Origin: Candidatus Methanoperedenaceae archaeon
GTDB lineage: Archaea > Halobacteriota > Methanosarcinia > Methanosarcinales > Methanoperedenaceae
Direction: 5' to 3'
DNA: 64,000 bases
NCBI GenBank assembly: GCA_963753595.1
Contig: CAVWCX010000036.1
Location: forward strand, 1 to 64,000
Of this stretch, positions 1 through 64,000 are shown in pieces; positions within the stretch are counted from its first letter, which is position 1; the number at the start of each line of letters is the position of its first letter. The translations under genes and the position numbers were made by a program. Below the pieces are notes generated by a model. That model was not told the DNA's origin, made no database searches, and saw only the letters and a list, made by a program, of their open reading frames with translations.

Positions 1-33
1 TGAGGATATCAAGAGGATCGGATTCGAAGACTG

Positions 34-495
34 ATGACCGGGGAGAAAAGCGAAGGAAAATATGAAGGAAAATACGAATATCTGTACCACATAGCAGATG
101 CCAAGTTCAGGGCTTTTGGCCTTACACTTGAAGAAGCATTCGGGAATGCTGCGCTTGCCCTGTTCAATGTGATGATAGATACATCAAATCTGTTGGCCAG
201 CGAGGAAAGGGAGATCGAATTAACATCACCTGATATTAAAATGCTTCTTGTTGACTGGCTATCCGAATTATTATACCTGTTTGAAGTGGATGAGATCATA
301 TTCTGTGAATTCAGGATTGAAAATATCGAGAAAACAGGCGATGGTTTTTCTTTGAAGGGGAAAGCAACGGGTGTACCAATTGACCTTTCGCACCACAAAT
401 TTGATACACAGGTGAAAGCTGTGACTTTACATGAACTTGAGGTGGAACAGGTTGAGACCGGGGGATTCATGGTTCAGGTTGTTGTTGATACCTGA
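34..495 (+). CDS. Archease (RtcB cofactor)
   Basis: YEYLYHIAD...G.TLEEAF.NAA N-terminus and VKAVTLH...VVDT C-terminus; lies directly upstream of rtcB. Confidence 0.95.
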   Translation: MTGEKSEGKYEGKYEYLYHIADAKFRAFGLTLEEAFGNAALALFNVMIDTSNLLASEEREIELTSPDIKMLLVDWLSELLYLFEVDEIIFCEFRIENIEKTGDGFSLKGKATGVPIDLSHHKFDTQVKAVTLHELEVEQVETGGFMVQVVVDT

Positions 496-566
496 AATTA
501 TTGTTAAAAACCAAACAATTCAAACTATCTTTGCGATCTGATATGGAAAAAATTAACAACTAACCC

Positions 567-615
567 ATACGAACTGAAACGAACTCATGCTACCGGAGTT
601 CGTAACAGTTCGTAT
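567..615. repeat. REP-like palindrome 1 (20 bp arms, internal 9 nt periodicity)
   Basis: atacgaactgaaacgaactc (567-586) pairs with gagttcgtaacagttcgtat (596-615) at 18/20 positions; 9 nt loop. Confidence 0.8.
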
Positions 616-740
616 TAGTTCGCTGTTTTTTTTATGTTCATTTATGAACCAGAGTTTATGGCCGACTTTGGATAAACAAAAATGCATCAAACTTAATATC
701 TTTGTGACGAATAAGGATATTAATCAACCATTTTAGAATA

Positions 741-792
741 TCTTTGCGACCTTTGCGGTGTCTGGATTTTTTCACCGCAAAGAACGCAAAGA
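741..792. repeat. REP-like palindrome 2 (20 bp arms, internal 9 nt periodicity)
   Basis: tctttgcgacctttgcggtg (741-760) pairs with caccgcaaagaacgcaaaga (773-792) at 18/20 positions; 12 nt loop. Confidence 0.8.
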
Positions 793-814
793 ACGAAAAG
801 CAGGGAAAAGAACC

Positions 815-2281
815 ATGTCAGAAGTAATTACAAAAGATATTTCAAGCATCCTAAAAAAAGTAAATGATTACACATGGGACATACCCATGGATTATAGACC
901 CGGTATGAGAGTGCCCGGGCGCATTTTTGTTTCATCGCAATTGCTTGGCAGCCTTGAACTTGACACACTTACCCAGGTTTCCAATGTCGCCACCCTTCCG
1001 GGTATCCAGAAATTCGCCATGGCAATGCCTGATGCGCATTCAGGTTATGGTTTTCCCATCGGGGGAGTCGCGGCTTTTGACAGGAATACAGGTATTATCA
1101 GCCCTGGCGGTGTTGGATACGATATCAATTGCGGGGTCAGGATAATCAAAACAAATCTCACGGTGGATGAGGTGCGCCCCCGGATGAAAGAACTTATCGA
1201 GCTTCTTTTCCATGAGATCCCGTCAGGCGTAGGCTCAAAAAGCAAGCTTCGCGCTTCTGACAGTGAACTGACAGATGCGTTCCTGCACGGCGCTAAATGG
1301 GCAGTAGATAGCGGATATGGCGTTAAGGAAGATATCGAGCATTGCGAGGAGAATGGCTATATGAAAATAGCCGACCCTGCAAAAGTTGGTGAGAAGGCGC
1401 GAAAAAGGGGTAAACCACAGTTCGGCACGCTTGGAAGCGGCAACCATTTCCTTGAGGTGCAGTACGTAGATGAAGTGTATGACCCTGAAGTTGCAAAGGT
1501 TTTCGGGCTTCATAAAGGCCAGGTCACGGTCATGATACACTGCGGCTCGCGGGGCGCAGGTCACCAGATATGCGATGATTATCTCAAGATACTCGATAAA
1601 GCCACCCATAAATACGGGATCCAGCTTCCTGACAGGCAGCTTGCCTGTGCGCCTGCTGAATCACCGGAAGGCCAGGACTATTATAAGGCCATGGCTGCCG
1701 GCGCCAATTATGCCTGGGCTAACAGGCAGGTCATCACCCACTGGGTCAGGGAAGCATTTACCCGCTTTTTCGGACGGGATATGGATGACCTTGGAATGGA
1801 ACTCATTTATGATGTGGCGCATAACGTGGCAAAACTGGAAGAGCATACAATTGACGGTGAAAAAAAGATGGTTTATGTCCACCGGAAGGGCGCTACACGG
1901 GCATTTCCTCCCGGGCATCCCGATGTTCCCCCGATCTACAGGAAAGTGGGACAGCCAGTATTGATCCCGGGCAGTATGGGAACCGCGTCATTTGTGCTGC
2001 ATGGGACAGAAAAGGCAATGGAACTCACATTCGGAAGCGCTTGTCACGGGTCGGGGAGGGTCTCAAGCCGCGGGGCTGCAAAACATAAATACCATGGTGA
2101 AACTATACAAAAGGATCTGGCAGCAATGGGAATATCTGTCAGGGCCACGCATCCTTCGATAATTGCAGAAGAGGCTCCCGGTGTCTATAAATCAAGCGAA
2201 GAGGTTGTTAACGTAGTGCACCAGCTTGGCATAGCCAGAAAAGTCGTAAAGCTCATGCCATTGGGAGTAGCAAAGGGATAA
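815..2281 (+). CDS. rtcB: RNA-splicing ligase RtcB
   Basis: [51 protein letters not shown] motifs. ATG at 815 preferred because the GTG at 758 lies inside the palindrome. Confidence 0.97.
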
Positions 2282-2364
2282 TCAACTTTACTTGATTTAA
2301 AATCAATTTTTCTGATTGAACATATTTAAGTATAAGCGCTACATTTCGAAACCCGGTAATTTTT

Positions 2365-3645
2365 ATGAGTCTTATCACTGAAGCAAGAAACGGCAATATT
2401 ACGGAAGAAATGAAAAAAGTCGCAGAAATTGAAGGCGTTGAACCTGAATTTGTGCGCCGCGGGATAGAAAGCGGGCGAATCGTCATCCCGGTCAGCCCAT
2501 ATCGCTATACAAAGCCCTGCGGGATCGGGAAGGGGCTTCGCACAAAAGTTAACGCCTCTATCGGGACATCATCCGATATCGTGGATATCGACATGGAAAT
2601 CGAGAAAGCCAGGGTTGCAGAAGCAACAGGCGCCGATACCTTGATGGAGCTTTCAACAGGCGGGGATTTTTATGATATCAGGAAAAAGGTCATTGATTCT
2701 ACTACCCTGTCAGTAGGAAGTGTGCCCCTGTACCAGGCTTTTATCGAAGCGATCCGAAAATACGGTTCTGTTGTTGAGATGAAAGAAGATGATCTGTTCA
2801 AGGTCACAGCGGAACAGGCAAAACTTGGCACAAATTTCATGGCGATACATACGGGAATTAACCTTTTCACGGTGGAACGGCTTAAAAAACAGGGACGGTT
2901 CGGAGGACTCTGTTCACGCGGCGGCGCTTTCATGACCGCATGGATGCTGCATAATGAGAAAGAAAACCCGCTTTACAGCGAATTCGATTATCTTCTTGAG
3001 ATAATGAAAGAACATGAGGTCACACTCAGCATGGGCAATGGCATGCGTGCAGGTGCGATCCACGATTCAACAGACAGGGCGCAGATACAGGAACTGATCA
3101 TGAACTCGGAGTTATCCGATACAGCCCATGAAGCAGGTGTCCAGACGATTGTCGAAGGACCGGGTCACATCCCTCTTGACGAAATAGAAGCGAACGTAAT
3201 ACTCATGAAGCGTTTGAGCGGTGACAAGCCTTTCTATATGCTCGGGCCGCTTGTTACCGATATAGCGCCTGGATATGACCATATCGTGGCGGCAATCGGC
3301 GCATCTCTCTCAAGCGCTTATGGAGCTGATTTCATTTGTTATGTTACACCGGCTGAACATCTTGCCCTTCCAAATGTGGATGATGTAAAGCAGGGGGTTA
3401 TAACTGCAAGGATCGCGGCGCATATAGGTGATATGGTTAAGAACAAAGATCGCCAGCGTGATATGGACATGGGAAGAGCAAGGCGTGACCTTCAATGGGA
3501 AAAGATGTATGAGCTTGCGATCGACCCCGAATATGCAAGATCAGTAAGGAACAGCCGCTCTCCGGATGATGAAGAAGCATGCACTATGTGCGGGAACTAT
3601 TGCGCTCTTAAGATCGTGAAACAGAATTTTAATTTTGAACGCTGA
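2365..3645 (+). CDS. thiC: Phosphomethylpyrimidine synthase ThiC (BzaA/B/F-type paralog not excluded)
   Basis: [32 protein letters not shown] and C-terminal CTMCGNYC (CX2CX4C). Confidence 0.9.
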
Positions 3646-3820
3646 AAAAAGAAATAACAATTTTCGGGCGTTTCCGTCTGCCAGACTCTTGATTCTTTTT
3701 TTTTAAAGGCGTTTCTATTCGTGTTAGTAGTTAGGTCAATTTGCAACACATTAATTAATTGACCTAAAAACAATCTCTATTTCTCCTAGACTTTCATTTC
3801 ATATAATATTTTGTTGGAAA

Positions 3821-4333
3821 TTATGCCAATTTGCAATATAGTTTATAAATTCCAATTCCAAGATGGAAAGCTGATATAATAAGCATTACAAATCCAATCC
3901 AAAATAATATAAACATTATAATTTGTGCTAATAAAAAGAAGAGTAATAATATGCTTGGTAAACCCGAAGGGAAAGTAGGCTTTATCAGAGCTTCATATAA
4001 CCCTATTGTGAATATCAAACCAATAACAAAATACAAAAAAGATTTTAAAAAATATTCACCGATTTTTCGAACGTCTTTTTTTTCTGAAGGCTCAAAGGTA
4101 TCTGCATATGTAAATGTTAAGACTGCCAATGAACCTATTAGAGCTATAATTTTTTCTCCATAAGCGATAATATCGGAATAATTATTTTGCTTCAAAAGCA
4201 AGAATAGTCTAATGAATGCAATGCCTATGAATAAGCATATCATATAGGGCATAAAAAGACGGTAAAACTCTTTTAATCCGTTTATTGTGCCTATCCTAAT
4301 TTTATTAAAAGTAGTCGTTATAAATTCTTCCAT
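3821..4333 (-). CDS. Hypothetical integral membrane protein (~4 TM), AT-rich
   Basis: Four hydrophobic segments; no family recognised. Confidence 0.7.
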   Translation of the reverse strand: MEEFITTTFNKIRIGTINGLKEFYRLFMPYMICLFIGIAFIRLFLLLKQNNYSDIIAYGEKIIALIGSLAVLTFTYADTFEPSEKKDVRKIGEYFLKSFLYFVIGLIFTIGLYEALIKPTFPSGLPSILLLFFLLAQIIMFILFWIGFVMLIISAFHLGIGIYKLYCKLA

Positions 4334-4476
4334 AATACATAATACATTACTAATTAATTATTTAAAAGATTATAAAACTATTGGCTCTGGGTGGCGTTCG
4401 ATGGTCTGCGCTGCCGCAACGAGTCCGGAAAACCATAGATAATATGGCTTGTGGGGCGTTTGATACGAAATAAACC

Positions 4477-4664
4477 GCGATTATGCGCAGTTCGCATTAT
4501 CGCCCAACCTCCCGATTTAACTATCGCGCACGTTATCCGGCGCGATTGTTAAATTGGCGCTCTATCCGAAATTACTATATCCTGCTGCACAGGGCTTAAC
4601 CTAGGTTTATCGTGCCCATGGCTTCGACGAAAGGCGCTTGTCCATTTCGCAGCGAAGCGCGAAA
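4477..4664. repeat. Cluster of GC-rich hairpins
   Basis: 4477-4503 (10/11 bp stem), 4513-4556 (15/17 bp stem), 4645-4664 (TTTCGC/GCGAAA enclosing GCGAAGC). Confidence 0.6.
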
Positions 4665-4973
4665 CGGTTGCGTTCGTCCGGCGTGTTTGTTTATTATTAA
4701 GCTAAGAACAACTCAACAACGTCCCCATATAACCTTTGTGTCGTGTCGCTCTTCCATCTTTCCATAGGTCGGCATGTATACAATAATTGACCGTTATTAT
4801 CTGGGATGGATTTTATGAGAGTGGTATTAAATAAACCCAAGAAAACGTAATCCCTAAAAGAAAATCTATATAAAGGAAGCAGATTATATTAAATAATTCA
4901 AAATAAATATCCTGCAAGACTTAAAATAACAAAGGTGATGTGTACAAGCATTACACTTTAGGAAAAGCTAATT

Positions 4974-5483
4974 ATGACACAAAAATACTGGATTACAACA
5001 CAATGGCCACCTTATGAAGGTGAAGATAATGAATTTGCTATAGAATTACAATATGATCATATAGTTGCTGGTCGAGATTTAGAACCAGACGATTTAATTC
5101 TCATTTACCAGCTAAAAACAGGCCGTGTCGAAAAGGGTAAGGGATTAAAAAGAAAGGTGGGGGATTGCGGTATCATTGCCTTAGTCAAAGCGACCGAAAG
5201 GTTTACGCAGAATCCTGATGGGCATTGTAAAACTTTTTCTGATGGCCAACAAGACACAAAAATGTACTGGAAATGGATTGCCGAAACAGAAACTGTTTCA
5301 ATAGATGGTTACGTTTCACGAGAAGAAGTCAACGAAATCTTACACTATAGCCCAAAGTATACTCTTCGTGGCTTTGGTCAAAATCGAAGTGGTCTAAGAA
5401 AGCTAACAAGTGGTGAATTCTGCAGGATATTGAGAAAATTCAATTCCGAATTATATAGAGAATATTGCAAAAAAGAAAGATGA
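4974..5483 (+). CDS. EVE/PUA-like domain protein (putative)
   Basis: N-terminal KYW, 'LEPDDLILIY', 'GIIALVK' and C-terminal 'RSGLRKLTSGEFCRI' follow the EVE-family pattern. Confidence 0.55.
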   Translation: MTQKYWITTQWPPYEGEDNEFAIELQYDHIVAGRDLEPDDLILIYQLKTGRVEKGKGLKRKVGDCGIIALVKATERFTQNPDGHCKTFSDGQQDTKMYWKWIAETETVSIDGYVSREEVNEILHYSPKYTLRGFGQNRSGLRKLTSGEFCRILRKFNSELYREYCKKER

Positions 5484-5728
5484 TGATTCTGCCGTGAGGT
5501 TGAAAATTTCCACATCAGATTAAAATCTAACTGACATTAATAATGTGATATTTTTAATTTTATGGTATTCATTGAAGATGTGTTGCACATTAACATAACT
5601 ACCAACACGAATTGTAACGGTCTCTCTTTTTTGAATACTTTACATGATAAAGGTATTTATTTTAATAAGATAAAAAAAATATATTAAGAGGGCATGCGGC
5701 TAATCCGCCACATGCTCTTCTTAATTAT

Positions 5729-7792
5729 TTATCCCATCAAACTGTATTTCAATATCAGCGCAGCGAACAATATTGCAACGATATTCATTACTTTTATCAA
5801 CGGGTTGATAGCCGGTCCTGCTGTGTCTTTTGTAGGGTCGCCAACTGTATCGCCTACGACTGCTGCGGCATGCGTTGGGTTCTTGCTGCCGTCTGGCAGT
5901 CTCTTTCCGCCAAGGTTCCCTGATTCTATGTATTTCTTGGCATTATCCCATGCTGCTCCTCCTGTTGTCATCATAAGCGCAAGAAGCAATCCTGAAATAA
6001 TAACACCAATAAGAAGACCACCCAATGCCACAGGGCCAAGGATGAAACCTACCAGGAGGGGAGAAAGTACTGCAAGAAGGCCGGGTATTATCATTTCCTT
6101 CTGGGCTGCAATGGTAACAATATCTACACAGCGTCCGTAATCCGGTTTTGCCGTTCCTTCCATGATGCCTTTTATTTCCCTGAACTGGCGCCTTATTTCT
6201 GTAACTATGGTAGTTGCTGCCCTTCCAACAGCTCCCATCAGGAAGCTTGCGAAAAGGAATGGTATCATGCCGCCGATGAGTAATCCGACTAATACCATGG
6301 GGTCTGAAAGCTTGAGTTCTAACGGGCTTCCACGCAGTTTGGTTATCTCACTGCTGTATGCTGCATATAGAGCAAGGGCGCCTAATGCGGCTGAGCCTAT
6401 GGCATAACCTTTAGTTACTGCTTTTGTTGTGTTGCCAACTGCATCGAGAGGGTCTGTTATATCCCTGACTTCCTTTGGTAATTCCGCCATTTCAGCTATG
6501 CCCCCTGCGTTATCTGTTATAGGGCCATAAGAATCAATAGCGATTATTATCCCTGTGACTGAAAGCATGGCCGCCGCTGCTATTGCAATGCCGTACAAGC
6601 CAAGGGCAGGATCCGCCACGCCCCCCATTATTAAATATGAGGACAGGATGCCTGCACATATTACGATCACTGGCATTGCCGTGCTCTGAAGACCAATAGC
6701 AAGACCGGTAATAACATTTGTTCCAGGGCCTGTTACTGATGCGTTGGCTATCTGCCTGACAGGGCTGTGCTCAGTTGCCGTATAATATTCTGTTATAAGT
6801 ATCATTGCTGCGGTCACGCCAAGGCCAATAAGAGCACATATGAATAAGCGGATATCACCATTCATCATCTGTCCGGTGATCAGGTAGAACAGTACCAGAG
6901 ATATAATTCCTGCAACGATCGCTCCGTTATACATTGCACCCATTATATTTCCGGATTTTCCGAGTTTTACGAAAAATATACCGATTATTGAAGCGATAAT
7001 GGCTGCTGCTCCAAGAGCTAACGGAAAAATGATCGCATTCGGATATTTATCGAGCACAGTTACACCGATAAGCATTGCGCCAAGAGCGGTTACTGCATAA
7101 GTTTCAAACAGGTCTGCTGCCATTCCGGCGCAATCACCCACATTATCCCCGACATTGTCTGCAATAACCCCGGGATTACGGGGGTCGTCCTCAGGTATTC
7201 CTGCTTCTACTTTACCTACAAGGTCTGTTCCTACATCTGCTGCTTTTGTAAAAATGCCGCCTCCTATCCTTGCAAAAAGGCTGATAAGTGAAGCGCCAAA
7301 ACCAAAACCAACTATTTTATCTACAGCATCAGCTTTACCGCCAAAAGCTATGAACAGTCCGCTGACACCAAGAAGCGCAAAGCTTGCTACAGAAATTCCT
7401 GTTACAGCGCCGCCCTTAAAAGCCACATCAAGGGCTTTTTTCATTCCTTCTTTGGCGGCATTGGCACAGCGCACATTGGCCCGGACAGATATGTTCATGC
7501 CCAGGTATCCTGCTGCTGCCGACATTACTGCCCCGAGGACAAATGCCAGAGCAGTGGCTGTATTTATTGCATACGCGATCACTATAGTAAGTATGACAGC
7601 GATCACTGCGACTGTCTTATACTGCCTGTTCAGGTAGGCCATGGCGCCTTCCTGTATGGCTGCTGCGATTTCTTTCATTTTGTTCGATCCGGCATCAAGT
7701 TTCATAATATACAAAACAAGATATACGGCAAATATTAAACCGATAATTCCCGCAAGCGGGGCTGAATACAACATTAAATTCGTAATGTCCAT
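5729..7792 (-). CDS. hppA: Membrane H+-translocating pyrophosphatase, K+-independent type
   Basis: [46 protein letters not shown]; GNTTKA carries the Lys diagnostic of K+-independent enzymes. Confidence 0.96.
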
Positions 7793-8019
7793 AATTCCTC
7801 CTATATTGCTTCGCCAAGTTAGTTCTAACTATATATATTATTTACCTTTGATGAGCTGGCTTTAGAGGAGATGTATATTTCAATTACTTGCTGTTCTTTT
7901 ATATCGTAAAAAATTTCTTAAGCCTTTTTAGAAAATTAAGCGCTGGCACTTTTCTCATATATTCTTCATATTGATTCCCCATAATTTTCAGATAAATATT
8001 CTATTAAAAAAGCAAAGGG

Positions 8020-9066
8020 TCATTTTATCGACCCCGCTACTTTGATCATTTCTTCTTTGCTTAACTGGCCGGAAAGCACTAATTCAAGCCCTCCATTGGT
8101 CCATATCAGCGTTTTGGTATCACCAAACCCGGATATTAATTTCCCATCAACGCCGTTGATATTGACCTTTTCGACATCGCCAAAGTCCGGCGAAGGATTT
8201 GATTCATCGCGCAGCATCTCGGAAAGCGAAAGTATCTGAGAACCTTTTTTATATTGCAGTGATACAGTTTCCATCTTTTCAAATTTGAAAACTGTGCTGC
8301 TGTTGAATGTAAAACCCTCTGGCAGATAGGAAGGTGTAAGGACTGTGAAATTGACTTCTTTTCTTGCTTCCTCAAGCGTCATTTGTTTTGGCAGCGCCGG
8401 AAGGTCTCTTGTTACAACCTTTGCGTCCTCAGGCACCTTGAACTCGAATTCACTGTCGGGTATTCCGGTGTTGAACTTTATGTCGCGATACTCTATTGAA
8501 GTCATGAGCTTATCATTTTTATCAAACACCTCTATTTTGAGAGGCATCCAGTTTTCACTGTCCACCAGCATATTATAATGCATGCCCATCATGCTGCCGT
8601 TCTTTGGCGATGCTTTTATATTATATACACTTCTTTCTTCAAATTTTTCTGTGCCCTGGTAAGATATGTCAGTCTGATTCAGGAGCTCCTTAATAAATTG
8701 CGTGTAATCCTGCTCAGGAGGAGTGGCAATTTCAGGCATATCCATCTTGGTCACCTCATTTTTCTCTGGGTCAGAACTCCATATAGTCTTGCCGTCATTG
8801 ACCATAACCCGACCAGCCATTTCGGCAGGCTCAAGATACTCAATCCTGCTCTTATCAGGCATCTTGTTCATCATTTTTGCTTTTACCATTTCATCTTTCC
8901 CACCATATGATGATGAGACTACCATCGTGGCTGAATAGTCTTTGATACTATCCTGTTTTTCTTTCATTTTCTGTGCTATCTGTTCCGCAGACATGTTTGC
9001 AGTACATCCCGATATAAGGGATATTACAATGACTGCGAGCAGAACTATTCCTGTTCTTTTAATCAT
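8020..9066 (-). CDS. Lipoprotein with LolA-like fold and C-terminal DUF4367-like domain
   Basis: Lipobox LISGC; 'KMPDKSRIEY..P....G.VMVNDGKTIW', 'FNTGIPDSEFEFKVP'; 'PSYLPEGF...INGVDG...LSKEEMIKVAGSI'. Confidence 0.8.
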   Translation of the reverse strand: MIKRTGIVLLAVIVISLISGCTANMSAEQIAQKMKEKQDSIKDYSATMVVSSSYGGKDEMVKAKMMNKMPDKSRIEYLEPAEMAGRVMVNDGKTIWSSDPEKNEVTKMDMPEIATPPEQDYTQFIKELLNQTDISYQGTEKFEERSVYNIKASPKNGSMMGMHYNMLVDSENWMPLKIEVFDKNDKLMTSIEYRDIKFNTGIPDSEFEFKVPEDAKVVTRDLPALPKQMTLEEARKEVNFTVLTPSYLPEGFTFNSSTVFKFEKMETVSLQYKKGSQILSLSEMLRDESNPSPDFGDVEKVNINGVDGKLISGFGDTKTLIWTNGGLELVLSGQLSKEEMIKVAGSIK

Positions 9067-9147
9067 TTATTTCCACCTTTGTTATTTTTGTCAGAAACGC
9101 GACCCAATCCCGTTTTTTATCACGTCAATAACTGCAATGACCTGTGG

Positions 9148-9876
9148 TCATTCCTGATCACCATAATTTCTTGTTCTAACCTTCTCTATCAGATCAGCAA
9201 TTTGCCCGGCATTAATTGTGTGTATCGTCATTTTATTAACGGACGGGTGCGGCAAAAACCGTATCTGGATATTGAACACGGACTTTGACATTGAGTACAT
9301 CTGATAACCAAAGCCAAAACTAACAATTATCCACATCAGGCTCCCAATGATTTTTACCCGGGGCGCCCCATCCATTAATTGCAAAAAAAACATAAAAAGC
9401 CACAGTATCCCTAAAAGAAAAAGAAAGTAGCAGGCTAATCGTGAAACTTTATTTTTTCGTACTTCCACTGAACCCACCGAGGTCAAAGCGTGTGTTGTCG
9501 AACCCATAAAAGGGCTGAGTATAGTCTTTACCCTGATGCTTCTGTCGCTAATTTCAATTCCTGCTTTTGAAACAATGAGTTGGAGCAACACCACGGAAAG
9601 TAATATCAGATAAACTGAATATGATTCAAAAAAGGAACTGAACCTGAGGAAATAAAAGAGAATTAAGATCAATATTGTTGATACACCAATCACAGTCTCT
9701 TTTGTTATTCCCATAAAATAGGCATCTTTCAGCATAATCGGACTGAATAATGGCGGCTTTGAATAGAAATCCATTTCCGGGATTTCGATCTCTCTTTGCA
9801 TGGTGATTTTCCTATCCATGTTCGCATTCGGGCACCAGCCCATCATTTTTCTAATATTCTCGATAAATGCGGTCAT
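9148..9876 (-). CDS. DUF1673-like membrane protein 7 (GWCP tag)
   Basis: N-terminus MTAFIENIRKMMGWCPN; ~4 TM. Confidence 0.85.
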   Translation of the reverse strand: MTAFIENIRKMMGWCPNANMDRKITMQREIEIPEMDFYSKPPLFSPIMLKDAYFMGITKETVIGVSTILILILFYFLRFSSFFESYSVYLILLSVVLLQLIVSKAGIEISDRSIRVKTILSPFMGSTTHALTSVGSVEVRKNKVSRLACYFLFLLGILWLFMFFLQLMDGAPRVKIIGSLMWIIVSFGFGYQMYSMSKSVFNIQIRFLPHPSVNKMTIHTINAGQIADLIEKVRTRNYGDQE

Positions 9877-10571
9877 TCCTTCCTCCTTTCACAACCCGGC
9901 ATACCCGGAATAATATCTTTCAATTTCAAAAAGTCATGCTCATTGCGAGGATAAAGCAAGATGTAGCTTCCACCAGCATTCATTCTAATCATATACGGAT
10001 AATTCGATATGCGGATCGCGGCATATAATGTATATGCAAAGCAAAAAATTGCAATAAGGAACAATATATTCATGACAGAGTCTGGCATGGCAACCGCAAA
10101 ATAAATCGATAGCAATATCATCATTACTAATGATGCCAGACTATTCCGCTTATGCCTGTTTCCATAGTTTTCAAATATTTCTATGCTTTTGATGCTATTT
10201 TTAGGAATTACGGTGTCACCTAAAATCGGCGTGGTGATTTTCAATGTTTCACTGCCAATAGATAATTTTGTATGGAAAAAAACGATAAGCAAAGCAATCA
10301 GGATAGAAGACATAGGTATAAAATACCTATATGTACCTGTCCATGAGCTGCCGATTATAATTAAACCCGCAAAACCCAGAATAACAGCCCAGACGCGCCA
10401 GTCAAACATTTGCAGCGGCACATCCATATCCCCAGGAATGGAATTATCATCGTTATGGGTGTTACTGCTATTGGCATAGTCTGAAATGAACAGATTTTCA
10501 GTCCTGTAGACAAAATTTTCATGCGGGCACCAGCCCATGATTTTCCGGATATTTTCTGTGAAAGCTGTCAT
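9873..10571 (-). CDS. DUF1673-like membrane protein 6 (GWCP tag)
   Basis: MTAFTENIRKIMGWCPH; DVPLQMFDWR and LYPRNE motifs shared with members 2 and 4. Confidence 0.85.
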   Translation of the reverse strand: MTAFTENIRKIMGWCPHENFVYRTENLFISDYANSSNTHNDDNSIPGDMDVPLQMFDWRVWAVILGFAGLIIIGSSWTGTYRYFIPMSSILIALLIVFFHTKLSIGSETLKITTPILGDTVIPKNSIKSIEIFENYGNRHKRNSLASLVMMILLSIYFAVAMPDSVMNILFLIAIFCFAYTLYAAIRISNYPYMIRMNAGGSYILLYPRNEHDFLKLKDIIPGMPGCERRKE

Positions 10572-11287
10572 TGGACCACTTCTAATTTACTTTCCAGTTC
10601 CTTTGGATTATTTGTATAGAATGTAATTTCACGATTTTTTGTCATTATTTTGAGGACAGCAGCGTTGTATGATCTGACCAGATAATTGTAGAATATCACA
10701 GCAACAAGAATAGTGGCAATGGGGATGGAATAAGCAGTAATGAATTTCACTATCACAGGAGCAGAATTTGCAGCATTATGGTCTAGACTGGTTATATTTT
10801 TTCCTATTGAAAATAATAGTCCAACAAGCGCAAAGGGATATAAAATCCATCTAAACCTGTAATTAGGATTCTTTATGATATTGATTGATACAATGCTTTC
10901 TTTTTGTATCAAGACAGACTTTAGCAGAGGCCGGTGGATAATAATACTGTGAGGTGTAAGCTCCACGGTTGTTTTATTCTGAATAAGTAAAATCAAAAAG
11001 GCAAAATAAAATATTGAAATTGCGATTATATCAATTGCATGGTAATTGATGTTGATGAGCATTAATAAAAATGCAGTTATCGAAGCGGGCAATATGATAC
11101 TTGTTATACCAGCATCACGGGAACTATCTACAAGAATTTTTATCCGGTCATGCTCTGGTGCCTTATTTTGTGAATAAATGGCATTCATGTTCGTCTTGTT
11201 TATATTACCCGGGTGCATAAACTCAAAATCTTTTTGGGGGCACCAACCCATTACTCTTCTGATATTTTCTGTAAAATTGCCTATCAT
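10568..11287 (-). CDS. DUF1673-like membrane protein 5 (GWCP tag)
   Basis: MIGNFTENIRRVMGWCPQ; ~4 TM. Confidence 0.85.
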   Translation of the reverse strand: MIGNFTENIRRVMGWCPQKDFEFMHPGNINKTNMNAIYSQNKAPEHDRIKILVDSSRDAGITSIILPASITAFLLMLININYHAIDIIAISIFYFAFLILLIQNKTTVELTPHSIIIHRPLLKSVLIQKESIVSINIIKNPNYRFRWILYPFALVGLLFSIGKNITSLDHNAANSAPVIVKFITAYSIPIATILVAVIFYNYLVRSYNAAVLKIMTKNREITFYTNNPKELESKLEVVQ

Positions 11288-11994
11288 CTCTCCAATTCCC
11301 CCTTCAGAATATTAAACTCAGATTCATTTCTTGGGTAAAGCGTGACGTTGTTCGCAGTTTCTATCTTGATGGCTTTTGGATAACGAGACCTGCGAATATT
11401 TCTTTGAAGGGACGATATGAGTAAAAAAATCAAAAAAACAGGCATAACAAAACTAAATATCATATCTTCCAGAGGTGTAGAACGTATCATCTTGCGGTAC
11501 AAAGTCAGAGCCTGCAGAAAAACGAACAGCATGATAAAGATAATTAAGAAAAAATTCATCCATCTATGTTTGTAAATAGAATTGTCGATAATTTTTATGC
11601 AATTAATTTCATGTTTTGGGATATTGACAGGTTTGAGGAAGGGCTTAAGTATCTGCACCTTTTCAGGGTCAATCGAAATTTTGATCCGGTCAATGCTGAT
11701 AATTAGCAAAATAAAGATCATGTAAACAAGTATAATCCCGGGAAATCCATTAAATAAATCAACGAATATTAAAATAAAACCAGAAATACCTAAAATTAAT
11801 GCAATTGAAAAAATGCGCCAGTCTAACATCTGGATCGGTACATCCATGTTCTTAACAGGGTAATAATTGGACTTTCTGTTATCGTTATGGGCATAGTCTA
11901 TATTATACACATCTTTAACTGCGGAAAAATCTGTTTCCTGCGGGCACCAGCCCATCATTTTCCTGACATTTTCGATTAAAGTAGTCATTTGCAT
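11284..11994 (-). CDS. DUF1673-like membrane protein 4 (GWCP tag)
   Basis: IENVRKMMGWCPQ; ends LYPRNESEFNILKGELER. Confidence 0.85.
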   Translation of the reverse strand: MQMTTLIENVRKMMGWCPQETDFSAVKDVYNIDYAHNDNRKSNYYPVKNMDVPIQMLDWRIFSIALILGISGFILIFVDLFNGFPGIILVYMIFILLIISIDRIKISIDPEKVQILKPFLKPVNIPKHEINCIKIIDNSIYKHRWMNFFLIIFIMLFVFLQALTLYRKMIRSTPLEDMIFSFVMPVFLIFLLISSLQRNIRRSRYPKAIKIETANNVTLYPRNESEFNILKGELER

Positions 11995-11999
11995 ATCCT

Positions 12000-12611
12000 C
12001 TATCTGCCACCTGCTTCAATGTCAATCGCGTAAAAAGATGTTTTTTCCACGATCAGGGTCTTCCTGTTTTTCCGTTCCCAGCAGACCACCTCAAGGTATT
12101 GTGTCCAGACAAACAAACTGAAACCTGAAAGAGTGGCGTAAATACCACTTATGCGGATATCGGTCTTTGCGGCGATGAAGCCGACAATTATCATTACTAC
12201 TATTATAAACCCAAATATTATCAGATAGTTCATGATCTTCTTTTTTCTTGTGACCCGGACTTTTTTGAATTCACCTACAGCCGCTTTGTTCAGCCTGCGC
12301 CATTCTGTTATTCCTGTAAATATGCTGACTATTAAACCATAGATTATGCCTGCCAGGAAATTATCAGGATTATATCGTCCATATGAAATGTAAAAATTCA
12401 TTGCCACTAACGTAAGGATAACTGCGTTCAGTAAAACCCTGTTGCGCCATTTGTTCCACCATCTTGCAGTAGCGTGAGTTAATTCCCCATCACTACCAGG
12501 CGCATTTACCATCATGTCATCGAACTGCACGGATTTTCTTGTATCTATCGTGCTTGCATTCGGGCACCAGCCCATCAATTTCCTGATATTCTCAACAAAA
12601 GTGACCTTCAT
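12000..12611 (-). CDS. DUF1673-like membrane protein 3 (GWCP tag)
   Basis: VENIRKLMGWCPN; WWNKWRNRVLL; C-terminal WERKNRKTL. Confidence 0.88.
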   Translation of the reverse strand: MKVTFVENIRKLMGWCPNASTIDTRKSVQFDDMMVNAPGSDGELTHATARWWNKWRNRVLLNAVILTLVAMNFYISYGRYNPDNFLAGIIYGLIVSIFTGITEWRRLNKAAVGEFKKVRVTRKKKIMNYLIIFGFIIVVMIIVGFIAAKTDIRISGIYATLSGFSLFVWTQYLEVVCWERKNRKTLIVEKTSFYAIDIEAGGR

Positions 12612-13333
12612 CTCTCTAATTCTCCTTTCAGAATATTAAACTCAGATTCATTTCCTGGGTAGAGCGTGATGTTCTTTGTAGCAGTATCCAGCCGGATGGT
12701 TTTTGGATACCGGGATCTGCGATTGCCACTATAGAACATTGATATAAATAAAAAAAATACGAACATCGAATTGGCAATATGTAATACTGCTTCCTCCATG
12801 TCAGCGGAACGTATTATCTGGTCATGTAAACTCAGGATCTGGAAAAACCCGAGTATTAAAATAAGGATAATTAAAACCAGATTGATCCGCCTGTATTTGT
12901 AGAGAACATTGTCAATTGTTTTTATATCAGTTATATCGTGTTTCAGGATATTGATGGATTCGAAGAAAGAAGTCTTTATCACCAGCTTTTTCGGGTCAAT
13001 CGACACTTTGTTCTTATCGGATAGATTAAAAAAAGCAATAAAAGTAAAATAAAGCAATATTATGCCAAAATAACCTGCAGCCGTTCTATTTAAATAATTT
13101 ACGAAAATTAAAATGAAATAAAAGAAACCAAGAGCTAATATAATTGCAAACTTGCGCCAGTCAAATAAATCAAGAGGTAAATTTACATTATTTGCTGTTC
13201 CACCATTAGCTCTTGCTTGATTTTTATTGGAATTGCAAATCTTGCCAGTTTCATGAACCTGCACGAACATTCTCTCCTTTAATGGGCACCAGCTTATCGT
13301 TTTTCTCATTACTTCGGTCAAGTTTATCATCAT
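12608..13333 (-). CDS. DUF1673-like membrane protein 2 (variant SWCP tag)
   Basis: TEVMRKTISWCPL; ends LYPGNESEFNILKGELER. Confidence 0.85.
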   Translation of the reverse strand: MMINLTEVMRKTISWCPLKERMFVQVHETGKICNSNKNQARANGGTANNVNLPLDLFDWRKFAIILALGFFYFILIFVNYLNRTAAGYFGIILLYFTFIAFFNLSDKNKVSIDPKKLVIKTSFFESINILKHDITDIKTIDNVLYKYRRINLVLIILILILGFFQILSLHDQIIRSADMEEAVLHIANSMFVFFLFISMFYSGNRRSRYPKTIRLDTATKNITLYPGNESEFNILKGELER

Positions 13334-13363
13334 ACTAATTTCCTTACCAGTTCAATATCAAAA

Positions 13364-14071
13364 TCATAAGATGAAGCTCCGGAAAATCCGTGCAATGGAT
13401 ATGAATTTTAATGCCAGGGGGAGTCCGGCCACGATTGCCGATTTAATAGGTGTGAGCCTGTGGATGGTTTGTATACCGAAAAAAAGGATTATTGAACTCA
13501 GTGCGTACATAATTATTGTGATTGGGATTGAAAATAATATATAGTGATTACTATAGAGTTCCCTGTAGTTTATTGGATTTCCTGGTGACAATGTTATTGT
13601 CATGGGTTCTAACATAAAAAGCAATGCAAGGCTGATGAGGCTTTCTAAAATCAAAGGAATAGAGCTATAACCAACGATTGTCATCATCCGGGGATAAAAT
13701 TTGCCTTTCCCACCTAAAACCTTTGAAAGAATATGAAGTATTCCTGAGACGATTAGCCATAAAAGGAAAAAAGCTATTAATGCACCAACAAAACTGGTTG
13801 TCCAATCTATCGACATGAAGAACTCTTTTTCAGAATTCCTCTTAGCTGTCAGATATACTCCAAATGCGTTCAAAACTGCATATATACCCACGATCATTAC
13901 AGCCTTCTTGAATGTAGACTGCTCTACTATGCTTTTTATTGCACCGCTAACACCGCCGGAGATGCCTGGAGATATATTATTGAATTGCACATAGTTTCTT
14001 GTCTTGAGTACGCCTGTATTCGGGCACCAGCCCATCATTTTCCGTATGGTTTCCATTAAATTTACCGTCAA
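13364..14071 (-). CDS. DUF1673-like tag fused to a Yip1-domain membrane protein (member 1)
   Basis: METIRKMMGWCPN followed by Yip1-like 'WLIVSGILHILSKVLGGKGKF...VGYSSIP...GIQTIHRLTPIKSAI'. Confidence 0.8.
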   Translation of the reverse strand: MTVNLMETIRKMMGWCPNTGVLKTRNYVQFNNISPGISGGVSGAIKSIVEQSTFKKAVMIVGIYAVLNAFGVYLTAKRNSEKEFFMSIDWTTSFVGALIAFFLLWLIVSGILHILSKVLGGKGKFYPRMMTIVGYSSIPLILESLISLALLFMLEPMTITLSPGNPINYRELYSNHYILFSIPITIIMYALSSIILFFGIQTIHRLTPIKSAIVAGLPLALKFISIARIFRSFIL

Positions 14072-14514
14072 GCTAATCCCCTTAACTTCTCAAAAAGCTC
14101 CTCAGCCAGCTTCGTGGGATCATCAGTTTTCTCAAGCCTGAGCTTCATCTCATCCGCAAAATCCCACAGCAATTCAACGCATTGTGTATATCTATTACAC
14201 GCATTGCAATTCCCTTCATGCTCGTACCATACCTGGATCCCGTGCTTTGCAGATACGAAAATTATGGCGCTGGCATTAAAAGGCACAGAATGCCCGAACA
14301 AAATGCCTCGCTCCATGTTTATTTTTTCTACCTCTATCTGGTTTGCGCGCGCCATCTCAATGAGCGTATTTTCTATTCTTTCATCCATCGTGAGGAGCGC
14401 CTTTGAAACAGCCTGTTTGGAAATATTGAACAGGCGCGCTATGTCTATGCTGATAATACCATTGCGCCTGAGCCTCCAGAACTCAAACTGCCTGTCATTT
14501 AAAGGAAGGAACAT
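14068..14514 (-). CDS. HTH transcriptional regulator with C-terminal His/Cys metal-binding motif
   Basis: HTH 'SIDIARLFNISKQAVSKAL'; 'WYEHEGNCNACNRYTQC' (H-x3-C-x2-C-x5-C). Confidence 0.85.
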   Translation of the reverse strand: MFLPLNDRQFEFWRLRRNGIISIDIARLFNISKQAVSKALLTMDERIENTLIEMARANQIEVEKINMERGILFGHSVPFNASAIIFVSAKHGIQVWYEHEGNCNACNRYTQCVELLWDFADEMKLRLEKTDDPTKLAEELFEKLRGLA

Positions 14515-14516
14515 GA

Positions 14517-14544
14517 GTCAATATATGCGTATTGACAATATAAA
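14517..14544 (-). promoter_or_regulatory. TATA box plus palindromic operator of the GWCP operon (leaderless transcript)
   Basis: GTCAATA-N6-TATTGAC at 14517-14536 next to the ATG (14514); minus-strand TTTATAT at 14544-14538, ~27 nt upstream of the ATG. Confidence 0.7.
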
Positions 14545-14662
14545 GATTATGATACATAATCTGGAAAAGATATAATTACAAATTTATTCGTAGTTTAAGA
14601 AAATCTTTTATGGGTTTAATGCATGGATGATTGAAATACATCTAATAGAGTGGAGAGAAAAA

Positions 14663-15223
14663 ATGAATAGTAAAATCAAATTTGCAATAATAGGACTGAT
14701 ACTATCGGTTCTATTAGCGGTTTTAATCCTGGTGATCATAAATTTCAGTTCAATGCAACCACGACAAATGGAAATACTAAAGCCGCCGCCTGCGCTTCTT
14801 AAAGTAAATGGGACTGAACAGTTCTCAGGGATTGGCTCATATTGCTGGAATGAAACCAAGAAAGTCTCAGGAATAACAATGAGTTCAACGTCTATTTGTG
14901 CTGATAAAGAAGGAATCCATACTCCAGTTGAGCCTTTGCTTTCCAGTTCGCCATTTGCAGGGCATCTTAGCTTTCCTCTAAAGCAGCCTCCTGGGGAGTT
15001 ACAACTCAATGTCATTCGGGTTACGGATGAAGATGAAATAAACCTATCATTTGCAAATGATCGGGCATGGAATATCAGGGAAAATAATTCCTTCAATCTG
15101 ACCCTGGGGCGTGAATTGGATATAAATTTGTCACTTCTGCCAGGGCTTTATGTGCTTGAAGTACACCCAAGATGGAAAGAAAAAGGGGACGTTAGCTATG
15201 GTTTCCTGCTGAATGTGCAATAA
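14663..15223 (+). CDS. Membrane-anchored/exported protein, paralog of the N-terminal domain of 18904-19842
   Basis: N-terminal TM; shared PPPA.LK..G.EQ.SGIGSYCW...C.D and PGLYVL...W.EKG..SYGFL motifs. Confidence 0.8.
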   Translation: MNSKIKFAIIGLILSVLLAVLILVIINFSSMQPRQMEILKPPPALLKVNGTEQFSGIGSYCWNETKKVSGITMSSTSICADKEGIHTPVEPLLSSSPFAGHLSFPLKQPPGELQLNVIRVTDEDEINLSFANDRAWNIRENNSFNLTLGRELDINLSLLPGLYVLEVHPRWKEKGDVSYGFLLNVQ

Positions 15224-15234
15224 CCGGTATCTTA

Positions 15235-16434
15235 TTATGGAATCTGTTTAGCCGGTGATTGCCCATATCCACTCTCCCCATTAATACTGCCTGGCTGCAC
15301 GAAAATATAAACTGCGATCATCCAGATAACCACGAAGGCGAATAGCAGCAATAAAACATAATATTGCCTGCTGTTTTGCGCTGATTCTTCAAGAACTTCT
15401 GCTTTCCTTATCCCCTTTTGATAAACAAATGCCGATATTATCAGCATCAGGAATGATGGCAAGAATAACACCGCAATTTGCGATAAATGAACAACTATCC
15501 GCACAAAAGATAGTGCTGCCGATGAATAAAGCATGAGTTTATTTTCCCTGAGAATACCGGCTATCCCAAAAAAGGAAAGAAACACTGGTATCACATAGTC
15601 AGGACGAAAATCACTGCATATTGTGCCGCCGCTGGTCAGTGAGGTCTTATAGGTGTAGCAGCCATTGGCAATTAATACGATTTCTGAATACAGTGTTATG
15701 ATTACGGCAAACAGTAAGGACGCGCCTGCCAAAACCAGTGCAGTTTTCTTAAACCCCGGATCAACTGTTTCTTTTTTTATCTGCCTCTTGATACCGTTTC
15801 CATATACAAATGCGGAGATTATCAATAGCACCGGAGAGATAAGGAACAGGTTTCTTCTCATGAATATGCCCATAAATACAGCCAATACTATGGACATTGC
15901 AGCCGATGTGTCCAATAACTCCTTGTTTCCCCTGCTTATTCCTTTCAAACCCAATACTGGTAATATTGCCAGAAGTAAAATAAGGAATATGAATTCAATA
16001 TCAGAAAGTATCCATTTTCCTGATGAAAACTCTACATAAAGCCACGATACTTCTATAATACCTGCTGCTATTGCTGCAAATAAAGATGCGATCATCATTA
16101 TTCTTGCAGTTCTTTTTGATGTTTCATCTGAATCCACCTTTTCGAAATCACCCTGATAAACAAAAGCAGAGATCAAAAGTGGTAAGGAAGAAATAAAAAA
16201 TAGCCCGCCGACAGTCATTATGCCAAGGATCATGAGGGCAATGGATATGAGTGCAGAGGCAATTAAAACTTCTTTTTTCCTCAAAAGTATTCCGATTACT
16301 CCAAGGAAGGAAATGGAGGGATAAAAGACAACAACTGGTGAGTACTGGAAGTTCGTGATGTACACGGAAACCAATAACGATGCTGCGAATGATATGCAAG
16401 CCAGTATTAAAGCTTTTTTCCGATTATTGTTCAT
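15235..16434 (-). CDS. Polytopic membrane protein built from three ~120 aa repeats
   Basis: Three units each ending ISAFVY(Q/G) with a 'G..GI...(N/K)K..L..SA..S' motif. Confidence 0.8.
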   Translation of the reverse strand: MNNNRKKALILACISFAASLLVSVYITNFQYSPVVVFYPSISFLGVIGILLRKKEVLIASALISIALMILGIMTVGGLFFISSLPLLISAFVYQGDFEKVDSDETSKRTARIMMIASLFAAIAAGIIEVSWLYVEFSSGKWILSDIEFIFLILLLAILPVLGLKGISRGNKELLDTSAAMSIVLAVFMGIFMRRNLFLISPVLLIISAFVYGNGIKRQIKKETVDPGFKKTALVLAGASLLFAVIITLYSEIVLIANGCYTYKTSLTSGGTICSDFRPDYVIPVFLSFFGIAGILRENKLMLYSSAALSFVRIVVHLSQIAVLFLPSFLMLIISAFVYQKGIRKAEVLEESAQNSRQYYVLLLLFAFVVIWMIAVYIFVQPGSINGESGYGQSPAKQIP

Positions 16435-16457
16435 TTTTATTATTCACTTCCGATCAA

Positions 16458-16868
16458 CTATCCTATACAATAGAAGCATGAGAAAACAAGATACAGTCCC
16501 ACAAATAAAGTTAAGGCAAGGGTATAATATACCCACTTACGATTTTGGAGAATTACAAATGATATCAGCCCTGATGGAATAAGCGGCACTATGACCATCA
16601 CTGCGAGCATACCAGATCCTCCGAAAACTCTATCCATTTCGATAGAATCCAGAACAACCATTGACAGGAACGAAAAAATAATGCTATTCAACACAGCTAT
16701 AAAAGTAATTACTCCTAAAGGAATCGCCCATTTACTTTTATCTTGAGAACGAACCATTTCCCTTAAGTTTACTCTTTCTATAACAATCCACACAATTAAC
16801 AGGAATGGTATGAAAAGAAATAAGAACTTCTCTATTTGTCTATGTAAGATCTCGCTTGTGCCTATCAT
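16458..16868 (-). CDS. Hypothetical membrane protein (MIGTSEI N-terminus)
   Basis: ~4 TM; 4 nt overlap with the upstream gene. Confidence 0.7.
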   Translation of the reverse strand: MIGTSEILHRQIEKFLFLFIPFLLIVWIVIERVNLREMVRSQDKSKWAIPLGVITFIAVLNSIIFSFLSMVVLDSIEMDRVFGGSGMLAVMVIVPLIPSGLISFVILQNRKWVYYTLALTLFVGLYLVFSCFYCIG

Positions 16869-17128
16869 TTTTCATTCCTCCTCTCTCTTATTAGCTCTGT
16901 GAGTAATTCGTTTTGCCTGCTGATTTCTGCCAAGGTCTCCTTTGAATATTCAAGCCTGTTTTTAAAATAATGTACTGCATGTATGCCAACATACAATACA
17001 CCTGCTGCTGCGATAGCATAGAATAGTTGGTTAATAAATAAGGTTATTATAAAAATTATAATTGTTATGGGCAGGCCCAGATCAATTGAGTATCTATCTA
17101 ATTTTTTCTCTTTATTACCGCTGTTCAT
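16865..17128 (-). CDS. Small 2-TM protein with C-terminal coiled-coil-like tail
   Basis: Hydrophobic hairpin then LAEISRQNELLTELIRE; 4 nt overlaps on both sides. Confidence 0.7.
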   Translation of the reverse strand: MNSGNKEKKLDRYSIDLGLPITIIIFIITLFINQLFYAIAAAGVLYVGIHAVHYFKNRLEYSKETLAEISRQNELLTELIRERRNEK

Positions 17129-17574
17129 TCGATCGCCTCATCGGGAAATATTTCTTCATTTAATATCCCGTCCTCTGTCCATATCACCTTTATTTTTACC
17201 AGAGGCTCCCATGCCATTATATCCTGCTTGCTCAGCCCGCTTGCGTTAAATGTCGCATTGCCTTTAAATCCAGCCCAGCCGTCAGGTTCCAGATCCCCCA
17301 GTGCTCTGCTTTCTTCATGAGCATCCAGCCTCGAAACGATTCCAGGGGGTAGAATAACATAGGCTGTGACGTTCTTCGCTGTTTTAGCACCTGTATTTGC
17401 AATGCTTACAGTCCAGGAAATTTTTTGACTATCTGTTTGAGTTTCATATGAAGATCCTAAGGAGACCCCGATATTTCCGGAAATTTTAGCTCCCTGGACG
17501 TCATCAGAAACGCATCCTGTTGTAACTGCAACTATCACCATCAGCGCAAATGCTGTTGTGAAATTTCTTCTCAT
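17125..17574 (-). CDS. Lipoprotein with Ig/CARDB-like domain
   Basis: Lipobox TTGC; 'WTVSIANTGAKTAKNV...LGDLEP'. Confidence 0.75.
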   Translation of the reverse strand: MRRNFTTAFALMVIVAVTTGCVSDDVQGAKISGNIGVSLGSSYETQTDSQKISWTVSIANTGAKTAKNVTAYVILPPGIVSRLDAHEESRALGDLEPDGWAGFKGNATFNASGLSKQDIMAWEPLVKIKVIWTEDGILNEEIFPDEAIE

Positions 17575-17634
17575 TTATCCTTTCATCTCCCCGTAGTTTT
17601 ACTCTTTCTGCTATTCAAGCAATATATCAAATTA

Positions 17635-17811
17635 TCACTTTTTAAATTCTTTATAGAATATTAGCATCGAAGCAGCCAATGAAAGACTCCATAAGAACAA
17701 TAAAAATATTGGGATATCAGGGCCGCCAATCATTTTCCCGATGATCTTTACCATTGGATAAAACCCCAGTACCACCAGGGGCAGTGCAAGCTTTCCAGTT
17801 ACTTCAACCAT
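17635..17811 (-). CDS. Small 58 aa two-TM protein (not in ORF track)
   Basis: Hand translation MVEVTGKLALPLVVLGFYPMVKIIGKMIGGPDIPIFLLFLWSLSLAASMLIFYKEFKK*; directly downstream of the motif promoter. Confidence 0.55.
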   Translation of the reverse strand: MVEVTGKLALPLVVLGFYPMVKIIGKMIGGPDIPIFLLFLWSLSLAASMLIFYKEFKK

Positions 17812-17880
17812 TTGTATCTCTTTTTATGGGTTTAATTTATTTTTTCTGAACTGTTTTATTATTTTCACGGTAACATACCT

Positions 17881-17912
17881 TATATATTTTCTGTGACAAT
17901 CCTTTTCAAATC
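17881..17912 (-). promoter_or_regulatory. Shared 32 bp promoter motif, copy 1
   Basis: tatatattttctgtgacaatccttttcaaatc; on the minus strand this reads as an upstream box, BRE-like CAGAAA and TATATA. Confidence 0.75.
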
Positions 17913-17950
17913 TTAACATGAAATAGTGACCGACGCTATTCTACCACCGT

Positions 17951-18256
17951 TTAATCGGAGACCTTTTCCAGTATTGCATTGGTTTTATCAACTTTATCCT
18001 CTATAACCTGCATCCTCTGCATCATGAGTTCTATTTTTGCATTTATCTCTTCATTGCCGGCTGACTGTCGTTTTTCCAATGCGTCAATAAACCTGTTTGC
18101 AAACTTGCTGATTGCATCTATTATGATGTAGCCCACTACGATTATAAAACCGAAGTACACAAATAGTATGATCCCTATTCCAAGACTGCCAGAAAGCAAG
18201 ATTGCAATAATGGCTACTATTGCAATTATTATCCCGATGTTTTTGTTTATCTTCAT
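17951..18256 (-). CDS. Small membrane protein with C-terminal coiled coil
   Basis: Two TM segments then INAKIELMMQRMQVIEDKVDKTNAILEKV. Confidence 0.75.
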   Translation of the reverse strand: MKINKNIGIIIAIVAIIAILLSGSLGIGIILFVYFGFIIVVGYIIIDAISKFANRFIDALEKRQSAGNEEINAKIELMMQRMQVIEDKVDKTNAILEKVSD

Positions 18257-18279
18257 TTCCCATTTCTCTCCTTCTTCTT

Positions 18280-18885
18280 TCAAAACCATTTGCTCGGAAA
18301 TTGTTTCGGTGTATAGCGTTTTATATAATCTATCGCAGCATCAGCAGATTTTGAAACATAATATAGCTCTTTATACTCTTTTTTCGCAAAATTCTCCTGA
18401 TATCCTGTTTCAAATTGGGCGATCAAATTATCGTAATAACTATTAGTATTGATAAAAACGATCGGTTTATTATGAAGCTGGAGCTGCTTTAGTGTGAGTA
18501 TCTCGATAATCTCTTCAAGCGTCCCAAAACCGCCGGGCAGCGCAATAAAAGCATCAGATTTCGATTCAATGATCTCTTTCCGGTCACGTAAATTATTTGA
18601 TACAATTAATTCATCAGCTTCTTGATAGACAATGCCCTTTTCCACTAATGACCCAGGGATCACACCTGTAACCCTGGCTCCGTGGTTCTGCGCTGTTCTT
18701 GCTATTATTCCCATCAATCCGACATCTGCGCCGCCGAAGATCAAACCAAAACCTTCCTGGCCGAGTCTTTTTCCCAATTCTATAGTTGTATCACGATACA
18801 CAGAATTTACCGCTGAACTTGATGAACTGAAGACGCAAACTGTTTTGATCATATTTTCACTTTTCATTATTTTCTTAAAGGTCAT
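18280..18885 (-). CDS. LOG-family (TIGR00730) nucleotide phosphoribohydrolase
   Basis: VCVFSSSS, FGGADVGLMG, RK...SDAFIALPGGFGTLEE; true start may be 18852. Confidence 0.92.
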   Translation of the reverse strand: MTFKKIMKSENMIKTVCVFSSSSSAVNSVYRDTTIELGKRLGQEGFGLIFGGADVGLMGIIARTAQNHGARVTGVIPGSLVEKGIVYQEADELIVSNNLRDRKEIIESKSDAFIALPGGFGTLEEIIEILTLKQLQLHNKPIVFINTNSYYDNLIAQFETGYQENFAKKEYKELYYVSKSADAAIDYIKRYTPKQFPSKWF

Positions 18886-18903
18886 TCATAATATATTATT
18901 TCT

Positions 18904-19842
18904 TCATCGTGACAAAGTAAAATTAACGCCATTGCTCGAGCCGTTTTTATTGACCACAAAGACAGGATATGTTTGAGTCCCCGGCTTAAAGAGGATACCA
19001 ACTGCAGGACACGCTGTAACCGGAATTGTTTCAGGCAGCGGGAAAGCACATGCGCCCAGGAATTCAGGTATTACGAATTCAATGGTTTTACCGTCACTGG
19101 ATATAAGGTTGTTAATGTAGCCAACTAAGCTATTATTGCCGTCCTCTGGATAAAGTCTGAAAGCCACGTTATTGTCTTTAGTACTAAAGCCTGTGCCGGT
19201 GATAACTACTTCTGTTCCGATAATTCCTGCGCCGGGCTGAATTGACGTGATGGCCACAGATGTGGTCGCATTTGACGGTGGTGTCTGGTTAACGGGAGAT
19301 TCAGTTGTAGTAGGAGCGCCCATGTCATTTGCTCGCACTTCCACAAGGAAGCCGTAGCTTGCTGAGCCCTTTTCCATCCACCATGCGCCAAGATTCAGAA
19401 CGTAAAGCCCTGGCTCAAGCGATAGCTCTATATCCTGTTCAGGTTCAAGAGTCAGGGTAAAATTCTTTCTTTGCAAGTGCCATATATCCCACCAGCGCCA
19501 GCCGCGCTCACTCAAATTAATTTGATTTTCAGGATCAACCCGAATGACATCGAAACGCAGTTCATAAGGAGGCTCCTTAAGAGGCAAGCGTAGAAGTGCT
19601 GTAAAAGGTGAACCTGCAATCAATGGTTCCTGCGCTGTCGGTACTTCTCCCATGTCTACGCAGAGAGCATTCCATGTTTCAATCCAGCAATAGCTGCCTA
19701 TTCCTGAAATCTGCTCTTTCCCATCTATCTTAAGGATTGCTGGCGGCGGCTCTATTTCTTTCTGGGATATCAAATATACACCTGTTACAATTAAAATTAC
19801 AGTTATAATTCCCAGGATTAAAATTTTGATCTTAGTTTTCAT
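18904..19842 (-). CDS. Exported protein with SGIGSYCW domain and C-terminal IPT/TIG domain
   Basis: N-terminal TM; domain shared with 14663-15223; P/T linker; 'ITSIQPGAGIIGTEVVITGTGF'. Confidence 0.8.
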   Translation of the reverse strand: MKTKIKILILGIITVILIVTGVYLISQKEIEPPPAILKIDGKEQISGIGSYCWIETWNALCVDMGEVPTAQEPLIAGSPFTALLRLPLKEPPYELRFDVIRVDPENQINLSERGWRWWDIWHLQRKNFTLTLEPEQDIELSLEPGLYVLNLGAWWMEKGSASYGFLVEVRANDMGAPTTTESPVNQTPPSNATTSVAITSIQPGAGIIGTEVVITGTGFSTKDNNVAFRLYPEDGNNSLVGYINNLISSDGKTIEFVIPEFLGACAFPLPETIPVTACPAVGILFKPGTQTYPVFVVNKNGSSNGVNFTLSR

Positions 19843-20581
19843 TTTTTCCCCTCCTCATCATTACAACCAGTAAACCGGTTAAGGCCAGGATAACACCAAA
19901 CCCAGGCGCCTTCGGGCTTGCCGCTGGCGAAGAAGATTCCTCCTGGTACTCTTCTGCCATGGCATCAACCATAATCACCCTTACTGTATCGGGTAATTTG
20001 ATCTCGTTTCTTTGCAAAGCGTCATCAAACCGGCTCTTATCCGCTTTAGCCAAATACAACTTAACACTGTTCTCATATACATCGATTCCTGACTGTACGC
20101 GTATACCTGAGGCATCGACTGACGATGATGAGTCTGCCTGATCCCTTTGGAGGTTAGCCAGGGACACATTTGCAGTGCGCACCTCAACAATGTTAGCTAA
20201 TTCCACATGCTGGTTCATATATGGTTTGATTGTCTCTTCGCCATTTCGGGTAAACTGCACAACAATCTTGAATTGCGGCTTGTGTTCAACCCAAAGTCCA
20301 GCAAAGGTTCCTGTTTCATTCATGCTCAGTTCCGCATCCAGTTTCCCTGCAATATCTTGAAGTTGGAATCGGTGGAGAGCTTCTTCAACACTAACTCCTG
20401 TATTTGATGCATATCCTTGAGCATCATACAACAGTGCATCCTTATCATCCAATGCAGGTTTTCCACCGCTATCCTGCCCTTGAGCATTCACAACTGAAAC
20501 TGCCCCTATAAGTGCCAAAACTGATACAACAATTGAAGAAATATATTTTAAATTTTTATATGTTTGTTTTATTTTTATCAT
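19832..20581 (-). CDS. PGF-CTERM surface protein resembling an alpha-lytic protease pro-region, no catalytic domain
   Basis: Signal peptide; 'YASNTGVSVEEALHRFQLQ...FAGLWVEH...VRTANVSLANL...GIDVYENSV'; C-terminal APGF + TM + RR. Confidence 0.7.
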   Translation of the reverse strand: MIKIKQTYKNLKYISSIVVSVLALIGAVSVVNAQGQDSGGKPALDDKDALLYDAQGYASNTGVSVEEALHRFQLQDIAGKLDAELSMNETGTFAGLWVEHKPQFKIVVQFTRNGEETIKPYMNQHVELANIVEVRTANVSLANLQRDQADSSSSVDASGIRVQSGIDVYENSVKLYLAKADKSRFDDALQRNEIKLPDTVRVIMVDAMAEEYQEESSSPAASPKAPGFGVILALTGLLVVMMRRGKNEN

Positions 20582-20603
20582 ATTTTTATTTCCTCTTACT
20601 TTT

Positions 20604-21266
20604 TTAATCTCCACCAAAGAGCTGAAGTCTATGTGGTTGCCAACTGGTTACACTAACTCTCCCAATAGGCTGGCAAGGAACTGCTTGTCCATTAAGCTCA
20701 CATTTAGAAATCGTGTCGTAGTTCACGATTCCTGTTACTTCGATATGCTGGCTGTCATCTGGCAATATTGTACCGGAACTGAATAGGAGCTGGTAAGTGT
20801 TCCCATCTTTTACAGCCAATTGATACTTCGGATTACACTGCACATTAAAAGGGCATGCTGGAATGTTGACTATTTGAAATGTCCCGTTCATTGTTACAGT
20901 GGGAGTATATTGTGGTAATTTATTTGAGTGGTATGGCTCGATAGAAGAGGTTGCTTCTGTTACCGTGAAACCGCTGGCTATTAAAATTACAATGAGAGCC
21001 AGGCAAGCAAGTAGAGCAATGCTAATAAGCCTGTCTTGATTAGAATCCGTCCTTTTAATGAGAAAATAATAAATAAACGCCCCGAAACCGATAATCCCCG
21101 AGAAAATTAGAACCATAACCCAGATTAGCCTGGCATGATTTCCGCCGAATTTGAAATTATCATCCTGCCTCTTCAGGCAATCTATCAGCATCCAGAGCCA
21201 GAAAAATATAACAAAAACAAACACAAGAACATATAGGATCAAAAATATCTCACTTGTGCCTATCAT
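20604..21266 (-). CDS. PLDc_N-domain membrane protein with Cys-containing extracellular domain
   Basis: 'FWLWMLIDCLKR...LIWVMVLIF..IIG....YYF' is a PLDc_N-like hairpin; C-terminal region has four Cys. Confidence 0.7.
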   Translation of the reverse strand: MIGTSEIFLILYVLVFVFVIFFWLWMLIDCLKRQDDNFKFGGNHARLIWVMVLIFSGIIGFGAFIYYFLIKRTDSNQDRLISIALLACLALIVILIASGFTVTEATSSIEPYHSNKLPQYTPTVTMNGTFQIVNIPACPFNVQCNPKYQLAVKDGNTYQLLFSSGTILPDDSQHIEVTGIVNYDTISKCELNGQAVPCQPIGRVSVTSWQPHRLQLFGGD

Positions 21267-21882
21267 TTTTAATCCCCCTTGCGCTTAATATTTGCCAGAT
21301 AGCCAGAATCCCTAGAAACCCGATAACCATCTCAAACCCCGGCGCCTCCTGGCCTGCCTGCGCCGCTGGAGTGGCAACATCCTGTTGTGGTATCGCATCC
21401 TCTACGCGGCGTAAGAAGTCCTTCAGTGATACTTTCTCGCCACTTCTATCAAGCACCTCCTCATTTTCAACAATATACTTGCCCTGCGCCCAACTTGCAA
21501 CGCTAAATTCATCTCCAGCTTTCTTCAGGAAAACCAACACATTCTCATTTTTTGTGAAAACCGGTGTGTCTTCCACCCATACGCTTAAATCGCCACCAGT
21601 TCCTCCTTCGGTGATTATTGTCAGTGTTCCAGGCCCTGTGCCCTTAATATACTTTTCAACGGAAACTGTAGAATATGTGTGTACCTCCGTCCTCCAAAAA
21701 TTCCACCTGCTCTCCACTTCTTTAATATCTCCTATAACGATTACATCGGCCTCTTTCGTCATATCTTCAACGCTCATTTTTAATATTAAAGCTGAAACTA
21801 CTGGTGCGACTGTAAGTAGTATGAAAAGTAAAAGCGCAAACGATACATGCATAAATTGGTTTTGATTTTTTAGCCTTATCAT
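21250..21882 (-). CDS. PGF-CTERM surface protein with TIMP/OB-fold-like domain
   Basis: 'SVEDMTKEADVIVIGDI....S.W...V.KYIKG...GG.G...P.F...E.VLVFL'; APGF + TM; GGAG upstream of ATG 21882. Confidence 0.7.
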   Translation of the reverse strand: MIRLKNQNQFMHVSFALLLFILLTVAPVVSALILKMSVEDMTKEADVIVIGDIKEVESRWNFWRTEVHTYSTVSVEKYIKGTGPGTLTIITEGGTGGDLSVWVEDTPVFTKNENVLVFLKKAGDEFSVASWAQGKYIVENEEVLDRSGEKVSLKDFLRRVEDAIPQQDVATPAAQAGQEAPGFEMVIGFLGILAIWQILSARGIKNDRHK

Positions 21883-21883
21883 T

Positions 21884-21970
21884 TCAATCTCCTCTTTTAC
21901 CGAAAATCTGTTTTGAAAACAGCATGAGAAAAGCAAGCAACAATGGGATTGGTTCGTAACTATTACTCAT
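21884..21970 (-). CDS. Putative 28 aa hydrophobic leader peptide
   Basis: MSNSYEPIPLLLAFLMLFSKQIFGKRGD*; GGGGTG upstream; stop 1 nt before the next ATG. Confidence 0.4.
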   Translation of the reverse strand: MSNSYEPIPLLLAFLMLFSKQIFGKRGD

Positions 21971-22062
21971 TTTTTTACACCCCGCATCTATGTAGTATTT
22001 TTAGGCCCCTTGTGTATTTATTTGGCATTGTATCCTTTAAACTCTATATTTCAAGACTTTAA

Positions 22063-22094
22063 TATATAATTTCTGTGACAATCATCTACACATC
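22063..22094 (-). promoter_or_regulatory. Shared 32 bp promoter motif, copy 2
   Basis: tatataatttctgtgacaatcatctacacatc. Confidence 0.75.
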
Positions 22095-22188
22095 TAACTC
22101 ATAAAAGGATTTTCTTAAACTACGAATGGGTTCGTAGTTATAGCAGTCTCTTTTAATATCCATGTCAACATTCAAATTTCTCCATCTT

Positions 22189-23178
22189 TTACTGAGGCAG
22201 TCTCCTCTTTTCGACCTTACCCCCATAAGGATGGTCACGTCCATATAGCGTAGGGGATGAAGGTATCTTCATTTCCGAACTTACTACCTGATCCACCCAC
22301 GTTGCGGTTACAACCACTTTGTATCTATCTCCTATCTTGCCTTTTACTACAATAGGTGACCGTGCATATTTCTCAGTGGAAGAATTATCCTTAGCAAGCT
22401 CAATGACTACGATAGGTGAATAGGTTTTGATCTGGGTTTCAATTGTCGCCCCCGTCACAGGGTCATAGGTGGAATTAAGGTACTGCCAAATCACAAGGGG
22501 TTGAGATGAATATAGGATTATTTCGTCTAAATTGTTTAAAGAGTATCCCCTTGTAACCGTTTCAACTGTTGTATTTGTTAATTCATTTATTACCGAGATA
22601 TTTACTGAAATACCAGATGCATAGCCCTTTCCCCTGAGTTGTAAATAACCATGAACAGAGTATATTTCATTGGTTCCATTTATGCTTTTATAGCTCTGGA
22701 TATCCAGTTCAATTTTTGGTTTGAGAACATTGAGTTCGATTGTTCTTGAATCTACAAGTTTTCCATGTTGATATACCTCAACTTCGACTTTTTGTGCGCC
22801 TGGTACCTGATATCCTATGCTAACAATTATGCTGTTAATGCCGGGTTTTAATAGGACTTCTTTCTGGGGTTGGTCTATCGCGTTGGAGGATATATAATTG
22901 GACATATTACTCAAATTTCCATATGCCAAAATTGTGAATCCTTTTAAACTTTCCCCTTTTTCATCTACAAACGCATTTTTCACGTTTATAGTTACATTTA
23001 AATCCTCTGAGGCATTGTTTTGAAGGTCGATTCTCAGATCGCTCAACTGTCCTATCGCGATTTCTTTGGGCGCATCTATGTTTAAAATGCTGATGTTTGA
23101 AGGTATAAAATACCAGAATAGTACGCCGGATAGCAATAGTATCGCTATTATCGCTCCTGTCATCATCTTATTTCTCAT
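22189..23178 (-). CDS. Membrane-anchored extracellular Ig-like protein (partner A)
   Basis: GAGGTGA RBS then MRNK + TM; full-length paralog of 24435-25304. Confidence 0.8.
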   Translation of the reverse strand: MRNKMMTGAIIAILLLSGVLFWYFIPSNISILNIDAPKEIAIGQLSDLRIDLQNNASEDLNVTINVKNAFVDEKGESLKGFTILAYGNLSNMSNYISSNAIDQPQKEVLLKPGINSIIVSIGYQVPGAQKVEVEVYQHGKLVDSRTIELNVLKPKIELDIQSYKSINGTNEIYSVHGYLQLRGKGYASGISVNISVINELTNTTVETVTRGYSLNNLDEIILYSSQPLVIWQYLNSTYDPVTGATIETQIKTYSPIVVIELAKDNSSTEKYARSPIVVKGKIGDRYKVVVTATWVDQVVSSEMKIPSSPTLYGRDHPYGGKVEKRRLPQ

Positions 23179-23758
23179 TATTCTCACCTCGCAGTTTGTC
23201 AGCCAGGGCAACCTTATTGGTCAGACCATATTGCTTTTTAACCACCAATCCCCTCTTTTCAAGATCAGTCAGCATCCTTGAAACTTTGGCTTTTGAAAAA
23301 TTCAGGGAAAGGACAAGTTCATTCTGAAGCATCTCACCGTCATGGTCTGCGATCTCCTTAACCAGCTTCTTCTCATCCCCTTCCAGTGCAGTTAAGACAG
23401 CATCGATCAATAGCGATTCGTCTTTGACATCTGCAAATGCAGCTATATCCGTATGGGAAACCTGGATTTCCACTGGTTTTTCTATCATTATCATGTCTTT
23501 AACCTCGCTTTTTCCTGCTGCAAACAATATTGTGAGAATATACGAGAGCATCATGCCGCCGACTGCCGAGCCAATGACCAGGACGTAAGCATCATTCTTG
23601 GTATAAGTGTAAGGAAGTTCGAGGATTTTGAAAGAACCATCGTTTATCTGGATGATCGATGGTTTTGTAGCAAGCAGCATGCTTGTTACGAGAACGCCTG
23701 CTACCATCAGCACAGCGCCTGCCAGTATCGTTGTTCCAGTTTTTTTTGAGATCATCAA
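23168..23758 (-). CDS. Membrane-bound winged-HTH regulator (copy A)
   Basis: Two TM segments then 'LEGDEKKLVKEI....GEMLQNELVLSLNFSKAKVSRMLTDLEKRGLVVKKQYGLTNKV'. Confidence 0.88.
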   Translation of the reverse strand: MMISKKTGTTILAGAVLMVAGVLVTSMLLATKPSIIQINDGSFKILELPYTYTKNDAYVLVIGSAVGGMMLSYILTILFAAGKSEVKDMIMIEKPVEIQVSHTDIAAFADVKDESLLIDAVLTALEGDEKKLVKEIADHDGEMLQNELVLSLNFSKAKVSRMLTDLEKRGLVVKKQYGLTNKVALADKLRGENNEK

Positions 23759-23821
23759 TCTTGCACCTTAACCCGGATTCTCAATTGTATCTTCTTTTAA
23801 ATTAATTGATTGTAGATAGAA
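23168..23821. repeat. 654 bp direct repeat (second copy 25294-25947) covering the regulator and its promoter
   Basis: Colinear at a constant offset of 2126 bp; central ~300 nt nearly identical. Confidence 0.9.
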
Positions 23822-23868
23822 TATATCCCATGTCATTATATCTTGCTCGCTCATGCAATCATTTCGTC

Positions 23869-24414
23869 TCACTTCTTTAATCTCCAGCATACAGCCAGTA
23901 CCCCTATTATCCCTAAGATCATCCCAAATCCGGGCGCATCAGGGCTTGTCCGCACGATTGGCGTGGGAACAGGCGTCTGGGTTTCCTTCGGATCAGATTC
24001 CACAGGCACTCCAATTATCTGAACATCATCCGCCGGTATTGACCAGTCAAACGCCAGCTTAGCAAGATTAACATCCGTGCCAACAAATATACTGGCTACT
24101 TTGATAGTAAAGAGGGATGTTTCACTGCCATCTGGATTTCTGCCCATATATGTATAGGTTTTACCATTTTCGATCTTGGAATCCCCGATATTTTTTTCCA
24201 GATATGAGAGTGAAATAAGGATGATACGTGGTTGTGCGGTTATTTCTACAGCTTTGACGGTGAGATTCCAGCCATCTTTTTCCCACGTATCACCCACCTT
24301 CAGCGTTTTCTCCTCCTGCGCTGCGCTTGCAGAGAAGGATATTGCAGGCAATACTAAAACTAAAAGCACAAACGATGCAGTTATAGATTTTTTAGAAGTT
24401 TTTATTTTTTTCAT
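23869..24414 (-). CDS. PGF-CTERM protein with single S-layer (DUF1608-like) subdomain
   Basis: 'EKTLKVGDTW...GWNLTVKAV...SLS...TYTY...FTIKVASIFVGT..N' resembles Methanosarcina S-layer repeats; PT linker; APGF + TM + KK. Confidence 0.7.
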   Translation of the reverse strand: MKKIKTSKKSITASFVLLVLVLPAISFSASAAQEEKTLKVGDTWEKDGWNLTVKAVEITAQPRIILISLSYLEKNIGDSKIENGKTYTYMGRNPDGSETSLFTIKVASIFVGTDVNLAKLAFDWSIPADDVQIIGVPVESDPKETQTPVPTPIVRTSPDAPGFGMILGIIGVLAVCWRLKK

Positions 24415-24434
24415 CCAATTCCTCCCTATATATC

Positions 24435-25304
24435 TTAAGGCGGTATCATCATCTCCGCCTTTGCTATTTGATCTTGCCACCGAGCAATGACTACAACTCT
24501 GAATTTATCCCCCACCTTACCTTTGGCAACGGTTGAAGCTGGCAAATATTTCTCATTAGAAGACGTGCCGCTTGAAAGTTCAATGACAGCGATTGGTCCT
24601 AATGTTGGCTGGGTTTTATCCCTTCCCTCCCACACAATCATAGGATAGGAAGATTCAAAACTCCGAAGAGAATATCTTTTTATGGTCGATGAAACAATTG
24701 TTTTTGTGGTTTCATCTATTATGGAGATATTTACTTCAACTCCCTGCGCAGTTCCCCTCCCGGTATTTGAAAGGTTGCCGAATACTTTGTATATATCATA
24801 ACCTGATCGTGATTCGTTGGTATATTGCACAGATACGCCGATGACTGGCGGGAGTACCGTAATCTCTGCAGATTTTGCATCCACAAGTTTTCCCCCCTGA
24901 TAAACTTCGACTTCTATTTTTTTTAGTCCTGGCACCTGGTATCCGAAAAATGCCTGCAATTCATTCCGCCCAGGATGCAATTTTACTTCGCCAATCGGTT
25001 CATTAATCGTAGGGGGTTCTCTGTTTGATTCGTAAACTAATACATACGATGGTATGCTGTTACCCTTTTCATCTTCCAGTGCATTTTTCACTTTTAATGT
25101 TATGTTGACATCATTCGAAGCATTGTTCTGCAGCGTAATATATAGAAATCCAGTGTTTAGAGTTCCGACCTCGGGGCGAGTTCCTGCTTCAGGTGGAAAC
25201 TCAAGGCTAACAATGCTCACAGTGGCTCCGCTGCTATACCAGATAAATATTGCAACGAAAATTAATGCTGTTAAAACTGTCCCAATCAATACTTTATTTC
25301 TCAT
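24435..25304 (-). CDS. Membrane-anchored extracellular Ig-like protein (partner B)
   Basis: MRNK + TM; LQNNAS, VKNA..DEKG, GYQVPG, KGK.GD motifs shared with partner A. Confidence 0.8.
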   Translation of the reverse strand: MRNKVLIGTVLTALIFVAIFIWYSSGATVSIVSLEFPPEAGTRPEVGTLNTGFLYITLQNNASNDVNITLKVKNALEDEKGNSIPSYVLVYESNREPPTINEPIGEVKLHPGRNELQAFFGYQVPGLKKIEVEVYQGGKLVDAKSAEITVLPPVIGVSVQYTNESRSGYDIYKVFGNLSNTGRGTAQGVEVNISIIDETTKTIVSSTIKRYSLRSFESSYPMIVWEGRDKTQPTLGPIAVIELSSGTSSNEKYLPASTVAKGKVGDKFRVVVIARWQDQIAKAEMMIPP

Positions 25305-25881
25305 TCTTCTCACCTCGCAGTTTGTCAGCCAGAGCAACTTTATTGGTCAATCCATACTGCTTTTTAACCACCAACCCTCTTTTTTCAAGGTCGTTCAGCA
25401 TTCTTGAGACCTTTGCTTTTGAGAAATTCAGGGAAAGCACAAGTTCATTCTGAAGCATCTCACCGCCGTGGTCTGCGATCTCCTTAACCAGTTTCTTCTC
25501 ATCCCCTTCCAATGCGGTTAAGACAGCATCGATCAATAGCGATTCGTCTTTGACATCTGCAAATGCAGCTATATCCGTATGGGAAACCTGGATTTCCACT
25601 GGTTTTTCTATCATTATCATGTCTTTAACCTCGCTTTTTCCTGCTGCAAACAATATTGTGAGAATATACGAGAGCATCATGCCGCCGGCTGCCGAGCCAA
25701 TGACCAGGACGTAAGCATCATTCTTGGTATAAGTGTAAGGAAGTTCGAGGATTTTGAAAGTCCCATCGTTTATCTGGATGATCGATGGTTTTGTAGCAAG
25801 CAGCATGCTTGTGACGATAACTCCTGCTACCATCAGCACAGCGCCTGCCAGTACCATTGTCCCTGTTTTCCTTGAAATCAT
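25294..25881 (-). CDS. Membrane-bound winged-HTH regulator (copy B)
   Basis: Near-identical protein to 23168-23758. Confidence 0.88.
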   Translation of the reverse strand: MISRKTGTMVLAGAVLMVAGVIVTSMLLATKPSIIQINDGTFKILELPYTYTKNDAYVLVIGSAAGGMMLSYILTILFAAGKSEVKDMIMIEKPVEIQVSHTDIAAFADVKDESLLIDAVLTALEGDEKKLVKEIADHGGEMLQNELVLSLNFSKAKVSRMLNDLEKRGLVVKKQYGLTNKVALADKLRGEKNEK

Positions 25882-26065
25882 CTATCTTGCACCTTTACCC
25901 TGACTCTCAATTGTACCTCCTTTTAAATAAATAGATTGTAGATAGAAATGCTATTGCAGGCGCGACTTCAAAGCCTGCCCTCATGCTTACGGCTCAGGAC
26001 GCGTTTTCGATGATATTCCTGTCAAAAGCCATCTCATAGCCATATCCAAGAAATAACAGCAAAGG

Positions 26066-27142
26066 TCACTTGACAGACCTTGCCATCTTTACCATTTCCT
26101 CCATGCTGAGCATGGTTCCGGTAACACCGCTCTCATTCGCAGAATAGGTCTCTTTGTAGGCTTGACTGCCGATTGTCAGATTAAGGTTACCTATTTCCCA
26201 ACTCAATTGCTTTACGCCATCGCCTGTCTCAAGGAATCGTCCCTGGACCCCATTTATATCCACGTATTTCCATGGAATTTTGGATGCAGAGATACTTGTA
26301 TCGGTATCGTCTTTTATTACAAGTAGTTCCTTTAAATTCAGATACTCATTTTTCATGAAAAACTCATCACCCTTTATATAAGAAATGCTTGCCTGCTCGA
26401 GTTCCGTCGAAACGCCTCTGAACTTTGTTCCTGAGGTCTGTGCGGTATTCATCCTGTATCCTTCAGGAACATACGATGGCTGGAGAACCTTAAAGGATAC
26501 TTTATCCTGTGCTTGTGCAATAGCTTCTCCGGGAGTCTTTTCCCGGACACTCTTCGCGATATGTATAATTTCTTCTTTGCCAAGAGAACTGCCGGTCTGG
26601 TTCTGACCATCGTTCTTCCAGCTCCTGACGCTCATGCTCAGGTTTCCGGTCTTCCAGCTCAGGAACTTTATGCCATTCTCCTCAGAATATCGGCCTTCAA
26701 TTCCATTTATATCCACGATTTCCCTGGTGTCTTCGGGTAAAGTGGATGGTTCCGCTTTTTGTTTGGTGTTTAAAACTATTGTCTCTTTAATTGTTAACTG
26801 CTCATCTCCATTTTTAAAGGAGAACGATGCCATATCGATATCTGTCGCAACACCCCTGAACTTTTTTCCTTCCACGCTCCCGAAATTATAGCCGGCTGGA
26901 ATATACATTGGCTCGATAATCCTGAATGAGACATTAGATTGAGCATACTGGATCGCTCCTTTTATATCAATCTGGGAAATCTCTGTCTCTGCCAGTGCAT
27001 CTGCTTCCTTCGTGAACGGCTCATTAATTTGCGCTGATGCATTGACCTTTGTCCTGGTATCACCAAAACCCAGTGCAACTGCTGCAAGAATTATCCCTGC
27101 TACCGTTATGATGGATATTCCGATCAGTATTGATTTCTTCAT
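26066..27142 (-). CDS. Membrane-anchored protein with two tandem DUF4367-like domains
   Basis: Repeat 'AQ..VSF....P.Y.P.GY...G.KFRGV...VDING..GR....G.K.LSW..GNL...L..EE....A.SV' occurs twice. Confidence 0.8.
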   Translation of the reverse strand: MKKSILIGISIITVAGIILAAVALGFGDTRTKVNASAQINEPFTKEADALAETEISQIDIKGAIQYAQSNVSFRIIEPMYIPAGYNFGSVEGKKFRGVATDIDMASFSFKNGDEQLTIKETIVLNTKQKAEPSTLPEDTREIVDINGIEGRYSEENGIKFLSWKTGNLSMSVRSWKNDGQNQTGSSLGKEEIIHIAKSVREKTPGEAIAQAQDKVSFKVLQPSYVPEGYRMNTAQTSGTKFRGVSTELEQASISYIKGDEFFMKNEYLNLKELLVIKDDTDTSISASKIPWKYVDINGVQGRFLETGDGVKQLSWEIGNLNLTIGSQAYKETYSANESGVTGTMLSMEEMVKMARSVK

Positions 27143-27285
27143 TTTATCACCTGTATATTTATAGCGCATTTGCGCCTGAGTTATCCTACGGGTGAAACGA
27201 CAGATACATTTTATGCATGACTACATTCGAGACGTTGCATATAATTGAAACCAGCGTTTCAGGATTATGATTATTGCATGAACTT

Positions 27286-27317
27286 TATATATTTTCTGTG
27301 ACAATACCCTACAAATC
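27286..27317 (-). promoter_or_regulatory. Shared 32 bp promoter motif, copy 3
   Basis: tatatattttctgtgacaataccctacaaatc; immediately upstream of the divergent regulator ATG (27323). Confidence 0.75.
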
Positions 27318-27322
27318 CTGAT

Positions 27323-28042
27323 ATGAAACAATTGACAGCTTTAACACTGCTTTTATTTCTGGCTTTTAACCATGTTGTCGTCGCCAGTACCGGAGGATAT
27401 ACTGTCGAGCCTCATGCACCACAGTATGGGCTGATAGACTCAACCGGCGCTGATGCAACCATCACCTTCTGGAACCTTCCCCTGTGGATTCAAATCGCCT
27501 GGCTTTCAGGATTAATATTCGCTTTTCTGGGTTCCTTCAAGATATTTCCTCTTGTTTCAGGGGGATTCAAGAGAATATTAAGGTCTAATGCACTTGAAAA
27601 CAAGAATCGTTTGAGTATGTATAACTTTATCAAAGAAAATCCCGGTATCTATTTCAGGGAGCTTATTTCAGAGTCAAAAATCAATAAAGGCACTGCTGAA
27701 TACCATTTGAAAATACTGGAAATGGCAGGGCTGATAACCAGCCTTCAAAATAAAGCATATAAACGATATTTTTTAAATGACTCAACCTTCTCCAGCAGGG
27801 AACAGGCAGTGTTATCTGCACTCAGAGAAAGCACGCCAAGGAAGATCTTAGTAATCCTTCTGGAAAATCCGGGATTATCACACGGGGAAATAGCCAATGC
27901 TGTAGGGATCAGCCGGCCTGCAGTAGCTTCGCATATGAAAACAATGGCAAAAAACGGAATTGTAATCTCTGAGTATGCAAGCATTACATTGAAACACTAT
28001 ATTTCCTCTGAATTTGTGCCTGTTGTCCGGAAATACATATAA
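27323..28042 (+). CDS. Membrane-anchored regulator with two winged-HTH domains
   Basis: Signal peptide, TM, then 'R..MYNFIKENPGIYFRELI...GTAEYHLKILE' and 'ENPGLSHGEIANAVGISRPAVASHM'. Confidence 0.88.
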   Translation: MKQLTALTLLLFLAFNHVVVASTGGYTVEPHAPQYGLIDSTGADATITFWNLPLWIQIAWLSGLIFAFLGSFKIFPLVSGGFKRILRSNALENKNRLSMYNFIKENPGIYFRELISESKINKGTAEYHLKILEMAGLITSLQNKAYKRYFLNDSTFSSREQAVLSALRESTPRKILVILLENPGLSHGEIANAVGISRPAVASHMKTMAKNGIVISEYASITLKHYISSEFVPVVRKYI

Positions 28043-28105
28043 CTCGCAGGCAAAATCTTATTCCCACATTAATATTATTACCTCCTCAATACAATAATAG
28101 TACGG

Positions 28106-29104
28106 ATGTTCAAAATCAGAATAAGTAAATCCATTATCGCTTATGTTTCTATTTTTGTATTTCTCGTTTTAATTTACAGCCTCATGTTTAATTACCTGAT
28201 GCTTAATTATGAAAACAGGCAATATAATTTCATAACCGCAATATACTGGGTAATTGTAAGCATGACAACCGTGGGTTATGGGGATATATATTTCAATTCT
28301 TCAGCAGGGCATTTATTCAGTATTATAGTTTCCTTATCCGGCGTATTTATGATATTCGCTCTTCTTTTCCCGCTGGTCATTACCCTGCAGCTTGAACAGA
28401 TAATTCGAAAAGAACTTCCCAGGAATGTTCCGGTTGATCTTAAGAACCATATAATAATATGTGGATATAACCAGCTTGTTGAAACACTAATTGTAGAACT
28501 TGAAGAATACAGGATACCATTTATGGTAATAGATGAAACTGAAAAAAATATCCACAATTTGATATCGAGAAAAATATTCTGTGTTCATGGGGATGCATCT
28601 GATGATAATATTCTTTTGAATTCAAATATCTGCTCCGGCCGCATACTAATAGCGAACCATAATGATGAAAAAAATGCCTCTATAATCCTGACAGCAAAGG
28701 AATTGTGTGATATCAAAGTAATTTCACTTGTTGAAGATGTCGCTAAAACCGTTTATCTGAAATATGCAGGCGCTGACCAGGTAATTTCACCTAAAACATT
28801 ATTCGGAACTTATATAGGAAGAAAAGCAATTGACCCGCTCACAGACCACCTTGCAGGAGCTACGCGATTTTTTGAAGATTTGAATATAGTGGAATTCCCT
28901 ATCTATCCCAAAAGCCCCCTGATCTTGAAAAAACTAAAGGATGCAAAAATCCGAACAGGAACTGGGGCAAACATTGTGGGGCTCTGGACAAGCGGCAATT
29001 TATCATTGAATCCCAAGCCCGATGATATGATAAAAGAAAGTTCCGTTCTTCTGGCAGTAGGTACTGAAAAACAGCTTGAATCATTGAAAAAACTGACACG
29101 GTGA
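28106..29104 (+). CDS. Potassium channel with RCK (TrkA-N/TrkA-C) domains
   Basis: Selectivity filter TTVGYGD; HIIICGY; GADQVISP; TrkA-C domain. Confidence 0.92.
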   Translation: MFKIRISKSIIAYVSIFVFLVLIYSLMFNYLMLNYENRQYNFITAIYWVIVSMTTVGYGDIYFNSSAGHLFSIIVSLSGVFMIFALLFPLVITLQLEQIIRKELPRNVPVDLKNHIIICGYNQLVETLIVELEEYRIPFMVIDETEKNIHNLISRKIFCVHGDASDDNILLNSNICSGRILIANHNDEKNASIILTAKELCDIKVISLVEDVAKTVYLKYAGADQVISPKTLFGTYIGRKAIDPLTDHLAGATRFFEDLNIVEFPIYPKSPLILKKLKDAKIRTGTGANIVGLWTSGNLSLNPKPDDMIKESSVLLAVGTEKQLESLKKLTR

Positions 29105-29760
29105 CCATGAGAAAGCATATTATACTTATCGGATATGGCGATGTGGGACGCAGTATAGCGGAAGTACTTGAAAAAGCGCATGTTTTTTATGTTGTAATTG
29201 ATACGAACGAAGCAAAATTGAAAGATAAAGGATTTGAATACCATATCGGGAATGGCACGGATGAAGAAATATTACGAAAAGCAGGGCTAACAAGTGCTTC
29301 GACTGTAATTATTGCCTTAAACAATGATGATGATATTATTTTTACAACACTTATTGCCAGGAATGTTAACCCTCACAGTATTATACTTGCAAGGGCAAAT
29401 TCTACAAAATCGATCGACAAGATATACAGGGCGGGTGCAGATTATGTTGCTTCCCTATCCATAGTTGCAGGCCAGATGCTGGCGCATATCGCTCTCGGGC
29501 ATGAGGAAGATAGCATTTTGATGCTCCAGGGCCTTGAAATTGGAAAATATCAAATAACCCCGGGATCGCCCCTTGCAGGAAAAAGCATTGCCGATGAAGG
29601 TATTCGTTCAAAAATAGGCTGCACTGTCATCGGGATAGAAGAGAAGGGAAAGACAACAACTGATATTGATCCTTCGATCATCCTGGGAGAAGGAATGACT
29701 CTTGCTATTATCGGGAACAGTGACCAGATCTCAAAGTTCAAGAAAGAGTATGAGAGATAA
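29101..29760 (+). CDS. Stand-alone TrkA/RCK regulatory subunit
   Basis: HIILIGYGDVG Rossmann motif, AGADYV, TrkA-C domain; alternative ATG at 29107. Confidence 0.9.
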   Translation: MTMRKHIILIGYGDVGRSIAEVLEKAHVFYVVIDTNEAKLKDKGFEYHIGNGTDEEILRKAGLTSASTVIIALNNDDDIIFTTLIARNVNPHSIILARANSTKSIDKIYRAGADYVASLSIVAGQMLAHIALGHEEDSILMLQGLEIGKYQITPGSPLAGKSIADEGIRSKIGCTVIGIEEKGKTTTDIDPSIILGEGMTLAIIGNSDQISKFKKEYER

Positions 29761-30453
29761 TTACCTCATCATCTGCGGGCTCTTTGGCAATGGCTTTACT
29801 TTGGATGCAGCTTCCCAGTCCGCTTCATAAATATGCAGTGAGTTACAGAAATCCACAACCTTTACGAGTTTGAGGCTATTGGGCTCCAGCACTTCCCTTC
29901 TGATCATTGTAACCAGACCCACCATATTGCTGTTCCAGGCGGCAAAAAGATCCCGCGAGCGCCACATGCAGTGCATTTCAGCATTTCCTTCACCAATTAC
30001 TCTTACCCAGAGTCTCTGGAGGCAGGGCTGGTCTTCCGGCACGAAAAGATCACGCTCCGGTATCCATGTGATCGCCTGGCGCCTTCTTGAAACACCTTTG
30101 GGCAAAAGGTCTTTTATTGCTTTTAGCTGGTCAACATCCTTGCCGCGCGATGGATAATTTATCAGCCGATCCATGTAATTATATTCAAAACCCTGTTTTT
30201 TCCAGTCATAATCCCTCTCCCACTGCCGCAGATATTCTTTCACATGCAATTCCTTTGTAGGGAACTGTGGATGCAGCATGGGTTCAGCAAAAGGCTCCCG
30301 GATTTCCATCACAGAACAAATATCCTTTGACATGGGACCATATTCTGTTTTTATCTCCATGCCGTTCTTAATAACAAAATTAACAGCCTGTGCCCATGCA
30401 TCGGCAAGACCATATGCCTGGATGAGGTTTGTGGGTGGATATCTCATGCTCAT
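29761..30453 (-). CDS. thyA: Archaeal-type thymidylate synthase
   Basis: Y.Y.DRL, SRR, PCLQ (catalytic Cys), RSRD...N, SLHIYE. Confidence 0.85.
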   Translation of the reverse strand: MSMRYPPTNLIQAYGLADAWAQAVNFVIKNGMEIKTEYGPMSKDICSVMEIREPFAEPMLHPQFPTKELHVKEYLRQWERDYDWKKQGFEYNYMDRLINYPSRGKDVDQLKAIKDLLPKGVSRRRQAITWIPERDLFVPEDQPCLQRLWVRVIGEGNAEMHCMWRSRDLFAAWNSNMVGLVTMIRREVLEPNSLKLVKVVDFCNSLHIYEADWEAASKVKPLPKSPQMMR

Positions 30454-30488
30454 CTATATTTCATGAATGTGATATTAGGTTTGCGCTA

Positions 30489-30713
30489 TCACTTCACTTC
30501 AAACGGCTCTTCCTTAACCCCCCCATTCTCCTCTACCAATTGCTCCACCTTCTGCTGCGCACTTTTTAACTTCGTATTGCACTCCCTCACAAGCTTAATC
30601 CCTTTCTCGAAAAGCATCAGGCTCTCATCCAGGGAAAGCTGTCCTTTTTCAAGTTTATCCACTATTCCCTCAAGCTCTGTAAGTGATTCCTCAAAACTCA
30701 TTTCCATTTGCAT
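30489..30713 (-). CDS. xseB: Exodeoxyribonuclease VII small subunit
   Basis: [34 protein letters not shown]...C...L..AQQKV. Confidence 0.95.
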
Positions 30714-31915
30714 TCCTCTTTATCATTAACTTTGCATATTATTTTTCCATCGCTCACAATTATCGAAACCTCATCGGATTTTTCAACATCCCCTATGCAT
30801 TGCACAAGTGTTTTCCCGGGCAGTTTCAATGTAATGCTGTAGCCTCTTGAAAGAGTTCCAAGCGGGCTTACTGCATCAAGTTTTCCTGCGTGGGCATTCA
30901 AAAGAGCAAGCTTTACATCAATAAGCCGTGCCATACTTATTGTCTGCCTCCGGGTGAGGTCATCAATAAACTGGATGTGCTGGGTCAATCGGTCAATAAA
31001 CAGATGTGGAGCTACACCATCTTCCAGATCAGAAAGATGGGACTTCATGTCGCCAACAAATCGTTTCTGGTTCTCGATCAACCTGTGTCTTAGCCTTGAT
31101 ATATGATTTGTTAATTCCTGGCAGTCAGGGACTGCAATTTCAGCAGCAGCCGATGGCGTCGGAGCGCGGATATCAGCCACAAAATCAGCTATCGTAAAGT
31201 CGGTCTCATGTCCTACTGCTGAAATGATCGGGATCCTTGAATTAAAAATTGCACGCGCCACAGCTTCTTCATTAAAAGCCCAGAGGTCTTCTATAGATCC
31301 ACCACCTCTTCCCAGGATGATTAGGTCCACATCTGTCTTATTTAGCGCATCAATTGACCTGACAATGCTTTGCCCCGCGTTGTCACCCTGAACCACTGTC
31401 GGGATAAAAAGAATATTGACCGGATATCTCCTTCCAAGTACCGTGAGAATATCATGAAGAACAGCGCCAGTGGGCGATGTTGCCACACCGATCTTTTTCG
31501 GGAACCTGGGAAGCGTCTTCTTATGGTCGGGTGAAAAAAGTCCCTCCATGGCAAGTTTATTCTTCAATTGCTCATATGCTTTGTAGAGTTCCCCGATACC
31601 ATCAGGCCGGATATCCCTGGCCTTTAACTGGTAAACACCTTTTTGCTCATAAACATCCAGGTCCCCGAAAACAATGACCTTCATGCCATGTTCAAGTTCG
31701 AATTTGAGGTTTTTTCCATACCATTTGAACATGACACACTGCAACTGGCTGTTTTTATCCTTCAATGTAAAATAACGATGACCTGAGCTGTGGTTCGTAC
31801 AATTTGATATTTCCCCGCGGATCCAGGTATCATTGAATTGGCCCTGGGTAAGAACACTCTTTACCGCCAGTGTGAATTCGTGTACTGTATAGATCCCTTT
31901 AGTTTCAATACCCAT
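30698..31915 (-). CDS. xseA: Exodeoxyribonuclease VII large subunit
   Basis: [45 protein letters not shown]. Confidence 0.96.
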
Positions 31916-31969
31916 GCTTCCAGATTGATCCTTTAACTTATCTGTTTTTCGATAGCGGTGTGAAAGTGA

Positions 31970-32428
31970 TCATCCGGAAATGTAACTTTCAAGAGGTATC
32001 ACATTTTGAAGCTCTTCTTTTGATATTACAGCTTCTGAAAGTACACTTTCCCTTATATGTACAGGGGCGCCGCATCGAAGAGCTATCGCTATACAGTCGC
32101 TTGGTCTTGCATCCAGTTCAAAATGCTTTCCATCCATGGAAAATGATATCCTTGCATAATAAACTCCTTCATTTAATTCATCTATCAGGATATCGTCAAC
32201 CTTTGAATCAAGGCGCGTTAGTAAAGAGACAAAAAGGTCATGGGTCATGGGCCTTGGTGGTATTTCATGATTAAGAGCGGAATTTATGGAAATCGCCTCA
32301 GATATTCCGATATATATTGGCATCAGGCGTTTTGCATCGTCTTCCAGCAATACGATCGGAACCGGGCCTGGAGCTTTCTCAATAAGAAATACACCTTTTA
32401 TGGTTACTTGTAAAGTAGTTCCGTTTAT
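31970..32428 (-). CDS. Bifunctional nuclease (DUF151) family protein; start uncertain
   Basis: PIYIG..EA.SI, PPRPMTHDL, DARPSD.IAIALR; conserved N-terminal strand extends 26 codons upstream of TTG 32350 to an ATA at 32428. Confidence 0.85.
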   Translation of the reverse strand: MNGTTLQVTIKGVFLIEKAPGPVPIVLLEDDAKRLMPIYIGISEAISINSALNHEIPPRPMTHDLFVSLLTRLDSKVDDILIDELNEGVYYARISFSMDGKHFELDARPSDCIAIALRCGAPVHIRESVLSEAVISKEELQNVIPLESYISG

Positions 32429-32492
32429 TAAGATAATATTAATAAGCGGGGTAATAAGTTTTCCGATGGGAAAAACCGCTCATTAGTTTTAT

Positions 32493-33407
32493 CTAAAAAT
32501 ATCCTCCAAATATCTTTGAGCCAGCGATCAGGCTTCCCACTACATATCCCAGGATAACTCCTCCGTTCAGGAAAGGAAGGCCTGCCTGGGGTTTGCCTTT
32601 CATAACTAATACCATAAGTACCAAAAATCCCAGGAATGTTCCAAGGATGGCGCCAATTGCCGGTATATTTACAGCGCCAATGAGCGGGATTGAATAGAAA
32701 GAAGTCTCTGTTATAAAAACGTTTGCTGAAACAACAAGCAAAGTCGGCATAACAGCATCCCCCAGGCCCATGAAGAAGGCTTCGCGGTCTTCTTTATCGA
32801 ATTTCTCAGACATAAATGAATAATTCCAGTGCTTCGGGATCACAAGGAGTATGGGAAGTCTTAAGTCCATAACGCCTTCTGCGAGAGCCACCATGTGTTT
32901 TGTCTGGTAAACCGCAATATAATCATAAACAAGCAGCACAATAAGTAAGAGGATCACAGGCACGATATTAAGGGATATCCCGAAAATCGAAGCAGAACCG
33001 GCTCCAAGTATCACGCCCACTATGTCAATTACATACCATTCAGGGAATTTATACAAAATAACAGTAAGGGCAGCGGAGATTATAATGGTCAAGATAAGAT
33101 TCGTATCTGGTGCAATTGGGAACATTGAAAAAATCGCATAGAACACATACGCTAAAGTCCATCCTACCGTTATCAGTATAAAAGCCTGGATAATCCATTT
33201 TTTATTCAATTTTATTACAAGAAAAATGAATGCAGTGAAAATAAGAATTATTGCGACCCAGACGAAAACGTTTCCTGTATCGTTTGGATTTTCAAATGCC
33301 TTGAAGTTATTAGCCTCAAGGGGTTTGCTCAAAGCGATGGCGATAAGCTGCACAAGGAGCAGCATGAATGCCATGCCAATTATCGGGATATATTTATCAA
33401 GCTTCAA
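32493..33407 (-). CDS. Presenilin-family intramembrane aspartyl protease (PSH-like)
   Basis: YDYIAVY.TKHM, MGLGD, KPQAGLP. Confidence 0.93.
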   Translation of the reverse strand: MKLDKYIPIIGMAFMLLLVQLIAIALSKPLEANNFKAFENPNDTGNVFVWVAIILIFTAFIFLVIKLNKKWIIQAFILITVGWTLAYVFYAIFSMFPIAPDTNLILTIIISAALTVILYKFPEWYVIDIVGVILGAGSASIFGISLNIVPVILLLIVLLVYDYIAVYQTKHMVALAEGVMDLRLPILLVIPKHWNYSFMSEKFDKEDREAFFMGLGDAVMPTLLVVSANVFITETSFYSIPLIGAVNIPAIGAILGTFLGFLVLMVLVMKGKPQAGLPFLNGGVILGYVVGSLIAGSKIFGGYF

Positions 33408-33539
33408 ATTAATCTCCGCTTATAATAAGATGGATTGTTTTTAAAAGTTTGCTAAAAGTTATTGGCATGGGGTAAAAAGCAACTTTTTTATTTAATTACA
33501 CCTTATTTATCTTGGTTCATCCCAAAAGGAAAAAGCTTA

Positions 33540-34837
33540 GGGATTGCCGAAAAATAACTTATCTAAATTAATTCCCTTCCTCTTTTGGGGAAAGAGAATA
33601 ATTCCATTTTGGGTGTAAAGAATGGTATTCTATCTTCAATCTTGCCATATCTTCATCAGAGAATTTAACTCCTTTATTATATTCCTTTTCATCTAATAGC
33701 GATGCCACAGTAAGACCTTTGTTTGTCTTTGTGCCACTGATCAGTTCAATAATTGTTTCAAAACTAACGAGCGGTTTCCCCTTCCAATTCATTGTAATGA
33801 ATGAGAACATGCGATGTTCTATCTTGTTCCATTTGCTTGTCCCAGGAGGGTAATGGCATACGGTAATAGGTATTTTTATTTGGTTCACCAATTCTTGTAA
33901 ATGAAATTTCCAGCCTTTATTGCGACTTCCATTGCTCCCCCCACCATCTGCACATATCATCAGACCTTTTGCATCTGGATAATTATTTCTTCCAAACATA
34001 AGCCACCATTGCCTTATGCTTTCAACGGCAAATTCGGACGTATCATAACTCATTCCCACATTTACCATTCCTTCATTTCTCTTAAGATCATAAATCCCAT
34101 ATGGTGTCGCCCTTCCAATCCCAAGTGAAGGAAAATCATACACATTTACTTCTTTTGCCTTGCCTTTTTTCTCCCATGTTCTTCCAGGATTTTTGAATTC
34201 TCCTACATTTTCTTTCTTTTTTGCATCAACTGATATTACGGGATACTCCTGATTTATAAATTCTTTAGCTTTTTCGTTTATATACCTGAACTGGGCATCT
34301 CTTTCGGGAACTGAAGAACCTTCGATGTTTTTCTTATTGGCCTGAAGCGAGTAATCGTTTTCCTTCAATAAACGTCCTACTGTATCTGGATCGATTTTAT
34401 GTTTTAGCTTTTTCAATTCATCAGCGATCTTGTAGGTTGATTTGTTTGTCCATTTCAGCAGGCTCATTGGGTCGCCTGAGGTGTTTTCATCCATTATTTT
34501 TTCAAGATCTCCAATTATTTCGGGATCTTTTATTTCTACCTTTTTTCTTCCTCCTCCAAGTGCTCGAAGTCTTTCTGGAGGTTTAAGTTTCTCTGACGTT
34601 TTGAGTTCCTCTATCCCTTTATGGATAGTCGAATGGGACATGCCTGTTAATTCTTCAACTTTTGAGACTCCACCCCACCCAATTTCAAGTGCTATGGCTC
34701 CTGCAAAACGTCTTGCTTGAACTTCATCCGCTCCTGATAGGGCTTTTAGCCACCATGTGTACTCCTTGTTAGTATCCATGCCACTATATATGATGGCTTA
34801 GATTATATAATTTACTAATTTATTTTTAGGTATTGCC
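33540..34837 (-). mobile_element. ISAzo13-family insertion sequence, apparently intact
   Basis: Imperfect TIRs GGGATTGCCGAAAAATAA / GGCAATACCTAAAAATAA (reverse complement); TTA duplicated at 33537-33539 and 34838-34840. Confidence 0.88.
33568..34779 (-). CDS. ISAzo13-family DDE transposase
   Basis: GDPMSLLKWT.KS, YSLQAN.K, RDAQF, ISVDAKKKE, ADGGGSN, HYPPGTSKWNKIEHRMFS. Confidence 0.96.
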   Translation of the reverse strand: MDTNKEYTWWLKALSGADEVQARRFAGAIALEIGWGGVSKVEELTGMSHSTIHKGIEELKTSEKLKPPERLRALGGGRKKVEIKDPEIIGDLEKIMDENTSGDPMSLLKWTNKSTYKIADELKKLKHKIDPDTVGRLLKENDYSLQANKKNIEGSSVPERDAQFRYINEKAKEFINQEYPVISVDAKKKENVGEFKNPGRTWEKKGKAKEVNVYDFPSLGIGRATPYGIYDLKRNEGMVNVGMSYDTSEFAVESIRQWWLMFGRNNYPDAKGLMICADGGGSNGSRNKGWKFHLQELVNQIKIPITVCHYPPGTSKWNKIEHRMFSFITMNWKGKPLVSFETIIELISGTKTNKGLTVASLLDEKEYNKGVKFSDEDMARLKIEYHSLHPKWNYSLSPKEEGN

Positions 34838-36477
34838 TTAGGGACTTTGTTTATGTACTCTATATAATCAGGTCCAATTTTTTCTCTTAAGTCTTCTTCT
34901 TCATATTCGGCTATTCGAGACAGGATTAAAGCGAGAATTATTGAATATATCAATCCAATTAATGCGTTCGCAGATAATGCAAGTCCAACGGCCACAATAA
35001 TCCAACCGAGATACAGGGGATGACGAACGAATTTATAGGGACCCTTTACCCTTATTTTGTTCTTGTGGAAAAAAACTTCTTTTATTAGGTAATATATACT
35101 CCAGAGTATAATGAATACTCCAAGGGTGAATATTAGTATTCCAAAAACTTTCAATAGTATTAAAGAAATCGTATTGAAAGATATCAACCAAAAATTATAG
35201 GATATTAACATTAAATAAAAAAATATAATAATTATTATAATAAAAGTTTGAAGCCCAATGATGGCTTTTTTTGAAAAATCACCGAAACGTGAAAAATGTC
35301 TTTTGTATTTAAAGGCTATATACAACATTGCTAATAATCCAGCCATTGAAAATACTATTCCAGCTACAGGTGGTCCACTGGTTCCATCATTGATGTTCTC
35401 TTTATTATCAATGAAATTATTCTGGTCGATAATGCTCTCAGACGAAAACAAATAAATTCCATAATTATTGATGGATAAGGAGTTGTTTTGTAATCTGTTA
35501 TTTATCGATTTGTCGAGATAGATACCATAGTTACTATTCGATATAGCATTGTTTTGAAGCATATTATTTTGCGATGTAAGAAGATAGATTCCATAGTTTT
35601 TATTTGAGTCCGCGTTGTTACCTGAAAGAGTATTTTCACTCGAATCCCACAAATAGACACCCCGGTCATTGCCTGATGCGGTGTTGTTTACGATCATGTT
35701 GTTGTTCGAACCCCAAAGTTCGATGCCGCTCACATGGTTCAATTTAACAATATTATTTATTATCGTATTATTATCACTTATGGAAACAACGTAAATGCCA
35801 ATGTTTCCGTTTGAGTTTGCAGTGTTGTTTGCGATGATATTATTGCTCGAATTCCATAGCCATATACCATCACCGTTAAAAGATACGTTGTTATCAGAAA
35901 TATTACTGTAATCCGTCCCTAATTCAAGAAATATTCCAGCAGCATAATTAGGTAATTCATGACCTGTTGCTCCGGTGACCGTAAGTCCAATTATGTTCAC
36001 ATAATCAGCTGTTACGTAAAATACATAATTTTTAGGGTTTGCTGCAATTACTGTTGTAAAAGCAGATCCATTTTCGGATCGAATCGTCAATCTCTTGTTC
36101 ACATTAATGTTCTCGTAATACGTTCCATCCCTGACGATAATCATATCCCCCTCATTTGAGGAATTAACCGCTTTCTGAATCGTCACGTAATCATCTGGCA
36201 CATGAATCGTTAATGCACTAACTACCATTGCAGAAGCTAAAAAAAACACTAGCGTTAAAATTGTGACCGATGCTATCAAATCAATTTTCGTTTTCATTTT
36301 TTTTTTATTTTTTTCTGTGTCCATTGTTATAAGCCATACAGCAAGTCCTGCGAATGTTCCTATCAAGAGCCAGGATTCACCAGCATCCCTTGCACGGAGA
36401 GCTGCGAATATAAATAATCCTCCCAACCCTTTAATGATTATATTTTTCAGACTATTTTTCACAACACCAATCTCCAA
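34798..36477 (-). CDS. NosD/CASH beta-helix protein fused to ICMT/PEMT-like membrane methyltransferase domain; C-terminus altered by IS
   Basis: VPDDYVTIQKAV..GD.IIV.DGTY.EN and Asn-rich GI.L..S.NN repeats; GPYKFVRHPLYLG...EE.DL....G..Y..Y..KVP. True start may be 36297. Confidence 0.8.
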   Translation of the reverse strand: MEIGVVKNSLKNIIIKGLGGLFIFAALRARDAGESWLLIGTFAGLAVWLITMDTEKNKKKMKTKIDLIASVTILTLVFFLASAMVVSALTIHVPDDYVTIQKAVNSSNEGDMIIVRDGTYYENINVNKRLTIRSENGSAFTTVIAANPKNYVFYVTADYVNIIGLTVTGATGHELPNYAAGIFLELGTDYSNISDNNVSFNGDGIWLWNSSNNIIANNTANSNGNIGIYVVSISDNNTIINNIVKLNHVSGIELWGSNNNMIVNNTASGNDRGVYLWDSSENTLSGNNADSNKNYGIYLLTSQNNMLQNNAISNSNYGIYLDKSINNRLQNNSLSINNYGIYLFSSESIIDQNNFIDNKENINDGTSGPPVAGIVFSMAGLLAMLYIAFKYKRHFSRFGDFSKKAIIGLQTFIIIIIIFFYLMLISYNFWLISFNTISLILLKVFGILIFTLGVFIILWSIYYLIKEVFFHKNKIRVKGPYKFVRHPLYLGWIIVAVGLALSANALIGLIYSIILALILSRIAEYEEEDLREKIGPDYIEYINKVPKAIPKNKLVNYII

Positions 36478-36769
36478 AGTCCAACTAGATTTGTTATTGA
36501 TTTTGTTGATAAGTCAAACCCCTTCCAGATTTTGAAACATAGCCACACAATTTTATTCGAAACCATTTTTACCACCTGTCCGTTAATGAAATAATGCATT
36601 TTTGAGGACTTTTAACAGCCCAAACATTTTATGACGTTTGTGTAAGTAAACCAAGTATAAATAATCTGTGAAACTTTCATTTCCCTTTCATCAACCCCAA
36701 GGTTGACGTTGGATCTATCTATATACAAAGCAACAAACTATTTCTTTTGCGCATCAATATAAGGAGCAG

Positions 36770-37576
36770 ATGATAATAGGAATTCTAGGACCTAAGGGCA
36801 CTTACTCGGAAAAAGCTGCGAAGCAATGGGATGATAAAGCTGATTTAAGATTTTATGATGATATATTTGATACTGTTGATGCTCTTTTGCGAAAAGAAGT
36901 TGATTGCAGCATAGTGCCTATTGAAAATTCCCTTGAAGGCTCGATCACACTCACTCTTGACCTCCTGATGGAACACCAGCTAAAGATCACAGGTGAAGTA
37001 GTAGTCCAGATAAAAAACTGCCTCCTTTCAAAAGGAGATCTTGAGGACATAAAAATAATTATGTCACATCCTCAGCCCTTATCCCAGTGCAGGAAATATA
37101 TTAAGAATAATTTCAAAGGAATCGAAATAAGGTCAGACCTGAGTACATCCCATGCGGCAAAACTTGCATCGGAATCTAAGGAAATCGCTGCAATAGCATC
37201 CGAGGAATCGGCCAGGATGTATGGTTTGAAAATACTGGATGAAAATATACAGGATGAGAAGGAGAATTTCACCCGGTTCATTGTTATAGGGAAAACATCG
37301 CCAGTTCCCACAGGTAATGATAAGACATCTATTATTGTGTATCTTGAGAAAAACAGGTCTGGGGCCCTTTATGAGATACTTGGTGAATTTGCCGGCAGAA
37401 ATATTGATTTAACAAAGATAGAATCGCGCCCAACCAAGAAAGTCCTTGGGGATTACGTTTTCTATATCGATATCAAAGGACACATTGAAGATAAAACCAT
37501 AAAAGAAACGCTCTCAAAAATAAAGAGCAAGGTGGGAATGCTCAAAATACTGGGCTCATATCCGGCTGCAAAATAA
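36770..37576 (+). CDS. pheA: Prephenate dehydratase
   Basis: LGPKGTYSE, VPIENSLEG, SHPQ, NFTRF, ACT domain LTKIESRP. Confidence 0.95.
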   Translation: MIIGILGPKGTYSEKAAKQWDDKADLRFYDDIFDTVDALLRKEVDCSIVPIENSLEGSITLTLDLLMEHQLKITGEVVVQIKNCLLSKGDLEDIKIIMSHPQPLSQCRKYIKNNFKGIEIRSDLSTSHAAKLASESKEIAAIASEESARMYGLKILDENIQDEKENFTRFIVIGKTSPVPTGNDKTSIIVYLEKNRSGALYEILGEFAGRNIDLTKIESRPTKKVLGDYVFYIDIKGHIEDKTIKETLSKIKSKVGMLKILGSYPAAK

Positions 37577-37642
37577 TCAAGGAAAAGTTTTATACCCCTG
37601 CAAATCCATATTTGAGTAGCACCTCAAAAATGAGAGGACTCT

Positions 37643-38290
37643 ATGGATATACAATCTTTGAAAAAACTTGCGCTTCTTGGCGCGCACCAGAAACCCCTGG
37701 AATTATCCTCAATACAATTCGCAGGACACCTCGATTCAAGCCAGCAGACAGCAGCACGAAAGCTCAAGGCTCTTGAAGAGGAAAAGCTCATCTCACGGCA
37801 GTTTTTGCCTGACGGGCAGTTGATCTTGATAACAAAAAACGGGATCGATGCCCTTCAGAGGGAATTGTGTGATTACAACGAGATATTTTCAGGGAATGGA
37901 AACATTAAGATCTTAAGTGGAAAGCTAATTACAGGGCTGGGAGAAGGACAATATTACATTTCACTTGAGGGCTACAGGACACAGTTCCTGGAAAAGCTTG
38001 GTTTTGACCCGTATCCGGGTACGTTGAACATCAAACTTGATGCTAAAAGCATTGATCTTCGTAAGAAAATAACGGAAAACATAAGGATCGCTGGTTTTAC
38101 GGACCAGAACAGGACTTTCGGAAAAGGTTCGTGTTTCAGGATCAGGATTTGCGATATTGAAGGCGCTGTAATAACTCCTGAGCGAACGCATTATCCTGAA
38201 GATATTATTGAAATAATTGCGCCTGTAAACCTGCGAGATCACCTTGACCTGAAAGATGGACATAATGTTAATGTGGAAGTGATAAAATGA
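37643..38290 (+). CDS. ribK: CTP-dependent riboflavin kinase with N-terminal HTH (RbkR-like)
   Basis: SQQTAAR.L..LE HTH; GLGEGQYY, LGFDPYPGTLN, PERTHY, EIIAPVNLR. Confidence 0.93.
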   Translation: MDIQSLKKLALLGAHQKPLELSSIQFAGHLDSSQQTAARKLKALEEEKLISRQFLPDGQLILITKNGIDALQRELCDYNEIFSGNGNIKILSGKLITGLGEGQYYISLEGYRTQFLEKLGFDPYPGTLNIKLDAKSIDLRKKITENIRIAGFTDQNRTFGKGSCFRIRICDIEGAVITPERTHYPEDIIEIIAPVNLRDHLDLKDGHNVNVEVIK

Positions 38291-38967
38291 GTCTTGATAG
38301 CGCAATAGATGCATTAAGAAATGGTAAAATGATACTTCTTTTTGATGCTGAGGACAGGGAAGGAGAAACAGATCTTGTGATCCCGGCGATATGTATAACA
38401 CCGGCTGACGTTGCTCTCATGCGCCGTGATGGCGGAGGGCTGATATGTGTTGCAATATATGGAAAAGCCGCAGACAGCCTGGGATTGCCTTTCATGTCAG
38501 ATATTCTAAGAAGCGTCTCTAAAAATGGCCATAAGTCCCTCATCAGTCTTGTGGAAAAGAAAGGGGATATCCCTTATGACTCCCGTTCATCATTTTCACT
38601 CTGGGTGAACCACAGGGAAACTTTTACAGGCATTACCGATAACGACAGGGCACTTACCATCAGGAAAGTCGGTGAAGTCGTAGATAAGGTCATGAAAGGA
38701 GAAAAAATTGATTTCGGAGACGAATTCAGGTCGCCCGGTCATGTCGCGCTGCTTCGCGCCGCCACAGGTCTCCTGAAAGAAAGGCGCGGGCAGACCGAAC
38801 TTTCCATAGAACTTGCATTAAAAGCAGGTATTTCTCCCTCGATGGTAGTATGCGAGATGCTTGATGAGAAAACAGGAAAAGCGCTCACGAAAAAAGATGC
38901 CATCAGGTATTCAAAAGAGAACAATATGCCTTTTATTGAAGGGAAAGATCTTCAGGGATTTATTTAA
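38287..38967 (+). CDS. ribB: 3,4-dihydroxy-2-butanone 4-phosphate synthase
   Basis: DAEDREGETD, GGLIC, TGITDNDRA, F.SPGHV, RRGQTE, CEML. Confidence 0.95.
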   Translation: MSLDSAIDALRNGKMILLFDAEDREGETDLVIPAICITPADVALMRRDGGGLICVAIYGKAADSLGLPFMSDILRSVSKNGHKSLISLVEKKGDIPYDSRSSFSLWVNHRETFTGITDNDRALTIRKVGEVVDKVMKGEKIDFGDEFRSPGHVALLRAATGLLKERRGQTELSIELALKAGISPSMVVCEMLDEKTGKALTKKDAIRYSKENNMPFIEGKDLQGFI

Positions 38968-39117
38968 GCAAATGACCTGAGCAGTCGATAAAGAAGAATT
39001 GTCAATTGCCTCAGGCTATCGTTCCACGCCCGAAGCGCCACGCAATACGCAGCGCCATAAAGACAAAAATCACTGAAGGCGTAAAGCAGAGCTTGATATG
39101 TGAATCGGTTATAACTG

Positions 39118-40083
39118 TCACTTTTGTCCGAAGTGCGAAAACCCAAGCCCCTTAAGCTCTTCAATCCCATTCGATCTTTCAATGAAAATACCATTTTTTA
39201 TGACCTCACCTATTACGGTAAATGAGCAGGCATTCCTGGCTTCATTGATCTTATCAGGCGGCACTGTGAACAATAACTCAAAATCCCCGCCAGTAAAAAC
39301 AACGGCTTGAAGTAATTCATCCCCTTCTAATAGGTTTTTGACATCCGGAAGAACCGGAAGCATATCTTCAGATATTTTGAACCCTACGCCACTTGCTTTT
39401 GCAAGATCGTGAAGTGATAACGAAAGCCCGTCGCTTATATCCATCATCGAAGTTACTGCGCGTGTTTTTGCAAGTGCCATGCCTTCATTTATTCTCGGTA
39501 TGGGTTCAAACAGGCCTTTTAGTATCTGCTGGCCTGCATTAATATTTTTTTGCATCAGAATCAGCGCAGCCCCTGCCGTACCAAGATTTCCTGTTACGCA
39601 CACAAGATCTCCCGGATTTGCCCCGCTTCTTTTTATAAGCAAGTCCTTATTTACAAGTCCAAGCGCCGTCCCTGTCATCGTTAGTTCCTCATGTGAATCC
39701 ATATCACCTCCGATGACCTGTGTCCCGAAACTTCTTGCGCAAGTATCCATTCCTTTTATGATCTCATCAAGAAGATCAAGCTCTGTATCGGGGGGAATAC
39801 CTATTGCCATCAGGATTCCAAGAGGTTTTGCCCCCTTAGAAGCAAGGTCGCTCAGGTTTACAGCCACCGACATCCATCCTATCTGCCAGCCTGACATCTG
39901 CTCTGGAAAATCCGTCTTTCGATGAAGCATATCGGTTGTCGCGAGAAGATAATCATCCCCCCCAATATCAAGAACTGCGCAATCATCATCACCTGCGCCA
40001 ACGATTGTATTTTGTCCGGGTTTTGTGAGTAATCCTGCAATATGTTCAATTAATACGCGCTCGTTAATTTCACGGATTTTCAT
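39118..40083 (-). CDS. thiL: Thiamine-monophosphate kinase
   Basis: GDDDCAV, NLSDLASKGA.P, GGD, RSGA.PGD, MDISDGL, GGDFEL. Confidence 0.95.
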   Translation of the reverse strand: MKIREINERVLIEHIAGLLTKPGQNTIVGAGDDDCAVLDIGGDDYLLATTDMLHRKTDFPEQMSGWQIGWMSVAVNLSDLASKGAKPLGILMAIGIPPDTELDLLDEIIKGMDTCARSFGTQVIGGDMDSHEELTMTGTALGLVNKDLLIKRSGANPGDLVCVTGNLGTAGAALILMQKNINAGQQILKGLFEPIPRINEGMALAKTRAVTSMMDISDGLSLSLHDLAKASGVGFKISEDMLPVLPDVKNLLEGDELLQAVVFTGGDFELLFTVPPDKINEARNACSFTVIGEVIKNGIFIERSNGIEELKGLGFSHFGQK

Positions 40084-40175
40084 TATGTGATAATTTGGTT
40101 TATATACGTTATAAGTTTTCTATCATTGAATTTGTTTCCTCAACTTTATTAAGAATAAAGAATCAATACACCATA

Positions 40176-40883
40176 ATGAATTCTGTACCTGGCGACCAGG
40201 AATTGCCCCTTGAAGAACATATGAAGGAACTGCGTTCAAGGATGATGGTAGTAGCTATCCCGATCATTTTGATCACTTCTATTGTTTTCATTTATTCCGG
40301 GGAACTCTTAAAAATCATATGGAACAACGCGATTCCTGTGCCTATGACCATTTACTCCCCGATGGAACTGATCCTTACACGATTTAAACTCTCTTTAGTT
40401 ACAGCGCTTTTTATAGGGATACCGCTCCTTGTTTATGAGGGATTCATGTTTATTGCAAAAGGACTTTATAAAAATGAAAGAATGTTTTTCATCAAGATCG
40501 TACCATTTTCATTTATACTGTTCGTCCTGGGGGCATTTCTTGCGTATTTTTTGGTATTGCCCATCCTGTTCAAATATACGATCTTTTATTCAAATGATGT
40601 CGCAGACCCGCAGGTTTCAGTAATAAAAACGATTGATACGATAATTACCCTGATATTTGGATTTGGACTTGTATTCCAGTTTCCTTTACTCCTGGTATCC
40701 GCGATCAAGATGGGTCTTTTGAAACGTGGGTTCTTTAAAGGAAAACGTAAATTCATTTATGGGGCACTTCTTGCATTTGCATTTTTTATAACTCCTGACC
40801 CCACAGCTATTTCAGAATTGATAGTGGCATTAGTTCTTGTAATATTGTTTGAATTCAGTTTGATATTGGCCAGATATTTCTAA
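40176..40883 (+). CDS. tatC: Twin-arginine translocase subunit TatC
   Basis: PLEEHMKELRSR, SP.E, F...GLY.NE, FGLVFQFP, ITPDP. Confidence 0.92.
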   Translation: MNSVPGDQELPLEEHMKELRSRMMVVAIPIILITSIVFIYSGELLKIIWNNAIPVPMTIYSPMELILTRFKLSLVTALFIGIPLLVYEGFMFIAKGLYKNERMFFIKIVPFSFILFVLGAFLAYFLVLPILFKYTIFYSNDVADPQVSVIKTIDTIITLIFGFGLVFQFPLLLVSAIKMGLLKRGFFKGKRKFIYGALLAFAFFITPDPTAISELIVALVLVILFEFSLILARYF

Positions 40884-40955
40884 TTCACAATAACATTACC
40901 TGCGGGCATGAAGAAAGACTCTCGCCCAATAATGTTATCTATTAGTCAAAGTTTA

Positions 40956-40974
40956 TGTATATACAGATATATCT
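40956..40974. promoter_or_regulatory. Tandem palindromes upstream of RHH antitoxin (putative operator)
   Basis: TGTATATACA (40956-40965) and AGATATATCT (40965-40974). Confidence 0.4.
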
Positions 40975-40983
40975 AAATAATGT

Positions 40984-41298
40984 ATGACAACAAATGCAGT
41001 ACAAATAAGAATGCCATCTGTTTTACTAAAAAGCATAGATGAGTTGGTAAAACAGGGATTTTATAAAAACAAAAGTGAGGCAATTATCGATGCTGTACGT
41101 CATTTTGTGGGTTTTGGGAAGGCAAAAAGCGATATAGCGATATTCATCCGGGAAGAGATGCATGGAAGAAAAACAAGGCGTGGTCATTCAAAGAAAGAAT
41201 TCGATGCTTTATGGGAAAAAATAAGGTCTGGAAAGGACTGGAAAGAGCGTTTTGGAACGAATGCAGATAGTGTAATGGAAGAACTCAGGAGAACGTGA
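40984..41298 (+). CDS. Ribbon-helix-helix (CopG-type) antitoxin
   Basis: VQIRMP..LL..IDELVKQGFYKNKSEAI.DAVR; overlaps the PIN gene by 4 nt. Confidence 0.85.
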   Translation: MTTNAVQIRMPSVLLKSIDELVKQGFYKNKSEAIIDAVRHFVGFGKAKSDIAIFIREEMHGRKTRRGHSKKEFDALWEKIRSGKDWKERFGTNADSVMEELRRT

Positions 41299-41738
41299 TG
41301 ATATTCATCGACACGGATATCTTTGTGATTGAAAGGCTTTTTCCGAACGATGAAAGATATATGGCCACAAATAAGTTTCTACACAGCGATTTAACGAACA
41401 AATGCACTTCGATTTTCAACTTGTTTGAGCTTCTTGGCATTGCATCTTTTAATCTAAATACAACCGAATTGAAAAAATTGCTCAAAGGATTTTCTGAAGT
41501 TTATGATATAAAAATACTATTTCCTGAAACATCATACGAATCTCCAGATGCTTTTCTAGAGCAGTTATTCGATAATCTATTTGAAAAAATAACCCTGAAA
41601 ATGAATTTTTCTGATGCTCTGATACTGAATGTAGCAGAAGAGAATAATTGCTCTAATTTTGTGACGTGGAATATAAAACACTTTTTGGATCGGACTGATA
41701 TTCCTGTAAAGACACCAAAAGAGATGTTAGCTAAATAG
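41295..41738 (+). CDS. PIN-domain (VapC-like) toxin
   Basis: IFIDTDIFV, FEL, FSDALI...A....FVTWN.KHF. Confidence 0.85.
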   Translation: MMIFIDTDIFVIERLFPNDERYMATNKFLHSDLTNKCTSIFNLFELLGIASFNLNTTELKKLLKGFSEVYDIKILFPETSYESPDAFLEQLFDNLFEKITLKMNFSDALILNVAEENNCSNFVTWNIKHFLDRTDIPVKTPKEMLAK

Positions 41739-41890
41739 ATGCATACAAAGAATATCGCTGGTAAGTGATCTTCGCATCATTTGTCTGAAGTCTAAAAATA
41801 ACAAGCTGGAAAGGATCGCAAGAGTCCCGGATCAAACGAAGACCACTTCACACAAACATTTATCTTTCCGCGCCCTGAAATCAGAATATA

Positions 41891-43150
41891 ATGTTATTAA
41901 ATTCCATTTCTAAACTCACAAATATTGAAATTGAAAGACTTCTAAAGCGCCAGGGTGAGTTACAGGAGGTAATGCCCTCTGTAACATCCATTCTCAATGA
42001 TATAAAAGAGCATGGCGACCCTGCTCTATTAAAATACACGGCGCAATTCGATAAAGCATCCTTAGGTGATATCGAAGTTTCCCATAAAGAAATACATGAA
42101 GCTGTGTTCTCGCTTGATAAAAAGCTCCTTATACATCTAAAAAAAGCAGCGTCAAACATCCGTGCTTTCCATGAGGCTCAGGTCACAAAGGACTGGATAA
42201 AAGAATTTTCTCCAGGTATCAGGCTTGGACAGCGCATTTTGCCCCTTGGGTCGGTTGGTGCTTATGTCCCGGGCGGAAGGGCAACATATCCAAGCACTGC
42301 TCTTATGACTATCATTCCTGCAAAAGTCGCAGGTGTAAGGCAGGTTATCATGTGCACGCCCCCGAACCCTGACGGGACAGTAAACCCGCTGACCCTGGCA
42401 GCTGCACATATCGCAGGCGCAGACCGTGTTTTTCGCGTGGGCGGCGTTCAGGCAATAGCTGCAATGGCTTACGGGACAAAGACAGTTCCAAAAGTTGATA
42501 AAATAGTCGGGCCTGGCAATTTATATGTCACAGCAGCCAAAATGGCATGCGGGACAGCTATTGATTTCCCTGCGGGCCCAAGTGAAATCCTTATAATTTC
42601 GGATGAATCGGCAAGAGCTGATTTTATTGCATCTGATATGATCGCCCAGGCAGAGCATGACCCGAACGCTGTTTCTGTTCTTGTAACCCCATCAGAAACC
42701 CTTGCAAAACAGGTAATGCAAGAGATAGAGTTACAGATAAAAGAAGTGGCGCGGAAAGAGATCATAAATAGATCGCTTGAGAATGCAGCCATACTCACTG
42801 GAACACTTGAAGAATGTATTGATTTTTCAAATAAGTTTGCGCCTGAACATCTTGAAATAATGACAAAGGATGATATTCTTGGGAGGATAAAACATGCAGG
42901 TTCGATATTTGTTGGTTCTTACGCGCCTGTATCTGCGGGGGATTATGCTTCAGGAACGAACCATGTCCTTCCAACAGCAGGATATGCAAGAATGTTCTCA
43001 GGTTTGAACATTGACCATTTCGTGACAAAATCAAGCGTGCAGATAATTGAAAAGAAGGGCCTTGATGGAATGAGCGATACAATTATTGAGCTTGCGGAAG
43101 CTGAAGGGCTTTTCGCTCACGCAAATGCGGTAAGGATACGCAAGCGTTAA
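41891..43150 (+). CDS. hisD: Histidinol dehydrogenase
   Basis: [49 protein letters not shown]. Confidence 0.96.
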
Positions 43151-43215
43151 GATGAGGGCTGTTTTTTTCCATTCCTTAAATAGGATAGTGGCAGCTTTTT
43201 TTTCAGTTAGTCCTG

Positions 43216-43698
43216 TTACGCGACAATATATGTGGGTTTTTTTTGTGTTTTTTTTACTGCTTCTGCGAGTTTTTCCCCCATCCCGATAGCATTTAATTTA
43301 TCAGCTTCTCCCGGCATACCTTTAACTGCAATACCTGGTTTGATCAACTCGGGATTGAATACACTTACTAATTTTTCCATTGATGCAAGCGCAGCAACCT
43401 GCCTGCCCTCTCCGGTTGTAAAAAGTAATATGGGTTTACCACTCAATTTCTCTTTTAAAGGATATAAGCCCTCAATGAGATTTTTAATTTCTCCTTCCAT
43501 ATACTCAGGCGCAGAATGTGAGCCAAACGCATAACCACTAGCTGGAACTACATCATCTTGTTTGACGTCCCTTGCCCTCTTCACGTCAAATGATACATCA
43601 TCCACTTTTTTAATACCCTGCGCAATTACCTGTGCAAGTTTTTCAGTACTCCCTGTTGCAGATGCATAAGTTATCAGGATCTTTTTTTTATTAGCCAC
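43216..43698 (-). CDS. Flavodoxin-like protein
   Basis: ITYASATGSTEKLAQ.IA.G FMN-binding loop; C-terminal GEKLAE. Confidence 0.8.
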   Translation of the reverse strand: MANKKKILITYASATGSTEKLAQVIAQGIKKVDDVSFDVKRARDVKQDDVVPASGYAFGSHSAPEYMEGEIKNLIEGLYPLKEKLSGKPILLFTTGEGRQVAALASMEKLVSVFNPELIKPGIAVKGMPGEADKLNAIGMGEKLAEAVKKTQKKPTYIVA

Positions 43699-43759
43699 AC
43701 TATCATCTCTTTTTATGATTTTACCCTGAGTTATATTGCAGGAACTATAAACGCTTTTC

Positions 43760-46204
43760 TTATCCTTCCATCTTCTCTCTTAATTCCCCCGCCATCCGGG
43801 AAATCTCCTTCTTCTCGAAAATCCCTGCTATCAATTCCACAGCCTCAAGGTTCCTTGCAGCCTGGTCAAGATAATTGAGGACATCGCCTGTATATGCATA
43901 AACCCCATACTGCTTTTCAAGCTCCTTTATCACCCCGTCAGGAGCATGACCTTCAGCACATAATTCTATGACCTGGCTTGAGAATTTTCGCTCGGCACAG
44001 CCGCAGTATGGTGAATCCTTACATGTGCATGACAGGAATTCCCGGGCAAAATCAAGCATGATGCGGCGAAGGTTCTCTTTGAGCTTTGAAAAACCATCCG
44101 CCGAAAAAACAATATCAAGACCGGCGCCGAAAACTCTTGTGGGGATGTCAGTACCAAGGGCCTCGGATAACTGCGATGCATACCTGAAATAGACAGAATC
44201 AAGGGTCTTGAGGCCTGTAACAATATCCATTGGTTTAATTCCCTTGAAAATTGCATTTTTTATCAAGAATGTCTGTTCTACGCTCAGGAAATGCGATGCG
44301 ACAATAAATCCAAGTTTTGTGGGGCGGTATTCGCCTTCTTTTTTCTCGATAAAACCATATTCCCTTAATTTATCAAGCAGGAACTCAAGGTTTCCTTTGC
44401 CAAGCAGCATTTCATTTATTTTGCTGATATCAGGAAGAGAATGCGCGACAACGATATTGGAAAGAGTTTCCTCAAGCTGTTCATCATCCCCGTAATCCAC
44501 GCCAAAATGTTCAAGTACACCACGAAGCAGCCGAAAAGCCACTTCATCCTCCGAATCTCCTTTTCCGAACCTTCTTTCAGGGTCAGCCAGAAGCACAACG
44601 ATGCCAAGGTCATGGTAATCCGGTCTTCCGGCGCGCCCCAGCATCTGCTGGAATTCACGCACGGTAAGCCATTCGATGCCCATGGCAAGCGACTCAAATA
44701 TGACCTGCGACGCGGGAAAATCCACGCCTGCCGCGAGTGCTGCTGTTGTCACGACCACAGGAAGCTCTCCCCGCCCGAATTGCTCTTCAACTTTCTTTCG
44801 TTCAGGATAAGATAATCCGGCATGGTACGGAAGCGCTTTTATCGAAAGCCCTTCTGCCAGCATATGGCAGTTGCGCCGCGAATTGGTAAATACGATGGTC
44901 TGGCCGCGGAAACCCTTAGAGGATCTCTTATCATATTCCTGTCTTGCAAGCCGTTCTATCATTCGCTTTTTTTCATATTCCGGCGCGAATATCAGATGCC
45001 TCTCTATCGGGACAGGCCGTTCTTCGAACTCAATTAATCCTGCGTTCAGTTTTTCCGAAAGCCAGCCAGGATTTCCAACTGTTGCCGAGAGGTAAACGTA
45101 TTGCGCATCGGGTGCAATGAATTTCAGGCGGGCAATAAGACCATCGAGCCTGTGCCCCCTTTCTTTATCTTCAAGTGTATGCACTTCGTCAATAACAACC
45201 GTTCCGATATTGCCAAGCATATGTGCATTTCCCGCCCTCATGATAAAATCAATCCCTTCATAAGTGCCAACGATGATGTCAGAGGAAAGGGTTGTGCGGA
45301 TACCTTTGATTCCTTTGGTTATGCGGCTTGTTCCCACGCGCAGGGATGTGGTTGCGATTGAGGAATACCGGCGGGTGAATTGTTCATATTTCTGGTTGGC
45401 AAGCGCGACAAGAGGGACAAGGAAAAGCATTTTGCCTTTATTGTTCAAAATGTTGGAAAGGCCGGCAAGCTCACCTACAAGTGTTTTTCCGGTTGCGGTA
45501 GCTGAAATGATGAGCTGGTTCTTTCTTTCAAGAAGACCTGCTTCAATTGAAAGCGCCTGGACTGGCATAAGTTCTTCCATCTGTTTCAGGAGGAGCTTTT
45601 TAAGGTCATCATGGAGCGGCAGGTCTTTCACTTTTATTGTTTTATCAACTTTGCAGGCCGCCATGGTGTCAAATCGTGTCAGTCCCGAATCCAGTTTCCC
45701 GGGGCTTAGCATTGCAAGCACCCTGTCAAGGTTCTTTGTTTTCAGCAGGATCTGGATGAGACGTTCCTGCCCGAGAGTTCCCAGCTTGATTGATTTTGCC
45801 TCCTTTACCAGTTCTTTTTTTGCACAATCCTCACATACAGATTCATTGTGGAACCGTATCGGACTATTCGTTGTAAATTTACCTGCAAGAAGACAAAGGC
45901 GGCATGTTGCCGTATATCCGTAATCAAGCTGGTATGCTGTGAGAAGTTCCTTAAAACCAGCCTCAGAAGCCTCATCCCCTTCTGCGATAAGTATCTTATC
46001 AGCAAGGCGCAAAAGTTCAATTAGTTCCTCAGGCGCCCTGAAGTCTTCCTTTTCACCCTGTTTTATCCTGAATTTGCCCACGCGCGCGCCTTTCGGGGTA
46101 TGTTTCAGTATCAGGGTGCCGTAAAAGTTGGGCTCTTTTGAGTTGTCTTTTATGGGGAGGACGATGAGCTTTGACTTCTGGGGGTGGATGATGACGTGGA
46201 GCAT
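43760..46204 (-). CDS. Archaeal Ski2-like DEAD/DEAH helicase (DUF5814 C-terminus)
   Basis: ATATGKT, DEVH, SAT, YHAGL, QMLGRAGR; N-terminal CRLC...CEDC and C-terminal CTC...PYCGC. Confidence 0.92.
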   Translation of the reverse strand: MLHVIIHPQKSKLIVLPIKDNSKEPNFYGTLILKHTPKGARVGKFRIKQGEKEDFRAPEELIELLRLADKILIAEGDEASEAGFKELLTAYQLDYGYTATCRLCLLAGKFTTNSPIRFHNESVCEDCAKKELVKEAKSIKLGTLGQERLIQILLKTKNLDRVLAMLSPGKLDSGLTRFDTMAACKVDKTIKVKDLPLHDDLKKLLLKQMEELMPVQALSIEAGLLERKNQLIISATATGKTLVGELAGLSNILNNKGKMLFLVPLVALANQKYEQFTRRYSSIATTSLRVGTSRITKGIKGIRTTLSSDIIVGTYEGIDFIMRAGNAHMLGNIGTVVIDEVHTLEDKERGHRLDGLIARLKFIAPDAQYVYLSATVGNPGWLSEKLNAGLIEFEERPVPIERHLIFAPEYEKKRMIERLARQEYDKRSSKGFRGQTIVFTNSRRNCHMLAEGLSIKALPYHAGLSYPERKKVEEQFGRGELPVVVTTAALAAGVDFPASQVIFESLAMGIEWLTVREFQQMLGRAGRPDYHDLGIVVLLADPERRFGKGDSEDEVAFRLLRGVLEHFGVDYGDDEQLEETLSNIVVAHSLPDISKINEMLLGKGNLEFLLDKLREYGFIEKKEGEYRPTKLGFIVASHFLSVEQTFLIKNAIFKGIKPMDIVTGLKTLDSVYFRYASQLSEALGTDIPTRVFGAGLDIVFSADGFSKLKENLRRIMLDFAREFLSCTCKDSPYCGCAERKFSSQVIELCAEGHAPDGVIKELEKQYGVYAYTGDVLNYLDQAARNLEAVELIAGIFEKKEISRMAGELREKMEG

Positions 46205-46327
46205 TTGGAAGTACTGAATAGGGGGTGAGGGATATTAAAGATTGGATACTTCTCCTAGGAATAATACAAATAAAAAGGAAAGGATAGTTCAATCATCTCC
46301 TGTAGGATAGTATTTCATCGTCCCAGC

Positions 46328-46388
46328 TTCCATCCCCGCTGGCAGACCCGGCGCGTGCGGCATGCGCGGAGCCCGGACAGGTGCGGAG
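46328..46388. repeat. GC-rich ~60-70 bp direct repeat, copy 1 (copy 2 at 47540-47610)
   Basis: cccggcgcgtgcggcatg-cgcggagcccggacaggtgcggag vs cccggcgcctgcgggatgacgcggagcccggataggcgcagag. Confidence 0.75.
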
Positions 46389-46429
46389 AATATTAGTTGG
46401 TTTTCGCTCTGCATTTTGATAATATATTA

Positions 46430-46858
46430 TTATCCTGCCAGCCTTCTGATTGCCTCCAGAAATTCTTTTGCAGAGATTATAGCGGCATTTGCATCTTTTT
46501 CTTGTATGTCCATCATCTCCAGTCCATATAGGGTTTCATGGCGTTCGATACGGTAAGTATCAAGCCAGTGAATGTGGCTCTGGTCAAGTTTACCAATCTT
46601 GACATAGTGGCGTTTCAGGTATTCTACAACACAGTAATGGCTTTTTTCAACAAATCCATCTTTGAATAAAAGCGCTCTAGCACCTTGGAACATGGCAGTG
46701 TAGGAATAAAGTATGACTTGCTCATAAAATCCATGCTTAAAGAGTTTTTCTGCCTCCATGATCGCCCTTTGCGCCATTTCTATTGCTTTTTCGCTCTTCA
46801 ATCTGTCAGGTAGTGCATTTCTTAACAATCTTTTTTCAAAACATTCCTCAAGGTTCAT
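46430..46858 (-). CDS. HEPN-domain protein
   Basis: YTAMFQGARALL...G...KSH...R...LY. Confidence 0.88.
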   Translation of the reverse strand: MNLEECFEKRLLRNALPDRLKSEKAIEMAQRAIMEAEKLFKHGFYEQVILYSYTAMFQGARALLFKDGFVEKSHYCVVEYLKRHYVKIGKLDQSHIHWLDTYRIERHETLYGLEMMDIQEKDANAAIISAKEFLEAIRRLAG

Positions 46859-47412
46859 CCAACCACCGGTCTTGTTCCGAATAGAACTATTCCCTCAGTT
46901 ATGATATCCATATAAAAAGCTTTGTTTTTTTTTGCCTGTTCTCTCCATTCTGCAGGTTTAAGAACGGTGAGAGAAGTTTCTCTTTCTAATATATCCATAA
47001 GTCCGATATCTCTTTTCTTAGTAGACGAAGAAATCGCAAGAATATCTATATCGCTATTTTCATCATTCTCTCCCTTTGCAAAGCTTCCGTAAAGAACCAG
47101 GGAGCTCAATCCAGCAAGATTTTCTTTCAGGTGATCCACGATGTTTTTTTCCTCAAGCCATGCAAGATTATAAGTGACTTTTAAATGTTTAAAGACGGAG
47201 CTTTCCATGTTTCCTTTGTAAAGTATCTGGTTCTTGAATTCTTCCCTGATAATCAACCTTTCTTTGACAAGCATATCAAGTGCTCTTTTAACGGTCATGG
47301 GGCTTATTTCCAGTATCCTTGAGGCTTCCCTGAGATAGTACCTCTCGTAAGGATTTTTAATGAACAGCTCAAGAATTGTCAATTGTGTAATTTTTTGATA
47401 CAATTGTATCAT
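46855..47412 (-). CDS. HTH plus minimal nucleotidyltransferase (MNT) antitoxin
   Basis: YYLREASR.L.ISP.TV HTH; LYGSFAKGE....SDID. Confidence 0.9.
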   Translation of the reverse strand: MIQLYQKITQLTILELFIKNPYERYYLREASRILEISPMTVKRALDMLVKERLIIREEFKNQILYKGNMESSVFKHLKVTYNLAWLEEKNIVDHLKENLAGLSSLVLYGSFAKGENDENSDIDILAISSSTKKRDIGLMDILERETSLTVLKPAEWREQAKKNKAFYMDIITEGIVLFGTRPVVG

Positions 47413-47431
47413 ATTATAGACAATTGTATCA
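47396..47431. promoter_or_regulatory. Putative operator of the HTH-MNT/HEPN operon
   Basis: Perfect palindrome TGATACAATTGTATCA (47396-47411) over the start codon; ACAATTGTATCA repeated at 47420-47431. Confidence 0.6.
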
Positions 47432-47539
47432 GAAAGTTAATAAACCTTTGGCATTCTTTTTCTTAATGCCTGAATATGCCTTCAGATTTTTCCATAAAAC
47501 AAGTATTCTATGCCAGGATGTGCGCCGCTTCCCATTTCG

Positions 47540-47610
47540 TTCCATACCCCTGCGCTCTCCGACAGAACCCGGCGCCTGCGGGATGACGCGGAGCCCGGAT
47601 AGGCGCAGAG
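47540..47610. repeat. GC-rich direct repeat, copy 2
   Basis: See copy 1; includes ctgcgc...gcgcag complementarity. Confidence 0.75.
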
Positions 47611-47645
47611 GACATATCGCAAGCTGTTTGCGCTATAATTTAAAT

Positions 47646-47666
47646 ATATGTTTAAACATATGTTTA
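47646..47666. promoter_or_regulatory. Overlapping palindromic operator of vapBC
   Basis: ATATGTTTAAACATAT (47646-47661) and TAAACATATGTTTA (47653-47666) just before ATG 47670. Confidence 0.6.
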
Positions 47667-47669
47667 CTT

Positions 47670-47885
47670 ATGACAGCCAAGACCATAACAATACGCGAAG
47701 ATATTTACAAAATGCTTCTCTCGATAAAGGGTTCAAACGAGAGCTTCAGCAATTTTTTTGAACGGCTCGTGAAATCGCGAAAAAACATTGAAAAACTTAA
47801 AGAATTGAGAGGCTCTGTTGAATTCAGGAATAAAGAAGCTCTTTTGAAAGAGTTATATGATAAAAGAAAGGAGATAAGATATTGA
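47670..47885 (+). CDS. VapB-family antitoxin
   Basis: MTAKTITIREDIYKMLLSIKG.NESFS...ERL archaeal VapB pattern; the longer ORF start at 47424 is rejected. Confidence 0.88.
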   Translation: MTAKTITIREDIYKMLLSIKGSNESFSNFFERLVKSRKNIEKLKELRGSVEFRNKEALLKELYDKRKEIRY

Positions 47886-48259
47886 TCCTTGCTGATACTG
47901 ATGTTCTTATTGAAATTTTCGATAAGAACTCAAAAAAAGGGGCAGCCGCTTTGCAGAGGATCGAGGACGCCGGGGAAGACATATCCCTGACATCATTGAA
48001 TCTCCATGAAATCCTGTATGGTATGTATAAATATGCTGATAAGCAAAAACCCGAGAGAATAATGGTGCTTGAGATTGTGGATTTCACGAAAGAAGATGCA
48101 GCTCTTTCTGCCAGACTTGAAGTGAAAGCCGAGAAAAAAGGGAATAAAGTTCCCAGTTTTGATGCAATGATCGCAGCAGTTGCAATAAATCGGGGTTTTA
48201 AATTATTCACTTTCAATAAAGACCACTTTGATGGTTTCGAAGAACTGGAACTGTTTTAG
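47882..48259 (+). CDS. VapC PIN-domain toxin
   Basis: ILADTDVLI, EILYG, FDAMIAA.A, TFNKDHF. Confidence 0.9.
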   Translation: MILADTDVLIEIFDKNSKKGAAALQRIEDAGEDISLTSLNLHEILYGMYKYADKQKPERIMVLEIVDFTKEDAALSARLEVKAEKKGNKVPSFDAMIAAVAINRGFKLFTFNKDHFDGFEELELF

Positions 48260-48328
48260 CACATCGTAGAATTTATGTGCTTGCCTGACATAGAACCGCA
48301 GGTTTTGAGGTAACAGGAATCTGCGATC

Positions 48329-49282
48329 ATGGACAAATTGGCGATTATCACAAGGAACACGGAAGAGATAGTAACAAAAGAAGAGCTTGAAGCACTGGTC
48401 AATTCGGAAAAACAGCCATCAGCCTATGTGGGCTACGAACCCAGCGGGAAAATACACATGGGCCATGTGCTGACCGTTAACAAACTCCTTGACCTCCAGC
48501 AGGCAGGTTTCAAAATTACGGTGCTTCTTGCTGATGTACATGCTTATCTTAATGAGAAAGGGACTATGGATGAAGTCAGAAAGATCGCCGATTACAATAA
48601 AAGATGTTTCATAGCACTTGGTCTTGATGAAAAGAACACGAACTTTGTCCTGGGCTCCTCATACCAGCTGAGTTCAGAATACATGCTTGACGTCCTTAAA
48701 CTTGCCCGCAGCACCACGCTTAATCGTGCGCGGCGAAGTATGGATGAAGTGAGCCGGAATTCCGAAGACCCCAAGGTATCACAGATGATCTATCCCATTA
48801 TGCAGGCTCTTGATATCGCCCATCTTGGTGTTGATGTAGCTGTTGGCGGCATCGACCAGCGTAAGATCCACATGCTGGCGCGGGAAGGTTTGCCAGAACT
48901 CGGCTATAAGGCGCCTGTATGTATCCATACACCTATTCTTCTTGGTCTTGACGGCAAGAAAATGTCATCCAGCAAGGGGAATTACATTTCAGTGGATGAT
49001 ATGCCCGAAGATATGAAGAAGAAAATGAAAGGCGCGTTCTGCGTGGAGGGCGAGGTAAAAGATAACCCCGTACTTGCTCTTTTTAAGTACCACATCACGC
49101 CGCGTTATCCCGATATCGTGATAAAGCGCCCCGAGAAATTCGGCGGCAACCTGAATTATAACAGTTATGAGGCGCTTGAGGCTGATTTTGCTGCAAAGGC
49201 GCTGCATCCCATGGATTTGAAGACCGCAGCGGCTGAGTATATGAACGAGATACTTGATCCTGTAAGGAAGCTGATGGTTTAA
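48329..49282 (+). CDS. tyrS: Tyrosine-tRNA ligase (archaeal type)
   Basis: YVGYEPSG.IHMGH, YPIMQALD, GGIDQRKIH, KMSSS, LHPMDLK. Confidence 0.97.
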   Translation: MDKLAIITRNTEEIVTKEELEALVNSEKQPSAYVGYEPSGKIHMGHVLTVNKLLDLQQAGFKITVLLADVHAYLNEKGTMDEVRKIADYNKRCFIALGLDEKNTNFVLGSSYQLSSEYMLDVLKLARSTTLNRARRSMDEVSRNSEDPKVSQMIYPIMQALDIAHLGVDVAVGGIDQRKIHMLAREGLPELGYKAPVCIHTPILLGLDGKKMSSSKGNYISVDDMPEDMKKKMKGAFCVEGEVKDNPVLALFKYHITPRYPDIVIKRPEKFGGNLNYNSYEALEADFAAKALHPMDLKTAAAEYMNEILDPVRKLMV

Positions 49283-49303
49283 AATAATTCAAAAGGAGTT
49301 ATT

Positions 49304-49594
49304 ATGATCACGCACGTTGTTCTTTTTAAATTGAAAGACAGAAGCCCCCAGAGCATCGAAAAAGCAAAGGATGTTCTGCTTGGCCTGAAAGGTAAGATCC
49401 CTTTCTTGCGCTACCTGGAAGTCGGGACAGACGTTCTCCACTCCGAGCGGTCTTATGACATCGCACTTATTACGAAGTTTGATTCAATGGAAGACTTGCA
49501 GGCATACCAGGTCCATCCAGTCCATCTGGAAGTGGCAAAATACATAACGGCGGTAAGGGAATCTGCGATTGCTGTGGATTTCGAATCGAAATAG
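49304..49594 (+). CDS. Stress-responsive A/B barrel (Dabb) protein
   Basis: ITHVVLFKLK...IP....F.S.EDL.AY..HP.H. Confidence 0.92.
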   Translation: MITHVVLFKLKDRSPQSIEKAKDVLLGLKGKIPFLRYLEVGTDVLHSERSYDIALITKFDSMEDLQAYQVHPVHLEVAKYITAVRESAIAVDFESK

Positions 49595-49678
49595 GCACCA
49601 ATTTACTCAAAACCCTGGAAATAAAAGATAATCATCATATAGTTTATTGGTTATAATAACTTAAAGAAAGCTGGAGAT

Positions 49679-50113
49679 ATGATGGATATCGAACGTATTA
49701 GAAGATACAAAGATAAAATGAACTTCATTTCTGAAAGAAGACAGGATATTGAAGAATGGATTTCAGGCTTTGATCCTTCTGATTTTATTTCTGATAAAAA
49801 GACCCGACTTGCGGTTTATAAAGCATTCCAGGAACTGGTGGAAGCATCTTTTGATATTGCTGCAATGGCATGTAAAGATTTAAAATTAATTCCGAAGGAT
49901 GACTATACAAATATCGACCTGCTATTTGAAAAAAAGATCATTAATATCGGCTTAAAAAATGCTCTTTCTGAGTCGAATGGTTTGAGGAATAGACTTGTTC
50001 ACCGTTATAATGGATTAGACGATTCCCTGGCGTTTGATTCAATCGTGGCGCATCTAACAACGATTTCGGATTTTTCAGAGGTAATCGGGATATGGTTGAG
50101 ATCAAAATTATAA
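49679..50113 (+). CDS. HepT-like HEPN ribonuclease toxin (DUF86)
   Basis: RX4H motif GLRNRLVHRY. Confidence 0.9.
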   Translation: MMDIERIRRYKDKMNFISERRQDIEEWISGFDPSDFISDKKTRLAVYKAFQELVEASFDIAAMACKDLKLIPKDDYTNIDLLFEKKIINIGLKNALSESNGLRNRLVHRYNGLDDSLAFDSIVAHLTTISDFSEVIGIWLRSKL

Positions 50114-50487
50114 AGAAAGACTTTCTTTTCCTGTCTTTGCGGGATGATATTCTTGCTATCCTGCTTTACGGATCAGTGGCAAAAGGCGAGGAGACGCAGC
50201 GAAGCGATATAGATATCTGTATAATTTCACCTTCATGCAAAGATAAGTTAGGTTTACTGAATGAAATATACAGGAAACTGGATATATTTTCAAAAAAATA
50301 TGACGTCAGGTTTTTTGAAGAATTACCTCTTTATATTCAGATCAATGCAATAGAAAATAACCAAATAATTTATACAAAAGATGTTTATGAATTGTACGAA
50401 TATTTCTATTATTTCAGGAAGCTCTGGGAAGACCAGGCGATGAGGCAAAAAGTAACCCCTGCGGAAATGGCTGAAATTCTGGGATGA
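50092..50487 (+). CDS. MNT antitoxin
   Basis: LYGSVAKGE...RSDIDI; LPLYI. Confidence 0.9.
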   Translation: MVEIKIIKKDFLFLSLRDDILAILLYGSVAKGEETQRSDIDICIISPSCKDKLGLLNEIYRKLDIFSKKYDVRFFEELPLYIQINAIENNQIIYTKDVYELYEYFYYFRKLWEDQAMRQKVTPAEMAEILG

Positions 50488-50523
50488 GAGTATTGAAGAT
50501 TTGATTTCCCAAAAGCAGCGATC

Positions 50524-51087
50524 TTATTCTTGTATATCATCAACTAAATAATCACTCTGGATCTTCACAACCTCAGTGCTGTCCTTAGCTTGCGAATATC
50601 TCTCAAGAGGTTCGAGGTTCAATTCAATGAATACGGGGCCCCATTTGAATTTATTAAGAATGAGCGCTGCCTGTTCCTTTTCACCGAGAATGTAAAGCGC
50701 CGCAGCAAAAGCCTCAACTGAACTTAACTTGAATGGCTTCCCGAAATTTACTGCATTTGCCGCAAGCAGGTAGGGAAGGGCGCGGTGCTTCATCATCAGT
50801 TTTTGAAGCGTCGGAAATACACGTTCCACCTCCTCCCACGAACAATCAAGCACAACAATGCCTTTCCTGGCATCATCCGCTGGTGAGAGTGCTTGTTGGG
50901 CGAACGGGTCAAGGAATATCGCCTCCCTTGGAAGTGTCCTGGGATTTTTGTGGAGATTTGCCAGATTGAACCTGGCAAGCTTTTTCCCGGTGCACTTTTT
51001 GGGGTCGCACTGGTCGGCGTGATAGAAATGAAGGGGAATTCCATTATGCGAAAGATGTGGTATATCTTTTTTAAAAGGAGGTCTCAT
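50524..51087 (-). CDS. tsr3: 16S/18S rRNA aminocarboxypropyltransferase Tsr3 (DUF367)
   Basis: [36 protein letters not shown]. Confidence 0.93.
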
Positions 51088-51248
51088 TTTATAAGTACAA
51101 TTAGTCGTTTTTGCTATATATATGGGTGCATAGTATTTGTTTTCACAGCAAAGTCAGCTATGAAAGGCGTTCCTAGCTGACTTTACGGTGATTATATGTT
51201 ATAAACTCCCTTAAAGTCTTAAATACAATTACCCACATATTTCCCCCA

Positions 51249-51689
51249 ATGAAAAATTCCGAGATACTCACATGTTTCCAGTGCGGCACTTGTACAGGAA
51301 GCTGCCCCTCTGGCAAGTACACGAGCCTCAATGTGAGAAGGATCATCAAAGATTCAATAAAAAAAGACATCTCAGACCAGCCCGACCTCTGGATGTGCAC
51401 GACATGCTATAATTGTCAGGAAAGATGCCCGCGCGGAATAAAAGTAACAGATGCCATCCTGTCCCTTCGTGCCGAAGCTGTGAAAAAAGACAGGATACTG
51501 CCAGAGCACAGGGCTGTTTGTAAATTCCTTATTGAGTTGGGACATGCCGTTCCAATTGATGATATTCACAAAACCATCAGGGAAAAAATCGGGCTTTCGC
51601 AGCCTGAGACCGTAAGTAAGTATCCGAAAGCGCTAAAGGATGTAAAAACACTTCTTGAATCATGCGGTTTTAATGAGCTGGTAAAATAA
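51249..51689 (+). CDS. hdrC: Heterodisulfide reductase subunit C
   Basis: CFQCGTCTGSCP and WMCTTCYNCQERCPR; GHAVP. Confidence 0.93.
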   Translation: MKNSEILTCFQCGTCTGSCPSGKYTSLNVRRIIKDSIKKDISDQPDLWMCTTCYNCQERCPRGIKVTDAILSLRAEAVKKDRILPEHRAVCKFLIELGHAVPIDDIHKTIREKIGLSQPETVSKYPKALKDVKTLLESCGFNELVK

Positions 51690-52597
51690 TGAAGGACTTA
51701 TCTCTTTTCCTGGGATGCGTGATCCCTAACCGTTATCCTGGCATCGAAAAAGCTACAAGGCTGATACTTGACAGGCTCGGGATAAAATGGAGTGAACTGA
51801 AGGAAGCTTCATGCTGCCCCGCGCCCGGGATATTCCGTTCGTTTGATAAAGTAACATGGCTCACGATCGCTTCAAGGAACATAGTGCTGGCAGAAGAAAA
51901 TAACACTGACATCCTGACGATCTGCAATGGCTGCTTCAGTTCCCTGATGGATGCCAACAATATTTTAAAGAACGACACAGCTCTTCGAAATGAAGTGAAT
52001 TTACATCTTAAAAAGATCAATAAGGAGTATAAAGGCACTATAGAGATCAGGCATATAATTGAATTCCTGGATAAAGAGATCGGTGCAAAAAACCTGAATA
52101 AATTAATTGAGAAACCACTTGAACTAAGAGTCGCAGTGCATTACGGATGTCATCTCCTGAAACCAACAAAAGACAGGTTACTTGGAGGTGCAGAATGCCC
52201 GGTGTTTTTTGACCGGCTTGTGGAAGCAACAGGCGCTGTAAGTGTTCCGTATGAAGGAAAAACAAGTTGCTGCGGTGCTGGAGGGGGTGTGCGTTCGGCA
52301 ATGCTTGAAACTTCTTTTAAGATGACAGAATATAAACTGGACCGGATCAAAAAAGCTGGTGTTGACTGCATTGTAGAAGCATGTCCATTTTGTCATCTTC
52401 AATACGATGGCGCTCAGGTAGAACTTGCAAAAGCCGGAAAAACCTACAATATCCCGGTCGTACATTACAGCCAGCTGCTTGGGCTGGCATTCGGCTATAC
52501 GCCTGAAGAAGTCGGGCTGAACCTCAATGCTGTGAGGAGCCCTGAATTTGAAGCTAAGATCGCCCTGATCCAGAAAAAAGATACATCTGTCAAATGA
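51689..52597 (+). CDS. hdrB: Heterodisulfide reductase subunit B
   Basis: FLGC.IPNRYPG, CCPAPG, CNGC, HYGCH, CCGAGGG, CPFCHLQ.D. Confidence 0.95.
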   Translation: MKDLSLFLGCVIPNRYPGIEKATRLILDRLGIKWSELKEASCCPAPGIFRSFDKVTWLTIASRNIVLAEENNTDILTICNGCFSSLMDANNILKNDTALRNEVNLHLKKINKEYKGTIEIRHIIEFLDKEIGAKNLNKLIEKPLELRVAVHYGCHLLKPTKDRLLGGAECPVFFDRLVEATGAVSVPYEGKTSCCGAGGGVRSAMLETSFKMTEYKLDRIKKAGVDCIVEACPFCHLQYDGAQVELAKAGKTYNIPVVHYSQLLGLAFGYTPEEVGLNLNAVRSPEFEAKIALIQKKDTSVK

Positions 52598-52754
52598 TCT
52601 TTAAAAAACATGCTGATAAATCAGGAGGGTGTATGAAGATTTATACAGTTTATTGTATTCCCTCATCATGTTGCTTAATAAATCTTCAGTAAGATTTATA
52701 TATAAAAAGTTATTATATTTACATAGACTTTTTAAGGTCAGGAGGCAAAAACTT

Positions 52755-52799
52755 ATGGCAAAGAAAGTAACTAAAGGAAAGCCAAAACCCAAAAAGTAA
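52755..52799 (+). CDS. 14 aa Lys-rich micropeptide MAKKVTKGKPKPKK
   Basis: TTTATATATA box at 52695-52704, AGGAGG 9 nt before the ATG, T-tract downstream. Confidence 0.55.
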   Translation: MAKKVTKGKPKPKK

Positions 52800-52826
52800 T
52801 AAATCTGATTACTTTTCTTTTTTTTT
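52792..52826 (+). terminator. Hairpin plus oligo-T terminator
   Basis: aaaagtaat/attactttt inverted repeat followed by a run of T. Confidence 0.5.
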
Positions 52827-53223
52827 GTAAAAACGAATTCTAAATCCCAGTCAGTGTTAACTCAGGCCGGAAAAAAAGGGAATAAAGGCGCAAAATTGTA
52901 GACTTTTTTTTTATAGTTTTTATCTTTCCCAGATTCAAATTACACTGCGAAATAGTGATATATCTTTAGTCTGACAGATTCAGAAAATTCAGAAGGTTCA
53001 TATTTATGAAAATCACATCGCTTCAACTGATTATTGTTAGCAGAATGTATAACACCACACGTATTTATAAAGTTATATAATCTATAATTTATTTGAGAAA
53101 CAGCTATGGTTGATACATTTCATCATTATAAAATTTATGCTTCTGTCAAATTAAGGATATACGTTTATACTTTCCAACGCGTAAAAAAAATCGCCCTTTA
53201 TGAAGGACGATTATGCTAAATTC

Positions 53224-54096
53224 CTACTCAAGCCCGAAATGCTTTACATTCCAGTCAGCTATCGCCTGTATCTTCTTGATACTTTCATTTTTTCCTTCCA
53301 TTGTGAAAAGATGTTTGAAGCGCCCCTGGACTTTCAGGTATTCTTCCACAGGTTTCCGGTTCTTGATCTTCCTGACGTTTGTGATCTCGCCATTTTCCAT
53401 CTCATATAGAGGCCACAAAGCAGTCTCAACTGCCAGCCTGCCAACCTCTATTGTCTTTGAGCTGTCAAATTTCCAGCCCGTGCAGCAAGGCGCATGAACA
53501 TGAACATAAGTGGGACCTTTTACCTGGGCTGCCTTTTTCACTTTTTTTATCATATCGGGCGCATATCCGATCGAAGCTGTTGCCACATAAGGAGACCCGT
53601 GGGCTGCGATTATCGCAGGCATATTTTTTTTATTCAGGGGATTCCCGATCGAGGCTTTGCCGTGTGGGCTCGTAGTTGTGCTTGCATATAATGGTGTAGC
53701 GCCGCTTCGCTGGATACCTGTATTCATATAAGCCTCATTATCAACACAGATATAGGTAAAATCGGTCCCGCGCTCAAATGCGCCCGATATTGCCTGTAAA
53801 CCTATATCAAAGGTGGCGCCGTCTCCGCCAATAGCCACGATCTTTGTGTTATTTTTCTTACCAAGTGCTATCAGCGCTGCATCAACGCCTGAAGCAACAG
53901 CTGCTGCATTCTCAAAAAGAGAATGTATCCATGGAACGCCCCATGCAGACTCAGGATATGGGGTGGTAAACACTTCAAGACATCCTGTCGGGCTGACAAC
54001 TATAACATCCTCGCCAAGAGCATCAAGCATGAATTTTCCTGCAAAAGCATCTCCGCAACCTGCACATCCACGATGACCGGGTTTTAACAGGCTCAT
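53224..54096 (-). CDS. porB: Pyruvate:ferredoxin oxidoreductase beta subunit
   Basis: [31 protein letters not shown]. Confidence 0.95.
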
Positions 54097-55280
54097 GCCA
54101 GGTCCTCCCTCAGGTCTGCGTATTCGCTTTCTATGAATATACCTTTTTCAACTAATTTTGCCTTGTTGATAATTTTCTTGATAATATGTATGGGAATATC
54201 GCGTCCACCGTGACCAAGCATGAAACCGATAACTGGCACCCTATTGTCTGTGTTATGGAGACAGGCCTTGACTTCAGTACAAAGTGCCCCCTCATTCTTT
54301 CCGACAGAAATATTCTTATCAAGAGTTATGACGACCTTTGCATTCTTCAGTGATTTCCTTATAGCCTCTGTCGGGAAAGGCCTGAAAGACCGAACTTTAA
54401 GAAGTCCGACACTTTCTCCTTCGGATCGAAGTTCATCGATCGTATCTTTTATAGTTCCAATGATAGAACCCATTGCCATAATGACAATTTCCGCGTCATC
54501 AAGTACATAACCATCAATAAGGCCGCCGTAATATCTTCCATAGATATCTTTGAATTCGTTTGCGATCTCTTCTATCTTCTCTAAGGCCACACCCATTGCT
54601 TTTTCCTGTTTGTACCGAAACTCCGTATATGTACTTGGATCAGCAAAAGCGCCAAATGACATCGGGTTTTTCGGATCAAGAACGAATTCGGGATCATATG
54701 CAGGAAGGAATTCATCAGTGAGGCTCTGTTCAAGTAATATCACTGGTTCATATACATGGGAAAGGATAAATCCGTCCATACATGACATTGCGGGAAGCAA
54801 AACATCTTCATCCTCAGCAAGCTTGTATATCTGGGGGGTCATATCTGCTGATTCCTGGACATCCTCAGCATAAAGCTGTATCCAGCCCGTATCTCTCTGT
54901 GAGATGGAGTCCTGCTGGTCATTCCATATATTTATTGGGGCCGAAAGTGCACGGTTCACAACTGTCATGACAATGGGTAATCTCATCCCCGAGGCATTGA
55001 ATAATACTTCATGCATGAGCGCAAGGCCTTGCGAAGTTGTTGAGGAATATGTCCTTGCTCCTGCTGCGCTTGCTCCTATTAAAGCCGAAATGGCTGAGAA
55101 TTCCGATTCCACATTCATATATTGGCAATCTATATCACCATCAGCAACAAATTGCGCCAGGTCCTCAACAATATGCGTCTGGGGGGTGATAGGATATGCT
55201 GATATTACATTTGGCCTGCATACCTTCACGGCATGAGCCACCGCGTACGATCCTTCTACAACTACCATGTTTTTTCTCAT
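54093..55280 (-). CDS. porA: Pyruvate:ferredoxin oxidoreductase alpha subunit
   Basis: [27 protein letters not shown]. Confidence 0.95.
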
Positions 55281-55537
55281 TTTCCCTCCAGCACCATTAC
55301 GATGGCTTTCTTTGGACATTCGTTAGCACAAATGCCGCATCCTTTGCAGTATTCATAATCCGGCTCAAAATAACCATTTTCCAACTTATAGACAACTCCT
55401 TCAGGGCAATAAATCCCGCAAATCCCGCATTTACTGCATAGTTTATGATCAAAAACCGGCCTGAATGAACGCCATGCTCCTGTTTTATTTGCGCGGGTGC
55501 TCCCTGGTTTTGTCACTGTCTTGATTACAAGTTTCAT
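55277..55537 (-). CDS. porD: Pyruvate:ferredoxin oxidoreductase delta subunit
   Basis: KTGAWR..RP; two 4Fe-4S motifs, [12 protein letters not shown]. Confidence 0.95.
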
Positions 55538-56079
55538 CGCTGGGCCTCCATAAGATCATATGCAGCTTGTATTGCCTGGCAATTTTTCTCACCGACTTTT
55601 CCAGGGAACCGTTCCATAACGGCATTTTTAATGGATTCCGGATTGATAAGACCGGAGACACCGGCAAAAGCGCCGGCAAGAACAGTATTAACAATGGGTT
55701 TTCCAATGATGTCCATTGCAAGTTTTGTGGCATCCAGGGTTTTGACGATAGCTTTTGTGTTAAAATTGAAAGTATCCGGGCTTTTTTCCGTGTTTATTAA
55801 AATAAATCCATCGGGCTTGGTCCCTGCGGCCACATTAACTACATCAATGAGCGTCGCATCCTGTACTACCACATAGTCAGGTTCATATATCTGGCTCCGC
55901 AGACGTATGGGTTTTTCATCAATACGCACAAATGCAGTTACCGGGGCGCCTCTTCTTTCAACGCCAAACGCAGGAAAAGCCTGGCTGTATTTCCCGTCCT
56001 CAAATGCTGCAACGGCCAGTAGTTCTGCTGCAGTCACAGAACCCTGTCCACCGCGACCATGTATTCGAATTTCCTTCAT
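55534..56079 (-). CDS. porC: Pyruvate:ferredoxin oxidoreductase gamma subunit
   Basis: [20 protein letters not shown]. Confidence 0.95.
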
Positions 56080-56270
56080 TTCCTTTCTCCAAGAATAATA
56101 GATAATGTATATATTTATTAATTATTTAACAATCAATCGTGATGAATGCTCAAACAATTGCATTATGGTATTTATTCTTTACGGGGTGAGAATATTGTAT
56201 TCCTGAAAAACACTATTGAAAATTTGAGTAAACTATATCTCATTTCGAGACGTAATAATGAAGTTTAAAT

Positions 56271-57542
56271 ATGACAGATGAGAAATTTTTGATAACGGAA
56301 TTGGTATTGACAGCACATCTGTATAATCAGTCAGATAAGCTTACCGTAGATGACCTTCCACAGAAAATAAGGAAACATTACTGGGATGATAAAGAAAAAA
56401 CCGTAAAGCGTCCCATTTATGTAACTGAAGGGGATATAAAAACCATTTATGGAATTGAAAATGTAAAAAACAGTACAAAATTACTTCCTTTCCTTGAATT
56501 CGAAGATTTTGGCTCCCAGATCAAACTCAACATCTTTGATCTTGCGATAAAGTGGGTATCAAAACATCCTGAAGCGGTTGAGAATATAAATAAGAATCCT
56601 GTTCTGGCTTCATTTTTTGAGAGTTATGATTCACTACCAGTAAGCTATAAGAAAGCAAAAGCTTCGATCATGCCAAAAGAAAGCGGCAGGGAATGGATCA
56701 ACTCCCTGATCAAGAGCATTGAATCTGAAAAAGGATCCGAAGATATGCTAAAACTTGCACACATTGTAGCGCCGGAGGATATTAAACAGAATATTTCTGA
56801 CCTTATCCTTACAAAAGCCCAGGAAGATGAGATCGAAAAAATGACTAAAGCGATACAATATCGCGATTACCTGAAGCGCATCGGTCTTCGGGAAATCGGG
56901 AAATTATTGTTCGTCGGGCCGCCAGGAACAGGAAAGACCTCGGTTGCCAGGGCTATTTCAGGTCAGCTTAAGATCCCGATAGTTGAAGTAAAACTCTCAC
57001 AAATTGCTGACCAGTATCTTGGCGAGACAGCCAAGAACATCGACAGGGTCTTTGAACTCGCAAAGCGCCTCAGTCCTTGCATCCTCTTTATCGATGAATT
57101 CGATTTCGTGGCAAAAGCAAGGGCAACGGATGAGCATGCAGCATTGAAAAGGGCGGTAAACACACTTCTTAAAGCCATTGACGAGGTCAGCCTTGTTGAA
57201 CATGGTGTACTGGTCATCGGAGCCACAAACCATCCTAACATACTTGACCATGCGGCATGGAGGAGGTTTGATGAGATCGTTGAGTTTGCATTGCCTGAAA
57301 AGGACATGAGGAAAAAGATACTTGATCTTATTTTAAGGGGCATCGAAGGTACCTTCGATACTGAAGAAATTGCTAATATTTCAGAAGGATATTCAGGATC
57401 GGATCTTCGCCTCATAGTAAGGGAGGCTGTTCTTAACGGGCTTATTACGGAAAGAACCGTCCTGACGCAGCAGGATCTGCTTCGTGGGGTTACCGAGTTC
57501 AATAAACGGACACATCTAAAGAAGCTTGATGAAAGTGTATGA
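56271..57542 (+). CDS. AAA+ ATPase with uncharacterised N-terminal domain
   Basis: GPPGTGKT, FIDEFD, ATNHP..LD.A.WRRFD. Confidence 0.9.
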   Translation: MTDEKFLITELVLTAHLYNQSDKLTVDDLPQKIRKHYWDDKEKTVKRPIYVTEGDIKTIYGIENVKNSTKLLPFLEFEDFGSQIKLNIFDLAIKWVSKHPEAVENINKNPVLASFFESYDSLPVSYKKAKASIMPKESGREWINSLIKSIESEKGSEDMLKLAHIVAPEDIKQNISDLILTKAQEDEIEKMTKAIQYRDYLKRIGLREIGKLLFVGPPGTGKTSVARAISGQLKIPIVEVKLSQIADQYLGETAKNIDRVFELAKRLSPCILFIDEFDFVAKARATDEHAALKRAVNTLLKAIDEVSLVEHGVLVIGATNHPNILDHAAWRRFDEIVEFALPEKDMRKKILDLILRGIEGTFDTEEIANISEGYSGSDLRLIVREAVLNGLITERTVLTQQDLLRGVTEFNKRTHLKKLDESV

Positions 57543-58279
57543 AAATAACACTTCTGGGAACTGGCGATGCTGTAGGAACACCTAAAATAGGATGTTCCTG
57601 CCCGACATGTCTTGATGCATTAGGGGGTGGCAAAAGCAGAAGACTTCGGTTTTCAGTTCTCGTTGAATCGGAATGCGGCAAAGTACTTATTGATACAAGC
57701 CCGGATTTGCGGTGGCAGCTTTTAAGAAAAGGTATAAGCCACGTTGATGGGGTGATCTGGACGCATGCCCATTATGACCATTATGCTGGTTTTGGGGATT
57801 TTCACCGTATCCAGAATGGGGTTAATGTTTATGGCCTGAAGATTACGCTGGATTACATATTGAATTATCTTTATTTCATGAATCCTGTGAGGCATGATGT
57901 ATTTCTTTATGAGCCTTTTTCACTTATAGGACTTGATTTTACGCTCCTTGAAGTAACACATCCGCCGCTTGAAGAGTCGGCAGCCGTAATAATATCAGAC
58001 GGCAGTAAAAAAGTCGTTATCACAGGCGATACTTCAAAAAATATTCCGGAAAAAACCCTTACGGCAATGTTTGAACCTGACCTATTGATAGCAGATGCCA
58101 TTATCCCACCGCGGGCGACTATTGCCAAACACATGAATTCAAAAGAAGCGATGGAACTCGGAAGGGAATTGAATGCAAAAAATGTGGTACTGACACATCT
58201 TAGCCATAAATTCCCCCCGCATGATGACTCAATTAAAGAGTGGCCTCTTGGCTATGATGGCCTGGAATTTGAATTTTAA
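57539..58279 (+). CDS. MBL-fold metallo-hydrolase (PhnP-like)
   Basis: LGTG...G.P..GC.C..C, THAHYDH, THLSH. Confidence 0.9.
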   Translation: MKITLLGTGDAVGTPKIGCSCPTCLDALGGGKSRRLRFSVLVESECGKVLIDTSPDLRWQLLRKGISHVDGVIWTHAHYDHYAGFGDFHRIQNGVNVYGLKITLDYILNYLYFMNPVRHDVFLYEPFSLIGLDFTLLEVTHPPLEESAAVIISDGSKKVVITGDTSKNIPEKTLTAMFEPDLLIADAIIPPRATIAKHMNSKEAMELGRELNAKNVVLTHLSHKFPPHDDSIKEWPLGYDGLEFEF

Positions 58280-58416
58280 TGTTTTGGGAAAATGGATGTT
58301 TCTGATGGCTGCTGTCCTTCAATATGCTCGTTAGGCGGGCCATAAGACTGGTCAGCCTTCTGCAGTAAACGCATCCATATTTCATATCCTAGATCAATAA
58401 ATTCGTTTTTGATCAT
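58276..58416 (-). CDS. Possible 46 aa hypothetical protein
   Basis: MIKNEFIDLGYEIWMRLLQK...; AGGTG upstream; no homology recognised. Confidence 0.25.
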   Translation of the reverse strand: MIKNEFIDLGYEIWMRLLQKADQSYGPPNEHIEGQQPSETSIFPKH

Positions 58417-58519
58417 AACACACCTAACCTATCCATTTTTTAACAGGTCTTGCAAGTATATTAAATGACTGGTTGTATTTTGAGTTTGCCCCCGCCGAAA
58501 TTTTTGGCTCATTCAGAAT

Positions 58520-60565
58520 TCAGCCGCCGCTTCCTACATATATCAATGCGATCACAAGCGTGATAAGGATATACAGCAGGTAAGTCTGGATATATCCGGT
58601 CTGTATTATCCTCATAAATCTTGATAATGTTACTACCACCCAGGTCACGGGATCATAAAGGTACTTTTCGAATATTGGCTCAATTTCAGATTCGAATATC
58701 ACTTTCTCTTTAAAGAAAGGTGAATCCGAATACATTGTCTGTATTTCCCTGTGAGATCTGAAGATCCCCCCGAACCACATGCGTATCGGCTTTGAAAATG
58801 CTGTTGCAGTATATTCATTTCTTCCAGTTGAAACGGGCTGCCCGCAACCCCATGTTTCATATATTGGTGCTGGTGTCTGGCGGAAATAAAGATACATTAC
58901 GACAGGAAGCGGCAAAACCACAAATACAAGGATCGCGATCCATAGAGTCGATATGGTCGCTGGTGTTGAAGAAAAGGATGTGGAAACCGTAGCTATTGAA
59001 TAGTCAAAATTGATCCTGGAAAGTATACTTACGCCTACAAGTGATGCGGATATTGAATCAATGATTTTGATGAAATAAAATGGCAAAACACCAAGGACAA
59101 TGCACATCATAGAAAGAAGGAACATCCCGATCAGCATGGAAACCGGTACTTCTTTTGAATGTTCTGCATGACTGCTTCGGGGAAGCGCAAGGAAACTGAT
59201 GCCGAAAGCTTTTACAAAACAGGCCGCGGCAAGAGCGCTTGTAAGAGCAAGAGCTGCACCGCTGAAAAGCACCAGGATCTTAGTAATATTATCTGAAAGA
59301 GTAATACTTAGCAATTGAGCCTGGAATGTCAGCCATTCACTCACAAAACCATTAAATGGAGGAAGTGCCGAGATAGATATTGCACCTATTAAGAAAAAGA
59401 GCGCTGTCCATGGCATTTTCTTTATCAGTCCCCCGTATTCCTCAATGTTCCTTGTGTGGGTTGAATATACTATTGAACCTGCTCCCATGAACAGCAATGA
59501 TTTAAAAACTGCGTGGTTTATCGTATGATAAAGGCCTGCTATTAATCCAAATGCTGCAAGGTCAGGATGCCCCGAAGCCATAAAGATCATTGCAACTCCA
59601 ACACCTATCAGGATAATTCCTATGTTTTCAACACTGTGATACGCAAGCAAGCGTTTCATATCATGTTCCATGAGGGCGTACATTACACCAAGAAGTGCGG
59701 AAATTGTGGCTATTATCAGCACAATAATACCCCACCAGGCAACGCCTGCGCCAAGGAAATCAAAAAAGACACGGATCAGCATGAAAATTGCAGTTTTTAT
59801 CATTACTCCAGACATGAGTGCGGATACGTTACTCGGTGCGGCAGGATGTGCATATGGCAGCCATATATGGAGAGGAACGATTCCTGCTTTTGTGCCAAAA
59901 CCGATAAGAGCAAAAAGGAAAACCATGTCCTTAAGGTAGGGGGCCATACTGCCGCCTATCCCGCGGAATGTTTCAAAATTAAAACTGCCTGTTGAACCTG
60001 CAAGGATAAGGAACGATAAAATTATGAAGCCTGTGCCAATATGGGTCATCACGATATAAATAAAACCGGCTTTTCTTGTTTCTTTTTTTTCGTGTTCATA
60101 CATAACAAGCAAATAGGAAATTATTGACATCAATTCCCAGACTATTAGGAACATGACCGCATTGTTTGCAGAAACAACGAGGACCATTGAAATGATGAAC
60201 ATATTATACAGGAATCCCAGGTAACCGATGTTCTTTTTTCCGAAATATTCGGTAACATATCCTGTTGAATAGATCGAAACTGCAAATGCTGTTATTGATA
60301 TGATAAGAATAAAGAATGCTGATAATTTATCAACATAAAAGCCATAACTCAGCAGCGTTCCGCCTTGCGACATGTAATTGAAGGTATTACCAAACAGCAC
60401 GGAAAATGAAAAAATAATTCCTAAAATCGATGCGATGGCTGCACTGAAAAATGAAGCATATGTACACAAGCGATTTTTTTTATTGAATATCAGGGCAGAT
60501 ACAGCCCCGATCAAGTATATTGCAATACTTCCTAAAAACAAATAGGAGTTCATATTGTCCGCCAT
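58520..60565 (-). CDS. hyfB: HyfB-like antiporter-type membrane subunit (hydrogenase-4/Ehr family)
   Basis: WELMS, KAGIVPLH.WLP.AHPAAPS, KRLLAYHSVENIG, PPFNGFVSEW, TWGCG...EYTA..FS.P. Confidence 0.88.
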   Translation of the reverse strand: MADNMNSYLFLGSIAIYLIGAVSALIFNKKNRLCTYASFFSAAIASILGIIFSFSVLFGNTFNYMSQGGTLLSYGFYVDKLSAFFILIISITAFAVSIYSTGYVTEYFGKKNIGYLGFLYNMFIISMVLVVSANNAVMFLIVWELMSIISYLLVMYEHEKKETRKAGFIYIVMTHIGTGFIILSFLILAGSTGSFNFETFRGIGGSMAPYLKDMVFLFALIGFGTKAGIVPLHIWLPYAHPAAPSNVSALMSGVMIKTAIFMLIRVFFDFLGAGVAWWGIIVLIIATISALLGVMYALMEHDMKRLLAYHSVENIGIILIGVGVAMIFMASGHPDLAAFGLIAGLYHTINHAVFKSLLFMGAGSIVYSTHTRNIEEYGGLIKKMPWTALFFLIGAISISALPPFNGFVSEWLTFQAQLLSITLSDNITKILVLFSGAALALTSALAAACFVKAFGISFLALPRSSHAEHSKEVPVSMLIGMFLLSMMCIVLGVLPFYFIKIIDSISASLVGVSILSRINFDYSIATVSTSFSSTPATISTLWIAILVFVVLPLPVVMYLYFRQTPAPIYETWGCGQPVSTGRNEYTATAFSKPIRMWFGGIFRSHREIQTMYSDSPFFKEKVIFESEIEPIFEKYLYDPVTWVVVTLSRFMRIIQTGYIQTYLLYILITLVIALIYVGSGG

Positions 60566-60627
60566 GAGATATATTTGCTAACGGTAAACTCATATTTAAT
60601 ATTTAAAGATTGTCAATTCATTTAATT

Positions 60628-61350
60628 CTAATTTTCATCGAATTCCAGCGCTTCACCAAGGGTGAAATTCCCTACATACAGGGCAGCTCCGATAACAATA
60701 CCTTTTGCTCCTGTCCCCTTAATTATTTCAATATCTGATAATGTGGTTATTCCACCCGATGCTATGACCGGGATTTCCAGCGCATCCACAAGTTCTTTTG
60801 TAGGTGCCGGGTTTACTCCCTGTAATAACCCTTCTGTATTAATATCTGTAAAAAGTATGCTTCCTGCCCCCAGTTTTTCAAATTTCCTGCCAAGCTCAAC
60901 GGCTGAAAAAGCAGATTGTTCAGCCCAGCCATGTGTAGTAACCCTGCCATTTTTTGAATCAAGGGCAACCATTATCCTGTCGCTTCCGAATTCATCTGCG
61001 AGTTCTTTGACCAGGGAAGGTTGCTTTATTGCGGCGGTACCCAGGATTATCCTGTCCAGGCCCAGTGAAAGAAGTTCCTGCGCATCTTTTTTTGACCTTA
61101 TTCCACCGCCTGCCTGCGTTTCAATCCTGGAAAATTTTATTATGGATTCAATTATTGGACTGTTTAAACGGTTTCCTTCGATGGCGCCGTCAAGATCAAT
61201 GAGATGAATTATCCTTGCGCCACCCTTTATCCAGCGCAGGGCGACATCTAAAGGATTGTCAATTGATACTCTCTCCGTACCTGGAATACCCTGGATAAGT
61301 GAAACGCATTTCCTGTTTTTTATATCGATCGCCGGGATTACTCTGAACAT
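60628..61350 (-). CDS. hisA: ProFAR isomerase HisA
   Basis: IPAIDI, HLIDLDGA, GGGIRS, FTDI..EG.L.G, ASGG. Confidence 0.95.
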   Translation of the reverse strand: MFRVIPAIDIKNRKCVSLIQGIPGTERVSIDNPLDVALRWIKGGARIIHLIDLDGAIEGNRLNSPIIESIIKFSRIETQAGGGIRSKKDAQELLSLGLDRIILGTAAIKQPSLVKELADEFGSDRIMVALDSKNGRVTTHGWAEQSAFSAVELGRKFEKLGAGSILFTDINTEGLLQGVNPAPTKELVDALEIPVIASGGITTLSDIEIIKGTGAKGIVIGAALYVGNFTLGEALEFDEN

Positions 61351-61556
61351 TTGACCACAATTTTTTTATGACAAAAGGGTGCAGTCTGAAATAACAGTTT
61401 CCATTCCATTAAAAGAAATTTCACACAGTTATGATTTGCAGAGTTTATTTTGAATGTTTGATACATAAGATATAAATGCTATGCAAAAGTATTAGGGCTG
61501 CCCAAATGTGAGGGCTGCGCCGGAAAATTCCGGGGCTAAAGCCACAGGAGGAAAAT

Positions 61557-62276
61557 ATGGCTAAAAAAGAAGAAACAAAAGAAGTAAAAGAAACCAAGAA
61601 AGAAGCTCCTAAGAAAGAGGCTCCCAAGCAGGAAGCTGTTCCCCAGGAAGCGAAGAAAGAGAAGAAACAGGATAAGAAACACGAGGGAAAAGGGGAAGGG
61701 AAAGAGCACGAAAAGAAAGATCGTAAAGGTGCCCCAAAAGAAGGAAAGAAAGAAGCTCCTAAAGGCAAAGAAGCAGGCCCTGAGATCAAACATTTTGTCC
61801 GTATCGCAAATACTGACCTTGATGGCAAAAAAAGCGTCCAGTATGGACTTATAGGAATAAAAGGTATAGGCAGACGCGCGGCAAAAATCTTAACCGTTAA
61901 TTCGGCTGTTGACCCGAAAGCAATATTGGGTTATGTTTCCGATGCGGAAACAGAGAGATTACAATCATCAGTAGAAAATATATCGACCATTCTCCCGACA
62001 TGGATGGTAAATAAACAAAACGATATTATGTCCGGTGAAGACAAGCACCTTATCGGGACAGATGTATTATTGGGTCTTAATGAAGATTTGAACACAATGA
62101 AAAAAATGCGTTCGTATAAAGGATTAAGACATGAACGAGGTCTAAGAGTACGGGGCCAGCGCTCAAGATCCACTGGCAGAAGAGGAAGAACAGTAGGTGT
62201 ATCGCGTACAGCTCTTCAGGCCGCAAAACCCAAGGAAGCTGAAGCGAAAGAAGAGAAAAAAGGAGCTGGTAAATAA
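61557..62276 (+). CDS. rps13: 30S ribosomal protein uS13 with long K/E-rich N-terminal extension
   Basis: [35 protein letters not shown]; AGGAGG RBS upstream. Confidence 0.95.
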
Positions 62277-62878
62277 TGGGCTACCCGGGAAAAAACAGGA
62301 AATCATATAACACGCCAAAGCATCCGTGGCAGGCATCCAGGATCGAACCTGAAGTCGAACTTGTAAAAAGATATGGCCTCAGGAACAAGAGAGAAGTCTG
62401 GAAAGCTCATAGCGAACTTAAGAAATATAGGGAACTTGCCAGGAAACTGCTTGCTGAAAGCATAAAAGGAGAACTTAAGGGGCATGTGAAAACAGACGGG
62501 GAAAATATTCTCGCCCGCTTGAAAAGGTATGGTCTATTGAAGACTGATGCAGTGCTTGATGACATCCTTTCACTTGATGTAAATAATTTCCTTGAGAGAA
62601 GACTTCAGACGCAGGTGCACAAGCAGGGACTTGCCAATACACATAAACAGGCCAGGCAGTTCATTGTCCATGGCCACATTAGCGTTGCAGGACGAAAGAT
62701 CACCATACCTGGTTATATTGTACCAGCTAATGAGGAATTGTCAATCGGTTATTATATCGGTTCTGAATTATCGAAAGAATCTCATCCGTCAAGACCTGGA
62801 CAGGTAGTCAGGAACGTTGTGCAGGAAACAACAGTATCAGATGAAACAAAAAATGTACCCATGAGGGAGGCAAAATAA
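62276..62878 (+). CDS. rps4: 30S ribosomal protein uS4
   Basis: [33 protein letters not shown]. Confidence 0.97.
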
Positions 62879-63259
62879 ATGGCAACTGAGAAATGGGCTG
62901 TAGCTCATATATATTCCTCGTTCAACAATACCCTGATAACGATCACTGATCTAACCGGGGCTGAAACGATAGCAAAAACAAGCGGCGGTATGGTTACAAA
63001 GGCTGCCAGGGAAGAGAGCTCCCCTTACACCGCCATGCAGATGGCTAACCAGATTGCTGATAAGATAAGAGACAAAGGAATAATGGGTATTCATATAAAA
63101 GTAAGAGCGCCTGGCGGCAACATGCAGAGGAGTCCCGGAGGCGGAGCGCAGGCTGCCATCAGGGCATTTGCACGTGCTGGAATAAAAATTGGCAGGATCG
63201 AGGATGTTACCCCGATACCTCATGACGGCACAAAACCTAAGAAGGGCAGGCGTGTGTAA
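62879..63259 (+). CDS. rps11: 30S ribosomal protein uS11
   Basis: [27 protein letters not shown]. Confidence 0.97.
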
Positions 63260-64000
63260 ATGGATATTGACATAATCGAATTATCCGAACGCAAGGCAAG
63301 GTTTGTTCTATCTGATGTTTCTGCATCATTTGCAAATGCTTTAAGAAGAAGTATCCTTGCGGAAGTTCCGGTAATGGCTATTGATGATGTTAATATCTAT
63401 GAAAATACTTCTGTATTGTTTGATGAACAGTTTGCCTTGAGATTAGGATTGATCCCGTTAAAAACAGATAATAAATCCTATGTGCTTCCCGAAGAATGTA
63501 ACTGCAAAGGCGCAGGCTGCACTTTATGCAAAGTATCATTGACCCTTAGCGCAGAAGGCCCGAAAGTCGTATATTCAGGCGACCTTGTTTCTTCTGATCC
63601 GGGGTTGGAACCGGCTGATAAAACCGTACCAATTGTGGAACTCAAGGATAAGCACAAAGTCGTAGTAGAAGCAATAGCGAGACTTGGAACAGGCAGGAAA
63701 CACAGTAAATGGCAGGCTGGTGTTGCGGCAGGATTTAAGAATATGCCTATTGTGACCATCGGAGAATGCGATTATTGCGGAAAATGCGTGGAAATCTGCC
63801 CGCGGAATATTCTGAAAATGGAAGGCGATAAGGTTAAGGTCGTTAACGTAATTGAGTGCTCCATGTGCCGGTTATGTGAAGAAACATGTGACATGAATTC
63901 AATTAAAGTGACCAGTAAACCGGATTCCTTTGTTTTGACGTTCGAAACAACAGGGGCTATGACCGCTACGGAAATCGCTCTTGAGGCGGCAGGTAGTATT
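63260..64000 (+). CDS. rpoD: RNA polymerase subunit D (Rpo3), truncated by window end; contains 2x[4Fe-4S] ferredoxin-like domain
   Basis: Hand translation MDIDIIELSERKARF...ANALRR...N.SVLFDE..A.RLGLIPL...HSKWQ...CDYCGKCVEICP...CSMCRLCEETC. Confidence 0.95.
   Translation, partial: MDIDIIELSERKARFVLSDVSASFANALRRSILAEVPVMAIDDVNIYENTSVLFDEQFALRLGLIPLKTDNKSYVLPEECNCKGAGCTLCKVSLTLSAEGPKVVYSGDLVSSDPGLEPADKTVPIVELKDKHKVVVEAIARLGTGRKHSKWQAGVAAGFKNMPIVTIGECDYCGKCVEICPRNILKMEGDKVKVVNVIECSMCRLCEETCDMNSIKVTSKPDSFVLTFETTGAMTATEIALEAAGSI

Follow-up and report, generated by a model that had tools for sequence, protein, structure and literature searches.

What do membrane proteins with diverging bodies, encoded one after the other behind a small regulator, gain from starting with the same short cysteine-containing peptide? 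This question is raised by an operon in the window, by which we refer to the whole stretch of 64,000 nucleotides that was analysed. The eight consecutive minus-strand open reading frames described in the initial annotation were confirmed, the regulator gene being followed by seven genes for tagged membrane proteins, and so were the 4-nt overlaps at five of the seven junctions (14068-14071, 12608-12611, 11284-11287, 10568-10571 and 9873-9876); at the remaining two junctions the genes lie 30 nt and 5 nt apart. Read in the direction of transcription, the locus comprises the following features:

14537..14544, minus strand: TATA-like box, centred about 26-27 nt upstream of the regulator ATG
14517..14536, no strand assigned: putative operator between TATA box and start codon; 20-bp palindrome with the pattern GT[CA]AA[CT]-N8-[AG]TT[GT]AC
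14068..14514, minus strand: regulator, 148 aa, heading the operon, single-copy in the genome
14344-14514, minus strand: predicted HTH with long helix, sigma-70-region-4/LuxR-type (regulator residues 1-57)
14071-14343, minus strand: predicted four-strand, two-helix domain (regulator residues 58-148)
14179-14220, minus strand: H99/C103/C106/C112 in the regulator C-domain
13364..14071, minus strand: tagged membrane protein 1, Yip1-domain body; tag in codons 1-17 (14021-14071); 4-nt overlap with the regulator stop
12608..13333, minus strand: tagged membrane protein 2, S-W-C-P tag variant; tag 13283-13333; body cluster 1
12000..12611, minus strand: tagged membrane protein 3, canonical DUF1673 body; tag 12561-12611; body cluster 0
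11284..11994, minus strand: tagged membrane protein 4; tag 11941-11994; body cluster 1
10568..11287, minus strand: tagged membrane protein 5; tag 11237-11287; body cluster 1
9873..10571, minus strand: tagged membrane protein 6; tag 10524-10571; body cluster 1
9148..9876, minus strand: tagged membrane protein 7, last gene of the array; tag 9829-9876; body cluster 5

Two starts are possible for the first tagged gene: TTG 14071, which creates the 4-nt overlap also seen in its orthologues, and ATG 14056. None of the eight proteins matched the anti-phage defence models of PADLOC-DB at E<=0.01.

All seven tag strings quoted in the initial annotation are present and share the form E-x-[IVM]-R-[KR]-x-x-[GS]-W-C-P; six contain M-G-W-C-P, the motif of DUF1673/arCOG06827, and one contains I-S-W-C-P. 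Throughout the 2.89-Mb assembly the pattern R[KR]xxxWCP occurs near an ORF start exactly seven times, each time in one of the operon's genes, and a reversed-pattern control returned zero matches in most of the 284 genomes of the order, so that the tag is not a product of chance. Its DNA form gave 506 matches in 130 of these genomes. Synonymous codons vary within the window tags (Arg CGG/AGA/AGG, Ile ATA/ATC/ATT, Gly GGC/GGT, Pro CCG/CCA/CCC), and the full set of four Gly and two Cys codons is in use when genomes are compared, which points to selection at the protein level. In a scan tolerating one mismatch, Cys was retained in 127 of 127 tags, Trp and Pro in 126 each and Gly in 124. In every case the distance between tag and protein start is 9-18 residues, while linkers and bodies are not conserved (33% mean column identity).

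Only two of the seven genes exceed the Pfam cut-off for DUF1673. The corresponding model (PF07895, gathering cut-off 30.4 bits), which spans tag and body, scores 108 bits on 12000-12611 and 30.7 bits, barely above the cut-off, on 10568-11287; four genes remain below it with 27.1 (13364-14071), 19.0, 17.2 and 14.0 bits, and 12608-13333 has no Pfam match, DUF1673 included. Where at least three unrelated body types had been proposed, the seven bodies form four BLAST clusters, one of them holding four of the seven genes. The Yip1 domain (PF04893) of 13364-14071 reaches 64.7 bits over residues 59-225 at a cut-off of 28.6, and this protein weakly resembles YknW (E 0.0007). The idea of a portable module, on the other hand, was borne out, as the 120 tagged ORFs compared carry the same tag on bodies that BLAST separates into at least 11 unlinked clusters, body cluster 0 accounting for 47 of the ORFs. 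Yip1, SdpI+DUF1648, DUF6159, a MOP flippase and an STT3-like protein are among the tagged bodies, and the tag subtypes are mixed among the body clusters. The genes being tandem paralogues, with four of seven in one cluster, the shared N-terminus might be regarded as a functionless remnant of tandem duplication or gene conversion in the recent past. This explanation is hardly credible and already contradicted by the data presented here: the tag is conserved throughout the order and in other families of the same phylum, with linkers and bodies having diverged too far for BLAST to recognise, its synonymous sites vary, and it is carried by unrelated Pfam families.

Both the K/R bias, a crude topology estimate that gives N-in for 84 of 117 tagged proteins and the opposite for 30, and the flippase and Yip1 bodies favour a cytoplasmic location of the tag, MOP flippases and Yip1 proteins having cytoplasmic N-termini.

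An absence of linkage between tag genes and the regulator family had been named beforehand as speaking against a common system. We found near-perfect linkage, order-wide and extending beyond. The regulator occurs in 120 of the 284 genomes; 113 genomes hold both regulator and tag, 17 the tag only (16 of them with single matches), 7 the regulator only and 147 neither, and 486 of the 506 tag matches fall in regulator-positive genomes. All 50 tag matches of five complete genomes lie in one same-strand array directly behind the regulator. The regulator is followed by a tagged gene in 28 of 30 same-genus loci, at 19 of the 20 loci from other families and, outside the order, in nine of ten further regulators; at some loci (L019, L021, L048, L081) the gene following the regulator is untagged. 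We take the operon for one instance of a conserved and self-contained regulatory module that methanogenic and methanotrophic archaea carry throughout the order and in additional families of the phylum.

Some of these properties could also be expected if the tag acted on the nascent chain or the ribosome, setting the pace of translation and membrane insertion along the polycistron or coupling the two, without any role in the mature protein. Its placement at a set distance of 9-18 residues from the start codon, the conserved 4-nt stop/start overlaps and the protein-level conservation with a Trp-Cys-Pro core would suit such a role, and arrest peptides containing Pro and Trp do exist. We nevertheless consider it quite improbable, as the tag is retained on single, non-arrayed genes, among them those for a flippase (L049) and, in family f5, for proteins of 420 aa, and as its confinement to regulator operons would be left unexplained.

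The region upstream of the regulator also has a fixed layout. In 61 of 61 related loci the TATA-like box immediately precedes the palindrome, and the spacing from palindrome to regulator ATG is 2 nt in 58 of them and 3 nt in the remaining 3; box and palindrome are found in this arrangement at all 82 regulators of the examined loci. Placing the transcription start by the usual archaeal TATA-to-start spacing, we predict a leaderless transcript from the TATA-to-ATG distance. The degenerate palindrome pattern is not rare by itself, with 3 matches in the own genome versus about 5 expected from composition, so that its fixed position constitutes the signal; across the examined loci, 110 palindromes were counted in 691 kb versus about 1 expected when the composition estimate of the own genome is scaled to this length. 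This geometry fits a leaderless, autoregulated regulator gene, the product of which would bind the palindrome and repress.

The H99-x3-C103-x2-C106-x5-C112 motif noticed earlier occurs in the regulator and is unchanged in all 28 homologues that were aligned; in one wider relative (L088) Gln replaces the His. The AF2 model of the regulator has a pLDDT of 89.8, and the C-domain modelled alone reaches 91.5. The modelled N-domain of about 50 residues superposes on 1rp3 (Z 7.9), 8jzt (7.8), 6jhe and 5wuq (both 7.2), which identifies it at the level of the predicted fold as a sigma-70 region 4/LuxR-type HTH. A Pfam search with the regulator gave no sigma-4- or LuxR-family match and only MarR_2 at E 0.055. 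An ArsR/SmtB-type winged HTH resembling SdpR was rejected, being absent from the Pfam and NCBIfam matches of a protein with a sigma-4-type fold. For the C-domain, the PDB comparison yielded no match (best Z 3.4) and Foldseek nothing at E<=0.001; it is almost confined to the architecture of this regulator, with 95 representatives among 1.84 billion proteins.

The closest solved relative of the regulator is EnfR (TON_1525, PDB 8hno), presented in the relevant passage of PMC10570040 as a dimeric repressor on a promoter pseudo-palindrome. As modelled, the regulator may share the layout of Tfx and EnfR, in which a sigma-70-region-4-like HTH at the N-terminus (the 'flag') is followed by a long 'stem' helix and, at the C-terminus, by an alpha+beta 'note-head'. 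Residues 1-52 superpose on 8hno with Z 7.9 and an rmsd of 1.7, and the whole chain gives a Foldseek TM of 0.35 (prob 0.87, E 0.11), while the head domain alone returned no EnfR match in the PDB comparison. Sequence matches are weak (TIGR00721 at E 0.0081 over residues 5-98, 8hno at E 0.16), and with 16.1 bits versus an NCBIfam cut-off of 60.25 the regulator falls outside the Tfx family (TIGR00721).

The likeness to anti-sigma control suggested in the initial annotation is a loose one. In the zinc-binding anti-sigma (ZAS) partners of ECF sigma factors, the motif H-x3-C-x2-C belongs to a helical domain that binds a sigma factor. The sigma-4-type HTH, the H-x3-C-x2-C string and the idea of control by the cytoplasmic N-terminus of a membrane protein are shared. 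However, the motif here resides in the DNA-binding protein itself and not in the membrane partner, sigma region 2 is absent, and the partner contributes about 15 residues as compared to an anti-sigma domain of 80-90; the H99/C103/C106 string moreover follows a four-strand sheet in the domain without PDB match. To our knowledge, archaea do not use sigma factors.

As a tentative answer to the question posed at the outset, we favour by analogy a many-sensors/one-autorepressor switch resembling SdpI/SdpR, with the tag as shared docking handle. A leaderless promoter would supply a small Tfx-like regulator in which a sigma-4-type HTH and a long helix are combined with a Cys3His head domain peculiar to it. 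Probably as a dimer, it would bind the 20-bp palindrome that separates its start codon from the TATA box and thereby autoregulate a polycistron of translationally coupled membrane-protein genes. Every membrane protein would present a cytoplasmic N-terminal basic helix of about 15 residues, ending in G-W-C-P and located 25-45 residues before the first membrane helix. This peptide would serve as the common handle by which the diverse bodies hold or release the Cys3His domain at the membrane, and the output of the operon would then follow what the bodies sense in the envelope. The logic would be that of SdpI capturing SdpR, extended to a large set of interchangeable bodies for sensing or immunity that share one portable docking tag. 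We infer a contact between tag and regulator and a role of the tag cysteine. With four conserved ligands, the regulator may need no partner cysteine, so that its site could be closed without the tag; this speaks against the version in which the tag cysteine would complete that site. Furthermore, all tags are co-transcribed with the regulator, which would render unconditional sequestration futile, and the model therefore requires conditional masking or exposure of the tag.

The covariation of regulator and tag supports the model. In a second regulator type, B, the operator, one residue of the Cys-domain and the tag are all altered. GWCP tags accompany 59 of the 70 type-A regulators, the others having no detected tag, and GLC tags never occur with type A. 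All 12 type-B regulators pair with x-[GC]-L-C-[RP]-[KR] tags (11 G-L-C, one C-L-C) and with the operator GTAAAT-N8-ATTTAC. The columns that separate the two types fully include S32T, A35G and K/R38Q in the recognition helix as well as R108E, which lies between Cys106 and Cys112; in parallel, the type-B tag gains an Arg or Lys directly after its Cys. Type B forms a single clade with 100/100 support, so that the covariation traces back to one duplication and could reflect common descent of whole operons and not co-adaptation.

Alternatively, the regulator might be a closed Cys3His autorepressor that senses metal, redox state or an Fe-S cluster and is never touched by the tag, the latter being a shared signal for sorting, lipid or cofactor modification, degradation or oligomerisation that is read by a host factor encoded elsewhere. 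H99, C103, C106 and C112 can make a complete site on their own, and the operator and promoter geometry is accounted for without the tag. The type-B operator geometry is repeated at a second promoter, before an untagged secreted-protein gene, in nine type-B loci, and one 94% complete genome (G013) carries a four-gene tagged array for which no regulator was found. The Cys-Pro dipeptide of the tag, moreover, presumably recalls heme-regulatory motifs, a version that is weakened by the replacement of Pro by Arg in 10 of the 12 type-B tags. A lipoprotein signal was rejected: the lipobox consensus demands a hydrophobic signal core followed by [LVI][ASTVI][GAS]-C, while the tag has no such core and its Cys is preceded by charged or amphipathic residues, with Trp (type A) or Leu (type B) at position -1. 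If the tag were a general host signal, other genes should bear it too, yet the tags are nearly confined to the operon of the regulator (50/50; 486/506) and change along with the regulator paralogue. We regard this alternative as rather unlikely.

Compared to published systems, the family and motif are the same as those of DUF1673 ("MGWCP motif"), which forms one table row in a 2014 paper (PMC4158269) and is mentioned in a supercluster in PMC4390880. The DUF1673 passages of these papers go no further than an expanded membrane family and its motif, and give no regulator, operator, operon structure, other Pfam bodies, paralogue variant or function. Beyond this tag family, we found nothing in print on the rest of the system.

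For the docking model, SdpI of Bacillus subtilis, a membrane immunity and signal protein that sequesters the autorepressor SdpR of its operon (described in part of PMC2910880), is a better functional analogue than anti-sigma control. In both cases the gene of the autorepressor, a putative one here, comes first and the membrane protein or proteins follow in the same operon, and the logic proposed here, in which capture of the repressor at the membrane derepresses the operon, is that of SdpI/SdpR. The present system differs in being archaeal, in having a regulator that is not ArsR-type and in its many different bodies per regulator; SdpI makes contact via its own loops, whereas the contact proposed here is a portable N-terminal peptide. 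The SdpI model (PF13630) matched none of the seven membrane proteins in the window, while in one relative (L065) an SdpI-family body does carry the tag, with 56.9 bits versus a cut-off of 28.2.

Eight successive minus-strand open reading frames span positions 14514 down to 9148 of the window and encode a regulator followed by seven membrane proteins of 203–242 aa each. The ORF coordinates confirm the initial annotation in that 4-nt stop/start overlaps make up five of the seven junctions; at the remaining two, the genes lie 30 and 5 nt apart. Within the first 18 residues every array protein has E-x-[IVM]-R-[KR]-x-x-[GS]-W-C-P, so that the tag described in the initial annotation as common to seven consecutive genes was recovered as well. 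In the whole 2.89-Mb, 37-contig assembly R[KR]xxxWCP was found near the start of these seven ORFs only, and the regulator gene is single-copy in the genome. The features discussed in the following are:

8020-9066, minus strand: lipoprotein-like gene, 348 aa, directly downstream of the array after an 81-nt gap
14068-14514, minus strand: regulator, first ORF, 148 aa
14517-14536: putative operator palindrome, from the upstream alignment
14537-14544: TATA-like box, from the upstream alignment

According to Pfam, 12000-12611 encodes a firm member of DUF1673 (PF07895; 108 bits), 10568-11287 barely passes the cut-off of this family (30.7 vs. 30.4 bits) and 13364-14071 encodes a Yip1-domain protein (64.7 bits), as suspected for one of the bodies from the sequence alone, while all other array genes show sub-cut-off matches or none. 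At the cut-off of 30.4 bits, whole-protein assignment to DUF1673 stood for 12000-12611 and 10568-11287 and failed for the other five. With the tag cut off, the bodies of 120 tagged ORFs (window and related loci) fell into 11 clusters without BLAST links, and the window array is spread over four of them. In relatives, the tag is found on a 538-aa MOP flippase (Polysacc_synt_3, 74 bits), on an SdpI+DUF1648 protein, on a DUF6159 protein, on ~420-aa proteins whose similarity to the AglB core stays sub-threshold and on a 591-aa STT3-like protein. Tag subtypes, distinguished by their first residues, recur in several body clusters (seven in the case of "MTINV"), which means that the tag behaves as a portable module; the proposal that it was grafted onto different membrane bodies is upheld by the 11 clusters and the unrelated Pfam families. 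A shared N-terminus arising as a pure duplication artefact was ruled out, since the body clusters are not linked by BLAST and tagged genes occur beyond the order Methanosarcinales. The STT3-like protein (locus L096, G088:C10, 3374-5149) bears a tag variant ending in G-W-C-Q, and the regulator of locus L019 is followed by an STT3 homologue without a tag (50 bits).

Third codon positions vary within the tag of the window genes, and codon use across genomes includes all four codons for Gly and both for Cys, which indicates selection at the level of the peptide rather than of the DNA. An operator-like DNA element within the tag region was ruled out because of this third-position variation and because the real palindrome lies upstream, and a lipobox or signal peptide was ruled out by sequence. 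The first membrane helix of tagged proteins begins at median residue 60, and a crude estimate by K/R bias gives an inside N-terminus for 84 of the 117 proteins, an outside one for 30 and a tie for three. The tag is very probably a functional cytoplasmic peptide that is specific to the regulator-array system. Searching for anti-phage defence with PADLOC gave no match for the array or regulator proteins.

The co-occurrence of tagged genes with the regulator family, suggested as a check in the initial annotation, was assessed in 284 genomes of the order, 120 of which contain the regulator, 111 PF07895 and 130 the tag in its DNA form. Regulator and tag pattern occur together in 113 genomes, the tag alone in 17, the regulator alone in seven and neither in 147; regulator-positive genomes hold 486 of the 506 tag matches, and of the 17 tag-only genomes, 16 show just one match. 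The same comparison with PF07895 gave 102 genomes with both, 18 with the regulator only, nine with PF07895 only and 155 with neither. All 50 tag matches of five complete genomes (13, 12, 13, 8 and 4) lie in one same-strand array per genome right behind the regulator; a reversed-pattern control yielded one match. The expected linkage was found. Among loci of the same genus, 28 of 30 have a tagged gene behind the regulator, as do 19 of 20 in other families; regulators lacking a tagged neighbour of this kind occur in L019, L021, L048 and L081. Beyond the order, 401 genomes of the phylum were sampled and the regulator was detected in 58, with tagged genes following again. As all these counts are drawn from related genomes that are not independent, they overstate the statistical weight of the linkage; the pattern is present in every family examined. 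One array of four tagged genes (L095, G013:C153, 3693-6433) has no regulator upstream and its first gene starts inside the tag itself (M-M-G-W-C-P); no regulator match was obtained anywhere in this 94%-complete genome.

Regulator homologues are 55–93% identical across the order and are annotated as "hypothetical protein" in the source records. The AF2 model (pLDDT 89.8) comprises helices at residues 8-17, 22-28 and 33-57, followed by four strands and two further helices. A match to the sigma-70 region 4/LuxR-type HTH and to EnfR, an archaeal repressor of the Tfx family (PDB 8hno), was obtained with residues 1-57 (Z score 7.9). By sequence, the regulator reaches 16.1 bits against the Tfx family, far under the cut-off of 60.25, and EnfR was the sole match of its profile among PDB sequences (E 0.16). 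The C-terminal domain was modelled separately with a pLDDT of 91.5 and found no convincing counterpart in the PDB (best Z 3.4, no Foldseek match at E≤0.001), which does not by itself prove a novel fold, and no usable match in the ESM Atlas. In a search of 1.84 billion proteins, its profile retrieved no more than 95 representatives, almost all of them 145–170 aa long with the domain at the same place. The H-x3-C-x2-C-x5-C motif noted for this protein from the outset proved to be invariant, with H99, C103, C106 and C112 present in 28 of 28 aligned regulators. In the more distant regulator of L088 (G489:C3), the motif His is replaced by Gln (W-Y-E-Q-E-G-D-C) and all three Cys are kept. Another homologue (G134:C1:206339-206779) contains one in-frame TAG, which could mark a pseudogene or represent a pyrrolysine or read-through codon in a lineage capable of decoding TAG.

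Alignment of the DNA upstream of the regulators revealed a TATA-like box directly followed by a 20-bp palindrome with the consensus GT[CA]AA[CT]-N8-[AG]TT[GT]AC. The distance from its end to the ATG is 2 nt in 58 loci and 3 nt in three (61/61 loci), and the palindrome is present at 82 of 82 regulators detected by pattern as well as at 10 more that this pattern missed. The centre of the box lies ~26–27 nt ahead of the regulator ATG, the usual archaeal distance from TATA box to transcription start, so that the mRNA is predicted to be leaderless. The palindrome thereby fills the space from the box to the predicted start, and a site between these two elements is where archaeal repressors have their operators. 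Since the degenerate pattern as such is no rarity in the organism's own genome (three matches vs. ~5 expected), the signal lies in the fixed geometry and in the related loci, where 110 matches in 691 kb amount to a roughly 90-fold excess. EnfR, the nearest solved relative, is described as a repressor that binds as a dimer to a pseudo-palindrome in the promoter (PMC10570040). Taken together, the regulator is likely a DNA-binding autoregulator of the polycistron, whose conserved putative promoter and operator are new here. Two loci (L012 1058-1077, L014 1057-1076) contain a second TATA box, palindrome and ATG 443 nt upstream of the regulator, heading only a remnant of 17 or 34 codons that begins like the regulator and is apparently a decayed duplicate of it. 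In two Methanosarcina-size genomes (L049 690-709, L050 14715-14734), a gene for an ABC transporter (ABC_tran, 112.8 bits) has an extra operator-like palindrome with TATA box ~225 nt upstream and is itself followed by a second regulator copy and a tagged flippase.

A second, paralogous version of the system, type B, was found in a single family beyond the order, plus one genome of a different family; in L067 a type-B regulator adjoins a type-A system. Type A combines the operator form GTCAAC..GTTGAC with R108 and the GWCP tag, type B the operator GTAAAT-N8-ATTTAC (12/12) with E108 and a GLC-R/K tag. The genes following all 12 type-B regulators carry M-T-R-x-S-...-x-[GC]-L-C-[RP]-[KR] instead of G-W-C-P (nine W-x-G-L-C, two G-L-C without Trp, one C-L-C), a style seen in none of 70 type-A regulator loci, and Cys is the sole tag residue kept in both types. 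Complete separation of the A and B regulators is seen at the alignment columns S32T, A35G, K/R38Q, T50S, E61Q, I84F/Y, R108E, L115F and F141L, the first three of which lie in the recognition helix and fit the change of operator. R108E sits between Cys106 and Cys112, and type-B tags gain Arg (10/12) and then Lys/Arg straight after the Cys, a charge pattern that direct contact would predict. As type B forms one clade (support 100/100), the split is a single evolutionary event, and this co-variation of regulator and tag sequences could alternatively reflect simple co-descent. Nine type-B loci (L065, L073, L076-L080, L082, L083) contain a second promoter of identical geometry (TATA, GTAAAT-N8-ATTTAC, 2 nt, ATG), lending independent support to the palindrome as the regulator's site. 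It precedes the gene of a secreted protein with signal peptide, of ~300–600 aa, that starts with M-S-K-Q-T-S-N-N-P and gave no informative Pfam match, only a weak one to DUF3821.

From the exclusive linkage, the joint conservation, the portability and the A/B variants, docking of the tag to the regulator's Cys3His domain might well be envisaged, by analogy with SdpI/SdpR, in which a membrane protein sequesters the autorepressor of its own operon on binding an extracellular ligand (PMC2910880). Thiol or metal exchange via the tag Cys appears rather unlikely. As a tentative overall model, the ~15-residue tag would serve as a universal docking handle by which any membrane protein bearing it captures a dedicated Cys3His autorepressor, possibly with thiol or metal chemistry between the tag Cys and the regulator's Cys cluster, giving archaea a many-sensors/one-regulator envelope switch that has duplicated into two orthogonal versions, A and B.

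The DUF1673 family and its MGWCP motif appear in a table row of 2014 (PMC4158269) and the family again in one line of 2015 (PMC4390880). Literature searches for DUF1673, MGWCP, arCOG06827 and GWCP, which covered article texts, found nothing on the regulator, operator, operon, tag portability or a paralogue. An autorepressor with one or more membrane partners is known in kind; the many-to-one layout with a shared tag is unprecedented, and the regulator domain, as modelled, is one for which PDB searches found no structural relative. The module belongs to the archaeal "dark matter" previously without a functional lead and occupies one locus per genome, yet in anaerobic methane oxidisers and genomes of Methanosarcina size this locus comprises 4–14 genes. 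The module offers handles for work in the genetically tractable Methanosarcina, namely a defined putative operator, a regulator domain for which no structural relative was found and a peptide with an invariant Cys, and types A and B form a natural, orthogonal-looking pair usable as specificity control. If the tag docks to the regulator, it would constitute a compact, transplantable wiring of membrane proteins to transcription in archaea, and it would suggest that the fast-evolving bodies (Yip1, SdpI-like and others) act as sensors of, or immunity proteins against, envelope-active agents.

The 8020-9066 product matches LolA_like, LolA, MucB_RseB and DUF4367, which makes it a possible partner of the system in the envelope. 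Proteins with C-terminal ends similar to it are also encoded near the regulator in L021 and L030.
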